From Candidatus Methylomirabilis sp. (GTDB lineage: Bacteria > Methylomirabilota > Methylomirabilia > Methylomirabilales > CSP1-5): a stretch of 54,885 nucleotides of DNA. Shown here piece after piece: positions 1 through 54,885 of the stretch. The number at the start of each line of letters is the position of its first letter. Within the stretch, counting starts at the first letter, position 1. Both the position numbers and the translations under genes were made by a program. Below the pieces are notes generated by a model. The model was not told the origin of the DNA. It searched no databases and saw only the letters and a program-made list of their open reading frames with translations. The DNA is taken from positions 1 through 54,885 of the forward strand of contig JAAXQN010000202.1 in assembly GCA_012974305.1 (NCBI GenBank), written 5' to 3'.

Positions 1-58
1 TTTTTCACGTATGAGTTGTATCTACAACTTAGCAAACCTCCGATGAACAAAGGAGAAG

Positions 59-1162
59 ATGATGAAACCACGAATTCTCGTTACGTCGGCGGCTGGCCGA
101 ACAGGTTCTGTCGCCGTATTGGAGCTTCTGGGGAAGGGATTCCCTGTCCGCGCCTTCGTGCGGCGAAATGACGCTCGCTCGGAGACGTTGCGCAAAGCAG
201 GCGCTGAGATATTTGTTGGTGACCTGTTCGACCTGAGTGATCTGCAAAGCGCGCTCGTCGACGTCCAGCGTGCCTACCATTGTCCGCCAGTTGCCCCCAA
301 CCTCCTCCATGGAATGATGCTTTTCGCACTCGCCGCGGAAGAAGCAAAACTGGAAGTCGTGGCCCTGATGAGTGGGTGGAATCCACATCCGGCCCACCCA
401 ACCATCCAGACCCGCGAGCACTGGATCGCAAACAACATCTACCGATGGATGCCGACAGTCGATGTCATCTACGTCAACCCTGGTCTCTTCGCGTTTACAT
501 ATTTGCTTGGTCTACCCGTGATCGTGCACTTTGGCATGCTCGTTGGGCCATGGGGTGATGGGCTCAACGCTCCGCCCTCCAGCGAAGACATTGGCAGTGT
601 GGCGGCAGGAGTGCTCGCTGAGCCCTCTCCTCACATTGGCAAGTGTTACCGTCCGACGGGACCCAAGCTCATTTCGCCGCACGACGTGGCGGCCGTTCTC
701 ACCGATGTGGTCGGTCGCAAGGTCAAGTACCAGGACGTGTCCATCAAGATGTTTCTCAAGGCAGCGACGGCGCAGGGAGTCTCGGCCTTCGAGATCGCCC
801 ATCTTCGTTTCTACTTCGAGGAGCTTCGTGGTGGTACGTATGCGGTCGGAGCGCCGACCGATCACGTTCAAGAGATCTGCGGCAGGCCACCGGAGTCTTT
901 CGAGACGGCTGCTCGACGATACATCGCCCAGCCTGATCTGATCGCACCTGGCCTGGGCGCAGGCACGAAGCTCGAGGCTCTTGCATTCATGGTCAAGATG
1001 ATGCTGACCCGCGCGCCGGATCTGGATCGCTGGGAGCGGGAGCGCGGTCATCCGATGTTGCGGGAGCCTGTGCTTGCCCACGACAGTCGTGACTGGCGCG
1101 AAGCGGCAGAGCAGAAGAAGCTTCTCCTTCTGCCGACTTCCCGTGTTCAAGGGGAAGCGTAA
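59..1162 (+). CDS. NmrA-family NAD(P)-binding protein
   Basis: 367-aa ORF with N-terminal Rossmann-like ILVTSAAGRTGS and an NmrA-like layout. Its TAA stop abuts the next ATG. Confidence 0.75.
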   Translation: MMKPRILVTSAAGRTGSVAVLELLGKGFPVRAFVRRNDARSETLRKAGAEIFVGDLFDLSDLQSALVDVQRAYHCPPVAPNLLHGMMLFALAAEEAKLEVVALMSGWNPHPAHPTIQTREHWIANNIYRWMPTVDVIYVNPGLFAFTYLLGLPVIVHFGMLVGPWGDGLNAPPSSEDIGSVAAGVLAEPSPHIGKCYRPTGPKLISPHDVAAVLTDVVGRKVKYQDVSIKMFLKAATAQGVSAFEIAHLRFYFEELRGGTYAVGAPTDHVQEICGRPPESFETAARRYIAQPDLIAPGLGAGTKLEALAFMVKMMLTRAPDLDRWERERGHPMLREPVLAHDSRDWREAAEQKKLLLLPTSRVQGEA

Positions 1163-1441
1163 ATGCCCGACACTGACGTAGTCGCGGACCACTACACTCA
1201 CGGTCGCCTGGTAGATGCCATTCGGGCTGGAGTCGAAAGTCTGGGCAAATCGCCAGATACGGTTAGCGTTGAGGACCTCGGACCTGTCGATGAGCGGAAA
1301 GCGCCCGCTAAATGCCGCACTTTGAAAGTAGGTAGCAAATCAGTCAGACAATCAACAGATTATCATCACACAATGCAAGGAGATAGAAATGACTTCCGAC
1401 TCATTCACCGCGCTTCTGGATCGCAACCAGAGCTTTGCTGA
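1163..1441 (+). pseudogene. 5' remnant of a SAM-dependent methyltransferase; only about the first 43 codons look native
   Basis: The N-terminus ADHYTHGRLVDAIRAGVESLGKSPDTVSVEDLGPVDE resembles methyltransferase N-termini that continue EFHIGG. Here the frame runs into AT-richer non-homologous sequence and overlaps the next gene's promoter and RBS. Confidence 0.4.
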
Positions 1442-1940
1442 GCAGTTCGATGCGGGTGACCTGGCGATTCGACCTCGCATGTCGACGATCATCCTGACCT
1501 GTCTCGACGCCCGAGTCGATCCGGCACACCTCTTCGGGCTCGGGCTGGGAGACGCCCTCGTGATCCGCAACGCCGGAGGCTGGATCACCCCGGCGGTGCT
1601 ACGAGATCTCGCCATCCTCGGTGTTCTCGCTGCAAATATGCCCGGACCGAGCGCGATGCAGCTCGAACTCGTGGTGGTCCACCACACCGACTGCGGGATG
1701 GCGCGCCTCGCTAACCCGGCCATCCAGCAGCAGGCGGCGGACCGGCTCGGCCTCAGTGTCGACGAAGTAGCGGCAATGGCGATCACCGATCCCGCCAAGT
1801 CGGTGCAAGACGACATCGAGCGACTCCGCCAGACGCCCGGAACACCAGACCAACTGGTCGTTTCCGGCTTCGTCTACGACGTAAAAAACGGCACTATCAA
1901 CCAGGTCGTGCCACCGGCCCCACTCCGCGCCACCACCTGA
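1389..1940 (+). CDS. beta-class carbonic anhydrase
   Basis: 183 aa with zinc-ligand motifs CLDARVD (CxDxR) and HHTDCG (HxxC). RBS AAGGAGA lies upstream. Confidence 0.8.
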   Translation: MTSDSFTALLDRNQSFAEQFDAGDLAIRPRMSTIILTCLDARVDPAHLFGLGLGDALVIRNAGGWITPAVLRDLAILGVLAANMPGPSAMQLELVVVHHTDCGMARLANPAIQQQAADRLGLSVDEVAAMAITDPAKSVQDDIERLRQTPGTPDQLVVSGFVYDVKNGTINQVVPPAPLRATT

Positions 1941-1965
1941 TCGGGGTTCCGCGAGAGAAGGGAAG

Positions 1966-2175
1966 ATGATGCTGGACATCGCCGCGCTAGACGCGCTCGA
2001 CCTGCGGGTCATCGTCGACACCGAGACTGATGGGCTCTCCAGTGAGGTGATGGGGTCGAGTCTGCTCTTGACTCATCTTTGGAGGAGCTGTCGTCTCACT
2101 GTGGACCTCCCGAGCGATCCCGCCTCGCTCTTCCAGCCCCTCCTTTCTTCTCCCGATCACACACCTGATCGCTGA
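1966..2175 (+). pseudogene. possible N-terminal fragment of an MBL-fold hydrolase gene
   Basis: The first ~25 codons (LDALDLRVIVDTETDGLSS) resemble the first beta-strand of MBL-fold proteins. The remainder is non-homologous low-complexity sequence. Confidence 0.2.
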
Positions 2176-2382
2176 TAATTCCAACGGCGACCTTGACAAG
2201 TTCTTGAGAACCGGGAAGAATCGGCGCGTCCATTGGAAGTCCGAGGACCAGAATATGCTGATCAGCATCCTCAATAGTTATATGGCCAGAGGACATATTC
2301 GTAATCACCGCAGCTTGTTACAGTGTAAAGCGGGACGTACGATGCTTTCGCTGAGTAATCGCGTAAAAGGAGGAGCGGCACA

Positions 2383-2772
2383 ATGGCAAAGTCTTTTATG
2401 CAAATGGCCAAAGAGGCAATGGCACAGGTTGAAGGAATCAGTGCTGAGGAAGTTCAGCAACGGTTGAAGCAAGACCCGAATGCCTTGCTCGTGGATCTCC
2501 GCGACGCTGCCGAGATTCCATCCACCGGCCTAGCCACCGGCGGGTTGAACATCTCGCTCGGCATGCTGCCGGTCAGGGCGGACCTGGAGCTACCCGAAGA
2601 GAAGCGCGATGCCAGACTTCAAGATCGCTCGCGCCAGATTATCACCACCTGCCAGGTAGGTCCGAATGGCGCCATAGGAGCAAAACTTCTTAAGGACATG
2701 GGCTTTACGAGCGTCTGCTACCTGGAAGGAGGTATGGAAGCCTGGAAAGCCGCTGGCCTTCCGACCGAGTAG
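2383..2772 (+). CDS. rhodanese-domain sulfurtransferase
   Basis: 129 aa with active-site loop CQVGPNG and C-terminal LEGGMEAWKAAG. RBS AAAGGAGGAG. Confidence 0.85.
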   Translation: MAKSFMQMAKEAMAQVEGISAEEVQQRLKQDPNALLVDLRDAAEIPSTGLATGGLNISLGMLPVRADLELPEEKRDARLQDRSRQIITTCQVGPNGAIGAKLLKDMGFTSVCYLEGGMEAWKAAGLPTE

Positions 2773-2807
2773 CCCTGACTGTCAGAATTTAGTCTTACTG
2801 GTCTAAC

Positions 2808-2896
2808 GGCCATATAACAAGCGCATCGAGCCGGCGCGTTTATCTTTGGGCGTTTCCCTTGGCTGCGTGCCCGCGCGGCTCATGCGCGGCGTTATG
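2808..2896. repeat. imperfect ~25-bp inverted repeat (stem-loop element) in an intergenic spacer
   Basis: Left arm CATATAACAAGCGCATCGAGCCGGCGCG (2808-2838) faces right arm CGCGCGGCTCATGCGCGGCGTTATG (2872-2896), with a 33-nt loop between them. Confidence 0.5.
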
Positions 2897-2977
2897 CGGC
2901 TGCGGTAAGCGTTGAGCCAACCGCACGGGGGCGCTAGCAAGTTCTAGCAGAGTCACTGCAAGTGTGGAGGTCGGAGC

Positions 2978-3922
2978 ATGAGCCGCTTGGGTAGAAACCT
3001 ACCTCAACTCGGAAGCCAGTTCTTCTTGACGGACGGAGGCATCGAGACGTTCCTCATCTTTCACCGGGGAGCCGAGCTGCCTTATTTTGCTACATACGCT
3101 CTTCTCGAAGACGATGCGGGAACAAGGGAGCTTCGGAACTATTTGGACGATTACCTGAAGATCGCCTCCGACTTCGGTACGGGGTTCATTCTGGAGAGTG
3201 CGACGTGGCGGGCCAACCCTGAATGGGCCAAGGTGATCGGCACCTCCCCGGAAGACCTCGAAGCCCTCAACCGCAAGGCAATCGATCTTCTCGTCGGGAT
3301 CCGCGAACAGTACAAGACGGACGTAGCGCCGATCGTGATCAGTGGCAATATCGGTCCGCGCTCGGATGCGTACCGGCCTACCGAAATCATGACCGAGCAA
3401 GAGGCAGAGCAATACCACGCGAACCAGATCGCGACTTTCCGCAGCACGGACGCCGACATGGTTTCAGGCTTCACCATCACCAACATCCCTGAGGCGATCG
3501 GCATCACTCGGGCGGCTCTCGCAGCGGAGCTACCCGTGGTGATCTCCTTTACCGTGGAGACTGACGGGAGGCTTCCAACGGGCCCGACTCTTGCCGAAGC
3601 GATTGACCGCGTAGATGACGCAACCGACGAGGGTCCCGCCTATTTCATGGTCAACTGCGCCCATCCCACGCATATCGAGCCTGCACTGAAGCGCGAGGGG
3701 AGCTGGACAAAGCGCATTCGCGGCCTTCGCGCCAACTCGTCGTCGAAGAGTCACGCGGAGTTGGACGAGTCTACGGAGCTGGACGAAGGCAACCCACGGC
3801 AACTTGGTATCGAGTACCGCGCCATTTTGGACCGGTATCCACACATCAACGTCCTGGGGGGCTGCTGCGGCACGGACCACCGCCACATACGAGAGATCGC
3901 GCATGCATGTATCCGGCGGTAG
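2978..3922 (+). CDS. homocysteine S-methyltransferase family protein
   Basis: 314 aa with FLTDGGIETFLIF near the N-terminus and the zinc-binding GGCCGT motif near the C-terminus. Confidence 0.85.
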   Translation: MSRLGRNLPQLGSQFFLTDGGIETFLIFHRGAELPYFATYALLEDDAGTRELRNYLDDYLKIASDFGTGFILESATWRANPEWAKVIGTSPEDLEALNRKAIDLLVGIREQYKTDVAPIVISGNIGPRSDAYRPTEIMTEQEAEQYHANQIATFRSTDADMVSGFTITNIPEAIGITRAALAAELPVVISFTVETDGRLPTGPTLAEAIDRVDDATDEGPAYFMVNCAHPTHIEPALKREGSWTKRIRGLRANSSSKSHAELDESTELDEGNPRQLGIEYRAILDRYPHINVLGGCCGTDHRHIREIAHACIRR

Positions 3923-3930
3923 TTCGAGCC

Positions 3931-4122
3931 ATGTCAGATATGATGCCAATGTATGGACTAATCATTTGCCTGATTGTTGTAGTTTTGATCATCATTCCGT
4001 TTTGGTTCATCTTTTCGAAGGCAGGGTATCCTAAGTGATTGAGTCTCCTTATGGTGGTACCGATCGTCAACGTCGTCATGTTGTATTTCCTCGCTTTTTC
4101 ATCTTGGCCGAGTCAACGTTAA
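3931..4122 (+). pseudogene. small two-TM membrane protein interrupted by an in-frame TGA (4036-4038)
   Basis: MSDMMPMYGLIICLIVVVLIIIPFWFIFSKAGYPK-TGA-LSLLMVVPIVNVVMLYFLAFSSWPSQR. Both halves share one frame and are hydrophobic. The region is AT-richer than its flanks. Confidence 0.45.
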
Positions 4123-4157
4123 ATCCAGCGAGAGGCGCGGGAGGCTAGAAGGGGGTT

Positions 4158-4406
4158 GTGGAGGTGAATGAACTTGCCCCCGCACGATCACGAAAGAGGA
4201 AGGGATATCTCTATCTGGCAATGGCCGCCCTCACCTGCCCCTGCAACGGGCTGATCTTCCTGGCCATCTTTGGCGGGACGGCCCTGGGCGCTTTCTTGAC
4301 TGAAAACCTCTCGCTCTTCCTGCTGGGGCTAACGGGGATCTTTCTCCTCACTTTCCTTAGAGGTCTCAGGCTGATTGACGCAGGAGGGGCGAAAAAGAAG
4401 CCTTAG
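4158..4406 (+). CDS. MerE-like small membrane protein (CPC motif)
   Basis: 82 aa. GYLYLAMAALTCPCNGLIFLAIFGGTALGAFL parallels the MerE core (GYLW..LAVLTCPCHLPIL..AGTTAGAFL). GTG start with a G-rich RBS. Confidence 0.55.
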   Translation: MEVNELAPARSRKRKGYLYLAMAALTCPCNGLIFLAIFGGTALGAFLTENLSLFLLGLTGIFLLTFLRGLRLIDAGGAKKKP

Positions 4407-4457
4407 TCCTCATGTTGTGAGAGGGGAGAATCGGCCCCGAAATTGAGGAGGTAAACC

Positions 4458-4559
4458 ATGGCCGAGAAACTCGATTCACGCCAAGTCGTCACCGTCGAGG
4501 AACTGCTCCGGGCGATGATGTTCGAGCAGTATGTCGTCGTGCGACGGAAGGAGATATGA
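4458..4559 (+). CDS. 33-aa hypothetical protein, translationally coupled to the next ORF
   Basis: Strong RBS GAGGAGGTAAACC before the ATG. Its stop overlaps the next start as ATGA (4556-4559). Confidence 0.35.
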   Translation: MAEKLDSRQVVTVEELLRAMMFEQYVVVRRKEI

Positions 4560-5038
4560 AGATGAAAGTGCGGTGTAAAAGGGAACTTTGGATTGCCTTA
4601 GCTGTAGTAGCATTTGCGATGACTCTCTGGTGGCCGGTCAGCACCGAAAGCCAGGATGGTGATGTACCGGATTTCATCTTGACAGGGCTGGATGCCTACA
4701 GCATCGGGGGTGAGGAAGCCATGATGAGGGCATGGCTTAAAGACAGCCCGATTAGAGGAAACATTAGAGGAGTCAAGGAAGTGGACGATCAAAGAATCAT
4801 AATCAGGCACGCCGAAGACATTTACGGTACGTACGAGTCATATCAGATAATCCACGTAACCAATCTGACGTCGAGCACCAGAATCATCTTTCTAGCGATT
4901 GAGTATATGTCCGGTCCATTGTTCGGCCGAATGGTAGCATACAAAAGAAAGACTGGTTGGGTTGTTACAGAAATCAAGTTTAGTATCATCAGCAAGAATG
5001 TTCTTCGGCCAATTGTATGGACTGAACCTTTCTCCTAA
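4556..5038 (+). CDS. hypothetical secreted or membrane-anchored protein
   Basis: 160 aa with an N-terminal hydrophobic signal-like segment (LWIALAVVAFAMTLWW) and RBS GGAAGGAGA. AT-richer than neighbouring genes. Confidence 0.5.
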   Translation: MKMKVRCKRELWIALAVVAFAMTLWWPVSTESQDGDVPDFILTGLDAYSIGGEEAMMRAWLKDSPIRGNIRGVKEVDDQRIIIRHAEDIYGTYESYQIIHVTNLTSSTRIIFLAIEYMSGPLFGRMVAYKRKTGWVVTEIKFSIISKNVLRPIVWTEPFS

Positions 5039-5130
5039 AACCCAGCTAACCTTTGCCCAACTAACGAGGCACTACAGGCGGGTATTGGTGCGGAAGGGCC
5101 TCCTGTCCAACGAGGAGGTCTTGGAGGAGA

Positions 5131-5373
5131 TTAAGAAAGTTTATTCTTTATTCTTCCGATACGGTCGTCGTTTTTGAACAGGACAGTCCATGCCGCGAAC
5201 ATGACGACGAGGCCTAGCAATATTCCCAATAGAGTTGCTATCCAAACATTTAAACCGAATAGGTCCCTCAGGATAATGAACCCAGTAGCGATAATAAGGA
5301 TTTGCACTAGGGTAAACAAAGCATCCACCAGCGAGAATCCGGCTGTGCTGTTGGCCAAGTTTTTTGGCTTCAT
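5131..5373 (-). CDS. small hypothetical membrane protein (2 TM)
   Basis: 80 aa with two long hydrophobic stretches, in AT-richer sequence. Confidence 0.45.
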   Translation of the reverse strand: MKPKNLANSTAGFSLVDALFTLVQILIIATGFIILRDLFGLNVWIATLLGILLGLVVMFAAWTVLFKNDDRIGRIKNKLS

Positions 5374-5519
5374 CGATCCGTCACCTAACTAGAATTAGAT
5401 TGCCTACTGACTATTGTAGGCAGTGCAATTCTTGTGCCTTCCCCTTTGGTGGTTACCAACGAGGAATTGCTGGAGGAGATTAAGACGGTACGAAGGGAGA
5501 TGGAGGAGAAGCGGGGGCG

Positions 5520-5828
5520 GTGGAGATGAGTCTATATGTGTTCCTTCGCAGAGTTCTGGTTTCCTTTTTTTTGCCGTTCCTCCTGCTGACTGTATCGCTT
5601 GCTTTGGCCGCTTGTACCTCAGAGCCATCATTAATCCGGGCGGCAAAGGAGGGCGACACCGAGACGGTGAAAACCTTGCTGGCTGCCGGGGCGGACGTGC
5701 ATGCGAAAGACAGAGATGGCCAGACAGCCTTGATGCAAGCGGCATTCAAGGGCCACACCGACATCGTCCAAACCTTGCTGGCTGCCGGCACACCAGTGGG
5801 AGAGGGGTTCATTCCGTTGAGGCTTTGA
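5520..5828 (+). pseudogene. 5' part of an ankyrin-repeat lipoprotein gene, truncated after the LLAAG repeat boundary (~5789)
   Basis: Lipobox LALAAC is followed by ANK repeats (GDTETVKTLLAAGADVHAKDRDGQTALMQAAFKGHTDIVQTLLAAG). The tail TPVGEGFIPLRL is read-through into antisense mltB. The likely ATG is at 5526. Confidence 0.6.
5692..5745. repeat. 54-nt perfect direct repeat, copy 1
   Basis: CGGACGTGCATGCGAAAGACAGAGATGGCCAGACAGCCTTGATGCAAGCGGCAT is identical to 6937-6990. Diverged similarity continues for ~30 nt more. Confidence 0.95.
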
Positions 5829-6819
5829 TGGCCGGACGCTTTGCCAAGATCTTCTGGCTAAGCTGGTGGATCGCCATGGCGTACAGGGGGCTCCGGTTGT
5901 ACCGGGTAATCACATAGAAGTTGTACAGGCCGATCCAGTATTCGCGCCCCGTCACAGTCTCGAGGGCGATCAGCGTTGCCAAATCGCTGCCCCGGAGATT
6001 GTCCTGCGGGGTGACCCCGTATCGTTCCATGCGCCGCAGGCTGATGCGGGGCTTCAGATCCTGGCTCAGGAACAACTTGTACCTTTCTCCCCTGGTGTGC
6101 GCGCGACTCGCTACGGCCTGCTTACGTCTCCAGCCGTGCGCCTGCAGGTAGTTTGCGACGCTGCCGATGACGTCTGCGATGTTGTGCAAAATGTCACGCC
6201 GACCGTCGCCGTCGAAATCGACCGCAAAGTGCCGGTAGCTGCTCGCGATGAACTGGCCAGGGCCCATGGCGCCCGCGTATGAGCCTTTGATCAAAAGCGG
6301 GTTGAAGCCCTCCTCGCGTGTCAGCAGCAGGTACTCCTCGAGTTCCCGTCGGAAGAAGCGACTGCGCGGCGGATACGCGAAGGCCAGCGTGGTCAGCGAT
6401 TCGAGCACGGGGTGGACTCCCGTGGTTCTACCATAGCGTGTCTCGACGCCGAGAATTGCGGCGATGATCTCTGGCGGTACCCCGTACACCCTCTCGGCAC
6501 GCGTCAGAGTCTCCTTGTGGCTACCCCAGAATCGCACTCCGCCTCGAATGCGGCGTTCGTTCACGAAAAGGGGCCGGTATTCGTACCAGGGTTTGGCCTC
6601 TGCCGGGCTGGAGATTGCCGCGATCACACGGGGCCGGGGCTCGATCTGGCCGAAAAGATGCGCCAGTGCTTCCCGGTCGAAGTCGTGCTTGTCCTCCATC
6701 TCCTCTATGAACGCCCACAGGGCCTCCCGGTTGATATCGGGCTCCGCACGGGCGGGCGACGTGGCACAGGCCGTAGCACAGAGGAGCAAGGCACCAATCG
6801 CACAGAGCGCAATCCGCAT
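5809..6819 (-). CDS. mltB: lytic murein transglycosylase B family
   Basis: 336 aa with a signal peptide and MltB-type motifs (LGVETRYG, GSYAGAMGPGQFIASSY). Confidence 0.85.
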   Translation of the reverse strand: MRIALCAIGALLLCATACATSPARAEPDINREALWAFIEEMEDKHDFDREALAHLFGQIEPRPRVIAAISSPAEAKPWYEYRPLFVNERRIRGGVRFWGSHKETLTRAERVYGVPPEIIAAILGVETRYGRTTGVHPVLESLTTLAFAYPPRSRFFRRELEEYLLLTREEGFNPLLIKGSYAGAMGPGQFIASSYRHFAVDFDGDGRRDILHNIADVIGSVANYLQAHGWRRKQAVASRAHTRGERYKLFLSQDLKPRISLRRMERYGVTPQDNLRGSDLATLIALETVTGREYWIGLYNFYVITRYNRSPLYAMAIHQLSQKILAKRPAIKASTE

Positions 6820-6887
6820 GTCAATTCCTCACTCGTCGCACCTGATAAGGTTTCTGAGCTACCTTTCGATCACGTACAACAGTATAG

Positions 6888-7046
6888 CAAGCGGAGGCAA
6901 AACAGAAAAAAGAAGTAATCCGAAGCGACGAGAAGTCGGACGTGCATGCGAAAGACAGAGATGGCCAGACAGCCTTGATGCAAGCGGCATGGCATGGCCA
7001 CACCGCCATCGTCCAAATACTTAAAGAGGCCGGAGCGCGGGAATAG
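6888..7046 (+). pseudogene. 3' part of the ankyrin-repeat gene (no start codon)
   Basis: An open frame without a start encodes ...DVHAKDRDGQTALMQAAWHGHTAIVQILKEAGARE-stop, which is a terminal ANK repeat. Confidence 0.55.
6937..6990. repeat. 54-nt perfect direct repeat, copy 2
   Basis: Identical to 5692-5745. Confidence 0.95.
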
Positions 7047-7703
7047 CCGACTGATCGACTGCCATGTGCTGCCCCCGCGACGGGCTGCTTGATAATGGCT
7101 TCCACGACATGACCGGGAAGGTCATCTGGAGCGCACCTTAAGTTCTTGTTATCACCGCTTCTACGCACAAGTCCGGTAGATGCTTGTCTCGTAGCTACTT
7201 ACTGCTTTTTATGTCTGGGGCGCTAAGTGCTCGTACCCGCTCGCTCTACCTAACTCCGCATAGCCGCTGTATCTACGCGCTGTTACCCGGTGGTAAGCCA
7301 TACCCGCCAACAGGCCGCTTAATGCTGCGCTTTTTAGCCTGCTCCCGCCGCAATAAAAGTTACTTTCCCGCCAGTGCGACTACTACTTCCTTTTAGGCCA
7401 TCTTGTGACGGCGCGGAAGGTAACGTCCCGTCCGACTGGGTTCCGTCGTCCTTGGCCGGGGGGGTGCTTTGCTCCAGGGTTCAGCGCAATTACACGAGCA
7501 GGCACGAGAGGAGAGGTGAAGTTTCCTATCCCTCATAGCAATCTCACTGTGAGTGAACCTGAGCGAGAAGAGAGACACTGGGTGGGCATCCTGAGAGGAT
7601 AGGCGGGCCGTCCGCGGCCCGTTCTATTGCAGCGGAGTAGTCACTATTTGGACACCGAGCTTATTAGGAGGCGAGGGAAGAGGAGATAAACGTTTGTAAA
7701 GGG

Positions 7704-7782
7704 TGGTGACCCCAGCGGGATTCGAACCCGCGTTGCCGCCTTGAAAGAGCGGTGTCCTAGGCCAGGCTAGACGATGGGGTCC
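7704..7782 (-). tRNA. tRNA-Glu (anticodon UUC), CCA encoded
   Basis: Reverse complement GGACCCCATCGTCTAGCCTGGCCTAGGACACCGCTCTTTCAAGGCGGCAACGCGGGTTCGAATCCCGCTGGGGTCACCA folds as a cloverleaf. The anticodon loop is CTTTCAA. Confidence 0.9.
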
Positions 7783-7986
7783 ATGTCGGCTGTCATAAAG
7801 TTCGATCACAGATAGCACATCTGTCTTGGAATCGCAAGTCGGAAGGGCTCCGGGGATGGGCATGCATAGGCGTATTCAGCATCACTGTTGTCTGTGGAAA
7901 AAGGACGTTGACAGAGCGGAACGAAACACGAGAAGATAATTGGGGTTGTTTCCTGTGGATTCTTTGAGGACGTAGAGGGAACGGAG

Positions 7987-8367
7987 ATGAGGGTAGGTTT
8001 CTTGAGAGGGCACGTGGTGGTTTTTTCTGTGATCGTTGGGCTGGTCGCGGGGATGCCCGCCCGTACTCTCGCCCAAGTCGAACCCCAGGAACAGTCTCAA
8101 GGGTCCGCGGAGCAGAAACAGGCCAAGGGCACCCCGTCAGGAGAATCTGGGGTCGAGGGTGCAGCCCTAAAGGCGACCAGCGTGCTCGTGAGTGCTGGCC
8201 AAGTTCCGCTCCGTGCGGCGACCTGTGGGGCTACTTTCGTGGTGGCGGGACTTGCCTATCTCCTCACCGTATTTGATAAAGAGGCGCGTCAGGGCCCGGC
8301 CGGCGCCATCAAGCGGGTCTGTGAAGGCCCGTACATTACTACGCCTGAAGACCTGAGGGGGGACTGA
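7987..8367 (+). CDS. hypothetical exported protein
   Basis: 126 aa with a signal-like N-terminus ending ARTLAQ and a C-terminal hydrophobic helix. Confidence 0.45.
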   Translation: MRVGFLRGHVVVFSVIVGLVAGMPARTLAQVEPQEQSQGSAEQKQAKGTPSGESGVEGAALKATSVLVSAGQVPLRAATCGATFVVAGLAYLLTVFDKEARQGPAGAIKRVCEGPYITTPEDLRGD

Positions 8368-8388
8368 GCTCCTCCCCATGGCGCAAGT

Positions 8389-8508
8389 ATGGATTTTCCG
8401 GTGAATTGCCCTTCTTGTGGATGGAGCGGGCAGATCGATGAGGCAAGGCCCGGCCCTTCGGTTGCCCTGTGTCCGGCCTGCGGCAAACCACTCTTTCCCG
8501 AAGAATAG
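8389..8508 (+). CDS. 39-aa zinc-ribbon protein (hypothetical)
   Basis: MDFPVNCPSCGWSGQIDEARPGPSVALCPACGKPLFPEE contains two CxxC pairs. Confidence 0.3.
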   Translation: MDFPVNCPSCGWSGQIDEARPGPSVALCPACGKPLFPEE

Positions 8509-8596
8509 GATCTGAGCGCAGAACGGTGTCTGTACCGCCCGGATCTGTAAACAAGCAGCGATCCCGGGTGGGGTTGCCGGAACAGAGGGGTGTGGG

Positions 8597-8842
8597 TTAC
8601 CCGACCTGCCGTCGCCTGAGAGGCCGGAGTTTGAAGGTGTTGAGAGAGGCAGAGCAAATGCTGTTGGCGCACCGGTACACGCGGAAAAGGAACCAGTGGG
8701 TCTGCCCGCTCGGAATGAGGTAGCACCCGCAGTGGGGACAGAGACGGTGGTCGGCATAATGCTCTTCAACGTACCGGCGGATCTCGTGGAGACTAGACAT
8801 GACCTCGCCGCTCGGGCTGAGAAAGAGGTACTCGGTAATCAT
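8597..8842 (-). CDS. Cys-rich small hypothetical protein
   Basis: The start is taken at the internal Met preceded by RBS AAGGAAG. Contains CPHCGC and CANSIC. Confidence 0.4.
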   Translation of the reverse strand: MITEYLFLSPSGEVMSSLHEIRRYVEEHYADHRLCPHCGCYLIPSGQTHWFLFRVYRCANSICSASLNTFKLRPLRRRQVG

Positions 8843-8903
8843 GGAACTTCCTTGGTTGCGGTCCCACGCGGCCCAGGCTTCCGCGGCAGGAACTTTCGAG
8901 AGG

Positions 8904-8999
8904 CTAATCTTGAAGTTCCCGACGGGCCCTCCGGCTGGCCAGCCAAATGACACCCAAGATCACCCCAAACCAGAGGACCTCGAAAACAACTAGTTCCAT
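8904..8999 (-). CDS. 31-aa single-TM hypothetical peptide
   Basis: MELVVFEVLWFGVILGVIWLASRRARRELQD with RBS AGGAGGAGCGGA just upstream. Confidence 0.3.
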   Translation of the reverse strand: MELVVFEVLWFGVILGVIWLASRRARRELQD

Positions 9000-9186
9000 T
9001 CCGCTCCTCCTGTGGTCTGGAGTTCTTCGGGGAGGCCAGTATACTTGTTCTCGGACCTGTGTCAATGGCTTATCGGCTGAGAGTTCTTTCAGATCGCGTC
9101 GGGCTGTTCGCAGATCTAGGCAGTTAAGAAGTCCGCTGAGCGGAGGAGGGATTGGCCGATATCCCGATCCTTGCTATGATAAATGG

Positions 9187-9501
9187 GTGAGACGAGCTGT
9201 TACAGGAGTTCTACTAGTGGCCCTCCTGGTTATGGCTGCGGCCTGTGCTGTGACGCGGGCCGAAGTCCAAGAGTGGCAAGGGAGGATTGTTGAGATTGAT
9301 CGGGAGCGGGAATATTTCGTGGTACGTTCCCGAGAACGATTGATCGACCACGTGTTTCGGATCACCCCCAACACTGAAATCACCTCGAAGGCCTTGTCGC
9401 CACTCCCCCTCGAAACCGGCCAATGGGTCACCGTGGAATACCACAAGGACGGAACGCAGCCCGGGCCACCCACTGCCCTCCGGATTGTTGTGGTTCAGTA
9501 G
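9187..9501 (+). CDS. hypothetical lipoprotein
   Basis: GTG start. Signal plus lipobox LVMAAAC, then a small beta-rich domain. Confidence 0.45.
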   Translation: MRRAVTGVLLVALLVMAAACAVTRAEVQEWQGRIVEIDREREYFVVRSRERLIDHVFRITPNTEITSKALSPLPLETGQWVTVEYHKDGTQPGPPTALRIVVVQ

Positions 9502-9541
9502 GACATTCGGCAATCTGTGGATCGGGCCTCCTACTGGGTAT

Positions 9542-9754
9542 TTACATCTTATATAGTTCGAGATATCCACACTGCGGACAGCTAAAGGGGCTGACCGTCA
9601 GAACCCTGCTCAGATCTGTTTCGAACGTTCCATCCAATAGCCGCTTGCCGGCTACCAGGGCGAAGACGTAGACCTCGTCCGTCTCCTTCCCGTATTCGAT
9701 CCAGGAAGATCCTCCACACTTGGGACATGGCTGTTTCGGTCCTTCCATTTCCAC
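9542..9754 (-). CDS. 70-aa zinc-ribbon protein (hypothetical)
   Basis: Contains CPKCGG ... CPQCG pairs. Confidence 0.5.
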   Translation of the reverse strand: MEMEGPKQPCPKCGGSSWIEYGKETDEVYVFALVAGKRLLDGTFETDLSRVLTVSPFSCPQCGYLELYKM

Positions 9755-9978
9755 CCCTTCTTTTTTTTAGCGTCTCAAGAACGAGGGCTCAGTTGAATCA
9801 TAGCTGTCGCCATTCCGTCTCCTCGTCTCGATTTCCCTTGGTCCAGTGGACGCGCGAAAGCCCCTGTAGGTTAGCCTTAGTCGTAATGAGATTCCAGCGA
9901 AATTTCTTCCGAAGAGGATCTAGAGCAAGGCAAGAAGTGAGAGAGAGGGAGATCGACGGGCTCCGCAGCCTGTCCTTC

Positions 9979-10377
9979 CTACAAGGTCTGGATCTTCTGG
10001 AGCCACTCCTTGGAGGGGATAACGCAGAGAAAGCCTAAGGGCTCGTCGCTGATACTTTCGAACTGGTGCTGTTCATGCTGGGGAATATAAATGACATCAC
10101 CGGGCCCGATCTCGTGGATCTCCCATCCCAGAAGGACCCGTGCCCGGCCTTTCATGATCATGATCCCCTGATCATGGAGGTGATGTTCGAACGAGGATTG
10201 ACCACCGGGCGGGATCTCGAAGTAGCGCATGGCAAAATTCTGTGCCCCATCCGTCGGCCCGATGATGACGTGGCGGCAACTCCCCTCGCTAGCTCCGCCC
10301 CCTTGATAGGGTTCTATCTCGATACCTTCCCATTCGAAGTTACCGTCCTTGCCAATTTGCTTGTGTACTGTGCCCAT
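9979..10377 (-). CDS. cupin-domain protein
   Basis: 132 aa with cupin motifs (PGGQSSFEHHLHDQG ... GDVIYIPQHEQHQF). Confidence 0.8.
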   Translation of the reverse strand: MGTVHKQIGKDGNFEWEGIEIEPYQGGGASEGSCRHVIIGPTDGAQNFAMRYFEIPPGGQSSFEHHLHDQGIMIMKGRARVLLGWEIHEIGPGDVIYIPQHEQHQFESISDEPLGFLCVIPSKEWLQKIQTL

Positions 10378-10390
10378 GGTAGTTTCCTCG

Positions 10391-11437
10391 TCACATAAAG
10401 TTGGGGACGGCTCCGCCGTGCAGGTTCGAAATCCGCTCGGCCATTCCCCGTTGAAAGCCCACCTGGACTAGGCGCTTTACGCGGGTGGCATGCATCTCCC
10501 TGTACAATTCCCTGACCCGCTCGCGTCCTTCGGCCACCTGCTCGGGAGCCGAGCCGCCACCTGCGAGGACTGCCAAAGCATGCTGAACGAAGGGGCTGGC
10601 CCCGGCGGCCTGCCGGAGAAAGGCGGCCCTTGCCTCAGCCGCCTGGTAGAGCTGCAGTACTAGGGCCGGATCGTGTTTGAGGTGATAGGTAAGGTGGGAT
10701 ACGCCGTATCCCACATGCCGGCCCTCATCCTGCCGGGCCAACTTGAAGATCTGGGCGGTGACCGGATCCGGGGCCACTTCTTCGAGGAACATCAGGAGTT
10801 CCATAAAAGTTCCCTCCCCGAGGATGTGGAGAAGGAAGGAGGCGCTGGTGAAGTCCTCTTGGTTGAGGAGGCTCTTCAGGGACCACTCGGTCGCGGCCGA
10901 GACGTACTGGAGGCCCCCACCATTGGCCAACGCGCGCTTGGTGAAGACCTCCACGTGACGTGCCTCGTCGTCCACCTGACTCGCTAGGAAAAGGATGACC
11001 TCAGTGAAGCGGGGGTCCACCCGGGTCAGCAGCTTTGCGGGGAGGTACAGAGCCAGGTATTCGTTCTGGATCATGAAGGTGCAGATCTGACAGGTTGCCC
11101 GCTCCAGATCCTCCGGCAAGGGTTTGAGGTCCTGCCACGGAATGTCGGTGGTCGCATCCCACTTTCCCGCCTTGGCCTGCTCCACCAGGTCAGCGATGTT
11201 TTCGGCCCAGACCACCGCTTTCTTGTTTACCGGAAAATCAAAATGCGGAGTGTGAGGGTCCACCACCGAGCCTCGTTGGGCGAGTCCCCAATGAGGTGGG
11301 GCATCTTCTGGCACCTCGCCCGCTTGACCCACAAAGCAGTCCCGCAGGTCAATCCCCCCGCCATCTCGGGGCGGAACGCGAATGCCCCAATCAGGTTCAC
11401 CCCAGTTCGTTGTGTCCGGTATTTTGATCTCCGTCAT
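10391..11437 (-). CDS. ferritin-like diiron protein (putative diiron oxygenase)
   Basis: 348 aa with two E...ExxH units: QNEYL...DDEARH and GEGTFMEL...QDEGRH. Confidence 0.65.
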   Translation of the reverse strand: MTEIKIPDTTNWGEPDWGIRVPPRDGGGIDLRDCFVGQAGEVPEDAPPHWGLAQRGSVVDPHTPHFDFPVNKKAVVWAENIADLVEQAKAGKWDATTDIPWQDLKPLPEDLERATCQICTFMIQNEYLALYLPAKLLTRVDPRFTEVILFLASQVDDEARHVEVFTKRALANGGGLQYVSAATEWSLKSLLNQEDFTSASFLLHILGEGTFMELLMFLEEVAPDPVTAQIFKLARQDEGRHVGYGVSHLTYHLKHDPALVLQLYQAAEARAAFLRQAAGASPFVQHALAVLAGGGSAPEQVAEGRERVRELYREMHATRVKRLVQVGFQRGMAERISNLHGGAVPNFM

Positions 11438-11526
11438 TGGTCATCCCCCTTCTTGAATCGAAGATTTCGGTCTGCATTGGTGTAATAAGCCTGTAGTCTA
11501 ACAAGACCCTGGCCTGGTGAGAAGCC

Positions 11527-11781
11527 CTAAAGATACTCCTCCTCTCGCTGGGGAGGAAAGTCCATTTTTCCGGGCGGAGAAAGAATCTGTGGTCCCTCAA
11601 GAGTGGCCCGGGCCTCATCGAGGAGTTTCTGAACATGCTCAGTGACAGTCTGTTTTTCTGTAGAGACGAGGTCAAAGTATCTACGGTGAGGATAGAGTTC
11701 CCTGGCAACGCCGAGCATGAGATGGCCCAGAGTGGCGGCGATGAGGGTCCGATACAGAGGATCCTGACCTTCTGGCTTCAT
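11527..11781 (-). CDS. hypothetical protein
   Basis: The start is taken at Met11 of the ORF, preceded by RBS GGGAGG. No recognisable motif. Confidence 0.4.
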   Translation of the reverse strand: MKPEGQDPLYRTLIAATLGHLMLGVARELYPHRRYFDLVSTEKQTVTEHVQKLLDEARATLEGPQILSPPGKMDFPPQREEEYL

Positions 11782-12002
11782 CGTTGCCTCCCTTCCCTTT
11801 GACGATGACAATCAGGATTGTCCCTCCGCGTTTGAAACCGGTGCGACGATTGAGCTAGGGTTCGATTGTTCTATCGGATTCGATGGGTGGCGGCAAGCCG
11901 GTCCCCTTGGGCGTGCAGACAGCCGATGGGTAATTGTCCCGCTGATCGCTGACTGTCAACAGCTAGATCTCGTCTGTGTTGGGGATTGCCAGGGAAGAAA
12001 GA

Positions 12003-12034
12003 GGGGATTCCCGACTGATCGTCAGGGAATCCCC
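12003..12034 (-). terminator. rho-independent terminator
   Basis: Perfect 10-bp inverted repeat GGGGATTCCC/GGGAATCCCC, followed on the minus strand by CTCTTTCTT. It lies downstream of the 12115-12306 gene. Confidence 0.6.
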
Positions 12035-12114
12035 CAAAAGGAAGAGGTTCCGTGGTCTATTGAATGGATGACAACGACGAACACCTGGCTCCATTAATGG
12101 AGCCCAAGCCGATT

Positions 12115-12306
12115 TCAGCCTCGTGTAGGAGAGGAGACGCTGCCGACTAGCTGCCCATCGGCATTCTGATCATGAGCCTCGCGTACCCCCTGCCGTCGAT
12201 CTTCCTCGATCGCAGCAACGATAGCTTTCTCCGCACAGCTCATACAAATCATTCCGCCATGCTCACACGTCTCGAAGGCCTGAATTGCCCACTCTTTCGA
12301 AGTCAT
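12115..12306 (-). CDS. small Cys-containing hypothetical protein
   Basis: Begins MTSKEWAIQAFETCEHGGMICMSCAEKAIV, with a G-rich RBS before the internal Met. Confidence 0.4.
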   Translation of the reverse strand: MTSKEWAIQAFETCEHGGMICMSCAEKAIVAAIEEDRRQGVREAHDQNADGQLVGSVSSPTRG

Positions 12307-12578
12307 CCCTTCACCCCCTACGCAGGGCCGATCTTTGCCCTGCACTCGCTCTACACATCCCGAAGATACGAGTGTAGATACAGTGCAAAATGCGGACCAC
12401 CTCCCCCTTATAGTAACTAGCTGAATCTACGCACGCGACTGAACTGGCCTGTATTCGCACGGTGGCAAAAAGACCACTCAGTTATGGTCTACCTGGCGCA
12501 CTTTCTCTTAGAGGAGTTGGCCGGAGGGATGAGAGGGCTTGGTGAGGGTCCTAGAGGACGTTGGGCTACCAATGAGGT

Positions 12579-12654
12579 TGGTGACCCGTGCAGGATTCGA
12601 ACCTGCGGCCCCCTGCTTAAAAGGCAGGTGCTCTGCCAGCTGAGCTAACGGGTC
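12579..12654 (-). tRNA. tRNA-Lys (anticodon UUU), CCA encoded
   Basis: Reverse complement GACCCGTTAGCTCAGCTGGCAGAGCACCTGCCTTTTAAGCAGGGGGCCGCAGGTTCGAATCCTGCACGGGTCACCA folds as a cloverleaf. The anticodon loop is CTTTTAA. Confidence 0.9.
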
Positions 12655-12822
12655 ACAGGCTCATTATAGCAATGGGGGCACGACACTCAAGGACGAATAG
12701 CATCCGCCGTCGCCTTGCGGCCTTCAGTAGAAGATTTCCGACCCGGGCCTCCCCCTTCAACTCGGGCTCCCCGGGACCGGAAGCGGTTCATTGGGAGGGC
12801 CACGGAGCGTGCAGGCGACAGA

Positions 12823-14148
12823 TCACGATTCGCTTTTGTATAGAGCGAGCATCCTCCTGATGTTTTCTGTGTTCATGAACAGAGCAATAAGAACCAAAAT
12901 CGAAAGGGGCTGATTCACCAAACCTCCAAGAAAGATGAGAAAGATTCTGGCATCACGGCCCATTCGAAAATAATGCTCTCCCCGACCAAGTTTTCTTTGC
13001 ATGAATTGGTCATACTTGTCAGCGGTATAGCTGTTCATGAATGTCCCGAGAATTGCCAGAAAGCCGATAACGATAATCAGAAAATCCTTATTCGGAGAGT
13101 AGACATGATACGTCAAGCCGAGGAGGAGAAATCCATCAGCATAGCGATCGAGGACGGCATCAAACCACCCACCAAATTCCGTCATTCGGGATTTTAGTCT
13201 CGCAATCTCCCCATCACAACCATCAATGACCGAGGCAAGTTGTGCCAGTGTGGCGCCAATGAGGAGCGGAATATATCCTGCGAAAAAGAAGAAAACCGCG
13301 CCAAGCATCGAGAGGACAAATGAAAAGAAGGAGACACCGTTGGGGGTAATCGTGGTTTTTAAGAGATGTTTAGTGATTCTGGTCGAGAGGGGCCTGTTGA
13401 GGTATCGTGAGATCACGCCGTCAGAAGGCTTTTCCAACGTGGCTAAGAGTTGACCTTCGGCCTTCCTGAGCGACATGTCATCATCCACATCAATCCAGAA
13501 CGCATCCTGAATGTCAGCCGCTTTGGCCTTCCCTTTTTGAGCCAGTACCCGAATTCCCCCGGACAGTGAGCCAACACCACGATGCACGCTTTCCTCAATG
13601 GCAGGAAATATGGCGGGTGAACACAGAAAAACCCCGGTATCGTACGCGTTATACTTCTTGATGTCCTTGCCGATGTCCAGGATGAGGCCGTCCTCAACCA
13701 GCACCTTCGTTACATCATGGGGATCCACAAACTTGTTTCCATGGATGTTGTAATCAACGGCCAGGATGACCTCATCTTCGCCGATGGATCGATTCTTAAG
13801 GGACAGTAAGATTGATTCATCGAGGATGTGGTCCGCCATTATGAGGATAAAATTGTCATTCAGGACCGTCTTTGCCTTGAGAACGGAGAAACCGTTTTCC
13901 TTCTCCCAGTCTTCGTTTATTAGATGGCTGATTCTTACGTTTCGGGAAGAAGCCATGCGGTCCAAGGCGTGACGGACTCTTTCGCCATTGTACCCGCTGA
14001 CCACAAAGAAGTCATTCAGCCGGGCACTGTTTGCGGTGAGAATGACCCGTTCGACTAGGGGCAATCCCAACAGTCGAATAAGCGGCTTGGGGTCCGTTTG
14101 CGAGAAAAACCGTCTCCCCCGTCCTGCAGCGATGATGAGGCAGTTCAT
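12823..14148 (-). CDS. bifunctional nucleotidyltransferase / CDP-alcohol phosphatidyltransferase (IPCT/DIPPS-like)
   Basis: 441 aa. The N-terminal NTP-transferase fold begins LIIAAGRGRRF. The C-terminal membrane domain carries the exact CDP-OH-P motif DGEIAR-x8-G-x3-D-x3-D (around 13150-13230). AT-richer than its flanks. Confidence 0.75.
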   Translation of the reverse strand: MNCLIIAAGRGRRFFSQTDPKPLIRLLGLPLVERVILTANSARLNDFFVVSGYNGERVRHALDRMASSRNVRISHLINEDWEKENGFSVLKAKTVLNDNFILIMADHILDESILLSLKNRSIGEDEVILAVDYNIHGNKFVDPHDVTKVLVEDGLILDIGKDIKKYNAYDTGVFLCSPAIFPAIEESVHRGVGSLSGGIRVLAQKGKAKAADIQDAFWIDVDDDMSLRKAEGQLLATLEKPSDGVISRYLNRPLSTRITKHLLKTTITPNGVSFFSFVLSMLGAVFFFFAGYIPLLIGATLAQLASVIDGCDGEIARLKSRMTEFGGWFDAVLDRYADGFLLLGLTYHVYSPNKDFLIIVIGFLAILGTFMNSYTADKYDQFMQRKLGRGEHYFRMGRDARIFLIFLGGLVNQPLSILVLIALFMNTENIRRMLALYKSES

Positions 14149-14418
14149 ATCGGGTCTCGATCCTCTGAAGAATTGTTCGGTTAATTGATGTGTTTCACCG
14201 CAGGGACGCTTCTGGAGTGCTTCATAAAATGGGCCAGAGGTAAAAAGAGAATTCCTGTCCTGGCCAGAACCCGTGTGGGACCCCCGAGGAGATTGCCTCA
14301 GGGGGGGCCTTAATATCGCCTACCTTTATATGGTGTGTCAAGCCCAAGCATTTCCTGGCTGGAAAGATAGCTCAGACGAGCCAGACCTCGATTGGAAGAA
14401 TATCTTGCGTGGGCCGCG

Positions 14419-15723
14419 CTAGATCAAGCCCCACTGCTTGAAGGATGGGGTCGGCAGAAGAATGGTCTGGTCCCGCTCGGGACCCGTGGAGATGAGCGAG
14501 ATGTCAATGCCGAGCATGGTTTCCAAGCGATCCAAAAATGCCCGACACTTTTTCGGGAGTTCCCCAATGGACTGGCGCCCCAGCGTGCTCTCTTGCCATC
14601 CCTCTATCTCCTCATAAAGCGGCTGGCATTCCTGGAGGATGTCGGTCTCGTTGGGAAATCCCTCCAGGGTTTGTCCACGGTACCGATACGCCAGACAAAT
14701 CTGAACCACCGGGAAGGAGTCTAGGACATCCAGCTTCGTGAGTGCCAGAGTGGTTATACCGTTTACCCGGATGGCATATCGGAGGGAGGTTGCGTCGAGC
14801 CACCCGCATCGCCTGGGCCTCCCCGTGGTGGCCCCAAACTCTTCTCCGCGCTTACGCAGTTCCTCGCCGGTACGATCCCCGAGCTCCGTGGGAAATGGAC
14901 CCTCTCCCACCCGCGTCGTATAGGCCTTCATGACACCCAAGACTCCGTCAATCCGGGACGGTCCGACCCCGGTTCCAATGCAGGCGCCTCCAGCTGTTGC
15001 ACTGCTTGAGGTGACATACGGATACGTTCCCAGATCTATATCCAGGAGTGTCCCCTGCGCTCCCTCAAAAAGAATATTCTTGCCCTCTTCAATCATCCCG
15101 TTCAGAACCGCCGAGGCATCTACGAGAAAGGGCTGGACCTCGGCGAAGTGGACCATCTGTTCGTCAAAGATGGTCTCGGGGTCGAGGGTGTGGAGGGCGC
15201 TTTCCTTCGGGGCATGAGCCTTCTTCTCGGACAAGTTGGCGCACAGTCGACCTCGGAAGAGGGCCGGATCGAGGAGATCCCCGATTCGGATTCCCACTCT
15301 GGCCACCTTATCGGAGTACGCCGGACCGATCCCGCGTCCGGTGGTCCCGATGGGTCGGGCGGTGTTTTGCTCCCGTTCCCTGTCCAGAATCTTGTGATAC
15401 GGGAGAACCAGGTGGGCATTTTTTCCGATGAAGAGATGCCCCTCCGGATCCACGGCCAGGCGGCGGAGCTGGTTGAGTTCGTGGGTGAGCCCCGGAAGAT
15501 CGACCACCACCCCGTTTCCTAGGATGCACGTTTTCCCTTTCCGGAGGATTCCGGAGGGAACCAGGTGCAGGACCACCTTCTCCCTCCCCACGACCACCGT
15601 GTGTCCCGCGTTGTTTCCCCCCTGATAGCGGGCCACGGCGTCGAAAGATTCGCTGATGGTGTCAACAATCTTTCCCTTCCCCTCGTCGCCCCACTGGGTG
15701 CCCACCACGATCACGTTGGCCAT
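14419..15723 (-). CDS. purA: adenylosuccinate synthase
   Basis: MANVIVVGTQWGDEGKGK P-loop and full-length similarity. The start is taken at the internal Met. Confidence 0.9.
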   Translation of the reverse strand: MANVIVVGTQWGDEGKGKIVDTISESFDAVARYQGGNNAGHTVVVGREKVVLHLVPSGILRKGKTCILGNGVVVDLPGLTHELNQLRRLAVDPEGHLFIGKNAHLVLPYHKILDREREQNTARPIGTTGRGIGPAYSDKVARVGIRIGDLLDPALFRGRLCANLSEKKAHAPKESALHTLDPETIFDEQMVHFAEVQPFLVDASAVLNGMIEEGKNILFEGAQGTLLDIDLGTYPYVTSSSATAGGACIGTGVGPSRIDGVLGVMKAYTTRVGEGPFPTELGDRTGEELRKRGEEFGATTGRPRRCGWLDATSLRYAIRVNGITTLALTKLDVLDSFPVVQICLAYRYRGQTLEGFPNETDILQECQPLYEEIEGWQESTLGRQSIGELPKKCRAFLDRLETMLGIDISLISTGPERDQTILLPTPSFKQWGLI

Positions 15724-17006
15724 TGGAGAGTCCCATCTTTGACGTGTTGGCAAAACTCTGCAAAGGGGAGTGTTGTTTCGGTCCCCGTCATGAGATCGCG
15801 CAGATTGAGTTCGTTCCGGGGAATTCCTTCGAGCCCTAGGATGATTACTCGGGGGATTGCATTCACCCGAGCATAATCAAGTGACCCCGCCTGGTCGCGC
15901 TGGATGATGTCCCTTGCGACAGCATAGCCCTTACTCCGCAGGGTCTGGGCCAGGTGAAGAGCCTGATGCTTGTCCGGATTAAAGTCGATTATGAGGAAGT
16001 CCGGGCCCTGATCCGCCGGAAGGATACCCTCCACCTCGAGTGCGGCCAGAACCTTCTCCATCTCGAAGGCAAATCCGATGGCGGGGCAAGGATAGCCGAA
16101 GTGGCCAATCAGGTTGTCGTACCGGCCACCACCCCCGATGGGGGAGCCCAAGCCCTCGGTGAAGACTTGGAAAACGACACCGGTGTGGTAGTCAAAAGCG
16201 TACGTCTCTCCGAGGTCAATAATGATGTGCTCGGCCAGGCCGTATGTCTTGAGGATTTTGTAGACCTGTATGAGGTTTTCAAGGGCAAGTCGGGACTGCT
16301 CTGTGACCGCCCAGGCCTTCGCCTTTTCCAGCACCGCTTCGCCACCGTAGAGAGTGGTCAGGTTTAGTATCCCCTCTTTCAGTTTGTCCTCGACAGGAAG
16401 GGGACTCAATGTGAGTTCGAGTTCCACGGCGTCCTTCCGTCGGAGGGCCGAGAGGATCTTTCGACGAAGCTCGGGGGACGGGTTCAGCGCGTTTAGCATC
16501 CCTCGGAGATACTCCACTTGTCCGACGTCGATCTGAAAGCGGGGGATCCCAACTTCCTGGCATCCCTCGACTGCCATGGAAATCATCTCGGCATCCGCCT
16601 CGGGCCGATCGAGGCCGATGAGCTCTACCCCGGCCTGAAAGAACTCCCGGTGCCGTCCTCCCTGGGGTTCCTCATGGCGGAAGACAGAGGCAGAGTAGGC
16701 CAAGCGAAGGGGGAGAGGGTCATGTTGCATCGTCGCAGCCACCATCCGTGCGACCTGGGGGGTCAGATCAGATCGCAGTGCCAGGAGGAGACCGGTCTGT
16801 CGGTCCACGAACTTGAAGGTTTTCCCCTGGTCGCCGTCCCCCGTCCCGTGGGCGAAGACCTCTAGGTATTCAAAGGTGGGGGTTAGAATTTCGCGAAACC
16901 CCCAGCGATGAAAAACAGTCAGGAGCGTCTTCTCTACCCACCTGAGGCGGGCTGCCTCGGGCGGGGAGAGGCCCCGAACCCCTTTAGGAATGGCGGTGGG
17001 GATCAC
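15711..17006 (-). CDS. hisZ: ATP phosphoribosyltransferase regulatory subunit
   Basis: 431 aa with a class-II aaRS-like HisZ pattern (GFREILTPTFEY ... RHREFFQAGVELIG). Overlaps the purA start. Confidence 0.8.
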   Translation of the reverse strand: MIPTAIPKGVRGLSPPEAARLRWVEKTLLTVFHRWGFREILTPTFEYLEVFAHGTGDGDQGKTFKFVDRQTGLLLALRSDLTPQVARMVAATMQHDPLPLRLAYSASVFRHEEPQGGRHREFFQAGVELIGLDRPEADAEMISMAVEGCQEVGIPRFQIDVGQVEYLRGMLNALNPSPELRRKILSALRRKDAVELELTLSPLPVEDKLKEGILNLTTLYGGEAVLEKAKAWAVTEQSRLALENLIQVYKILKTYGLAEHIIIDLGETYAFDYHTGVVFQVFTEGLGSPIGGGGRYDNLIGHFGYPCPAIGFAFEMEKVLAALEVEGILPADQGPDFLIIDFNPDKHQALHLAQTLRSKGYAVARDIIQRDQAGSLDYARVNAIPRVIILGLEGIPRNELNLRDLMTGTETTLPFAEFCQHVKDGTLQWPT

Positions 17007-17007
17007 C

Positions 17008-18588
17008 TCAGACCTTTACCACCTTGGCGTAGACGATGTTAGGCATCCGCCGGATTTCATCGAGGACGGGCGTCGGAATCGGGCTGTCCACGTTGACGAC
17101 GGAAAGCGCTTTGCCGCCCGGCTTCTCTCGGCCTAGGTTCATGCCGGCGATGTTGACCTCGTTTTGACCGAGGAGGGTGCCAATCTTCCCGATCACGCCC
17201 GGGACATCCAGGTTGGAGAAAACGAGCAGGTGTCCTTCCGGTACAGCCTCGAGGGAGAACTCATCAATCCTCACCACACGGGGTTCCCGCCGGCTGAACA
17301 AAGTTCCGGCGACGACGCATTGTCCTCGGTCGGTCTGGATGACGACGGAGATGAGGCTGGCGTAGTCCTCTTCCTGGCTGCTTTTTGACTCCACCACGCG
17401 GATCCCCCGCTGTCGAGCGAAGGGGAGAGCATTAACCATGTTGATGGCCCCAGAAGTGATAGAGTCAAGCACCCCCTTCACCACCACTGCCGTCAGAGGC
17501 GAGGTGTCGTAGCTCGCCACCTCCCCGGTGTAGTCAATACGGATCTCCTGGAACCGACCCTCGACGAGCTGCGAGTCGAGCCGCCCGAGTTTTTCCGCTA
17601 ACGTGAGATACGGCTGAATCTTGGCTAAGAGTTCTGGCTCGATTGACGGCGTGTTCACCGAGTTCAGAATGATCCCCCGGGTGAGATAGCCCGCCACCTG
17701 TTGGGCAATGGCGACGGCGACGTTTTCCTGGGCTTCAGCGGTTGCAGCGCCCAGGTGGGGGGTGCCGATGAAGTTCTCCAGGGAAAGCAACGGACTGGTC
17801 GTAGCGGGTTCATCCTCAAACACATCAAAGGCAGCGGCCGCCACGTGTCCGGTCACCATGGCGTCGTAGAGGGCCTCCTCTTCCACGATACCTCCCCGGG
17901 CGCAATTCACGATTCGCACGCCCGGTTTCATCTGGCTGATGGTCTCGCGGTTAATCATGTGATAGGTGTCAGGGCCGGAAGGCACGTGGAGGGTGATGAA
18001 GTCCGCTTGCCGGTAAACCTCTTCCGGGTCGGTCAGTTCCACGCCGATGCGGCTGGCCACCTCGGCCGAGATGAAGGGATCGTAGGCAATGACACGCATG
18101 GCAAAGCCCTTGGCCCGTTTGGCAACCTCGGAACCGATTCGCCCAAGTCCGATGATTCCCAAGGTCTTGTTGTAGAGCTCAATGTTCAGAAACTTTCCCT
18201 TCGCCCACTGTCCCGCCTTCAGGGAGCCCACTGCCTGGGGAACATTCTTAGCGAGGGCCAAGAGGAGGGATATGGTGTGCTCGGCAGTGGTGATGGTGTT
18301 GCCCGTGGGGGTGTTCATCACAACGACCCCCTGGGCGGTCGCCACCTCCACATCGACGTTATCTACCCCAACTCCCGCCCGGCCAATCACTTTGAGTTGT
18401 TTCCCTGCCCGAATCGCATCGGCGGTCACCTTTGTGGCGCTTCGGACGATCAGGGCATCGTACTGCTCGATGATCTGGATAAGGTCTTCAGGTTTCGTCT
18501 TTGGTCTGACGTCTACCTGAATGTCCGGAGTCTGCCGGAGTACCTCGACGCCTCGCGGAGACAGATCATCGGTCACCAAAACTCGCAT
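17008..18588 (-). CDS. serA: D-3-phosphoglycerate dehydrogenase (long form with ACT domain)
   Basis: MRVLVTDDL start with RBS GGAGAG, NAD motif GIIGLGRIGS, and a C-terminal ACT-like region. Confidence 0.9.
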   Translation of the reverse strand: MRVLVTDDLSPRGVEVLRQTPDIQVDVRPKTKPEDLIQIIEQYDALIVRSATKVTADAIRAGKQLKVIGRAGVGVDNVDVEVATAQGVVVMNTPTGNTITTAEHTISLLLALAKNVPQAVGSLKAGQWAKGKFLNIELYNKTLGIIGLGRIGSEVAKRAKGFAMRVIAYDPFISAEVASRIGVELTDPEEVYRQADFITLHVPSGPDTYHMINRETISQMKPGVRIVNCARGGIVEEEALYDAMVTGHVAAAAFDVFEDEPATTSPLLSLENFIGTPHLGAATAEAQENVAVAIAQQVAGYLTRGIILNSVNTPSIEPELLAKIQPYLTLAEKLGRLDSQLVEGRFQEIRIDYTGEVASYDTSPLTAVVVKGVLDSITSGAINMVNALPFARQRGIRVVESKSSQEEDYASLISVVIQTDRGQCVVAGTLFSRREPRVVRIDEFSLEAVPEGHLLVFSNLDVPGVIGKIGTLLGQNEVNIAGMNLGREKPGGKALSVVNVDSPIPTPVLDEIRRMPNIVYAKVVKV

Positions 18589-18625
18589 CGGTCTCTCCAT
18601 GATGTCGTCTACATTCTCCCTATCT

Positions 18626-19768
18626 TTATCCTTCCGAATGCCTGAGGACTTCCTGGGCAGCTCGAATTCCCTCGCCCGGTTTGCTTGGGTAGCCCAGCTC
18701 AGAAAGCGTGAGTTCCAATGCGGAGAGCGCGACAATCACATCCGAGGCATCGGCGTACCCCATCGTAGCCACTCGGAAGATTTTTCCCTTGAGCGATCCC
18801 TGTCCTCCGGCGATGGTCATACCATGCTTCTCGCGGAGCGTCTTCACAATCGCTGTGCCGTCGATGCCTTGCGGAGCTTTGACAGCGGTCACCGCCGGGC
18901 TTGGTCGTTCCGCAAAGAGTTCCAGGCCAAGGGCCGTGACTCCCGCGCGCATGGCGGTCGCGAGCCGCTCGTGTCGGAGAAAGACTTTTTGAAGCCCTTC
19001 GCTTCGGATCATCCTGAGGGTCTCCTGAAGCCCGAGAACCAACGAGATGGCCGGAGTAAAGTGGGATTGGTTCTTGCTCAGGTTCTTTCGCTCTGCGAGG
19101 AAATCAAAATAGTACTTGGGGAGGCGAGAACGCTCTACCACTTCCCACGCCTTTCGGCTTACTCCCACCAGGGTAAGGCCGGGAGGCAGCATGAGAGCCT
19201 TCTGGGAGCCGGTTACCACGACATCCACACCCCAAGCATCCATCGCGAGATCTACAACGCCCAGGCTCGTAATCGCATCGACTACCAAGAGGGTCGGGGT
19301 CTTTCGGACAACCTGGGCAATGGCATGGATGTCGTGAAGAACACCCGTCGAGGTTTCGCTATGGGTACTGAAGACGACAGAGATCTTGGGATCCTTCTCG
19401 AGAGCAGCAGCGACGAGTGCCGGGTCTACCGCTTTCCCGTAGGGAACGTCGATGGGTGTGAATGTGATGCCGTAGGCCTGACAAATCTCTCCCCATCGCT
19501 CGCCAAACTTTCCTCCTCGGATGACCAGCGCCGTGTTGCCTGGCGACAGCGTGTTTGCCACCGCCGCCTCCATCCCTCCGGTCCCCGTCGCGGCGAAGAG
19601 GAGAACCTCCTCTGTCGTCTGGAACAGGTGCTTGAGGCCTTCCCGCACTTCGGCAAGGAGAGCTTCAAACTCCGGAGCCCGATGGTGGGGAATGGGACGG
19701 GCCATCGCCAACACGGCGTCGGAAGGGACGGGTGTCGGGCCGGGGGCAAAAAGATGCGGTTTTTTCAT
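18626..19768 (-). CDS. class-V aminotransferase (serine-glyoxylate / phosphoserine aminotransferase-like)
   Basis: 380 aa beginning LFAPGPTPVP with a class-V fold pattern. Sits directly upstream of serA. Confidence 0.8.
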   Translation of the reverse strand: MKKPHLFAPGPTPVPSDAVLAMARPIPHHRAPEFEALLAEVREGLKHLFQTTEEVLLFAATGTGGMEAAVANTLSPGNTALVIRGGKFGERWGEICQAYGITFTPIDVPYGKAVDPALVAAALEKDPKISVVFSTHSETSTGVLHDIHAIAQVVRKTPTLLVVDAITSLGVVDLAMDAWGVDVVVTGSQKALMLPPGLTLVGVSRKAWEVVERSRLPKYYFDFLAERKNLSKNQSHFTPAISLVLGLQETLRMIRSEGLQKVFLRHERLATAMRAGVTALGLELFAERPSPAVTAVKAPQGIDGTAIVKTLREKHGMTIAGGQGSLKGKIFRVATMGYADASDVIVALSALELTLSELGYPSKPGEGIRAAQEVLRHSEG

Positions 19769-20082
19769 TCAGGCCTCTCCTGATAAGGGGGTGTGAGCGG
19801 GGGGAATAAACCTGGAAAGTGCCCGGGGGAAGGAGTACCTCACCCCGATACGGGGAAATGAAGGTGCTTTCGATTTGGAGGCTTCTCTGACATGATAATC
19901 ACACCCGGGGCCCGCCTCTTGGCTTTCAAGCGGTCCGACCCCGATCACGAAATACCACTATACCTATAGCGAGAAAGGGTTAATGTGTCAAGCCGAAACC
20001 CACAATCCGATTTTCGTTGTGGGGCTGGAGGTTCTATGGTAGCCTCCCACGCTTGGAATCCAAGGAGTGAGGGGAGGAGCCG

Positions 20083-20652
20083 ATGAAAAAAATCAAAGGC
20101 GGTGCAGGAATGCGAAAGACCTTCTTGTCAAGTCTAATAGTGGCGGGCCTCTTGTGTGGGGGTGTACCGGTTGGCCTGGCACAAACGCCTTCCGGTCCTG
20201 TGCGGATGCCTTCTAGCCTTGCGCGGATGGTAAATAAGCCGGCCCCGGAGTTCAACCTCGCCCTTCTCTCAGACGGGAAAGTCGAACTCAAAGACTTCCG
20301 CGGAAGGGTCGTGGTGCTAAACTTCTGGCACTCCGCGTGACCAGCCTGCCAGCGGGAGTCTCCCGTTCTGATTAAGGCTTACGAGATGTTCAAGGACCGG
20401 GGAGTAAGCTTCCTGGGAGTCAATGTTCCTTGGGACAATAAGTGGAGCGCTCGGAAATTTGCGGAGGATCGAAAGGTCCCCTATGCTGTGGGGCATGATG
20501 AGGGGAGTCGGATTACCGCGCTTTACCATGTGGACGCGACGCCGATAACCTTTGTCCTGGACCCGGAGGGTGACGTCGTCTTCGTCCATCGGGGGAAGCT
20601 GGACCTTGAACGCCTGACGGCGGTGCTTGAGCAAGTCTCTGACAAGAAATGA
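20083..20652 (+). CDS. TlpA/thioredoxin-fold thiol:disulfide oxidoreductase, likely selenoprotein (Sec at 20338-20340)
   Basis: The two track ORFs (20083-20340 and 20386-20652) share a frame and are joined only by TGA. The read-through product is VVLNFWHSA-U-PACQRESPVLIKAYEMFKDRGVSFLGVN, so UGA replaces the first Cys of WCxxC. An N-terminal signal peptide is present. Confidence 0.7.
20350..20370 (+). promoter_or_regulatory. SECIS-like hairpin downstream of the in-frame UGA
   Basis: CAG-CGGGA-GUC-UCCCG-UU-CUG forms a 3+5 bp stem with a UU bulge. The apical loop carries GU about 21-22 nt from the UGA. Confidence 0.45.
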
Positions 20653-20681
20653 CCTGCCGGTAATGTATCAACTAACCGATA

Positions 20682-21464
20682 ATGTTTGATCCAATTTCTC
20701 TTCTCTACCGGTTTTACGAGTGCCGACTTCTGAGAGAGGTCGAGCGAGGGGTGTTGCCCCGGCACATCGGCCTCATCCTGGACGGCAACCGACGTTACGC
20801 GCTGGAACTCGGCCTCGCCGATCCGCTCGAGGGGCACCGGCTGGGGGTGGACAAGCTCGAGCAGGTCTTGGACTGGCTGGAGGAGCTGCACATCTGGATT
20901 ATTACTATCTATGTCCTCTCCACGGAAAACCTCTCCCGTCCCCACGGCGAGCTCACGCGCCTCCTGAATCTTATGGAATCAAAGATGCGGGCCGTGGCGG
21001 TGGACCCAAAGATCCATGAGAAGGGAGTCCGGATCCGGGCGGTCGGGCAACTGGAACTCTTGCCCGCATCCCTCCAAGAGGCCATCGACCGAGCGCAGGA
21101 GGCCACGCACACCTACAATAACTTCTTCCTCAATATCGCCGTGGGGTATGGAGGGAGGCAAGAAATTGCCGATGCGGTGAGGCTGCTCTTAAGAGATCGA
21201 GTCCGGCGGGGAGCTGCCCTTGAGCAGGTCGCGGAAGAGATCACGCCCGAAGAAATTGGAAAGTATCTGTATACGTATGATCTTCCCGATCCGGACCTTA
21301 TCATCCGAACGAGTGGCGAGGTCCGCCTCTCCGGCTTTCTCCTGTGGCAGAGCGCCTATAGCGAGTTCTATTTTTGTGACGCCTACTGGCCCGCATTCAG
21401 GAAGATCGATATGCTCCGGGCCATCCGCAGTTATCAGCAACGGAAGCGTCGCTTCGGCACGTAA
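20682..21464 (+). CDS. uppS: isoprenyl (undecaprenyl) diphosphate synthase family
   Basis: 260 aa with HIGLILDGNRRYA and the cis-prenyltransferase C-terminal RTSGEVRLSGFLLWQ. Confidence 0.85.
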   Translation: MFDPISLLYRFYECRLLREVERGVLPRHIGLILDGNRRYALELGLADPLEGHRLGVDKLEQVLDWLEELHIWIITIYVLSTENLSRPHGELTRLLNLMESKMRAVAVDPKIHEKGVRIRAVGQLELLPASLQEAIDRAQEATHTYNNFFLNIAVGYGGRQEIADAVRLLLRDRVRRGAALEQVAEEITPEEIGKYLYTYDLPDPDLIIRTSGEVRLSGFLLWQSAYSEFYFCDAYWPAFRKIDMLRAIRSYQQRKRRFGT

Positions 21465-21473
21465 GCCCCCCTC

Positions 21474-21557
21474 AGTCCAACGTCCAAAGTCTAACCGACA
21501 AAATCTCTGTTTTATTTGGCTTTGGGTCTTGGACTATGGACGTTGGACTTCGACCGT
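21474..21557. repeat. heptamer-periodic inverted array between convergent uppS and pyrD
   Basis: AGTCCAA CGTCCAA AGTCTAA faces TTGGCTT TGGGTCT TGGACTA TGGACGT TGGACTT. 21474-21491 and 21533-50 are 17/18 complementary. The right arm encodes the pyrD C-terminal tail. Confidence 0.85.
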
Positions 21558-22462
21558 GTCTCGGAGGGAATAGCGGCCCCGACCAGCTGGGTGACGGCAG
21601 CGAACCTATGAAGGGTCAGGTAGGACTCGATTCCGGCCAGGACCTTCATTGGGGCCAACGGATCGAGGAAATTGGCGGTTCCCACCTGGACCGCAGTAGC
21701 CCCGGCGAGGAGGAACTCCACTGCATCATTACCGGTCATGATCCCACCGATACCGATGATGGGGGTTTTCACCACCTGGGCTACCTCCCAGACCATCCGT
21801 ACAGCAACAGGACGGATGGCCGGGCCGGAGAGGCCACCGGTGGCTCCGGGCAGTTTTGGCCGGCGGCTGTCGAGGTCAATGACCATTCCGACAATAGTGT
21901 TGATGAGCGAGAGGGCATCGGCCCCCGCGTCGGCAGCGGCTCGGGCAATCACGGTAACATCCGTCACATTGGGTGAGAGCTTGGGAATCACCGGGAGCGG
22001 AGTGGCTTGCCGGACCGACCGGACCACTTCGTAGGTGAGGCGCGGGTCGGTGCCAAAATCGAGTCCCCCGGCTACGTTGGGGCACGAGATATTGACCTCG
22101 ATCCCGGCCACCCCCTCGGCGTCAGAGAGGCGTTTGGCCAGGTCGGCGAACTCCTCTACTGACTTTCCGGCGATGTTGACCAAGAGTGGAGTCGTCAACG
22201 TTCGGAGAAACGGGAGCTTTTGCTTGAGAAAGAGGTCGATCCCGACATTCTGCAGCCCGATGGAGTTGAGCATCCCTCCCGGGGTCTCGGCGATCCTGGG
22301 GGGTGCATTGCCCGGCCGCGGATGCATCGTCACGGTCTTGACGATAATGGCGCCGAGGGCATTGAGATCAAAGAAGGAGGAAAACTCGTCCCCGTACCCG
22401 AAGGTTCCGGAAGCGGTCATCACCGGGTTTTTCAACGGGATTCCGGCAATCTCGACGCCCAT
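21512..22462 (-). CDS. pyrD: dihydroorotate dehydrogenase, class 1B catalytic subunit
   Basis: The start is taken at MGVEIAGIPLKNPVMTASGTFG. The upstream ORF extension is spacer repeat sequence. Confidence 0.9.
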   Translation of the reverse strand: MGVEIAGIPLKNPVMTASGTFGYGDEFSSFFDLNALGAIIVKTVTMHPRPGNAPPRIAETPGGMLNSIGLQNVGIDLFLKQKLPFLRTLTTPLLVNIAGKSVEEFADLAKRLSDAEGVAGIEVNISCPNVAGGLDFGTDPRLTYEVVRSVRQATPLPVIPKLSPNVTDVTVIARAAADAGADALSLINTIVGMVIDLDSRRPKLPGATGGLSGPAIRPVAVRMVWEVAQVVKTPIIGIGGIMTGNDAVEFLLAGATAVQVGTANFLDPLAPMKVLAGIESYLTLHRFAAVTQLVGAAIPSETRSKSNVHSPRPKAK

Positions 22463-22476
22463 GTTTGGACGCTTTT

Positions 22477-22595
22477 CCGATGGCCGATGACGGCTCGACT
22501 GAGCTCGCCGAAGTCCGACGACCGATGACCGGCGACGATTCCGTCCTTTGCGTGAACGGTCTCCCTCTGGACGCTGAACGCTGAGCCCTGAACCC
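22477..22595. repeat. heptamer-periodic array in the pyrK-pyrD spacer
   Basis: In one 7-nt phase: CCGATGG CCGATGA ... TCGCCGA AGTCCGA CGACCGA TGACCGG ... TGGACGC TGAACGC TGAGCCC TGAACCC. Confidence 0.85.
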
Positions 22596-22608
22596 TTTTT
22601 CTTTCCCT

Positions 22609-23490
22609 TCACCAGGCTATCTCCCGGGCGTCGAAGGCCGGCCCATCCTTGCAGCACAATTTATATGATATCGTTGACTGTCGAGCAGCCAGCTGTTCTT
22701 TGACTGACTGCTTCACGGGGATGACGCAGCCCATGCATGCCCCAAAGCCACAAGCCATAGAGGCCTCCAAAGAGACCTGGCAGGGGATTTGAAATCGGTC
22801 GGCGATCTGAGCAACGGCGTGGAGCATCGCGTGCGGACCACAGGCATAGATTATTAACCCTTGTCGGCTGGTCTGTGTCTTGAGATGTGCTTCCAAGAGA
22901 TCCACAACGAGCCCTCGATGGCCGACGCTGCCATCTTCGGTGGCGACATGCACCTTTGCCCTAGCCTTACGAAGATCGGTGAGACAAAGAACATCATCGG
23001 AGGTCTTGCCCCCGACAAAGGCAACTACTTTCCGTCGACCTTTGTCAGATGAGCGCCGGTTGGTTTTCCCTTGCTGTGAACCTCGAAGGGTGAACTGTGA
23101 ACGTGCGAGCATTTCGGCGAGGGCCACCACCGGAGGAACCCCGATGCCTCCGGCGACCAGCAGGGCTGTGGTGAGACTGGGCGGCACGTGATAGCCATTC
23201 CCCAGTGGACCCAGGAGGTCCACCCGATCTCCCGGCTTAAGGCGGGAGAGGGCTCTGGATCCCTTCCCCATCAATTTGTAAAAGATCTCCACCATGTGAC
23301 CGCCTTTTCTGTTGCTCTCGCGTCGGACCCTCAGAATGCTATAGGCCCTTGGCAGAAAGGGGTCGAACAATCCTGAAGGTTTCACCATGACGAACTGTCC
23401 AGGCTGAAAGCTGAGGGATTCTGAGGTAAAGCGCTGGAGGAAATAATCCGGGTGGAACCTTTGGAGGGATTGCACCTCAACTTGTTGCAT
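22609..23490 (-). CDS. pyrK: dihydroorotate dehydrogenase electron-transfer subunit
   Basis: 293 aa with a FAD/NAD-binding fold and a C-terminal Cys cluster (CGFGACMGC). Contains an extra basic loop encoded by a heptamer array. Confidence 0.85.
   Translation of the reverse strand: MQQVEVQSLQRFHPDYFLQRFTSESLSFQPGQFVMVKPSGLFDPFLPRAYSILRVRRESNRKGGHMVEIFYKLMGKGSRALSRLKPGDRVDLLGPLGNGYHVPPSLTTALLVAGGIGVPPVVALAEMLARSQFTLRGSQQGKTNRRSSDKGRRKVVAFVGGKTSDDVLCLTDLRKARAKVHVATEDGSVGHRGLVVDLLEAHLKTQTSRQGLIIYACGPHAMLHAVAQIADRFQIPCQVSLEASMACGFGACMGCVIPVKQSVKEQLAARQSTISYKLCCKDGPAFDAREIAW
23074..23108. repeat. heptamer array inside the pyrK coding sequence
   Basis: CTGTGAA CCTCGAA GGGTGAA CTGTGAA CGTGCGA. It encodes part of ARSQFTLRGSQQGKTNRRSS. 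Confidence 0.7.
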
Positions 23491-26400
23491 GGCCCATCCC
23501 CCCGTTGTACTCCTGCAATGCCTTGACCTGAAGACCCTCCGTCTTGAGGGCTCGAATCCCCTCCACCGCCGCGTTGGCCGCTGCCATGGTCGTAAAGCAT
23601 GGGATCCCCTGGGTGATGGCAGTGCGGCGGATGGAGTACGAGTCGAGGCGCGAGGCCCGCCCCTCAGGGGTGTTCACCACCAAGACGACCTCGCCATTCT
23701 TCATCCGGTCCACGATGTGGGGTCGAACCCCCTCGGTCACTTTGTACACGCGCTCGGCGGGGATCCCCGCATCCTGAAGGCAGCGGGCTGTGCCGGTGGT
23801 GGCCAGGATGTGAAAGCCGAGTTCGGCAAACGCCTGGCCGAGTGGGGGAAGGTGGGGTTTGTCCGGATCCCGAACGCTCAAGAAGACTGTTCCCTCGAGT
23901 GGCAGCATCCCGCTCGCCGCGATCTGGGACTTTGCAAAGGCGCGACCAAAGTCCCGATCGATCCCCATGACCTCGCCCGTTGACTTCATCTCTGGACCTA
24001 GAATGGCATCGACCCCGGGAAACTTGACGAAGGGCAACACTGCTTCCTTCACCGCCACGTGGTGCACGGCCGGTTCCCGGGTCAGCCCCAGCTCCTCTAA
24101 GGTCATGCCAGCCATCACTTTGGTGGCGAGCTTGGCCAGGGGAACCCCCGTCGCCTTGCTGACGAAGGGGACCGTCCGGGAGGCCCGGGGGTTCACCTCG
24201 AGGACATAGACCGTGGAGTTCTTGACAGCGAACTGGACATTGATGAGTCCTACTACCTGTAGGTCCAGGGCTAACGCGGTCGTCTGCTCACGGATCTCGT
24301 CTAGAATCTTGTCGGGCACCGACCGCGGCGGAAGCGAGCAGGCGGAGTCTCCCGAGTGAATGCCCGCCTCTTCGATGTGCTCCATAATTCCGCCGATAAC
24401 GACCCGCCTCCCGTCCGCGATGGCATCGACGTCCATCTCGATTGCATCTTCCAGGAACTTGTCAATCAGGACGGGATGCTCCGGAGAGGCCTGGACGGCC
24501 CGCTCCATGTAATCGAAAAGACTTGCATCGTCATAGACGATATCCATGGCCCGCCCCCCGAGGACATACGAAGGGCGAACTAGGACAGGATAGCCGACCC
24601 GTTTCGCAATCCGAGTTGCCTCGGTGACCGAGATGGCCGTCCCGCTGAGGGCCTGGCTGAGCCACGATGACACCCTCTGGCTGTTCCCGGTCTAGGATGT
24701 TCATGACATCCTCGAAGGTCAGGGGCTCGAAGTAGAGCTTGTCGGAGGTATCGTAGTCGGTGGAAACCGTTTCGGGGTTGCAGTTGACCATGATGGCCTC
24801 GTAACCAAGCTCCTTCAATGCAAAGGCGGCGTGGACGCAGCAGTAATCGAATTCGATTCCCTGGCCGATCCGGTTGGGGCCGGACCCCAGGATCACGATC
24901 TTCTTCCGAGTCGTCGGGTTGGCTTCGCATTCCCGCTCGTAGGTCGAATAGAGGTAGGGGGTAAAGGCCTCGAATTCGGCGGCGCAGGTGTCCACCATCT
25001 TGAAGGTAGCCTGGATCCCAAGCTTTCGCCGCGCGTCCCGGATGGTAAGTTCATCAGAGCCCGTCAGTTGGGCCAACCTGCGGTCGGCGAAACCCATTTC
25101 CTTGGCGGTCCGCAACTTCTGGGGGGTCAGGAGGCGGAGAAGGCTCTTAGACCGCTCGTGTGCGAGCTCTTCCTCCAACTCGACGATCTCCCGAATATTC
25201 TCCAGAAACCAGGGGTCAATTTGGGTCAGTTCGTAGATCTCTTGAACATTCATGAGCTGGCGGAAGGCGTCCGCAACGTAAAAGAGCCGCTCCCAGTTGG
25301 GTATGCGGAGTCGCTCTCGGATGAGCTCACGCCAAGACTCGCCGTTCATCTCCGTGGCCCTGGAACCGTAACCCGTGATACGGCTCGTCAGGCCGTAGAC
25401 GTCAATCTCCAAAGCACGGATGGCCTTCTGCAGTGCCTCCTTGAAAGTTCGGCCGATGGCCATCACTTCGCCCACCGACTTCATCTGGGTGGTCAGTGTT
25501 TCATCCGACCCCGGGAATTTCTCGAAGGCAAAACGAGGGATCTTCACCACGCAATAATCCAGCGTGGGCTCGAAGGAAGCGGGGGTCGACTGCGTGATGT
25601 CGTTTTTGATCTCATCCAGGGTGTAGCCGACCGAGAGGAGGGCGGCAATCTTGGCAATCGGGAATCCGGTCGCCTTGCTGGCGAGAGCGGAAGAGCGCGA
25701 AACCCTGGGATTCATCTCGATCACGACCAGTCGGCCATCGGCGGGGTCCACGGCGAACTGGATGTTGGATCCACCGGTCTCTACCCCGATCTCCCGGATG
25801 ATGGCGATCGCGGCGTCCCGCATGATCTGGTATTCCTTGTCGGTGAGGGTCTGAACGGGCGCGACGGTGATGGAATCCCCCGTATGGATTCCCATCGCGT
25901 CCATATTCTCGATGGAGCAGACGATGACCACGTTATCGTTTCTGTCCCGCATCACCTCGAGTTCGAACTCTTTCCACCCAATGACCGAGGCCTCAATCAG
26001 GACCTGGTGGACTGGGCTCGTGTTTAAACCCCACTGGACATACTCTTGGAATTCTTTTCGGTTGTACGCGATGCTGCCGCCGGTCCCGCCCAGGGTGAAC
26101 GAGGGGCGGATGATGGCAGGAAAGTCGACCCGTTCAATGATCGCATCTGCCTCCTCAATCGACTTGGCATACCCGCTTTCCGGAACCTCGAGGCCGATCC
26201 TGGTCATGGCCTCTCTGAACAGGTCTCGGTCCTCGGCCTTCTTGATGGTTTCGAGCGTCGCCCCGATCAGCTGCACTTGATGCTTGTCGAGGATACCGCT
26301 TTCAGCCAAGGCCACGGCGAGGTTGAGCCCCGTCTGCCCACCAAGGGTTGGGAGGAGGGCATCCGGGCGCTCCCGCTCGATGACCTTCTCCAAGATTTCC

Positions 26401-26612
26401 ACGGTCAGCGGTTCGACATAGGTCCGGTGGGCCATCTCTGGGTCGGTCATGATGGTGGCGGGATTCGAGTTGACCAGGACGATCTCGAAGCCTTCCTGGC
26501 GCAGAACCTTGCAGGCCTGCGTCCCGGAGTAGTCAAACTCACAGGCCTGGCCGATGATGATTGGTCCGGAACCGATAATCAGAATCTTTTGAATGTCCGT
26601 ACGCTTAGGCAT
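23477..26612 (-). pseudogene. carB: carbamoyl-phosphate synthase large subunit, disrupted by an internal loss plus frameshift near 24650-24665
   Basis: ORF 24531-26612 matches CarB from the N-terminus to ...[11 protein letters not shown], then goes out of frame. ORF 23477-24673 resumes in another frame at ...[36 protein letters not shown] and runs to the MGS-like C-terminus. Confidence 0.8.
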
Positions 26613-26620
26613 GTCCTAAC

Positions 26621-26697
26621 TGCCGTTAGCAGTCAGCAGTCAGCAATCAGCAGTAGGCCGAAATTCAAAAGCCGGCAGCCGATAGCTGGCAGCGGAC
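26621..26697. repeat. direct heptamer array filling the carA-carB spacer
   Basis: TGCCGTT AGCAGTC AGCAGTC AGCAATC AGCAGTA GGCCGAA ATTCAAA AGCCGGC AGCCGAT AGCTGGC AGCGGAC. AGC recurs every 7 nt in 8 of the 11 units. Confidence 0.9.
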
Positions 26698-26703
26698 GAC
26701 AAG

Positions 26704-27969
26704 TTAAGTGGCGATACTTCCTTGCTGGCGGATCCGGGTGCCCTCGACGTGGAGAAGCTCCACCGGCTCGCGCGTACACCGGTTTCGCTCCATCAAAGCC
26801 ACAAAGCGGTCAAAGAGGTAGCGCGAGTCGTGCGGGCCCGGCGAGGCCTCGGGATGGTACTGAACCGAAAAGACGGGTAGGCGAAGGTGCCGCATCCCTT
26901 CGACGGTCCCATCATTCAAATTCACGTGAGTCAGTTCCACCTCCCCACTCGGGATTGAGTCGATGTCGACGGCAAACCCGTGGTTTTGAGTCGTGACCTC
27001 AACCTTCCCGGTGTGAAGCTCCTTGACCGGGTGGTTGGCCCCGTGATGGCCAAATTTGAGTTTATATGTACGGCCACCCAGGGCGAGGCCTAGAATCTGG
27101 TGTCCGAGACAGATCCCGAAGATCGGTCTTTTCCCAAGGAGCTGCCGGGTGGTTTCGACCAGGTGCATAACTCCCTCAGGGTCCCCAGGCCCATTGCTGA
27201 TGAAGATGCCGTCCGGATCCAAGGCCAGAATCTCGTTGGCGGTGGTTGTAGCTGGGACAACCACCACATCGCAACCGGTGCTCACCAGCTGCCGGAGGAT
27301 GTTGTACTTGATCCCACAGTCGATGGCTACCACCTGGAACCGTTGACCGACAACCGATGTCCGTTCACCGAACAGATCTAACTGCACGCGCTTATGCTCC
27401 CGGTCGTCGGTCGTCGGTACGCGGTCATCGCTGTAACCGTGTCCCCATCGCCACTCCCCCTGCCACCATTGGAAGGACTCGCTGCACGTCACTTCCTTCA
27501 CCAGATCACGGCCGATAAGACCCGGAGACGACCGGGCCTTCTCGACAAGGCTGTGCGGACTCGAGTCGACCGTGGAGATGACGCCTTCCATCGCACCCTG
27601 GTCTCGGATGTGTTTGGTGAGCGCACGCGTATCAATCCCCTGGATCCCCACGATTCCCCATTCTTGCAGATAGGCCTCGAGCGTCTTGGACTTTCGCCAA
27701 TTGCTCGGATAGGGGGAGCCTTCCTTCACGATAAAGCCTTCCACAAAGGGGCGTTGGGACTCGATGTCCTCGGGATTGATCCCGTAATTACCGATGAGGG
27801 GGTAAGTCATGCAGACGATCTGCCCCTTGTACGAGGGATCGGTGAGGATCTCTTGATAGCCGGTCATGGCTGTATTGAAGACTACCTCGCCGACGCATTC
27901 GCCTTCGGCACCGAAGGCACGCCCCTCAAAGACGGTTCCGTCTGCTAAGGCCAGGATGGCGGACTTCAT
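26704..27969 (-). CDS. carA: carbamoyl-phosphate synthase small (glutaminase) subunit
   Basis: [20 protein letters not shown] start, overlapping the pyrC stop as ATGA. Catalytic GICLGHQ is present. The interdomain linker is extended. Confidence 0.9.
27341..27435. repeat. complete two-arm heptamer element embedded in frame in carA
   Basis: CGTTGAC CGACAAC CGATGTC CGTTCAC CGAACAG, then 25 nt, then CGGTCGT CGGTCGT CGGTACG CGGTCAT CGCTGTA. Translated as [32 protein letters not shown]. Confidence 0.85.
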
Positions 27970-29312
27970 GACGTCTCCCAAACCACCTGACCGGCCACGA
28001 TGGTCATCACAGCCCTCCCCTTGAGCTTCCATCCGATGAAGGGAGAGTTTTTACTCTTCGATTGCCAGTCATTCTCCTCAACGATCCATTCCTGATCCGG
28101 ATCGAGGATGGTGATATCTGCATCCGCGCCTGGCACCAGCGTTCCCTTGTGCTTGAGCTTCAGGATCCGGGCCGGATTGGTGGTCAACCGTTCTATGATC
28201 ATGGGGAGGGCGAGGAGACGGGTGTGATAGAACTCGGTGAGGATGAGGCCGAGAGCGGTCTCGAGCCCAATGATGCCGAAGGGGGCGTAATCGTACTCCA
28301 TCTCCTTCTCGAAGCTGGCATGGGGGGCATGATCGGTGGCGATGATCTCGATGGTCCCATCGATGAGCGCCTCCCGGAGTGCCGTGACATCCTCGGCCGA
28401 GCGGAGGGGAGGATTCATCTTGGTATTGGTGCTAAAACCCCGGACTGCTTCGTCAGTGAGGATCAAGTGGTGAGGTGTCGCCTCGCCGCTCACCTGTACA
28501 CCCCGGGCCCTCGCCTCCCGGATCAGACAGATTGACTCCGTCGTGCTTACATGACAGACGTGGAGGCGGGCCCCTGTGTACTCACTCAACAGGATGTCTC
28601 GCCCCACCATCACTGCCTCCGCGGCAGAGGGGATTCCCTTGAGCCCCAATTTGGTACTCACGCGCCCCTCGTGCATTACCCCCCCTTCGGAGAGCGTGAG
28701 ATCTTCACAGTGGGGGATCACCGTGATGTCGAACATGGTGGCGTACTCCATCGCCCGCCGCATGAGTTCGGCATTCATCACCGGCTTACCGTCATCGGAG
28801 AGCCCGACGCACCCCGCGGCCGCAAGGTCCCCGATATCCGCCAGCTGTTCGCCGTGGTGGCCCCTCGAGATGCATCCGATGGGGAAGACGTTCACGCGTC
28901 CCACCTTCTTGGCCTGCTCTAAGATGTACTCGGTGACCGATGCAGTGTCGTTCACCGGATCGGTATTCGGCATGCAACAGATAGAGGTGAACCCTCCCCG
29001 TGCCGCGGCCGCGGTTCCGGAGGCAATGGTTTCCTCATCCTCTCGTCCCGGTTCCCGGAGATGCACGTGCATGTCAATAAGACCAGGCACCACGATCTTG
29101 CCGGTCGCATCGATAACTCGGATTTCCGTTTGCCCGTCTCGGCCTGCGGGTTTTTTGTTCTTTCCTGGGCCTCCGGACCCTGAACCCTGAACCCGCTTGT
29201 CCACCTGAAGGATCTGCCCGTCCTCGACGAGAATATCAAGCGTGGCGTCGACCCCGCTGGCCGGATCAATCACTCGCCCACCTGTAATTAAGAGTCGCAT
29301 CTCATACTCCAC
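27966..29312 (-). CDS. pyrC: dihydroorotase
   Basis: 448 aa with [14 protein letters not shown]. The start could be Met5 (29300). Carries an extra Gly/Lys-rich N-terminal loop. Confidence 0.9.
29174..29194. repeat. heptamer triplet inside the pyrC coding sequence
   Basis: CGGACCC TGAACCC TGAACCC encodes the QGSGSG part of the [22 protein letters not shown] loop. Confidence 0.65.
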
Positions 29313-29316
29313 TAGC

Positions 29317-29452
29317 CGTTCACCGTAAACCGTTGACCGATGACCGTAAAGCGATGCTTGCTACTATCGATGATCGAGTGTCCATGTCCGGTGACCTTAA
29401 GAGACCCGAAAACGTGTTCTTCTTCGGTAGTCGGTCATCGGACATCGGTCAA
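29317..29452. repeat. two-arm heptamer element in the pyrB-pyrC spacer
   Basis: CGTTCAC CGTAAAC CGTTGAC CGATGAC CGTAAAG CGATGCT ... CGGTAGT CGGTCAT CGGACAT CGGTCAA. The arms are imperfect inverse complements. Confidence 0.9.
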
Positions 29453-29456
29453 CGCC

Positions 29457-30389
29457 TTAGTTGGTGGCCGCGTGTCCGCCGGTCAAAAGATAGAGCAGCG
29501 CCATACGGATGGCCACCCCGTTGGTGACCTGGTCGAGGATGAGGCTGTAGGGACCATCGGCAACCTCCGGGGCGATCTCGACACCTCGATTGAGAGGCCC
29601 TGGGTGCATAATCAGTACGCCTTCCCTCGCCTTTTTCACACGCTCGACGGTGAGACCGAAGAGCCGGCTATACTCACGGAGCGAGGGGAGAAGGGTGGGC
29701 CCCTGCCGCTCCCTCTGGATTCGGAGCATCATAATGACGTCGGCATCCGCGATGGCCGCTTCCACGTCGGTGGTGACCTGGGCGCCGAGTTCCTCGGGGT
29801 GTCGGGGCAGTAGCGTGGGCGGGCCTGCCACGCGAACATCCATTCCTACCTTGCGCATAGCCTGGATCCCGGATCGCGCGACCCGGCTGTGGCTGATATC
29901 TCCCACGATGGCGACCGTGAGGCCTTTTAAACGTCCCAGACGCTCTCGGATGGTGAGCAGGTCGAGGAGGGCCTGGGTGGGATGCTCGTGGGCCCCGTCC
30001 CCGGCGTTTATGATCGAGGCTTGGAGGCGATCGGCCAGGATCTTGGGCGCCCCCGGGACCGGGTGGCGAATGACCACCACATCCGGTCGCATGGCCTGAA
30101 GGGTTTTCCCAGTATCGAGGAGGGACTCGCCCTTGGTCACCGAAGAAACGGTTGTGGAAATGTTGATGACATCGGCACTGAGCCATTTGCCGGCAATCTC
30201 GAACGAGGTCCGCGTGCGGGTGCTCGGCTCGTAAAAGAGGTTGATCAGGGTTTTTCCTCGCAGCGCAGGGACCTTCTTGATGTCTCGAGAGGCGATCTCT
30301 TTCATCGAGTCAGCGGTGTCCAGGATCAGATGGATCTCATCCGACTCCAGCTCTCGGATCGTTAGCAGATCCTTTCGCTTCAAGGCCAT
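29457..30389 (-). CDS. pyrB: aspartate carbamoyltransferase catalytic subunit
   Basis: 310 aa with the STRTR and HPTQ motifs. Confidence 0.9.
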
Positions 30390-30398
30390 CTTATTCTC

Positions 30399-31188
<790 letters not shown>

Positions 31189-31195
31189 CTACTAT

Positions 31196-31224
31196 AATTT
31201 ACCTCCAGCTGTCGCAAATGTCAA
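31196..31224 (-). promoter_or_regulatory. sigma70-like promoter of the pyr operon
   Basis: On the minus strand, TTGACA, a 17-nt spacer, then TAAATT, just upstream of the leader. Confidence 0.5.
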
Positions 31225-31303
31225 GGGATTTTAACAACCTCACCAGGCGCACCCCCACCCAAGCTATGCAAAGGTCTGAATATTTTAGGGTTCCCTGAGG
31301 TAT

Positions 31304-32155
31304 TCATTTCATTTGTCTTTGGACGAGGCGGAAGGCAATCAGTACCATAAGTACTGTGATGCCTGTAACAGCAACCGCCAATGCTCCCGCAGAGGTAGTA
31401 CTCCAGCCGACTATCCTCGCCTCCCCATAGGTGAGTCTTCCGCCGATCACTCCTCCTATGAGCGCCGCGAGTGGGACTGCCAAATGGGTCCAGGCCGGGA
31501 GGGTTTTATAATTAAATTGAATAGCAGTTCCGTGTCGCCATAGATAATGCGCAAGGAACCCGAAGCCGACTGCGGCGAACAGGCCGAGCACCATATTGGC
31601 GAAGTCAGTAGGCCCGTCTGTTCCATGCCAGATGTGGATGGCCCCATTCAAATCCACGAGAAACATTCCTGCGCCGAGCACCACCATCGTGGTTGGCCTT
31701 TTAAATATGTTTAGCCAATTTCTCTCCTGCGTAAGAGACGATTTCCGCTCTCGGTAGGACTTGATTATCGCGAGAGTAGCCAGGGGAACTGCCAGGTACG
31801 CGAAGACGTTAAGTATACCCAAAAGTGGAGAATGGATCAAAAATGGGAAGATGCTCGTATACCTTCCGCCGGTTATAAACAATGTCGGCCAGAAGAGGAT
31901 TACGCCCGGCAGCAAGCAGACGATCTCAACCAAGGTCAGCCTCTCGTCTAGTGGCGAAAGTCTCCCGTATAGGAGCAAAACGGTCAACGCGATGACAAGG
32001 ACGCTGTATACGCCATAGATCCAACGGAGATGTTGCTTGTGTTTTCTCCCATGGGAGAAGCCTCTCCTTGCACACGGTTCAAGACCATTACGTGCAAGTT
32101 TTATGCTGGTTTTAGACTGAGGAAAGAGAAAGCAGCCAGCAGGGGGGCGTTGCAT
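31304..32155 (-). CDS. hypothetical polytopic membrane protein (start uncertain)
   Basis: Several hydrophobic helices in AT-richer sequence. The longest ORF would run into the ligA start, so an internal Met is used. Confidence 0.4.
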   Translation of the reverse strand: MQRPPAGCFLFPQSKTSIKLARNGLEPCARRGFSHGRKHKQHLRWIYGVYSVLVIALTVLLLYGRLSPLDERLTLVEIVCLLPGVILFWPTLFITGGRYTSIFPFLIHSPLLGILNVFAYLAVPLATLAIIKSYRERKSSLTQERNWLNIFKRPTTMVVLGAGMFLVDLNGAIHIWHGTDGPTDFANMVLGLFAAVGFGFLAHYLWRHGTAIQFNYKTLPAWTHLAVPLAALIGGVIGGRLTYGEARIVGWSTTSAGALAVAVTGITVLMVLIAFRLVQRQMK

Positions 32156-32209
32156 AGGCGAGGGGACTCTGGTAATAGTCGGGAAGGGAGGCGTGGTTGT
32201 AATACGTAG

Positions 32210-34243
<2,034 letters not shown>

Positions 34244-34265
34244 AAGTCCCTTTGGAGCTTCGACA

Positions 34266-35474
34266 ATGCGTTCCACCGTGATCGGGATATTCTGCTTGAG
34301 TCTCCTGGTAGCAGGAGTGAGCCTCAGTAACACCGGTGCCTCGGTCAAGGAGATCGCGCTCCGTTACTTTACCCCGGAGGAGATCGCGCGGGGCAAAAGC
34401 TACATGGGAGGGCGGTACCTTCTCTTCGCCGCCCGCAGCGCAATTACTCTTGGTTTCTTTCTTCTATTCGTCTTCACACCTGCCTCACGAACCCTGCGGG
34501 ACTTCAGCGCGACCTGGGCCGGCTATCGGCCATGGCTCGCGTTGACCTTCTATGCTGCATGCCTGTTGCTGCTCTATCGGTTTCTTCTCCTCCCGATAGA
34601 TCTCTACGGAGGGTACTTTCGGGAGCACGCCTATGGCCTCTCGACCCAGGGGCTCGATGGATGGTTCAAGGACTGGGGGAAGGGACTGATCCTGCAGGTG
34701 ATTCTACTCCTGCCGGCGGTGAACCTGCTCTATGTTCTTATCCGTCGGGACCCCCACCGCTGGTTCGTCGCGGGCGCCGGGATTTTCGGGATTATGATCC
34801 TCCTCCTCACCTTCCTGGCCCCGGTACTGATCGATCCTCTCTTTCACACGTTCACCCCACTCAAGGATGCCGACCTGAAGGCCCGGGTCCTGAGACTGGC
34901 AGAGCGTGCGGGAATCCCCGTGGAGCAGGTGCTAGAGACGGATGCCAGCCGAAGAACGGTAAAGGCGAATGCCTATGTTACCGGCTTCGGCCGGACTAAG
35001 CGTATTGTTCTCTATGATACGCTCGTGAAGCGAGCCTCTGCTGATGAGGTTGAGGTAGTCTTGGCCCACGAGATCGGCCACCGGATGTATCACCACATTT
35101 GGAAGGGGGTAGGTCTTTCCGTCCTCGCGTTTTTCCTAGGTTTCGTTATCGCCGCACTGGTCCTCCAGTGGGGGACCACCCGGGGTCTCCTCACGCATTC
35201 GGCCGATCCCGCGGGGCTCCCTCTGCTCTTATTGACCCTTTTCGCTCTGAGCCTTGTGACCCTTCCACTCCAGAATGCCATCTCTCGAGGGTTCGAACGC
35301 CAAGCGGATCTTGCGGCGCTCGAGCTTTCGGAAAATCGCGACGCGTACGTTAAAGTGGAAGTAGATTTGGCGCGATCCAACCTGGCCGATATCACTCCCC
35401 CCGGCTGGGCCGTCCTTCTCCTGTATACGCACCCCCCGGTTCTTGAGCGTATCTCGGTCGCGGAGCAGACGTAA
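34266..35474 (+). CDS. M48-family (Ste24/HtpX-like) zinc metalloprotease
   Basis: 402 aa with multiple TM helices and the HEIGH motif. Confidence 0.8.
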   Translation: MRSTVIGIFCLSLLVAGVSLSNTGASVKEIALRYFTPEEIARGKSYMGGRYLLFAARSAITLGFFLLFVFTPASRTLRDFSATWAGYRPWLALTFYAACLLLLYRFLLLPIDLYGGYFREHAYGLSTQGLDGWFKDWGKGLILQVILLLPAVNLLYVLIRRDPHRWFVAGAGIFGIMILLLTFLAPVLIDPLFHTFTPLKDADLKARVLRLAERAGIPVEQVLETDASRRTVKANAYVTGFGRTKRIVLYDTLVKRASADEVEVVLAHEIGHRMYHHIWKGVGLSVLAFFLGFVIAALVLQWGTTRGLLTHSADPAGLPLLLLTLFALSLVTLPLQNAISRGFERQADLAALELSENRDAYVKVEVDLARSNLADITPPGWAVLLLYTHPPVLERISVAEQT

Positions 35475-35562
35475 GATATCCCCCCTACCTTGACTCTTTC
35501 AAAATTCTGTGGTACCTGACCGTGATAAGGACGCTATTGGGTCCGGAAAGGGGAAAGAGGAG

Positions 35563-36048
35563 ATGGAGAATCCTGCCCGTCTCGAGCAGGCGGAATTCTT
35601 CTTTCAGGAGGGTTATCGACATCAAATGAATGGTGATCTCGATGCGGCCGTCGAGCACTACCGGCGCTCTATCGAGCTCTATCCCACTGCAGAGGCCCAC
35701 ACCTTTCTGGGATGGGCGTATAGCTTTCTGGGAAAGATCGATAAAGCCATTCAAGAGTGCGAGATTGCCATTCAAATCGACCCCGATTTTGGCAATCCCT
35801 ATAACGACATCGCGGTCTATCTTATGGAAAAGGGGGAGTACGACGAGGCCATCCCCTGGCTCACGAAGGCCATGGAAGCCAAACGATACGAACCCCGACA
35901 CTATCCCCACATCAACCTGAGCCGTGTATATGCCAAGATGGGGAAGACCTACGAGGCCATTGCCGAGGTTCGAAAGGCATTGAAAATCGAACCCGATCAC
36001 CAGGGGGCTCGCCGAGAACTGCACCGCCTGATCGGCATGCTTAACTAA
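35563..36048 (+). CDS. TPR-repeat protein
   Basis: ATG preceded by AGAGGAG. Repeated TPR pattern (AVEHYRRSIELYP, AIQECEIAIQIDP, AIAEVRKALKIEP). Confidence 0.75.
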   Translation: MENPARLEQAEFFFQEGYRHQMNGDLDAAVEHYRRSIELYPTAEAHTFLGWAYSFLGKIDKAIQECEIAIQIDPDFGNPYNDIAVYLMEKGEYDEAIPWLTKAMEAKRYEPRHYPHINLSRVYAKMGKTYEAIAEVRKALKIEPDHQGARRELHRLIGMLN

Positions 36049-36059
36049 CGGACCGACCC

Positions 36060-36104
36060 CCCGGGACCTGGAGGATTGCGTTGCGGGTCCCGGGATCTTT
36101 TTTT
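36060..36104 (+). terminator. rho-independent terminator
   Basis: CCCGGGACC, a 17-nt loop, GGTCCCGGG, then a run of 7 T. Confidence 0.75.
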
Positions 36105-36234
36105 CTGAGGGGGAGGGCTGGGGCTGGAACAGGCACCTCGGAAGAATTCGGGAGCAACTGGCCCGGCAGACCTGGTAGTTCGGGGCGGAACCCTTCTTAA
36201 TGTCTATACGGGGGAACTGCTTGAGGGCTGGGGC

Positions 36235-37878
36235 GTGGCGATTCGCGGGGAGCGGATTGTCGCTTTGGGCCTCGACCTCAGCCATCTCATTGGTCCCGAG
36301 ACCAAAATTGTCGAGGCGGCAGGTAAGTATCTCACCCCGGGTCTGATTGATGGACACACCCACCTAGATAACATCCAAAGCCTGCATGAGTTCCTGTATG
36401 AGGCCCTGCCAAGGGGACTCACCACTGTCATTACAGAGTTAGTCCACGTGGCAAATGTAGGAGGGGCCGCAGCCTTCCGGACCTTCCTGGCGGGTCTCGA
36501 GGACCTCCCGATTCTGGTTTACACCACCGCTCCTTCTATCTCCCTTCTCTGCTCTGACCGGGGGGATGGCCGGTCGGCCATTTCATCTGACGAAGTGGCA
36601 GACCTGCTGGAGCACCCTCTCGTGCTGGGGCTCGGGGAGGTCTACTGGCATCTCGCACTGCAGGCCCCGCCCGACCTCTTGTCCTTGATCGATAAGGCCC
36701 GTCGTCTGCGAAAGCAGGTGGAGGGGCACGCCGCCGGGGCCCGCGGGTGGAAGCTCCAGCAGTACATGGGCCTCGGAATCGGCTCCTGCCACGAGTCAAT
36801 CACACCAGAGGAGGTGATCGACCGGCTTCGCCTGGGGGTACATACAATGGTTCGAGAGGGTTCGGTGCGGCAGGACCTAGGCGTCCTGAAGGAAGTGGTC
36901 TCGTCCGGGGTGGATCTCCGGCGTCTGATCCTGGTAACCGATACTGTCTGGCCCGATGACCTCTTGCGCCGGGGCGTCATGGACCATGCGGTCCGCCGTG
37001 CCATCGAGCTCGGTCTCGATCGCGTTGCGGCAGTCCGGGCGGCCAGCCTCTCCTGTGCCGAGCACTTCGGTCTCGACCACCTGGTGGGAGGCCTTGGTCC
37101 GGGCAAGTATGCCAACCTCTTGGTAGTTCCGGATCTTACGCGGATGGAACCCGAGGTGGTAATTAGTAAGGGTAGCGTGGTGGCGCAGGACGGAAGATGT
37201 CTCGTAAGGGTCAAGGGAAATTCTCAAATCCGGCGGGTTCTCCCCGCGCCTACGTTGCCGCACCCTCTCACGCCGGGGGATCTCAAAGTCCCTGCGGACC
37301 GCTTAGGTGGGTGGACCCAGGTGAGGGTTCTAGGCATTGCGGGACCCATTCTGACACGGGAACTCACACTGTCACTGCCGGTCGAGGGGGGAGAGGTGAT
37401 CATGGAGCCTCAAGCGGATGTTCTGAAGGCTGCCGCCTTTGACCGGAGAGGTCTTGGGCAGAGGACGGTCGGGTTCGTCAAAGGATTTGGCCTGCGGCAA
37501 GGGGCGGTTGCCTCGAGCCTTTCCTACGACGTGAGCAATCTAGTGGCCGTCGGGGCCCGGGATGCAGATATCGCCCGAGTTCTGAACCGATTGGTAGAGA
37601 TCGGCGGCGGCTTTGTCGTGGTGGTCGATGGGGAAGTCGTAGAGGAGCTCCCCATGCCGATCGGGGGGATCATTAGCGAAGAGTCGGTCCCGAAATTGGC
37701 CGAGAAGCTCGATCGAATAAAGCGGGTGGTCAAAGACCTGGGCTCACTGCTTCAGGATCCCCTCCTCACCCTCCAGGCCCTTACCTTCACCGCGATTCCG
37801 GCCTTGAGGCTCAGGGAGCGCGGGCTTGTCCAGGTCAAAACGGGTCAGATAGTCCCACTGCTGATAGAGACTTCCTAA
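36235..37878 (+). CDS. ade: adenine deaminase (amidohydrolase family); the true start is probably upstream of the first canonical start
   Basis: Carries PGLIDGHTHLD. The in-frame upstream codons ADLVVRGGTLLNVYTGELLEGWG look like native N-terminus, but no ATG/GTG/TTG lies between the stop at 36106 and 36235. Confidence 0.8.
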   Translation: MAIRGERIVALGLDLSHLIGPETKIVEAAGKYLTPGLIDGHTHLDNIQSLHEFLYEALPRGLTTVITELVHVANVGGAAAFRTFLAGLEDLPILVYTTAPSISLLCSDRGDGRSAISSDEVADLLEHPLVLGLGEVYWHLALQAPPDLLSLIDKARRLRKQVEGHAAGARGWKLQQYMGLGIGSCHESITPEEVIDRLRLGVHTMVREGSVRQDLGVLKEVVSSGVDLRRLILVTDTVWPDDLLRRGVMDHAVRRAIELGLDRVAAVRAASLSCAEHFGLDHLVGGLGPGKYANLLVVPDLTRMEPEVVISKGSVVAQDGRCLVRVKGNSQIRRVLPAPTLPHPLTPGDLKVPADRLGGWTQVRVLGIAGPILTRELTLSLPVEGGEVIMEPQADVLKAAAFDRRGLGQRTVGFVKGFGLRQGAVASSLSYDVSNLVAVGARDADIARVLNRLVEIGGGFVVVVDGEVVEELPMPIGGIISEESVPKLAEKLDRIKRVVKDLGSLLQDPLLTLQALTFTAIPALRLRERGLVQVKTGQIVPLLIETS

Positions 37879-37907
37879 CCATCCCTAGTGCCGCACCAAC
37901 TAGCGAC

Positions 37908-37988
37908 CGATGCCCGTTGACCGTTATCCGATGACCGTAAGGGACCAAGGGGTCCTTTTTCGGTCGTCGGTCGTCGGTCCACAGTCAG
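37908..37988. repeat. two-arm heptamer element enclosing a terminator hairpin
   Basis: CGATGCC CGTTGAC CGTTATC CGATGAC CGTAAGG, then GGGACC-AAGG-GGTCC-TTTTT, then CGGTCGT CGGTCGT CGGTCCA CAGTCAG. Confidence 0.85.
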
Positions 37989-38269
37989 TACTAGGGGGGC
38001 AGGCCCCCCTTCGGCGCTCGGCGTTCGCCTCGCTGAGCACCCCCCAGGCGTAGGGAAGCCTTTCCCTTACAACCCCTCAGTGCCTCTGGCGGAACCCGGG
38101 GATGGTTAGGAAGAATTAGTTTGGAGGGGCCCTCGGTGACCCCATCCTCCTTGAGAGGTGGAGGGAGGACATCGGTGACGTATTGCCACAGAGGCCTCTT
38201 TGTGCAACACTCGGCCTACTTTTTCCATCGATCATAATCCTATGTTGTCCTATGGAAGGGAGGTTGGCC

Positions 38270-38986
38270 ATGGTGCTCAAGAGAGATTTTTCCATTACGT
38301 ATTACGGCCACAGCACGTTCAAGGTTGTGAGCCCCAAGGGGAAGCATATTCTGATTGATCCCTGGGTTATGGGAAATCCTGCCTGTCCCGACCGTCTGAA
38401 GAGTGTTGACAAGATTGACCTGATGCTCATCACCCATGGCCACTTTGATCACATGGCCGATGCGGTCGCCCTCGCCGAGGCGCACACGCCAAAGGTCGTG
38501 GCTATCTTTGAGATAGCGGCCTTTCTCGAGAGCCGGGGGGTGAAGGACACGCTGCCTATGAACATGGGTGGGACCCAACATGTGGAGGGTGTCGCGGTAA
38601 CCATGGTCCCGGCCTTCCATAGCTCTGGCATTCAGGATGAGGAAGGCCGTTTGGTGTATGGCGGGGATCCTGCCGGCTATGTCGTCACCTTGGAAAATCG
38701 TTTTACCTTTTACCATGCTGGGGATACGCAAGTCTTCGGAGATATGCGGCTCATCGCGGATCTCTACGAGCCTCAACTTAGTTTTCTCCCCATTGGAGAC
38801 CTTTTTACGATGTCCCCGAAGGAGGCGGCCTATGCCTGTAGACTCCTAAAGCCCAAGTGGGTCATTCCGATGCATTACGGCACCTTTCCGCCCCTCACAG
38901 GGACTCCAGCAAAGCTCAGGCAGGCGACCAAAGGGATCAGGGGGCTGAAGGTGATCGAGATGAAGCCCGGCGACACCATCAAGTGA
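38270..38986 (+). CDS. UPF0173-type metal-dependent hydrolase (MBL fold)
   Basis: MVLKRDFSITYYGHSTF start with RBS GGAAGGGAGG, and the THGHFDH motif. Confidence 0.8.
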   Translation: MVLKRDFSITYYGHSTFKVVSPKGKHILIDPWVMGNPACPDRLKSVDKIDLMLITHGHFDHMADAVALAEAHTPKVVAIFEIAAFLESRGVKDTLPMNMGGTQHVEGVAVTMVPAFHSSGIQDEEGRLVYGGDPAGYVVTLENRFTFYHAGDTQVFGDMRLIADLYEPQLSFLPIGDLFTMSPKEAAYACRLLKPKWVIPMHYGTFPPLTGTPAKLRQATKGIRGLKVIEMKPGDTIK

Positions 38987-39265
38987 GGAGTTATGAAGCT
39001 GCGCCGGCCCGTGAAGGCAGCCTGTGTCGGCGGAAAATTCCATGGGTAGGCAGATCGGGAAATTCTGGTTACGCGCGGTGCCTTAAGATAGGTGATCAGA
39101 GCGGCCACCCCCGCCTTCGCTTTGCTTCGGCGGCGGGGCCCGGCCGAACGCAAATCAGTTTCCGCCTTCCTCGGCCTTGCTCCCCTCGCCCGTGCAGTGT
39201 TGGAGGAATCAGTAAAGATTTCCTTACAGTTGTGCATGGCGGGTTTCTAGTAAGAGTGCGTCTTT

Positions 39266-39293
39266 CCGTGAACCGTGAACCCTGAACCGTGAA
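39266..39293. repeat. tandem heptamer array abutting an RBS
   Basis: CCGTGAA CCGTGAA CCCTGAA CCGTGAA, followed directly by CCAGGAGCGGAGATG. Confidence 0.9.
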
Positions 39294-39305
39294 CCAGGAG
39301 CGGAG

Positions 39306-40139
39306 ATGGCAGAGATTATTGAGGTGGGGCATAGTCCGGATCCGGACGATGCCTTCATGTTTTATGCGCTCACGGCAGGGAAGCTCGAGACAGGCGACCT
39401 GGAGTTCCGCCATGTCCTGCAGGATATCGAGACCCTGAACCGCTGGGCAATGGAGGGGAAACTCCCCGTGACCGCCATCTCCCTTCACGCTTACGCCTAT
39501 GTGGCTGACAAATATGCCCTGCTGCCTCACGGTGCGAGCATGGGAAGGAAGTACGGGCCGATTGTGGTGACACGAAAGCTGCTCGGCTTCGATGACCTCC
39601 GCCGTGAAACGATTGCGATCCCTGGAACGTTGACCACCGCCTTCCTCACCCTGCGGGTCTGCCTGGGGGAGTTTCCGTATGCGGTTGTCCCCTTCGAACA
39701 GATCCTTGAAGCGGTGGCCGAAGGACGATACGGTGCAGGAGTGATCATTCATGAGGGGCAACTGACATATCAGGATCATGGGCTCGTAAAAAGCTTGGAC
39801 CTGGGAGTCTGGTGGCACGACACAACGGGGCTCCCGCTACCACTTGGGGTCAACGCCGTCCGGCGGGATCTGGGAGAGGATAGAATGCGACAAATCGCTG
39901 GCCTCCTCGAGGCGAGCATCCATTATGCACTCGAGCATCGGCAAGAGGCGCTGGGGTACGCGATGGGTTTCGCCCGTGGGATGGACCGGTCTTCTACAGA
40001 CACCTTCGTAGGGATGTATGTGAATGATCTGACCCTGGCCTACGGGCAGGAGGGCCGGCGCGCAGCGGAAACGTTGCTCGAATGGGGGTTCAAAGAGGGG
40101 ATCTTACCCCGTCAGGTTGCAGTCCGCTTTGTAGAGTAG
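39306..40139 (+). CDS. MqnA/MqnD-family (futalosine-pathway menaquinone biosynthesis) protein
   Basis: 277 aa beginning GHSPDPDDAFMFYAL, with a periplasmic-binding-protein-like fold pattern. Confidence 0.65.
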   Translation: MAEIIEVGHSPDPDDAFMFYALTAGKLETGDLEFRHVLQDIETLNRWAMEGKLPVTAISLHAYAYVADKYALLPHGASMGRKYGPIVVTRKLLGFDDLRRETIAIPGTLTTAFLTLRVCLGEFPYAVVPFEQILEAVAEGRYGAGVIIHEGQLTYQDHGLVKSLDLGVWWHDTTGLPLPLGVNAVRRDLGEDRMRQIAGLLEASIHYALEHRQEALGYAMGFARGMDRSSTDTFVGMYVNDLTLAYGQEGRRAAETLLEWGFKEGILPRQVAVRFVE

Positions 40140-40163
40140 GGGGTGTGAGCCTGGCCCCCGACA

Positions 40164-40844
40164 TTACAATTGGTGGAGGATCCTGGTAAATTCCGAGAGA
40201 TGACCGGGGGGAAGTTCCGTTTGAGTGAGGAGTTCCTGCTGAAAGGCACCTGGGGCGTCATAGATCCGCTCGTTCAATTCGGCGACGCAAGTGAGGACAT
40301 GCTCGATCCGATGATCCACGATTCCGCTGAAAAGAGCCAGGAGGAGACTAAGGATGGGATTATCCGCTCGGACATATCCGTACAGATCGTATACGATGTA
40401 ACTCTCGCCACCCAGATCGAACGAGTCGTACCTTAGGACGACCACCGCCCGACCATATTTTCCCTGGGCTAGGACTACCCGTTTTTCGTCGTCAGCATAG
40501 ACCACCTGGAGGCGGGCCCATCCCCCCTTCGGGGTGGTCGCCTCGTAGACTCCTTCATCTGTCTGCTCGATCACGTAATCGGTTAAGTCCATGATTCGAC
40601 CGAGCTGGGAAGCGAAATCGAGGTGGTTTAGAAGATATTCGTACACCTCGCGGTGGCCTCTAAAGACTGCCCCTTTCTTCTCATCCACATACGAAGCCCC
40701 TTGTATCACCTCTTTGAGTTCCTGAGCACTGGAGTCATGGAGGAGAGAGTCGGGGATGACCCTGGATTGCTCCACGGCACCGCCCAGGCCCCACGGAGCA
40801 ATGGCAAAAGAAAAAGCGAGCATGATTAGAAAGATTCGACGCAT
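40164..40844 (-). CDS. hypothetical exported protein
   Basis: The start is taken at MRRIFLIMLAFSFAIAPWG (signal peptide). No recognisable motif. Confidence 0.45.
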   Translation of the reverse strand: MRRIFLIMLAFSFAIAPWGLGGAVEQSRVIPDSLLHDSSAQELKEVIQGASYVDEKKGAVFRGHREVYEYLLNHLDFASQLGRIMDLTDYVIEQTDEGVYEATTPKGGWARLQVVYADDEKRVVLAQGKYGRAVVVLRYDSFDLGGESYIVYDLYGYVRADNPILSLLLALFSGIVDHRIEHVLTCVAELNERIYDAPGAFQQELLTQTELPPGHLSEFTRILHQL

Positions 40845-41012
40845 CGAGCACCTTTTGAGGGCGGTAAAAACCATTATGTTGTAACTTATTGCTATTTAAG
40901 TGCCAACTTAGAAAGCGAACGATTCGACGTTGATTTTGGTGAAGGCCTTGCGGTAGAATCCCGTGGCTGTTTGCCGTTCAGATAGGTTATGGGAGACCAG
41001 CGAAGGGGGGGA

Positions 41013-41819
41013 ATGGTGAGCAACCCATTGAGTGGTTGGGCCCTTGTTCTGGGCGCGTCGAGCGGGTTCGGGGAGGCCACGAGCCTGGCCCTGGCTCGAG
41101 CGGGGATGCACATCTTTGGCGTTCACATGGATCGGAAGGCCACCCTGGCCAATGTTGAGCGGATCGTGGGAGAGATCCGGGGGATGGGGCGGGAGACCCA
41201 TTTCCTTAATATAAACGCCGCAGACGAGGAAAAGCGCCGGGAGGCGTTAAATCAAATGGAAAAAGTTCTGAAGGAGCGAGGCAAGGAGGGAGGGGTAAAG
41301 GTCCTCCTCCACTCATTGGCCTTCGGGACACTCAAGCCTTTTGTCGCAGCGAACCCGGCCGGGGCCATCAACAAGGTCCAGATGGACATGACCGTGGATG
41401 TCATGGCGCACAGTCTCGTCTACTGGGTCCAGGATCTGGTCTCGCGAGGACTGATGCGTGAAGGGGGAAGAGTCTTCGCCATGACGAGCTCTGGCGGGCA
41501 TCGGGTCTGGCACACGTATGGCGCTGTCTCCGCCGCCAAGGCTGTCTTGGAATCGCACGTCCGACAGCTGGCTCTGGAACTGGCTCCGATGGGGATTACG
41601 GTCAATGCGGTCCGTGCCGGGGTGACCGACACTCCGGCCCTCCGGAAGATCCCCGGTCATGAGAAGATGATCGAGGGGGCCCAGGAGCGCAATCCGTTTC
41701 ACCGTATTACGACGCCTGCCGATGTCGCAGCCGCAATGGTAGGGCTGTGCCAACCGGGGGTGTATTGGGTGACGGGTAATGTGATCGGGGTGGACGGGGG
41801 AGAGGATATCGTAGGGTAG
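41013..41819 (+). CDS. short-chain dehydrogenase/reductase (enoyl-reductase-like)
   Basis: ALVLGASSGFG cofactor motif and an SDR-length protein. Confidence 0.75.
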   Translation: MVSNPLSGWALVLGASSGFGEATSLALARAGMHIFGVHMDRKATLANVERIVGEIRGMGRETHFLNINAADEEKRREALNQMEKVLKERGKEGGVKVLLHSLAFGTLKPFVAANPAGAINKVQMDMTVDVMAHSLVYWVQDLVSRGLMREGGRVFAMTSSGGHRVWHTYGAVSAAKAVLESHVRQLALELAPMGITVNAVRAGVTDTPALRKIPGHEKMIEGAQERNPFHRITTPADVAAAMVGLCQPGVYWVTGNVIGVDGGEDIVG

Positions 41820-41925
41820 CGTATTCTCGTCCGAAAGCCGGTCTTCCAATATATTCTTACCGCTGAACGGTCGCCGAGACATGCGCTAAGTTATGGCCTG
41901 CAGGCCTGAGATCGTGAATGATGTG

Positions 41926-42636
41926 TCACGCTGAGGGGGACGGTTCGGGGGGCTTGCTGAGGATTGCCAGGAGCTCCTCAGGTCGGCTCAGGTCCTTCAG
42001 CAGGTGGTCGGGAGACGCCTGAAGTAGCGTTTCCCAGGAGTCGCCGCCAGTCGCCACAGCGACAGTTGTTGCGCCCGCTTCGCGGCCACAGGTGATATCC
42101 AGATCGGTATCGCCAATGACGACGACCCTCATATCTTTCTTCGATTCGCCCATAATGCTTCTTCCCCGCTCGATCGCCTTCTGGATGAGCGCCGTCCGGT
42201 TCTGTGCGTCCGAGCCGAATCCCCCGAAGGAAAAGTAGCGATTCAGGTCAGCGCGGCTCAGCTTGATCCGGGCCGCAGTTTCTAGATTGCCTGTGGCAAG
42301 ACCCAACCGGAACTCCGGTCGACCGGCAAGCATCTCGAGCAGGTCGGGCAGTCCTGGCATGATACGGTAGCCCGGTGAGTGACGCACTTCCTCTTGCAGA
42401 TAAGGAAGATACCGACTACAGATCGCCTGGATCTCCGCCGGGGTGGGGAGCCGGCCAAACCCGGCAGTAAAGAGGTCCTCGATGATGTCCGGATCCGTCC
42501 GGCCGTGAAACCGAATCCCGTCAGTGAGCGCTTCGATGCTGAACAATTCGCGAAACGTCCTTTGAAACGCTCGAATCCCAGCCCCTCCGGTGAGGATAAG
42601 TGTTCCGTCCACGTCAAAGAGCAAGAGAGTAGTCAT
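41926..42636 (-). CDS. HAD-superfamily hydrolase (phosphoglycolate-phosphatase-like)
   Basis: LLFDVDGTL motif I and VVIGDTDLD motif IV. Confidence 0.8.
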   Translation of the reverse strand: MTTLLLFDVDGTLILTGGAGIRAFQRTFRELFSIEALTDGIRFHGRTDPDIIEDLFTAGFGRLPTPAEIQAICSRYLPYLQEEVRHSPGYRIMPGLPDLLEMLAGRPEFRLGLATGNLETAARIKLSRADLNRYFSFGGFGSDAQNRTALIQKAIERGRSIMGESKKDMRVVVIGDTDLDITCGREAGATTVAVATGGDSWETLLQASPDHLLKDLSRPEELLAILSKPPEPSPSA

Positions 42637-42665
42637 CAGTAGATCCTCCCAAGCCTCAAGAGGGG

Positions 42666-43244
42666 TCAGCGCCTTTCGCCGGCGCCGAACAGGATTTCGC
42701 CGAAGTGGCGCAGGATCCTAGCGGTAGCCCCCCAGATCGTGTGGGGCCCCTCCCGACGGACGAAGACCCGGACCTTTTCTCTTTCCCTCTCCCAGACCTC
42801 CTCATGGAAGGCCTGCGGGTCTTTGAGGAGCTGCAAGGGGAAGGAGAGAATCTCAGCGATCTCCCTCGCTTCGATCTGAAAGGGATATCGGGAGGGGATA
42901 ACGCCGACCACAGGGGTGATGAGGAAATTGGAGGTGGCAGTAGAGGTATCGTCCAGCTCTCCAAACACCTCCACATCCTTGGGATGGATGCCTATCTCCT
43001 CATGGGCCTCTCTCAGAGCCGTGGCGATTGGGTCTCGATCTTCCGGCTGCCAGGTCCCGCCGGGAAAGGCGATCTGTCCTTGATGCGTCTTGACATGATC
43101 CGTTCTCTTGATAAGAAGAATTTCAAATCCTCCTTCACCGTGGTAGAGAGGGACCAGCACCGCTGCCTGCTGTTTTCCCTCGGAGGGCAGAGATGTTCGT
43201 TGGCGGCCTGTGATGATGCGGCGGATTTCCTCCTTCTCGATCAT
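42666..43244 (-). CDS. NUDIX hydrolase (CoA pyrophosphatase-like)
   Basis: Nudix box GGTWQPEDRDPIATALREAHEEIGI. Confidence 0.8.
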   Translation of the reverse strand: MIEKEEIRRIITGRQRTSLPSEGKQQAAVLVPLYHGEGGFEILLIKRTDHVKTHQGQIAFPGGTWQPEDRDPIATALREAHEEIGIHPKDVEVFGELDDTSTATSNFLITPVVGVIPSRYPFQIEAREIAEILSFPLQLLKDPQAFHEEVWEREREKVRVFVRREGPHTIWGATARILRHFGEILFGAGERR

Positions 43245-43945
43245 ACGTACCTCTTGAACCAGGCAATACTCAGCCGGACAGCTTCCTCCCGGTGTTTAAG
43301 GTTGCTGAATCGATGGTCTGCGCCCACCATGATCTCGAGGGCTTTCGGCTCCTTGGCCTGTTCGTAAAGGGCCCGGCCGTGACGGTGAGGGATCAGTTCG
43401 TCCTGTTCCCCATGAATAATCAGGCAACGGGGGATGCCAGCCGGGACCTCTGCAAAGGTTCCCTGTGCCAGCTCTTGAAAGAACGCGGCGCCGAGCCCGT
43501 GAGCCGTTAAGGCTTCCTTCCGGGCTTGCAAATCCCGAAGATGAACCGGAGTTGCCCAGAGGGCGGTGGCCATCACCTGGGGCGCCTCGGCTGCCACAAA
43601 GGAGGCGATATAACCTCCGAGGCTGCTTCCCAAGAGGAAAAAACGTTCGTCCAGCGCCGGGTGGTCCCGAAGGTGCGAGAGGACTGCCTTGAGGTCACTG
43701 ATCCGGCCGGCAACGGTGGTGTCCTTGAGCTGTCCACTACTCTCACCGCACCCTCTGAAATCAAACCGAAGGCAGGCAAATCCTGCCTTGGTGAGCCGCG
43801 CTGCAAGAAGCAGGTATTTGTCGCTCGCTTTTGCGCTGAGGAGACCGTGGGCGGTAATCACGCAGGGCCACCGGCCCGCACCCGGGAGGTGCAGCACCCC
43901 ATCGAGCCGCTCTCCCTCGGACCAGGTGAGCAGCGGCTCAAGCAC
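43241..43945 (-). CDS. alpha/beta hydrolase
   Basis: GSSLGG nucleophile elbow. The stop overlaps the next start. Confidence 0.75.
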   Translation of the reverse strand: MLEPLLTWSEGERLDGVLHLPGAGRWPCVITAHGLLSAKASDKYLLLAARLTKAGFACLRFDFRGCGESSGQLKDTTVAGRISDLKAVLSHLRDHPALDERFFLLGSSLGGYIASFVAAEAPQVMATALWATPVHLRDLQARKEALTAHGLGAAFFQELAQGTFAEVPAGIPRCLIIHGEQDELIPHRHGRALYEQAKEPKALEIMVGADHRFSNLKHREEAVRLSIAWFKRYV

Positions 43946-44540
43946 CAGTCTCCCTCAATTCTCGGATTTCGTGGTGGGTCCAGAGGGCCTGTTCTTCCTG
44001 ACTCAGTTCTGCAAGATCCCAGAGGTTTACGATAATGTACCGATCTCCTGAAATTCCGGTCGCCCATCGGTAACGGACATATACTGGGTGGACTCCCTCC
44101 TTTATCAATCTTGCCCGCCTGGTCACAATGAGATCCGGGTTCACCTCGATGTCCGGATTCTGCCGGTAGAGGTCGAGAATGGCTGGGCGGAACCGGAAAA
44201 GCTCGTCCTGGTTAATTCCTTGATAGAGGAGATTTTTGTAGGCGCCGAAATCCTGCTTTGCTTTGTCAAAGCGGGCCTTGAGAATTGATTGGGACGGAAG
44301 GACATACGTGGACCGGAGGGTCTGGGGAACCGATCGATCGAGCACGCCGGGATCGGCAAGCCCCACCCGGGGCTGGTAGATCTCCACAAGCCCCTCCTGT
44401 GCCATGTCTCCCAAGAGCTTGAGGACTTCCGTCTCGGAGATTTCAAGAGATTCGGCGACAGTCAACGCCGGGATCAGATTAAATTGCTCCTGCCAGTACC
44501 CGACGAGATAGTCTAGAATCCGTTGGTGCTGAAAATCCAT
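43938..44540 (-). CDS. hypothetical protein with an N-terminal winged-helix-like segment
   Basis: 200 aa, first gene of a 4-gene overlapping string. The N-terminus ILDYLVGYW...TVAESLEISETEVLKLLGDMAQEGLVE looks wHTH-like. Confidence 0.45.
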   Translation of the reverse strand: MDFQHQRILDYLVGYWQEQFNLIPALTVAESLEISETEVLKLLGDMAQEGLVEIYQPRVGLADPGVLDRSVPQTLRSTYVLPSQSILKARFDKAKQDFGAYKNLLYQGINQDELFRFRPAILDLYRQNPDIEVNPDLIVTRRARLIKEGVHPVYVRYRWATGISGDRYIIVNLWDLAELSQEEQALWTHHEIRELRETGA

Positions 44541-44765
44541 GAGTCATTTTGGAGAGTGCTTACCGCTGGATTTCATCTCTGAGATGGTTGAGCACCGGCG
44601 ATTCCCAAATCAGCATACCGGATCATTTGAAGGTGCGCAAGTTGTGATAGGAAAACGGTGTGTAGCATCAGATGCGGTTTGCTTGACGCTTCTGAAGACG
44701 GCTGCTATGTTATGCTGAGATTATGACGTAGGCCCTAAGGGCATTTGGGTGCTGCGAGGTAGCGG

Positions 44766-45185
44766 ATGCAGGTCGGCGAGCGGATGAAGACGGAATTGCT
44801 CCACGTGAGCCCCTCGGATAGCGTACGAACCGCTTGGGGACTCCTGCGGGAGCATCAGATTCGCCACCTGCCGGTGGTGGAGGACGGAAAACTCGCGGGT
44901 ATCATCACGGATCGGGATATCCGGCTCGTCTTTCCATCGGCGATTACGGCGGGCCAGAGAGAGCAAGATCCGCATGACGCCCTCGAAAAGGTTTCGGTGC
45001 AAGAAATCATGTCGAGACCGGTCGTCACGGTGACGTCGGAGACCCCCATTGCCGATGCCGCGCGCCTTTTCCTCGAACGTCGGATCGGCGGCCTTCCGGT
45101 AGTGGAGGGAGAACACCTGGTGGGGATCATTACCAGGGATGACATCCTCGCAGCCTTCGTGGAGATCATGGAAGCGAGGTATTAG
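44766..45185 (+). CDS. CBS-domain pair protein
   Basis: 139 aa with two CBS repeats (HLPVVEDGKLAGIITDRD; GLPVVEGEHLVGIITRDD). Confidence 0.8.
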   Translation: MQVGERMKTELLHVSPSDSVRTAWGLLREHQIRHLPVVEDGKLAGIITDRDIRLVFPSAITAGQREQDPHDALEKVSVQEIMSRPVVTVTSETPIADAARLFLERRIGGLPVVEGEHLVGIITRDDILAAFVEIMEARY

Positions 45186-45583
45186 AAATTAGGCCCCCAA
45201 CCGGACTCCTCCACCGCCCGGAAGATGTCGGTATCGCTTACGATCCCGATAATCTTACTGCCCTGACGTACCAAGACCCGTCGGATCCCCTTCTCGCTCA
45301 TCAGCCTGGCCGCGTCCGCGAGGGGATAGTCAGGGGGCACGGTAATGAGGCTTGTGGTCATGACGTCCTGAACATTCAGCGTCTTGGGATCTTTCCCATG
45401 CGAGACAACCTTGGAGATGATGTCCCGCTTGGTCATCATCCCCTCAGGCTCCCCGGGCGTCGCTGGCGTGACCATGAGGCTCGAGATACCTTTCTCCTGC
45501 ATCTGATGTATTGCCTCCGCCACGGACTTGTTCGCTTCGATGCTCACCACCGGGCTCTTCATGATACTGGCCACCGTGTACAT
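45182..45583 (-). CDS. CBS-domain pair protein
   Basis: 133 aa with two CBS repeats. Convergent with the previous gene, and their 3' ends overlap by 4 nt. Confidence 0.8.
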   Translation of the reverse strand: MYTVASIMKSPVVSIEANKSVAEAIHQMQEKGISSLMVTPATPGEPEGMMTKRDIISKVVSHGKDPKTLNVQDVMTTSLITVPPDYPLADAARLMSEKGIRRVLVRQGSKIIGIVSDTDIFRAVEESGWGPNF

Positions 45584-45609
45584 GGGTCTCCCCCTGGATT
45601 GTGCTCTGG

Positions 45610-46773
45610 TTAGCTCATGCTTGCGTGAAGCTTCACTGTATTCAGGACGAGCTCCGCTGATCGGACCATATCATCGAGCAGCAGATACTCCCGCACCGTG
45701 TGGACCTCCCGCTGCCCAGTCCCCACATTAGCCACCTCGAGCCCCTTGGCGCAAAGGAAATTGGCGTCGGAGGCCCCGCCCGTTCGCCAGAGGGTGATTT
45801 CGCGCCCGAGAGTATGGGCGGCGTGTCGAACAAGTTGGACAATCCGAGCCTCCTCAGGAATGAAGAGCCGATCGTAGTCCCGCTGGACCTGGTACGTGAC
45901 TTGGCCCCGGTGGGTCGTCCCGTCCAGTGTGAGCTGGTGCTGGCCTGCCGCCTCCTCGAAGCAGCGGATCATGTGCTCGGTCTGGGCCTTGAGTTTGGCC
46001 TCGTCGTGGCTGCGCGCCTCCCCGTGGACGGTGACGGCGCTGGGGATGATGTTGATGGCGATACCGCCCTCGATCGTTCCAATGTTCGCCGTGGTCTCGT
46101 CATCTAGGCGGCCGAGCCGCATCCCCGCGATAGCCTCGCTGGCTATCCGGATCGCATTGATCCCCCTCTCAGGACAGACCCCGGCGTGAGCCTCGAAACC
46201 CTGGAGGGTGAACTGGAGTCGATTGGCGGCCGGTGCCCTGGTAATCAGTCGATCGGGATCGCTGCTGTCCAGTATGAGGCCGGTGCGGGCATGGAGGCGG
46301 GAAACGTCCAGGTGTCTCGCCCCAAGTAGGCCGCTCTCTTCGCAAATGGTGAAAACGATCTCGAGCTCTGCGTACGGGACCTTTTCTTTCTGGAGCGCCC
46401 GGAGCACTTCACAGATGATGGCGATCCCGCTTTTGTCGTCCGCCCCCAAGATCGTGGATCCGTCGCTTTTGATGAGGTTCTCCTCAACCTGGGGCTTGAT
46501 CCCCTCACCGGGCCCAACGGTATCCATATGGGCGCAGAGTAGGAAGGGAGTTCCCCCTGATCGGGTGCCGGGAATGCGCGCGATGAGGTTTCCAACCGTT
46601 CCGCCTACCATCTGATCCGTCTGGTCAAAGCTCACCTCGGCTCCCAAAGAAGTTAGCTCCTCCTTGAGGTGCATCGCGATCTCTCGCTCCTTCCGGGAAG
46701 GGCTGTCAATTTGCACCAGCGTCAGGAAATGGTCGCGCATCCGGTCACGATTAATCATGCGTTTCCCCCGCAT
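45610..46773 (-). CDS. M20/M25/M40-family metallopeptidase
   Basis: 387 aa with CAHMDTVGPG and GADDKSG metal-ligand motifs. Confidence 0.8.
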   Translation of the reverse strand: MRGKRMINRDRMRDHFLTLVQIDSPSRKEREIAMHLKEELTSLGAEVSFDQTDQMVGGTVGNLIARIPGTRSGGTPFLLCAHMDTVGPGEGIKPQVEENLIKSDGSTILGADDKSGIAIICEVLRALQKEKVPYAELEIVFTICEESGLLGARHLDVSRLHARTGLILDSSDPDRLITRAPAANRLQFTLQGFEAHAGVCPERGINAIRIASEAIAGMRLGRLDDETTANIGTIEGGIAINIIPSAVTVHGEARSHDEAKLKAQTEHMIRCFEEAAGQHQLTLDGTTHRGQVTYQVQRDYDRLFIPEEARIVQLVRHAAHTLGREITLWRTGGASDANFLCAKGLEVANVGTGQREVHTVREYLLLDDMVRSAELVLNTVKLHASMS

Positions 46774-46836
46774 TCTCAGGATTGCCTGCCCCTTAGGATA
46801 CTATACGGGTTGGGAGGCCGCAAAGGGAAAGGCCGA

Positions 46837-49587
46837 TCAGACAGCCAAGGCGGCGACCCGCTCGCGGAGTCGGGCGGCAATGACTTCATACAGGTCGGCT
46901 TCGGGAGGGATCGGACCTTCATCGAGGAGTTCTTGCACTGTGACCGGCGGGCCAAAGACGATTGTCAGGGGATGGAGTCGGGGAAAGCGCTTACCCCGAG
47001 GCCAAATGTCGAACGAACCGAGGATCCGGACCGGAAGCAGGGGAAGATTCAGTTCCTTGGCCAGAATGGATACCCCTTTTTTGAAGGGCTTGATCTGGCC
47101 GTCAATTGAGCGCGCTCCTTCGGGAAAGACACAGAGGAATTCCCCCTGCCTCAAAACATACGCTGCCGCTTGTAGCGCCTGAAACAAGTAGGTATCGGCA
47201 TCCACGTGGATAACCCGATACGCCTTGCCAAACATGGCGGTGACCGGATTTCTGAAGAATTGATGAAAGCCCAGAAAGTTCACCTGACGAACAAGACGGA
47301 ACTCAAGGGCGGCCCCGAGGGCAAACCCGTCGACGTAGCTGGCGTGATTGGGAGTGATCAGATAGGGGCCCCGATCCGGCACGTGGCTCAGGCCGTGGAC
47401 CCGGAAACGGCAAAGCAGACGGAAGACGAGGCGTAGGAGCTTGTGGGAGAGAAAAGAGACGGCAATAGCCCAGGGCTTGTTGCTCTCTGCGATCTCGGCC
47501 CGGACACTTTCTGGGGGCTCACCTGCCAAGATCTCGTTCCACGGGGGGCGGCGGGCCTCTCGCTCTTCCTGGATGACCTCTGGGTGTTCAGCCAGACACT
47601 CCTGTACCTTAACTACCAGATCTCGCACTGTAAACAGCGCGGGGCCGGCCTCTGCAGGGAGATCGATGTCGAACAACTCTTCGAGGGCCACCATCAGCTC
47701 GATCCGTGATAGAGAATCCAGGCCGAGGTCCAGTTCCAAGTTATCGTCGAGACGGATTCCTTTCTTCTTCCGCGCCACGACCGGGAGGTATGCGAGGACT
47801 TTCCGAGTGACCGGGCTTTCCCAAAGGTGCTGGTCTGCTTCCGATGGTGGTAGCCCTTCATCCACTTCGACTCGCAGGGTTTCTCCCCTGAGATACATCT
47901 CGTGAACCAAGTGCCGTTGGATTTTGCCCAACCGGGTCCTGGGAAAGGGGTCTTTCACGATCCGGAGCTGGGTCGGGCGCTTGGAAGCAGGAAGCTCCCG
48001 AGAGAGGCGGTCCATATCCCATCGGATCACGTCCTCGGAGTTGGCGAGTCGTTCAGCCCTGAGGTGGTCGAAGTTGGGGACGACCAGCGCGGCCACCCCC
48101 TCTGTGCGGGGGGTGCCGAGCTCGCCGACCCCCAACAGACAGATCTCTTTGATATAGGGGCTCTTCAGGTAGTGGGCCTCTACCTCCTCAGGGTAGATGT
48201 TTTTTCCCGTGGAGAGGACGATGACCTCCTTGAGCCGTCCTGTGATGAAGAGATACCCGTTGGCGTTGAGATACCCGAGGTCTCCCGAAAGAAACCAGCC
48301 TTTCTGGAAACTCTGGGTGGTTCCTTCCGCGTCCTTGAAGTAACCTTGCATCACGTTGGGGCCCTGGATGGCGATCTCGCCGAGTCCCTCCGGATCCGGC
48401 TGCATGATTCGGACTCGGACACCAGGGAGCGGCACGCCGACCGACTCAAAGCGGGACTCGGTCATCGGAGTGAAGGTGACGGCCGGGGAGGTCTCGGTGA
48501 GGCCGTAGCCTTCGAGGACGGTGAAGCCCAGACGGTAGAAGTCCCGGCCGACCGTGGGATCGAGCTTGGCGCCCCCGCTCGTGAGGATCCGGAGCCTGCC
48601 ACCAAAGCGACGATGAATCTGAGTGAAGAGAAGGCGGCCGGCGTTCATTCCGAAATACTGTCGTGCGCCGCCGGCGAGACCCAAGAGAACGTTGAAGAGA
48701 AGTCGAATCGGCCGAGCCCGCTTCTTGACCTCCTGAAAGACCCCTCGATGGAGGAGGGAAAGGAGCTGGGGTACCGCCACAAGGATAGTGACTCCGGTCT
48801 CCTGCATACATTCCAGTAGATCAGGAGGCTTCAGGCTATGGAGGAAAGTGACCCGGGCCCCAAGGAGGAGGGGCACCAGAAACGTGCTCATAAAGGGGTA
48901 AACGTGATGCAGCGGCAAGAGTGCCAGCACGTTGTCCTCAGGCCCGAATACCTGGAGGTCCCTCACGGCGGAGGAGTTCGACAAAAAATTGCTGTGGCTG
49001 AGCATTACCCCTTTGGGGATTCCGGTGGTCCCCGAGGTGTACAGGATTGAGGCAATCGCCTCCGGTGGAGGAGAAGGTAGTGTGACATTCTCGGTGTTCT
49101 GCAGAATTTCGGAGAGGGTGTGAACCCCCGGGAGGGCCTTCTCATCTAACAGGATGATCTCGGGGCGGGGAGAAAGGCGAGCGATGAGCTCATGCACCTT
49201 GGCCAGTTCGGTTTCCGAGACGATGATAGCCCGGCTCTCGGAATGGCAAAGGAGATTTTCCACCTCCTGTGTGTCCAGTTGGGCATCGAGAGGGACCGCC
49301 GTGGCTCCAGAAACCACGATTCCCAGGTAGGCAACGCACCACTCCGGCCGGTTTTCAGAAAAGAGGGCGACGCGATCCCCAGGGGTGATCTCGAGCTGGA
49401 GGAGGAAAGTCGCGAGGCAACGCGCCTGATCTTCGACGTCGCCGTAAGTCCATCGTACGTATTGGCCGTCTCGCTTGATCTGGAAAGCGACCCGGTCCCG
49501 AAAGAGGGTTACCGCCTCAAAAAACTGGACGGGGATTGTTTGGGCTGCTAGCATGCCACGATGATAACAGTTTCTGTGATTGCCCAC
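46837..49587 (-). CDS. tri-domain acyl-AMP ligase / carrier-protein / lysophospholipid acyltransferase fusion
   Basis: 916 aa carrying the AMP-binding YTSGTTGIPKGV, carrier-domain LGLDSLSRIEL, and acyltransferase NHASYVDG plus FPEGARS. The start may be Met12. Confidence 0.8.
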   Translation of the reverse strand: MGNHRNCYHRGMLAAQTIPVQFFEAVTLFRDRVAFQIKRDGQYVRWTYGDVEDQARCLATFLLQLEITPGDRVALFSENRPEWCVAYLGIVVSGATAVPLDAQLDTQEVENLLCHSESRAIIVSETELAKVHELIARLSPRPEIILLDEKALPGVHTLSEILQNTENVTLPSPPPEAIASILYTSGTTGIPKGVMLSHSNFLSNSSAVRDLQVFGPEDNVLALLPLHHVYPFMSTFLVPLLLGARVTFLHSLKPPDLLECMQETGVTILVAVPQLLSLLHRGVFQEVKKRARPIRLLFNVLLGLAGGARQYFGMNAGRLLFTQIHRRFGGRLRILTSGGAKLDPTVGRDFYRLGFTVLEGYGLTETSPAVTFTPMTESRFESVGVPLPGVRVRIMQPDPEGLGEIAIQGPNVMQGYFKDAEGTTQSFQKGWFLSGDLGYLNANGYLFITGRLKEVIVLSTGKNIYPEEVEAHYLKSPYIKEICLLGVGELGTPRTEGVAALVVPNFDHLRAERLANSEDVIRWDMDRLSRELPASKRPTQLRIVKDPFPRTRLGKIQRHLVHEMYLRGETLRVEVDEGLPPSEADQHLWESPVTRKVLAYLPVVARKKKGIRLDDNLELDLGLDSLSRIELMVALEELFDIDLPAEAGPALFTVRDLVVKVQECLAEHPEVIQEEREARRPPWNEILAGEPPESVRAEIAESNKPWAIAVSFLSHKLLRLVFRLLCRFRVHGLSHVPDRGPYLITPNHASYVDGFALGAALEFRLVRQVNFLGFHQFFRNPVTAMFGKAYRVIHVDADTYLFQALQAAAYVLRQGEFLCVFPEGARSIDGQIKPFKKGVSILAKELNLPLLPVRILGSFDIWPRGKRFPRLHPLTIVFGPPVTVQELLDEGPIPPEADLYEVIAARLRERVAALAV

Positions 49588-49620
49588 AATCAGAGGGGGG
49601 AGAGCGTGTCGGAGGCGTCA

Positions 49621-49998
49621 GTGAAAGGGAAGAGCATCATCTTCGTCGCACTGTTGATCCTTGTCTGGAGCGGCTGTGCTACGCAAGAACCTCTCCCTCC
49701 CGGTCGTGTGGGGGAAGTCAGAGGAAAGGTAGTGCGTGTCGAGAGAGAGCAGGGATTAATTGCTGTCGGGACCAACTTGGAGGACGGGGAACAGTGGTTT
49801 CAGCTCAGGCCCTTCACCGCGGTGAGCGGGGCCGACGTTTCAAGTGCGAGTGCGTTGAAGGTCGGAGAGAGGGTATACGTGCGCTATCTTCAGGAACCGG
49901 CAACAGATCCTCCAGAGGTCCTCAGCATCACGGTGCTCCGGTACACGCTTAAACCAACAGGGAAAGGGCTCGGGAGCATCGGAATTCCTGGCTTCTGA
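49621..49998 (+). CDS. hypothetical lipoprotein
   Basis: GTG start 5 nt after GGAGG, and lipobox LVWSGC. Confidence 0.45.
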   Translation: MKGKSIIFVALLILVWSGCATQEPLPPGRVGEVRGKVVRVEREQGLIAVGTNLEDGEQWFQLRPFTAVSGADVSSASALKVGERVYVRYLQEPATDPPEVLSITVLRYTLKPTGKGLGSIGIPGF

Positions 49999-50115
49999 TG
50001 TGCCTGACACGAGACCCTTAACACGCAGCCTATCGTCTCTGCTACGGAAGTTCTCAATCTCCTTTGGCGCCGAACCCAGATAGGGCGGGTTACCTCACGC
50101 CGCGAACTGCCAGGT

Positions 50116-50493
50116 TCAAAGTAGGGGAAATTTCATCAGATCCATGAGCCGGTCCACATGCTGGTGGGCCACGGCTAAGAGAGTCTGCCGGTTCTCGCCG
50201 TCGGCCGGCTCCTCGTGGAGGAGAATGTACATAGCACCCTTCAGCGCCGTCAAAGATGTATGAACCTCGTTGACGACCGTCGCCAGGAAGTCTGTCTTGA
50301 GCTGGTTCTGCTGTAATGAAGCGTGAAGCTGCGCCTCGAATTGACCGGTCTCCAGGCGCTCGGGATAGTCTGAGAGTTCATTGGAGGGTGTTGTCAGCTG
50401 GTCCATTTCTCGGCCCAGACGGTCCGCAGCCAGTTGATAGGCCGCCACCAGCTGTTTGAAGGTCTGGACAAAGGTTTTCAGGTCTTCTTCCAT
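50116..50493 (-). CDS. stand-alone HisKA-like (phosphoacceptor/dimerisation) domain protein
   Basis: 125 aa. KTDFLATVVNEVHTSLTALKGAMYIL resembles an H-box. No ATPase domain is present. Confidence 0.5.
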   Translation of the reverse strand: MEEDLKTFVQTFKQLVAAYQLAADRLGREMDQLTTPSNELSDYPERLETGQFEAQLHASLQQNQLKTDFLATVVNEVHTSLTALKGAMYILLHEEPADGENRQTLLAVAHQHVDRLMDLMKFPLL

Positions 50494-50561
50494 TTTCTCT
50501 ATGTGGCAAAACTATCTTCCCGGGGATCAAATCCGCAGTGGTCTACGCGCGGCCGGAACCC

Positions 50562-51260
50562 CTACGTTCCGTTGTCGCTGCTTGTCTTCCCTGGCGACTC
50601 TTCCTCCTGATCGAGGACTTCCTGGAGGAGGGCACCGATGAGGAAGAACTCCTTGTCAATGTCGTCCTTAGTGAAGCGCAGGCCGTGAAGGAAGTCTTCC
50701 CCCACGGTCGGTGTGCGGGTCCACATCACCTCGGTCTCCGCCTCCATCAAGGGAAGGGTCAGCCCGGTGGGGGTCGCCACAAGCACGCGGGTCCGGGGAT
50801 CAAGTGCCTGGGGAAGGGTGATCATCAGCCCGCCGTCGCTGATGTTTTGGGCGCGACCTGGGAGGCGGGAATCCGGGGGAATGAGGCAGGCGATCTCGAG
50901 GTCGATCGGGATGCGGAGGGAGGACCGAGGTGTCGAGCCTGCCTGAAAGGCCATAAGCTGGTCCCAGATCCGATGGTCTGTCCCGGCCCACTTGGTGAAC
51001 TTGAGACCCATCTGGCCCGGGGTGCCTGCGCCCGTCCAGACCACCACGGCCTCGCTTCGGGCGTTCTGCCCTTCAGAATTCACGAGGATATTCGTGGGAG
51101 TGCCTGGTGCAAGGGTCTCCGGGACTTCGAGCAGCAGCCCGCCGTGGCTCACGTTGCGGGTCAGACCCACGGTCCGGTAACCGGGCACCGCGGAACTCTC
51201 GCAGAGGGCCGGCATGCGTAGTGGAAACCGGGGATGCTCACGGGTTTCAGTATAGCCCAT
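50562..51260 (-). CDS. tandem PilZ-domain protein
   Basis: Two RxxxR ... (D/N)xSxxG sets: REHPR...NVSHGG and RSSLR...NISDGG. Confidence 0.7.
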   Translation of the reverse strand: MGYTETREHPRFPLRMPALCESSAVPGYRTVGLTRNVSHGGLLLEVPETLAPGTPTNILVNSEGQNARSEAVVVWTGAGTPGQMGLKFTKWAGTDHRIWDQLMAFQAGSTPRSSLRIPIDLEIACLIPPDSRLPGRAQNISDGGLMITLPQALDPRTRVLVATPTGLTLPLMEAETEVMWTRTPTVGEDFLHGLRFTKDDIDKEFFLIGALLQEVLDQEEESPGKTSSDNGT

Positions 51261-51557
51261 AATCCTCGTATCCCATGCAAGGTCCAGACCGAATTCCCCC
51301 TTTTTCAGGTCTCCGAGGACAAATAGGCCTTCCGAGCGTCCATTGCCCCAGGAAGCAGGCCGTCACTTGAGAGCGGTAACAAAGAAGAGGTGAGTAACTT
51401 CCCGGATAGCATATAATCAGAGCTGTGACTGGAGCTTCGGCCACGGATCGCAGCGCGCCTGAGCTCTGTGTGTGTCTCTCGAAGACAATAACGACCGATT
51501 TGAGTCAGGGTGTGCACGAAGTGTTGATCGGCGGATCAGGGCGAGAGGGAGGGGTTT

Positions 51558-51947
51558 ATGGAAGTGATTCGGGGAAAGGATAGCGAGGCTCGACGCGGGG
51601 AGAGATTTACTGGGACGGCGTGGGTCGGGACGCCGCTCAAAGCGCAGCGGCCAGCGGGCATGAGAGTGTTCCTGGTGTTTTTCGAGCCCGGAGCCCGGAC
51701 ACACTGGCACGTACACGAGGGTGAGCAGACCCTTTATGTTGTTGCGGGGACAGGCCGGGTCCAGAAATCGGGCGACCCGGGGAGGGAGATCGGTCCTGGA
51801 GACATCGTGTACATCGCCCCGGGGGAGAAGCACTGGCACGGGGCGGGGCCACAAAATTCACTCTTGCACCTCGCGGTCACCACGGGTGGAGATACTGTGT
51901 GGATGGAGGAGGTGACGGGGGATGCGTACACGAAGGATTTCAATTGA
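51558..51947 (+). CDS. cupin-domain protein
   Basis: 129 aa with GARTHWHVHEGEQTLYV ... GEKHWHG. Confidence 0.75.
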   Translation: MEVIRGKDSEARRGERFTGTAWVGTPLKAQRPAGMRVFLVFFEPGARTHWHVHEGEQTLYVVAGTGRVQKSGDPGREIGPGDIVYIAPGEKHWHGAGPQNSLLHLAVTTGGDTVWMEEVTGDAYTKDFN

Positions 51948-52010
51948 GAAACTTCTGCAGTGAAATAAGCCATCACAGAGGGGATGGGTGCCGGTCTGAG
52001 CGTGTGCAGG

Positions 52011-53051
52011 CTAGAGCGGCAAGCTTATGGCCTGGCCCGACTGGGCGCTGCGTATTACCGCCTCGGTAAATTCCATGTACCGCGCGCCGTCCTCGAAGCT
52101 GGTGCATGTAACCCTCTCCTTGCCCCGGATCGCGTTGACAAACTCCTCCTCTACCCGCCAGCCTCCTCGCTCCTCCTCGGGGACGTCGACCGTTTGCAGC
52201 TCTTTGTCCCGCCGCCGTCCCCCGGAAATCTCGAGGGTGGAGGTATCAAGTCTCAAGGTGCCCTCGGTGCCGAAAAGCCACACCTCGTTCGTCGGCGCTA
52301 GGCCCGTGACAGCACTGAAGCGGAGGTGGGCGATCGCTCCACATGCCAGATTCGCGATAATATCCACGTGGTCTGGCACTGTCACCGCCCTGAGGACCCC
52401 ACTTGTGTCCTTCCGGTGAGGAACACACACCTTGGTCATGGCCATTACCCGGGTCGCGGGCCCCACCCAGCGCATCATTGACTCGTACCAGATACCCATG
52501 GTCAGGGTGTTGAAGCCGCTCAGGTCCGCATCGTGCCTCCAGTGTAAGGGGCTTTCCCTGTCCACAAAGTTCGGCTGCACCGCCCGAACCTCTACTGCCA
52601 GAATCTCTCCACAGTAGCCAGCAGTGATGAGCTTCTGGATGGGGCGGTCGACGGCCAGGGTGTGCGGCGCGGGGACCACCTGGGTTACAAGATGAGGGTG
52701 CTGGCGGGCTGCCTCGAGCATGGCATGGGCCTCTGCCGCATTCAACGCCATCCGTGCTTCGCACAGGACATGTTTGTCGTTTTCTAGTGCCGCGAGGGTG
52801 ACCGGACAGTGCATGTATGGCCACGTCCCGATGCAGATGGCATCGGTGTCCTCGGCCTCCACCAACTCCAACCAGTTATCATACACTTTGGGGATCCCGG
52901 ACTCCCGGGCTACGGACTCACTCGACTCCCGGCTGCGGTTAGCCACGCTGACAATCTCTACGCCCGGAATGGCCTTGAGCCCGGGGATGTGCTTCAGTCG
53001 CGTGTTCGCTCCCGCGCCGACGATTCCCACACGGATCCTCTCGATGTCCAT
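52011..53051 (-). CDS. Gfo/Idh/MocA-family oxidoreductase
   Basis: The start is taken at MDIERIRVGIVGAGANTR with RBS AGGAG. Rossmann N-terminus. Confidence 0.85.
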   Translation of the reverse strand: MDIERIRVGIVGAGANTRLKHIPGLKAIPGVEIVSVANRSRESSESVARESGIPKVYDNWLELVEAEDTDAICIGTWPYMHCPVTLAALENDKHVLCEARMALNAAEAHAMLEAARQHPHLVTQVVPAPHTLAVDRPIQKLITAGYCGEILAVEVRAVQPNFVDRESPLHWRHDADLSGFNTLTMGIWYESMMRWVGPATRVMAMTKVCVPHRKDTSGVLRAVTVPDHVDIIANLACGAIAHLRFSAVTGLAPTNEVWLFGTEGTLRLDTSTLEISGGRRRDKELQTVDVPEEERGGWRVEEEFVNAIRGKERVTCTSFEDGARYMEFTEAVIRSAQSGQAISLPL

Positions 53052-53287
53052 GGCATCTCCTTTCTGATGGAACATAGCTCCCTTGAGACAAGAGCAGTTT
53101 AGGCTTGACAGAGGATATACCTATAGGTGTACAAATAGGGTATCTCCATGCGACCCTTCGCCTTGTCGCGTAGGTGACCGATGAGGGGAGCGGAAAGCTC
53201 CCCAAAGGCAGGGCAAAATGAAACCGGGGTGAACATAGCCCCCGGGCCCACCCGTGGCAGTTTTGGTGGCGCACTTGACACTCGGAC

Positions 53288-53331
53288 GCCCTCCGGGGCA
53301 GAGCACGGCCCGGAGGGCACTTTCATTTTTT
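53288..53331 (+). terminator. rho-independent terminator with no upstream ORF
   Basis: Perfect 10-bp stem GCCCTCCGGG/CCCGGAGGGC with an 11-nt loop, followed by ACTTTCATTTTTT. Confidence 0.65.
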
Positions 53332-53505
53332 GGCCAGCAGGTTCACCCACTTTACCACGAACCGCTCCGAGGGAAGCAAAAGGACAGGTGGAATTTGATA
53401 TAGGGGGGTTGCCAACGAACGAGACTGTGTCTTTCTGAACAACAATGGGAAGTAAATAAAGCGGCTTCACCGCACCCGCTGGCAGGCAGAGACGGTAAAG
53501 CCGCC

Positions 53506-53563
53506 CGCTCCCGCCCAAGGTTAGAGGTGTGCGCCTCTATCTTGGGGCCGAGCGTTTTTGTTT
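53506..53563 (+). terminator. second terminator-like long hairpin
   Basis: CGCTCCCGCCCAAG ... CTTGGGGCCGAGCG (11 of 14 positions paired, enclosing an inner AGAGG/CCTCT hairpin), followed by TTTTTGTTT. Confidence 0.45.
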
Positions 53564-53711
53564 ATAGCACCCTGGCAAAGTTGAGGGCAACCTTTTTCTC
53601 CTCGCATAGGGCCCCGAGCGCTGGACTTCGGGGTGTTGATGCATAAGGGTAAGTGAGCTGAAAGGCTGACGAAGGGAGGGCACGGGACCGGGCCAAGAGG
53701 AGGTGAGAACG

Positions 53712-53858
53712 ATGGCTAATCCACCGACCTGCATCACGTGCGGGTCTGTCCTCACGGGCTACGGGTGGAGTAAGGAACTCAACTTTCCGGTACATTTCTG
53801 CGCAAGCTGCCCAGCCAAGGCCTCCCCCAAGACCGAGGTGGGGAGGGAAGCGGCCTAG
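53712..53858 (+). CDS. 48-aa zinc-ribbon protein (hypothetical)
   Basis: RBS AGGAGGTGA precedes MANPPTCITCGSVL...HFCASCPAK. Confidence 0.45.
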   Translation: MANPPTCITCGSVLTGYGWSKELNFPVHFCASCPAKASPKTEVGREAA

Positions 53859-53956
53859 CCTTTCGCAAATGAGGGACCCAAATTTCCGGGCCCGGTCCCT
53901 GCTCCTTTCGCAAAAGCCGTCGACACTGACCATTGTCTGTGCTTCACTTACCCCAG

Positions 53957-54004
53957 ACGCCTTCTCGGGAACAGTACGGCCCTGGAAGGCGTTTTTATTT
54001 TTAC
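53957..54004 (+). terminator. rho-independent terminator
   Basis: ACGCCTTC ... GAAGGCGT followed by TTTTTATTTTT. Confidence 0.65.
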
Positions 54005-54190
54005 CCTTTGTTCTTTGGATTTGACATGCACGGTGGAATAAAGAGTTATGGTGCTGTGATCTTAATTGAAAAGTGACTTGACCCGTTACTCTAAAGGGGG
54101 TAGTGTCCGCCGAATGTCATAGCCGAGAATTCCAGTGTCGGAAAGCGAATGTTGGACAAACTACTTATGAGTTAACGGGAGGGAGGTCGC

Positions 54191-54781
54191 ATGAGGCGAC
54201 GGCGCGTTTGTCTGGACTGTGCAACCATGCTCTTGGGGGCCTCGCTAATCCTGGTTGGTTGCACCACGAAACCCGGGGTGCAGACAGCCGGGTCGGCGAT
54301 GAAAGGTCCCGGGGCGGCGCCGAGGCCGCAAGGCAAGGTCGAGGAGGAGAAAATTCCCCCGCCGGTATCGATTCGGGAGGTCACGGTGACACCTAGGGTC
54401 TCAGAGCGGCCAGAAGCGGGCCTGGGTTCGGCGGTGGCCGAAGAGTCCCCTTTGAAAGATGTGCTCTTCGACTTTCGGAAGTCCGCCCTAAGGGAGGATG
54501 CCAAACAGACCCTAAAGAACAACATCCAGTGGCTCAAGGCGAATCCTCATGCCCTAATTCTGATCGAGGGTCACGCCGATGAACGGGGGACCAACGAGTA
54601 CAATTTGGCACTGGGGGAACGCCGGGCGAAGACGATTCGTGACTTCCTCGTGGCTGGGAACGTTCATGCCAAGCGAGTTTCCATCATCAGTTATGGTGAG
54701 GAACGGCCCTTTGTCCTGGGGCACGATGAATCCGCATGGAAATGGAACCGCCGGGGCCACTTTAACCTGGGTTCCCCTTAG
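54191..54781 (+). CDS. pal: peptidoglycan-associated lipoprotein (OmpA-family)
   Basis: Lipobox LILVGC and OmpA C-terminal motifs (IEGHADERGTNEYNLALGERRA). Confidence 0.85.
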   Translation: MRRRRVCLDCATMLLGASLILVGCTTKPGVQTAGSAMKGPGAAPRPQGKVEEEKIPPPVSIREVTVTPRVSERPEAGLGSAVAEESPLKDVLFDFRKSALREDAKQTLKNNIQWLKANPHALILIEGHADERGTNEYNLALGERRAKTIRDFLVAGNVHAKRVSIISYGEERPFVLGHDESAWKWNRRGHFNLGSP

Positions 54782-54885
54782 GGGAATCAGTACCCGGTCC
54801 GAAACTTTCAGCTTCTCGGGCCCATATCCGAGAACCTCATCGTAATGCGCCGTCTACTTAACTGTTGCTAGTGCCGTTCCAACTA

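Follow-up and report, generated by a model that had tools for sequence, protein, structure and literature searches.

The question raised by this locus is whether an in-frame TGA within a thioredoxin-fold gene ends translation or is read as selenocysteine (Sec). The window, by which we mean the whole stretch of DNA analysed here (54,885 nucleotides), is contig C75 of a Methylomirabilota/NC10 metagenome-assembled genome (MAG; G000) of 2.82 Mb, with 282 contigs and 94% completeness. In frame 1 of its plus strand, positions 20083-20652 form a single reading frame whose sole internal stop is the TGA at 20338-20340 and which closes with a second TGA at 20650-20652. The ORF list made with translation table 11 breaks this frame into 20083-20340 (85 amino acids) and 20386-20652 (88 amino acids). 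Both ORFs lie in the same frame, and the preliminary description of this DNA, which had them parted by the TGA at 20338-20340, was exact to the base on translation.

Reading frame and translated product

Positions 20083-20652 of the plus strand, terminal TGA included, are predicted to form a complete selenoprotein coding sequence; its product would have 189 residues, residue 86 being Sec. A Shine-Dalgarno-like GGAGG can be read from the sequence at 20073-20077 (+), 5 nt upstream of the ATG. The read-through product runs ...GRVVVLNFWHSA-U-PAC-QRESPVLIKAYEMF..., and its active-site stretch is VLNFWHSA-U-PAC-QRESPVL, in which the TGA stands at the first Cys of CxxC. The redox motif is thus UxxC, U86-P-A-C89 in the window and U-P-x-C in the orthologues. 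Two Pfam domains cross the TGA, AhpC-TSA (PF00578; residues 50-167, E 5.9e-26, 91.3 bits against a cut-off of 26) and Redoxin (PF08534; residues 50-174, E 5.5e-22, 78.6 bits against 26.6), which bears out the proposal that the downstream half carries on the same fold.

The splitting of the gene by ORF callers, also anticipated, is visible in public collections. Each half has its own protein entry there, the one of 85 residues on up to 70 contigs and the one of 88 on up to 64, and one of the two is labelled 'peroxiredoxin'. A word-indexed protein search with the read-through protein found no orthologue of full length, only Cys homologues with identities of up to 41%, which agrees with the splitting of the gene by callers and with a search length window that excludes the halves.

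Conservation of the TGA and its pairing with cysteine

We searched related genomes with the read-through protein, and each best match contained exactly one TGA. We extracted 20 orthologous loci, 13 of the same genus and seven spread over four further genera of the order. In all of them (20/20) the TGA occupies the identical column, within the motif U-P-x-C-[QR]-R-E-[SAF]-P. The preliminary description had allowed for homologues with a genuine C-terminus at this position, and none of the 20 ends there. We also sampled 201 genomes evenly across the phylum. At E <= 1e-28 they gave 74 matches, of which 49 contain a single TGA, every one of these in the window's order; the six matches that belong to other orders of its class contain no stop. 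The orthogroup is therefore restricted to one order of Methylomirabilota among the genomes sampled.

Homologues lacking the TGA have Cys at the U86 column in every case (22/22), namely three paralogues of the same genome and 19 database homologues, in the motif W-C-x-x-C-x-x-E-x-P. The proposed alignment with Cys-containing homologues thus gave the expected Cys/Sec pairing throughout, and the UGA does sit at the first Cys of a redox motif of the TlpA/ResA type (NFWHSA-U-PAC-QRESP). The UGA codon (U86; 20338-20340, +) aligns with the N-terminal Cys of CxxC, and the TGC codon at 20347-20349 (+) encodes the resolving Cys89 of U-P-A-C, a column that is invariant in the 27-sequence alignment and in the orthologues.

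Tandem pairs of the thioredoxin-fold gene were also seen in relatives. A Sec copy stands beside a Cys copy at G179:C7:4359-5490, and two Sec copies lie side by side at G032:C353:1733-2801. We interpret these pairs as local duplication with Sec/Cys exchange.

A SECIS-like hairpin downstream of the UGA

The putative SECIS hairpin exists where it had been placed, at 20350-20370 (+), starting 10 nt past the UGA. Its sequence is C-A-G-CGGGA, the loop GUC, and UCCCG-UU-CUG. In the core stem 20353-20357 pairs with 20361-20365, enclosing the GUC loop at 20358-20360 (17 nt past the A of the UGA), and below it a 3-bp stem joins 20350-20352 to 20368-20370. An outer helix may lengthen the hairpin to 20344-20378. 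No hairpin of this kind follows the terminal TGA at 20650-20652.

A 2026 review (PMC13188914) gives criteria for the bacterial SECIS (bSECIS): a loop of 3-9 nt with G in its first two positions, a stem no shorter than 4 bp, a distance of 16-37 nt from the UGA and a minimum free energy of -7.5 kcal/mol or lower. The hairpin lies within these limits: the loop is GUC and lies 17 nt from the UGA, the stem has 5+3 bp, and the extended element (20344-20378) has an energy of -12.8 kcal/mol. The earlier expectation of a bacterial SECIS prediction is borne out to this extent, but the filter by itself is unspecific. It also passed 84 of 400 random genomic positions (21%), so that the hairpin alone is not significant, and one of the three Cys paralogues passes as well. 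For these reasons we dropped the home-made filter as stand-alone evidence. The single-sequence fold of 20335-20400 was no better than shuffles (z-score 0.18), and an Rfam search of 19800-20900 at a permissive E-value gave two chance-level matches and no bacterial SECIS family.

The significance of the hairpin comes from the orthologue comparison, that is, from an invariant stem with zero synonymous change, and not from the single sequence. Both 5-nt arms of the core stem are identical in 20/20 orthologues. The first loop base is G in all 20, the second is U or G, and the third is C in 19, with U in the remaining orthologue. Synonymous variation is absent from only five of the 39 conserved degenerate codon columns, and three of these (R91 CGG, E92 GAG and P94 CCC) form the hairpin, even though CGG belongs to a six-fold and CCC to a four-fold degenerate set. 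By our own hypergeometric arithmetic, the chance that R91, E92 and P94 would all be among the five invariant columns is about 0.001. Codon 93 is TCT, GCT or TTT, and its third base, which pairs with the A of GAG, is T in 20/20. The pair just below the core stem varies in the orthologue alignment (G-U, A-U or G-C), and RNAalifold reported one flanking or outer pair with a double (compensatory) change. Since the core stem is invariant, compensatory change cannot show there; we therefore set RNAalifold covariation aside as evidence for the hairpin and used synonymous-site conservation in its place.

Decoding of the UGA

The preliminary description implied that the organism has Sec machinery and proposed searching for selA, selB, selD and tRNA-Sec. 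All four were found above their cut-offs in the window's genome. The selA gene scores 618.3 bits, selB 388.3 bits over positions 1-579 of a 581-position model, and selD, which has its own in-frame TGA, 398.8 bits. A single tRNA-Sec with anticodon tca reaches 75.9 bits in Rfam against a gathering score of 47, and ARAGORN also calls it SeC. TGA is the commonest stop codon of the genome, terminating 913 of 1992 long ORFs. The Trp tRNA has the anticodon CCA only, and the tRNA-Sec is the sole tRNA with a UCA anticodon. The use of TGA as a terminator, together with Trp-CCA as the only other relevant tRNA, indicates that the code is not reassigned, and apart from Sec the genetic code of this genome is standard.

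Three other readings of the TGA were weighed. The best surviving of them is that the UGA is read as Cys, Trp or Gly, by near-cognate decoding or by a lineage-specific reassignment. Cys or Trp is misincorporated at UGA Sec codons under selenium limitation in other bacteria, which lends this reading some plausibility. We consider it highly unlikely here, however, because the Sec machinery is complete, no tRNA other than tRNA-Sec could pair with the codon through a UCA anticodon, TGA is a normal stop in the genome, a conserved SelB-type hairpin stands at the right distance, and the pairing of the UGA with Cys in homologues is the signature of Sec.

It is still less probable that the TGA is a true stop and the locus a pseudogene or two separate small genes. 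The separate listing of the halves in public collections and the frequency of TGA as a stop codon would agree with such a stop, but 20 orthologues, some only about 40% identical, would not all have kept a nonsense mutation at the catalytic column. Both halves are still under constraint at the protein level. Moreover, neither half makes a complete thioredoxin fold, and the second ORF would start, with its ATG at 20386, within helix 87-103.

That a TGC or TGT was misread or misassembled as TGA, conceivable in a MAG as fragmented as this one, can be dismissed, since contigs of four independent metagenome runs (marine sediment, seawater, rock) from different samples and studies carry the TGA with no alternative letter at 20338-20340, and the same codon in about 50 other genomes already refutes it.

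The UGA at 20338-20340 is thus almost certainly a selenocysteine codon. We infer actual Sec insertion from the conservation of the UGA and the hairpin, the pairing with Cys and the machinery, and the support that sequence comparison lends to Sec decoding appears to be about as strong as sequence can give. With high confidence we regard the locus as a single gene, encoding a thiol:disulfide oxidoreductase with the ResA/TlpA/CcmG fold that is exported or anchored in the membrane and whose attacking residue would be a Sec directed by the SECIS element.

Fold, motif and N-terminus of the predicted protein

By sequence, the closest solved structures are those of Bacillus ResA (4nmu, E 1.9e-19; 1st9), followed by CcmG/DsbE, StoA and DipZ. 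An AlphaFold model built from the 27-sequence alignment has pLDDT values of 96-98 across residues 41-190 and superposes on ResA (1st9, 4nmu) with TM scores of 0.93-0.94 and rmsd values of 1.1-1.3 Å. In the model U86 directly precedes, or caps, helix 87-103, which is the position of the nucleophilic Cys in thioredoxin-fold CxxC proteins. The codon of Glu92 (20356-20358, +) is an invariant column aligned with the Glu of ResA CxxCxxE; we take E92 to hold the position of the active-site Glu that follows CxxC in ResA, the role of which is drawn from the ResA literature. Pro154 (20542-20544, +), in T153-P154, is likewise invariant. It forms the cis-proline loop of the thioredoxin fold and aligns with L-P-T of ResA.

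A signal peptide or membrane anchor is predicted at residues 1-33 (20083-20181, +), with a basic n-region, a hydrophobic core and the ending ...VGLA/QT. The hydrophobic segment is kept in the orthologues, though its sequence drifts, and the model has a low-pLDDT helix at residues 15-25 followed by a linker. The single N-terminal Cys is Trp in orthologues and so does not mark a lipobox. Judging from the N-terminus as read by eye, the protein appears to be exported or membrane-anchored.

ResA, TlpA and CcmG/DsbE are extracytoplasmic reducing thiol-disulfide oxidoreductases. The predicted protein resembles ResA of B. subtilis and B. anthracis (1st9, 1su9, 4nmu), TlpA and CcmG/DsbE in fold (TM 0.93-0.94) at about 30% identity. 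Common to all are the layout W-x-x-x-[C/U]-x-x-C-x-x-E-x-P, the cis-Pro loop and the N-terminal hydrophobic segment. The features of a ResA-type protein are present: the thioredoxin fold contains the ResA-type insert, a Glu follows CxxC, and there is a cis-Pro loop, E92 and P154 being invariant. Unlike ResA, TlpA and CcmG, the protein has Sec for Cys, and the Trp before the active site is Ala in the window copy, although many orthologues keep Trp. Its scores also fall below the curated cut-offs, and the gene does not lie beside ccm, ccs or ccdA genes. No curated NCBIfam model reaches its cut-off, the best being ResA (NF002854) with 100.7 against 170 bits; DsbE (TIGR00385) scores 57 against 123. 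The name 'TlpA-like' is therefore apt for the fold and motif, but it is backed neither by a curated ResA, TlpA or DsbE score nor by linkage to cytochrome c maturation genes.

A peroxiredoxin of the BCP/PrxQ or PrxU kind was considered and rejected. NFWHSA-U-PAC lacks Pro at -7 as well as Thr/Ser at -3, so that the PxxxT/SxxC motif is absent, and the scores of the peroxiredoxin models are far under their cut-offs (thiol peroxidase 27.5/140, PrxQ 24.3/260, PrxU 20.5/270). Very likely, the enzyme is an extracytoplasmic thiol:disulfide reductase or exchanger.

Gene neighbourhood

Upstream of the selenoprotein gene, on the minus strand, are serA and a class-V aminotransferase gene. Downstream, uppS (undecaprenyl diphosphate synthase; 20682-21464, +; Pfam Prenyltransf E 6.5e-76) begins 29 nt past the stop, and pyrD, pyrK and carB lie beyond it. 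No terminator-like site was found in the gap before uppS, and the two genes are probably co-transcribed. The order aminotransferase, Sec gene, uppS is conserved in the genus. In some relatives a gene for an EamA-family transporter of 311 amino acids lies between the selenoprotein gene and uppS (L024:2010-2945, +; likewise in L025, L032 and L033). This insert is absent in the window and in L022, where uppS follows after about 30 nt.

Two further observations concern the window itself. The carB gene appears as two overlapping ORFs at 23477-26612 (-), one of 693 amino acids with the N-terminal domains (24531-26612) and one of 398 amino acids with the second ATP-grasp and MGS domains (23477-24673); this is either a natural split or an assembly frameshift. 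ARAGORN also calls a 102-nt 'tRNA-Asp' at 34160-34261 (+), with the anticodon atc at position 40. Likely explanations of its unusual length and anticodon are a false call, an intron or some other oddity of the tRNA.

No linkage of the Sec gene to ccm or to ccs/resBC/ccdA was found, its neighbours being the class-V aminotransferase gene, uppS and pyrD. The sole CcdA/DsbD-type (DsbD_TM/CcdA) gene of the genome, at C79:209-862, and the CcmC/CcmF-type genes, on C100 and C146, are not linked to it. In a relative with a complete genome of 2.75 Mb (G036), a Cys paralogue (1343011-1343445) adjoins CcmF/CcmC-type (Cytochrom_C_asm) genes at 1344615-1346744. The Sec orthologue of that genome (2310896-2311258) lies about 1 Mb from the Cys paralogue, beside a UbiD gene, and ccdA is at 2702-3277. 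Because it is the Cys paralogue that stands beside the ccm-type genes, cytochrome c maturation is most likely done by that paralogue, which on its sequence context is likely the true CcmG of the order. On the same linkage we consider a ResA/CcmG role in cytochrome c maturation unlikely for the Sec gene. Otherwise the neighbours were set aside as a guide to function, being uninformative: housekeeping genes in the window, UbiD in G036 and EamA in several relatives.

Relation to known selenoproteins

Selenoproteins of this kind have been described. Proteins of the AhpC-TSA/Redoxin fold with UxxC have counted among the catalogued selenoprotein families since 2004. The 'Prx-like thiol:disulfide oxidoreductase' (PF00578; UxxC/UxxU) is a catalogued selenoprotein family in the review cited above (PMC13188914), where it is credited to Kryukov & Gladyshev 2004. 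The 'Redoxin family protein' (PF08534; UxxC) is listed there as a predicted prokaryotic selenoprotein family. Further credits for these families go to Zhang & Gladyshev 2008 and Peng et al. 2016, and the review's exemplars of the PF00578/PF08534 UxxC families are WP_010940744.1 and HEU0032618.1. In the Sargasso Sea analysis (PMC1088965), thioredoxin-fold selenoproteins with UxxC already had a prominent place. The review also cites Deng et al. 2026 for 63 selenoprotein genes in one Methylomirabilota MAG.

The gene of the window agrees with the PF00578/PF08534 UxxC selenoproteins, as compared by domain and motif, in having the same Pfam domains above threshold, Sec first in UxxC, a bSECIS within the coding region just downstream and widespread Cys homologues. 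It differs from them in that its orthogroup occurs in one Methylomirabilota order only, among the genomes sampled, and has an N-terminal export or anchor segment. With four other curated Sec models, WAxxUGC_long (NF041054), TUGYCR redoxin (NF053656), SelL-related (NF040769) and PrxU (NF040737), it shares the thioredoxin fold and a Sec in the redox motif. It is not a member of any of these, however, as the motifs differ and the scores are 26.4/300, 18.6/100, 21.8/120 and 20.5/270 bits, respectively. The opinion that this is not a new family thus agrees with the catalogued PF00578/PF08534 UxxC families (PMC13188914). The gene is real and mis-annotated, and it is a lineage-specific orthogroup within a known kind of selenoprotein, not a novel one.

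Other UGA-containing genes in the genome

The preliminary description also expected other UGA-split genes in the organism, and these exist. We scanned the genome, crudely, for TGA codons flanked on both sides by the same best frame of the six and accompanied by a bSECIS-like hairpin; 69 candidates emerged, many of them surely false. Nine of ten candidates scanned with Pfam have a domain across, or ending beside, a redox-motif U. The nine are a VKOR-thioredoxin fusion, a DsbA-like protein, two glutaredoxins, AhpC/TSA, a UGSC-family protein, a rhodanese, an OsmC-like protein and a LysW-type zinc ribbon. SelD and a GrdB-like candidate with UGLC were retrieved by the scan itself.

Apart from the VKOR fusion, candidate selenoprotein genes with a redox-motif UGA and a Pfam domain spanning it are at C46:8781-9575 (-), C118:2666-3307 (-), C230:13681-14193 (-), C230:13375-13662 (-), C194:6579-7055 (+), C255:10133-10726 (-), C266:12739-13068 (-), C134:6572-7036 (-), C79:37668-38339 (+) and C248:19923-20975 (-) of the window's genome. 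The types among them are DsbA-like (UxxC), two glutaredoxins (UxxC), LysW-type zinc ribbon (CxxU), AhpC/TSA (UxxC), UGSC-family, rhodanese (CxU), OsmC-like (UxxT), GrdB-like (UGLC) and SelD. For all but the zinc ribbon, the matching family has previously been catalogued as a selenoprotein family.

The VKOR gene, at C1:179-1006 (+) of the same genome, combines a VKOR domain (PF07884, E 1.3e-25) with a C-terminal thioredoxin-like part and has an in-frame TGA in the active site Y-W-U-P-A-C. The TGA is kept in eight relatives at 58-84% identity, and Cys versions occur at about 40% identity. Neither VKOR nor vitamin K appears in the 2026 selenoprotein catalogue (PMC13188914), and the gene may be an unlisted selenoprotein type.

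Proposed mechanism and implications

In the mechanism that we propose, SelB carrying Sec-tRNA(Sec) would bind the hairpin at 20350-20370 during translation, and Sec would be delivered to the UGA at 20338-20340 instead of termination. The terminal TGA at 20650-20652, having no hairpin, would terminate normally. If the protein is exported, its mature domain would lie outside the cytoplasmic membrane, where the disulfides of a periplasmic client would most likely be reduced or exchanged through a U86-C89 selenenylsulfide. The oxidised protein could then be re-reduced through the single CcdA/DsbD-type membrane protein of the genome. For the reducing direction and the link to CcdA we see roughly even chances. 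Apocytochrome c is an improbable client.

Throughout Methylomirabilales the orthogroup exists in its Sec form only, distinct from the ccm-adjacent Cys CcmG; accordingly, the protein could act as a periplasmic reductase that depends on selenium and has a client specific to the lineage. It might, for example, help to mature or repair a copper or haem enzyme in the respiratory or nitrite-dependent metabolism of NC10 bacteria. We regard this as a speculative and rather improbable proposal.

The family, the mechanism and the selenoprotein richness of the lineage have all been described already, which makes the finding an ordinary one, and the selenoprotein gene at 20083-20652 leaves the knowledge of selenoproteins and SECIS elements unchanged. 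Its practical value is in annotation, the gene being stored as 85- and 88-residue fragments on dozens of contigs. Since no curated NCBIfam model reaches its cut-off, automated pipelines will go on splitting it. With at least ten further UGA-containing redox genes in the genome, the gene adds to the view of Methylomirabilota as a selenium-rich lineage. The orthogroup keeps Sec across the whole order, and this makes it convenient as a marker for the use of Sec there. If the proposal of a lineage-specific client were true, part of the envelope redox metabolism in Methylomirabilales would depend on selenium.

Follow-up and report, generated by a model that had tools for sequence, protein, structure and literature searches.

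A blunt 137-nucleotide loss that splits carB in a Methylomirabilota MAG is probably an assembly artefact

Naturally split versions of carB, with separate genes for the N-terminal and C-terminal halves, have been reported for Aquifex aeolicus and Methanocaldococcus jannaschii; in these, the split lies between the two homologous halves of the protein (around residue 550) and all residues are kept. The other system with which the present locus compares is the local misassembly or collapsed gap of short-read MAGs. The carB described here lies in a window of 54,885 nucleotides, which is the whole of contig C75 of the MAG G000 (282 contigs, 2.82 Mb, N50 15.3 kb, 94% complete). Source names of near-identical proteins place the MAG in the NC10/Methylomirabilota group. 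The gene is the ordinary carB of a Methylomirabilota bacterium, with about 99-100% protein identity to full-length CarB of the same species and a place in the usual operon; however, unlike the CarB of the TIGR01369 and NF003671 families and of Escherichia coli (1BXR/1JDB), it has 137 nt gone, its frame is shifted and no single full-length product is encoded. Like the naturally split versions, it consists of two ORFs that jointly resemble CarB, but the break interrupts the second half, with about 46 residues gone and the ORFs overlapping out of frame. Thus, whereas a natural split would fall at about residue 550, lose nothing and be conserved in relatives, here the break falls after residue 650 with the loss of 45-46 residues.

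The whole gene occupies 26612..23477 on the minus strand in two frames. The N-terminal ORF (26612..24531, minus strand) codes for 693 amino acids and follows CarB up to the residues EQPEGVIV, the last CarB-matching codon being the Val codon at 24665-24663. By profile and Pfam matches together with the ORF listing, the 5' part of the gene accordingly comprises 650 CarB-matching codons (24663..26612, minus strand), which hold the carboxyphosphate half, the oligomerisation domain and the first two thirds of the second pre-ATP-grasp subdomain. Beyond it, the ORF runs on into an out-of-frame tail of 43 nonsense codons and a stop (24531..24662, minus strand; stop codon at 24533-24531), the DNA of which is genuine carB sequence when read in the other frame. 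The 3' part (23477..24661, minus strand; 394 codons and a stop), shifted to the +1 frame with respect to the 5' part, holds what is left of the second ATP-grasp domain, followed by the MGS-like allosteric domain, and ends with the stop at 23477. The first-pass annotation had described a carB split into two ORFs with a frameshift, and both the ORF listing and the sequence agree with this description.

The surrounding operon reads pyrR-pyrB-pyrC-carA-carB-pyrK-pyrD on the minus strand. Upstream of carB, we mapped intact genes for the small subunit, carA (26704..27969), and dihydroorotase, pyrC (27966..29300), both placed by gene calls on the conspecific contig L020 that were transferred via a gap-free alignment. 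The genes for aspartate carbamoyltransferase, pyrB (29457..30389), and, downstream, pyrK (22609..23490, overlapping the carB stop) and pyrD (21512..22462) are likewise intact on the same strand, as indicated by the ORF listing, the L020 gene calls and the alignment. The earlier statement that the pyr operon is otherwise intact is thereby upheld: the 14.6 kb common to the window and L020, a public contig with 99.6-99.7% identity, has no second indel.

DNA alignment with 10 same-genus carB genes and 6 near-identical public copies from other samples shows that exactly 137 nt are absent between window positions 24664 and 24663, and a single identical gap is present in every one of these comparisons. 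On the minus-strand reading, the blunt junction at 24663..24664 joins GTCATCGT directly to GGCTCAGCC, with the 137 nt of all other copies missing between them. As 137 nt amount to 45 codons plus 2 nt, the frame of carB shifts. The loss had initially been estimated at about 0.14 kb and as not a multiple of three, an estimate that the alignment has now made exact. Sizing the gap by aligning both ORFs to CarB profiles gave a concordant result, with residues indeed missing. For NF003671, the N-terminal ORF covers profile positions 1-636 and the C-terminal ORF 679-1057, leaving positions 637-678 absent; for TIGR01369, the corresponding ranges are 1-639 and 683-1050. Both profiles have match states at the 45-46 residues that are lost. 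The N-terminal ORF scores above both cut-offs (1118 bits against 599 for NF003671; 1045.7 against 1027 for TIGR01369), whereas the C-terminal ORF by itself is under both (516.8 and 415.5, respectively). A single unbroken frame over both synthetase halves and the allosteric domain is not encoded by the carB of the window.

By reference to the intact protein P0001 of the same species, the lost residues are Q651-L695 and part of G696, namely QFGGQTPLKLAVPLERAGVPI(L/W)GTSSDAIDRAEDRERFRQLLTRL. Alignment to 1BXR places the missing block at approximately residues 641-686 of E. coli CarB, and it includes the GGQTPL loop. In structural terms, the second pre-ATP-grasp subdomain loses its end and the second ATP-grasp domain its first helix. 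The first-pass annotation had assigned the loss to the second pre-ATP-grasp subdomain; this holds for the last part of that subdomain, and the loss further takes ~24 profile positions from the start of the second ATP-grasp domain, the Pfam match to PF02786 in the C-terminal ORF beginning only at profile position 25. Also inside the missing block, by the same 1BXR alignment, is the AEDRERF helix with the equivalent of E. coli Arg675, which the carB of the window therefore lacks. Arg675 is the counterpart of Arg129; mutagenesis in the Raushel laboratory reportedly established both as active-site residues with a role in catalysis.

The lesion is confined to this one assembly. All same-genus relatives have carB as one open frame of 1087-1154 amino acids, and the missing block is present in every homologue examined. 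In a collection of 5.8 billion proteins, we found about 24 full-length CarB proteins (1084-1090 aa) that are 98-100% identical to the N-terminal part from the window, and the 5' part, over 99% of its length, matches the full-length CarB proteins P0001-P0003 of 1089-1090 aa with 100% identity. In the same collection, the truncated product of 693 aa forms a singleton cluster with only this contig as its source, and an exact look-up of this product returned no further record. Two contigs with 99.4% identical carB DNA, L020 (ENA) and L021 (JGI), both have the 137 nt. Likewise, searches with a 34-mer spanning the junction and a degenerate 24-mer gave no match in the metagenome and genome contig collections.

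A separate peculiarity of this gene is a patch at window positions 25300-25420 (carB codons ~398-437; IRALEIDV ... GESWREL), which resembles the allele group P0020-P0024, whereas carB outside it matches P0001-P0003. Either strain recombination or strain mixing in the assembly would account for the patch.

The end points of the loss carry no mark of a biological process. Direct repeats do not flank them in the intact allele, and no inverted repeat or hairpin that might explain slippage, polymerase jumping or k-mer collapse fits them; the single-strand fold of the intact allele is not significant (z = -1.7), and no base of its stem coincides with both ends. The genome also has no Ku gene. Hence, nothing points to slippage or to Ku-dependent end joining (NHEJ). 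An overlap-merge model of the junction (TCAG/TCAA) was also considered; it would require a 3-nt insertion and does not fit. What the junction does have is a neighboring base change, a private A-to-G substitution at 24657 (minus strand), 7 nt 3' of the junction, which replaces Asn with Ser (N698S). Among 25 near-identical sequences, N698S is the sole private amino-acid change of the CarB of the window, and the gene is free of other signs of decay and of relaxed selection. The private nucleotide changes in carB number five in 3136 nt, and a simple calculation puts at about 2% the probability that any of the five would lie 7 nt or less from the junction. A base error beside a blunt join is as expected of an error-prone sequence end.

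The loss in carB is one of a series. We compared ~770 kb of the relative G005 and ~190 kb of G011 with the complete MAG, looking for conserved frames whose counterparts in G000 are broken in two and have lost a block; the reciprocal comparison served as the control. This protein-level comparison was adopted because the nucleotide comparison with the closest species, G011, is noisy and its counts of small frameshifts are symmetrical. Together with a loss in a prdB/grdB-like gene that was examined directly, it brought the further blunt, frame-breaking losses of 44-172 nt in G000 to at least six, five of them in identifiable conserved genes. One of these is in ileS (C260:~841, about 832-845), where the loss of 44 nt removes the conserved DDILDVWFDSGVSQAA block with the DVWFDSG motif. 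This is the only copy of ileS in the MAG; the relatives have a single ileS each with no internal frame break, a few of these copies ending at contig ends. In tig, coding for trigger factor (C150:24266), 145 nt (48 aa) are lost with a shift of the frame, and the GFRxGxxP ribosome-binding signature is gone; tig is intact in 10 of the 10 relatives with a match. The remaining cases are a trkH-like transporter gene (C118:~3090; 172 nt), the prdB/grdB-like selenoprotein gene (C79:~37778; 67 nt, all present in six same-genus genomes, with a mismatch 3 nt from the junction), an unnamed gene (C38:1351; 70 nt, with flanks 95-96% identical to G011) and the ammonium transporter gene amt (C51:~4801), for which the more diverged flanks make the size of ~98-101 nt less exact. 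Counting carB, seven losses are cleanly sized, and not one of these sizes is divisible by three. In the reciprocal direction, G005 gave a single comparable event, whereas G011 gave none. Further, the sole N run of the MAG, 10 N at C269:737-746 in an ftsW/rodA-like gene, stands in place of ~83 nt; thus, the assembly does contain unfilled joins of such a size.

Taken from this pattern in the sequences, the split of carB is probably a collapsed scaffold or assembly gap rather than the biology of the organism. The lesion is unique to one assembly, with near-identical genomes intact; like lesions recur in the same MAG, the indispensable ileS included, and are rare or absent in the two relatives; and the 10-N run is an independent sign of unfilled joins. 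A cell without isoleucyl-tRNA synthetase would not be viable, hence at least the lesion in ileS cannot reflect a living genome. Since the lesion in carB is like that in ileS in being blunt, shorter than 200 nt, frame-breaking, private and accompanied by a junction-adjacent mismatch, a single assembly process is the most economical account of both. From this we infer that the series as a whole stems from the assembly process. Briefly, a scaffolding, gap-closing or similar step might have abutted two sequence ends and left out the intervening ~137 nt, candidates being scaffold joins whose gap was taken out or closed incorrectly and chimeric joins at thin coverage. In the cell, carB would then most likely be one intact gene of ~1090 codons, as in every other copy from the same species. 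In being blunt, free of homology and next to a base error, and in having counterparts of 44-172 nt elsewhere in the MAG, the carB lesion agrees with local misassembly or collapsed gaps in short-read MAGs. Against an artefact, the carB junction differs from the join on C269 in having no Ns, and a de Bruijn assembler can cross a junction only where reads or scaffolding bridge it.

The first-pass annotation had left three readings side by side, an essential gene put out of action, a pair of polypeptides that function despite the missing segment, and a collapse in assembly or sequencing; the evidence now favors the last, makes the first less favored and renders the second very unlikely. An inactivated gene would mean a real and very recent 137-bp deletion allele that is dominant in the population, with carB as a fresh pseudogene and arginine and pyrimidines drawn from neighbors. 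The contig is indeed continuous across the junction, and a genuine deletion in the population sampled would give an identical contig, which counts against an artefact. The same annotation had raised another carB elsewhere in the genome, and none is present in the MAG, nor is a carbamate kinase found above the cut-off; nothing of this kind would therefore mask the loss, and if the lesion were real, the organism would be without a route to carbamoyl phosphate. Cross-feeding in the community could in principle sustain such an auxotroph. However, about 24 near-identical public copies and all relatives are without the lesion, the rest of carB gives no sign of relaxed selection, no repeat- or Ku-based mechanism is at hand, and lesions of the same signature affect the only ileS as well as tig, amt and other genes of this MAG. 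Given these several genes, a common artefact is far more economical than many simultaneous gene losses. We accordingly regard a real deletion as unlikely; its biological corollary, that a free-living NC10/Methylomirabilota strain has just lost its only carbamoyl-phosphate synthase and lives as an arginine and pyrimidine auxotroph through cross-feeding, appears decidedly doubtful.

That the two ORFs would give two polypeptides, or a frameshifted fusion, forming a synthetase active without the missing segment is barely credible. In its favor, each ORF is long and, apart from the break, perfectly conserved, the second might in principle start at a GTG at 24673, and the naturally split carB genes of some thermophiles offer a precedent of sorts. 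Against this, those natural splits lie between the halves with no loss of residues, whereas the block lost here, with its GGQTPL loop and Arg675 equivalent, is one that every homologue retains; the AGAGG motif upstream of the GTG at 24673 adjoins it directly, with zero spacing; and the arrangement occurs in no other genome.

The carB split is hence best filed as a local assembly defect and not as a real feature, and its practical value is as a quality warning on the many such defects in G000, in which we found roughly one blunt, frame-breaking loss of 44-172 nt per 60-100 kb of comparable sequence. As this MAG is a species representative, its split genes, pseudogenes and auxotrophies, that of carB too, are suspect until checked against reads or conspecific copies. 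A metabolic reconstruction in which carbamoyl-phosphate synthesis, trigger factor, the ammonium transporter or IleRS is listed as lacking here would be wrong.

The comparisons with relatives also returned some less clear-cut events and other length differences. Those at amt, on C82 and at C269:4335 are in diverged regions and are resolved less cleanly. Two separate stretches of 194 nt in G011 (L029:8911-9099 and L037:11837-12029) are absent in G000 (C162:~20617 and C36:4199, respectively), and, as the two are of the same length, a small mobile or repeated element of G011 is suggested rather than a loss from G000. Finally, at C126:~7384, a long ORF has an in-frame length difference of 504 nt relative to G005, which is probably a natural variable region.

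Follow-up and report, generated by a model that had tools for sequence, protein, structure and literature searches.

How does a repetitive, hairpin-forming stretch of DNA of the kind found between genes come to be translated within an essential gene, and what keeps it there? We studied this question at the carA gene, which lies in a window of 54,885 nucleotides (the whole stretch of DNA that was analysed) on a contig of Candidatus Methylomirabilis sp.

A tandem-heptamer hairpin lies in frame within carA

The carA gene, encoding the small subunit of carbamoyl-phosphate synthase, occupies positions 26704-27969 of the minus strand as an ORF of 421 aa starting with MKSAIL, and belongs to the operon pyrR-pyrB-pyrC-carA-carB-pyrK-pyrD, the order of which was taken from gene calls in relatives. 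Its homologues carry the PF00988/PF00117 domains and are named Ca. Methylomirabilis/NC10; the closest proteins are 99% to 68% identical and stem from metagenomes and from MAGs named Candidatus Methylomirabilis or candidate division NC10. CarA from E. coli (382 aa; PDB 1cs0 and others) matched the protein over its full length (E 1e-116), with a gap of about 21 residues precisely at the insert site. This agrees with a preliminary description of the locus, which had placed a repeat element in the interdomain linker and had stated that this linker is roughly 20 residues shorter in enzymes such as that of E. coli.

The insert consists of arm 1, a loop and arm 2, makes up 32 codons, and has no counterpart in E. 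coli or in the sister clade of NC10 CarA. The preliminary description had located it correctly at 27341-27435, except that the true block is one base longer (27340-27435, minus strand, 96 nt), and the translation of the ORF gave the 32-residue peptide claimed there for the two arms and the 25-nt loop. Reading the coding strand from 27435 to 27340, a TAC codon for Y and one further base precede arm 1 (27397-27431), which consists of the five 7-nt units GCGATGA CCGCGTA CCGACGA CCGACGA CCGGGAG and encodes 12 residues. Tandem Repeats Finder reported a period-7 array within this arm, at 27401-27430. The 25-nt loop, CATAAGCGCGTGCAGTTAGATCTGT, lies at 27372-27396 and is followed by arm 2 (27340-27371; TCGGTGA ACGGACA TCGGTTG TCGGTCA ACGG), which pairs with arm 1 and reads CCGTTGA CCGACAA CCGATGT CCGTTCA CCGAACA on the plus strand. 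The codons CAG TTA GAT CTG TTC (27370-27384, minus strand) encode QLDLF, a protein motif that is kept across the clade. In outline, the block runs from five CCGNNNN units over a 25-nt loop to a complementary arm of four and a half NCGGNNN units, and it forms a long interrupted hairpin, with a predicted folding energy of -41.1 kcal/mol (z -2.9) for the sense RNA and -36.4 kcal/mol (z -2.9) for the antisense RNA. The carA arms are free of the in-frame TGA and TAA that the intergenic units CCGATGA and CCGTAAA would give. An AF2 model of CarA, computed from a low-diversity alignment of 64 sequences, had a mean pLDDT of 62, with values below 50 in the linker (residues 169-208); such a low score is compatible with a flexible loop, though uninformative.

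The heptamer pattern is non-random and is shared with intergenic elements

In the window, CCG recurred at an exact 7-nt spacing in runs of at least four on five occasions, and CGG did so twice, against 0.00 in composition-matched shuffles in either case. Two of these runs are the carA arms, namely the CCG run at 27340-27370 with its five units and the CGG run at 27401-27424 (plus strand). No CCG or CGG runs of at least four were present in the window at spacings of 5, 6, 8 or 9 nt. Under a stricter criterion of unit identity, seven period-7 arrays were counted in the window versus 0.25 in the shuffles, and other periods stayed at baseline. A chance origin of the heptamer pattern in carA is excluded.

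Elements of the same kind were identified between genes in the window. A two-arm element in the pyrB-pyrC gap (29316-29451; hairpin fold z -2.4) has the units CCGTTCA CCGTAAA CCGTTGA CCGATGA CCGTAAA ... TCGGTAG TCGGTCA TCGGACA TCGGTCA. Similarly, a composite two-arm element lies in the pyrR-pyrB gap (30398-30527; z -2.5), and another two-arm element lies in the intergenic DNA downstream of the ORF at 36235-37878 (37907-37979; z -4.3). The pyrK-pyrD gap contains heptamer arrays at 22508-22596, with CCGACGA CCGATGA CCGGCGA (CCG run at 22508-22531) followed by CTGAACG units. The units CCGTTGA, CCGATGT, CCGTTCA and TCGGTCA are common to the carA block and the intergenic runs, as is the order of arm, loop and arm. 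The shared architecture noted in the preliminary description was thus borne out at 29316, 30398 and 37907.

The arms differ in unit between lineages and remain complementary

The carA loci of relatives were collected by exact-protein look-up and by scanning metagenomes for the clade-specific peptide SPGLIGRDL, which together yielded 29 distinct long-linker sequences. All 29 had the same architecture, namely three to five tandem heptamers, a loop encoding QL(D/N/S/P/G)LF, and three to four roughly complementary tandem heptamers. The linkers of equal length in relatives are thus themselves made of heptamer DNA rather than of non-repetitive DNA. The unit itself differs by lineage. The window and loci L081, L082, L090 and L092 use CCGACGA in arm 1 and TCGGTCA in arm 2, and L100/L083 use GGAGTGA and four copies of CCCTCAC; the pair is GTTCAGG and CCTCAAC in L107, L108, L124 and L134, and AGTTCCA (four copies) and CCGGAAC (three copies) in L110-112. 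L113 carries four copies of GGGGCAG opposite CATCCCC, L119, L122 and L001 carry GCCGAGA opposite CTCGGCT, and L126 carries GCGCCAA opposite ACGCTTC. Because of these differences the arm peptides are unrelated, as exemplified by one 22-residue sequence and SSKFQVPSSKSE at the same place in two lineages. Perfect four-fold units were found in frame in L100 (CCCTCAC), L110 (AGTTCCA) and L113 (GGGGCAG).

The period of 7 nt was nevertheless kept in every lineage; at this period the self-identity of arm 1 was 0.53 and that of arm 2 was 0.64, versus 0.20-0.32 at other periods. Since 7 is not a multiple of 3, a peptide repeat cannot be the source of this period. Moreover, we demonstrated that the two arms co-vary. 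The duplex between a lineage's own arms had a mean energy of -35.0 kcal/mol, versus -23.8 for cross-lineage pairs, and with one representative per unit type the values were -34.6 and -25.1 (permutation p <= 5e-5). Natural linkers also folded more stably than their synonymous recodings, with a mean z of -1.27 over 17 lineages and values of -3 to -4 in four of them (lowest -4.1); five of the 17 had little or no fold excess. The hairpin is weak or lost in some lineages (L117, L095, L093 sense), indicating that its maintenance is leaky. Judged from the asymmetry of G-U and A-C pairs, the antisense strand was favoured in carA, folding better in most of the 29 lineages (mean -40.4 versus -35.0 for sense), but intergenic copies were mixed, with no consistent bias.

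The insert arose once in the NC10 CarA clade

A neighbour-joining tree was built from 369 non-linker columns of 137 distinct CarA sequences, in which the outgroup set consisted of the matches listed from a contig scan with the full CarA alignment and held almost no close relatives. All 29 QLxLF sequences fell into one clade with no other member among the 137. The linker of this clade has 28-32 residues, except in four members with 46-57 residues, in three of which a nested insertion was identified. In its sister group, made up of the Rokubacteria-type L002 and L004 together with L017 and L138, the linker is six residues long (GY-REPAAA-RFKVVA), so that the linker in the window is 24 residues longer than that of the sister clade. 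Among the CarA in the tree, linkers outside the NC10 clade have 1-18 residues with three exceptions. Members of the clade have diverged to about 67-70% protein identity and carry the insert at a common site throughout, and no NC10-clade CarA without it was found among the 29 distinct sequences. These comparisons indicate that the insert arose once, with a net gain of about 24 codons, and matches the NC10/Methylomirabilis CarA clade in age. The insertion is neither recent nor lineage-specific, since no close relative lacks it and it is fixed in the clade.

The linker is also a site of recurrent length change in CarA. L005, from an Omnitrophota-labelled MAG, has heptamer arms of its own without QLxLF, and L031, from a Poribacteria MAG, has a different palindrome. 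The spread of linker lengths across phyla, from 1 to 33 residues, suggests tolerance at this site.

Some relatives' carA genes hold a further, smaller element. This element, GGCTCGACTG...CTCGCYGAAGT, is 23-80 nt long, enters exactly between heptamer units, and accounts for two in-frame insertions in relatives' carA; the nested carA insertions of 63 and 81 nt are both in frame. Its behaviour is that of a tiny mobile element with repeat arrays as its target.

The reading frame and the loop peptide are conserved

The carA ORF is intact in every lineage, and insert lengths range from 96 to 108 nt in 3-nt steps. Within the insert, the Q, L, L and F of QLxLF were invariant in 29/29 sequences, although they were encoded by 2, 5, 5 and 2 synonymous codons, respectively. 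Q was CAG in 12 sequences and CAA in 17, F was TTC in 19 and TTT in 10, and the third position of the motif was D, N, S, P or G. Similarly, every NC10-type homologue had the long linker, and Y179, Q196, L197, L199 and F200 were invariant or nearly so in 64 NC10-type proteins. The invariance of QLxLF despite many synonymous codons points to purifying selection on the translated peptide. We therefore infer that the insert is translated and that QLxLF has a role in the protein, which goes beyond the mere tolerance of the insert proposed in the preliminary description. The conserved loop peptide also argues against removal of the segment from the mRNA or the protein. Excision as an intein or intron was rejected, as the insert spans only 32 codons, lacks splicing motifs, and shows protein-level conservation at its centre.

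Intergenic elements do not share this motif. Across 27 two-arm hairpins from intergenic sites of NC10 loci, no loop was able to encode QLxLF, indicating that the motif was not delivered repeatedly by separate elements.

Heptamer arrays are abundant in NC10 loci and vary in unit

Over 361 kb of NC10 loci, heptamer arrays occurred at 0.61 per kb, compared with 0.11 per kb over the 1.16 Mb of other loci; period-8 arrays occurred at 0.02 per kb in both alike. Fifty pairs of adjacent complementary arrays were identified, mostly between cistrons. Heptamer arrays were also present in MAGs labelled Omnitrophota, Planctomycete and Deltaproteobacteria, and in-frame arrays of like kind were found in variable loops of PyrC and PyrK.

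Several unit types, such as CCGNNNA, GTTCAYG and others, co-exist in one locus and in one genome. The idea that the carA unit tracks the other elements of its genome was accordingly rejected, as one genome holds many units; in L083/L100, for example, carA uses GGAGTGA/CCCTCAC and the neighbouring elements use GTTCAC. Units also differ at orthologous sites between genomes. The pyrB-pyrC gap carries CCGAYGA in the window and L090, and GTTCAYG in L093, L099, L100 and L082. No loop or terminal consensus was found among the hairpin copies, whose loops are unrelated and 15-77 nt long, and no evidence of transposition by the heptamer family, such as a conserved target duplication, was found among them. 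These features are unlike those of a transposing family with a master copy and fit turnover in place. The preliminary description had also suggested that the repeat family is or was mobile; that suggestion finds no support in the copies, which lack a loop or terminal consensus and a conserved target duplication and vary in unit within and between genomes.

Origin and maintenance of the carA hairpin

Based on these results, we propose that carA carries an ancient STRR-type heptamer hairpin that entered the frame a single time, that its loop has been domesticated, and that a process acting at the level of nucleic acid preserves the repeats and the pairing of its arms. We consider this explanation fairly probable. 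A tandem-heptamer hairpin would have joined the carA frame once, in the ancestor of NC10/Methylomirabilis CarA, and would have lengthened an interdomain linker of six residues to about 30. QLxLF, encoded by the loop, would then have gained a role in the protein, and purifying selection on it would prevent loss of the insert. The arms would encode unconstrained tether residues, and their DNA would stay 7-nt periodic and complementary as the units turn over, with selection purging frameshifts and in-frame stops.

Expansion by slippage had been offered earlier as a source of the repeats. In its simple form it cannot account for everything within the gene, as a slip of one unit shifts the frame. 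Since such a slip would be a frameshift in an essential gene, homogenisation would have to be length-neutral or proceed in 3-nt steps, and the perfect four-fold units in frame imply that it took place recently and without change of length. The process that we propose is conversion among units and from arm to arm, via mis-registered hairpin pairing or template switching. The arms may alternatively be replaced wholesale by recombination with other elements.

The main rival explanation is that the hairpin is a selected cis-acting structure of RNA (or single-stranded DNA) in the pyr operon transcript, and that compensatory selection rather than a mutational process keeps the arms complementary. 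Such a structure might govern the stability or processing of the mRNA, or might make translation pause at the domain boundary. In its favour, the arms co-vary across lineages and fold more stably than synonymous recodings, every intercistronic gap of the pyr operon holds similar hairpins, and effects on transcript stability or translational coupling have been suggested for STRR hairpins (PMC2670836). However, the strand preference is inconsistent, with antisense better in carA and intergenic copies mixed, the helices are broken every 7 nt, and the structure has decayed in several lineages. The Rfam 15 covariance models gave no family match at the element, the sole match in the operon being a PyrR-site-like one upstream of pyrR. 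Selection for pairing also leaves the tandem 7-nt periodicity within each arm unexplained. We therefore regard selection on the RNA hairpin as possible but rather doubtful.

Different heptamer elements might instead have been inserted independently in each lineage, with the CarA linker as a hot spot. The radical differences in unit between lineages would be explained in this way, and recurrent length change in the linker, including the heptamer arms without QLxLF in L005 and the palindrome in L031, is in line with it. However, independent insertions are difficult to reconcile with a central QLxLF in 29/29 sequences, a near-constant insert length and monophyly, and no other hairpin loop encodes QLxLF, which makes this explanation quite unlikely.

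That a mobile palindromic element, of the RPE or MITE type, was inserted recently and in this organism alone is more improbable still. In-frame palindromic repeats are known to invade Rickettsia genes (PMC1166351), and the unit type of carA is also present in the intergenic copies of the window, but the insert occupies one site throughout the clade, whose members go down to 67-70% protein identity, and the copies share no loop or terminal consensus. A flanking 10-nt direct repeat, CTGGAACCGT/CTGTAACCGT, was considered as a target-site duplication and rejected; it can be traced to the likeness between the codons for GY and for RF, its spacing of 97 nt puts it out of frame register, and relatives do not conserve it. 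Finally, interdomain linkers are often of low complexity and AF2 confidence is low here, but the view that there is no element, only a side effect of selection for a protein linker that is charged or of low complexity, or chance, is barely tenable given a 7-nt period that is not a multiple of 3, a DNA architecture kept while arm peptides are unrelated, and the statistics on period 7, arm co-variation and recoding, which exclude chance.

Comparison with known repeat families

Among known systems, the closest architectural match to the ancient in-frame hairpin that we propose is the cyanobacterial STRR. To our knowledge, cyanobacterial heptamer arrays have been known since 1990 and have no accepted origin or function. 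STRR are 7-bp repeats of unknown function, able to form hairpins between genes such as hupS and hupL (PMC2670836), and, to judge from the title of Vioque 1997 as cited in PMC2858038, they also lie inside the RNase P RNA gene. The elements studied here resemble them in their 7-bp tandem units, in having several unit types per genome, in lying mainly between the genes of operons, in their inverted arrays able to form hairpins, and in their presence inside a functional gene. The cyanobacterial features in this list other than those cited above were reportedly described by Mazel et al. in 1990. They differ in host and unit, and because the host is NC10 and the cyanobacterial STRR1-3 consensus units were not found among the units, we call them STRR-like and not STRR in the strict sense. 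In addition, and unlike STRR, the carA copy lies in a protein-coding frame, is fixed in a clade, and has a loop under apparent protein-level selection, with unit turnover documented at orthologous sites.

The preliminary description had drawn a parallel to Rickettsia palindromic elements, 85 of 728 of which lie within ORFs in R. felis (PMC1166351). The parallel holds for the outcome, as a palindromic repeat that is also found in non-coding DNA adds a peptide between structural units with the frame and the host domains kept (PMC1166351), but the carA element is not a member of the RPE family. RPEs are copies of 100-150 bp with a family consensus, spread by insertion, whereas the carA element has as its consensus only a 3-4-nt core every 7 nt and appears to be rewritten in place. 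Presence/absence of the insert among close relatives was not found either; it is absent only outside the clade.

The REP/BIME and REPIN sequences of proteobacteria are likewise short hairpin-forming repeats concentrated between operon genes (PMC3116915), a distribution that the heptamer elements share. No conserved palindrome of the REP/REPIN kind was found among the heptamer copies, nor were the terminal inverted repeats plus target-site duplication of MITEs. REPs are single conserved imperfect palindromes, mobilised by RAYT transposases and extragenic by definition, and are not tandem heptamers. By the features tested, the carA element is not a REP/REPIN or a MITE. The small dispersed repeats (SDRs) of Nostoc, which Elhai et al. 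reportedly described in 2008, resemble only the nested GGCTCGACTG...CTCGCYGAAGT element and not the heptamer hairpin, and they have no known sequence relationship to it. Our literature search found no paper on heptamer or palindromic repeats in Methylomirabilis. What is new relative to the known systems is that a whole clade keeps a heptamer hairpin of STRR-like type in the frame of an essential gene, with arms that co-vary and turn over and a loop that has probably been domesticated.

Significance of the carA locus

The carA locus offers an orthologous, datable copy of a heptamer element from about 30 lineages, within a gene that is essential. It allows three layers of constraint to be told apart: the frame is always kept, the loop peptide appears to be under strong selection as protein, and the arms are free of protein constraint yet periodic and paired. 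Two questions can now be tested, namely whether slippage, conversion or selection maintains such repeats, and whether it is as RNA or as DNA that they act. For the study of NC10 genomes, the heptamer regions can mislead gene callers, aligners and assemblers.

A bolder reading is that a dedicated, sequence-independent and still active process writes and homogenises 7-nt units symmetrically on both arms in several phyla, or, alternatively or additionally, that the carA hairpin is a functional RNA of the pyr operon. We offer this tentatively, as an outside possibility. If true, such a process would be at work in NC10, in cyanobacteria (STRR), and in some Omnitrophota, Planctomycetes and Deltaproteobacteria, and the carA copy would be its natural reporter, since slippage by a whole unit is lethal in a coding frame and the perfect in-frame four-fold arrays of several lineages would then have to stem from length-neutral, hairpin-templated conversion.

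Taken together, these results show that STRR-like hairpins are abundant outside cyanobacteria and colonise the variable loops of CarA, PyrC and PyrK, and they suggest that a peptide derived from a repeat can become a fixed part of a housekeeping enzyme.

Heptamer arrays lie in frame in PyrC and PyrK

We found that the heptamer repeats of the pyr operon also occur in frame in genes other than carA. In the dihydroorotase gene pyrC of the window, a single-arm GTTCAGG array (29173-29195, minus strand) is translated in frame as VQGSGSG within a variable N-terminal loop. The same array has 2-4 units in relatives (VQGSGFRVQG), and it was absent from the more distant NC10 members and the outgroups among the sequences compared. 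Similarly, heptamer arrays are found in frame in several variable loops of PyrK, at 23073-23103 and 22671-22712 of the window (minus strand), and at 15300-15370, 15520-15555 and 15684-15756 of the relative L082. Among these arrays is a two-arm heptamer hairpin within a loop that belongs to the C-terminal Fe-S motif of PyrK (CMGCVIPV...YKLCCKDGP). In this loop, the relatives L084 and L085 have 6-8 residues and the window has 16, compared with 25 residues for L082 and 42 for L083.

A small element is nested between heptamer units

We further identified a small element, GGCTCGACTG...CTCGCYGAAGT, which is 23 to 80 nt long and placed exactly between heptamer units, in host arrays that differ in their unit. 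Copies are present in the window (22492-22514) and in the loci L087 (1616-1677), L091 (5144-5223) and L083 (8760-8782 and 15514-15563). In carA, the small element adds 63 nt in frame to arm 2 of the linker insert in L087-L089, and L092, which is 95% identical to these loci, has no small element in carA. The copy in L091 lengthens arm 1 by 81 nt, also in frame. In the pyrC array of L083 and L100, it adds 8 residues. Judged from these sequences, it resembles a mobile element of very small size with heptamer arrays as its target. Moreover, GCTGTCGAGCCGAGGA, which is similar to the reverse complement of the GGCTCGACTG end, is common to the loops of the hairpin directly upstream of carA in L108 (4469-4559), L110 (4461-4560) and L112 (3051-3132), and likely includes a ribosome-binding site.

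Other features of the window and its pyr operon

Two single-arm arrays have other units: GCAGTCA, with 3-4 units, in the carA-carB spacer (26622-26654), and CCGTGAA, with four units (39265-39296), directly upstream of an ORF starting at 39306. CarA of the Methylomirabilis-genus clade carries a C-terminal tail of ~20 residues (the C-terminus of carA is at 26704-26790 in the window). The tail accounts for the remaining length excess over E. coli CarA; E. coli and deeper NC10 members either lack it or have a different one.

The carB gene (minus strand) is split into two overlapping ORFs (24531-26612 and 23477-24673), because 137 nt are missing at 24663/24664. This stretch, which encodes the conserved segment QFGGQTPLKLA...AEDRERF, is present in L081 and in L086 (7890-8026), the latter a metagenome contig 99% identical to the window. 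The resulting frameshift may stem from an assembly error or reflect a genuine deletion or pseudogene.

Directly upstream of pyrR, a match to RF00515, a PyrR-binding-site-like RNA, was detected at 31085-31191 (minus strand; 49.8 bits, E 1e-4). The score is slightly below the gathering score of 54, and this sub-threshold match suggests PyrR attenuation of the pyr operon.

Repeats at or near carA in other phyla

CarA linkers with repeat content independent of the NC10 insert were identified in L005, L031 and L040. In L005 (6001-7215), which is an Omnitrophota-labelled MAG and itself has many heptamer hairpins (0.83 per kb), the linker has GGAAGAG-like units in one arm and two GCTTCCC and two GCATCCC units in the other, and this linker does not contain QLxLF, the loop peptide common to 29 NC10-type CarA sequences. 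The Poribacteria linker (L031) carries a different palindrome, and that of L040 a TCCACTT array of three units. Two-arm heptamer hairpins also adjoin carA in L043, L057, L010, L040 and L011, with units such as CGGGAAT // GATTCCC and GCGGAAT // TCCGAAT. As these MAGs are labelled planctomycete, Desulfobacteraceae and Deltaproteobacteria, the two-arm heptamer type is therefore not limited to NC10 and cyanobacteria.
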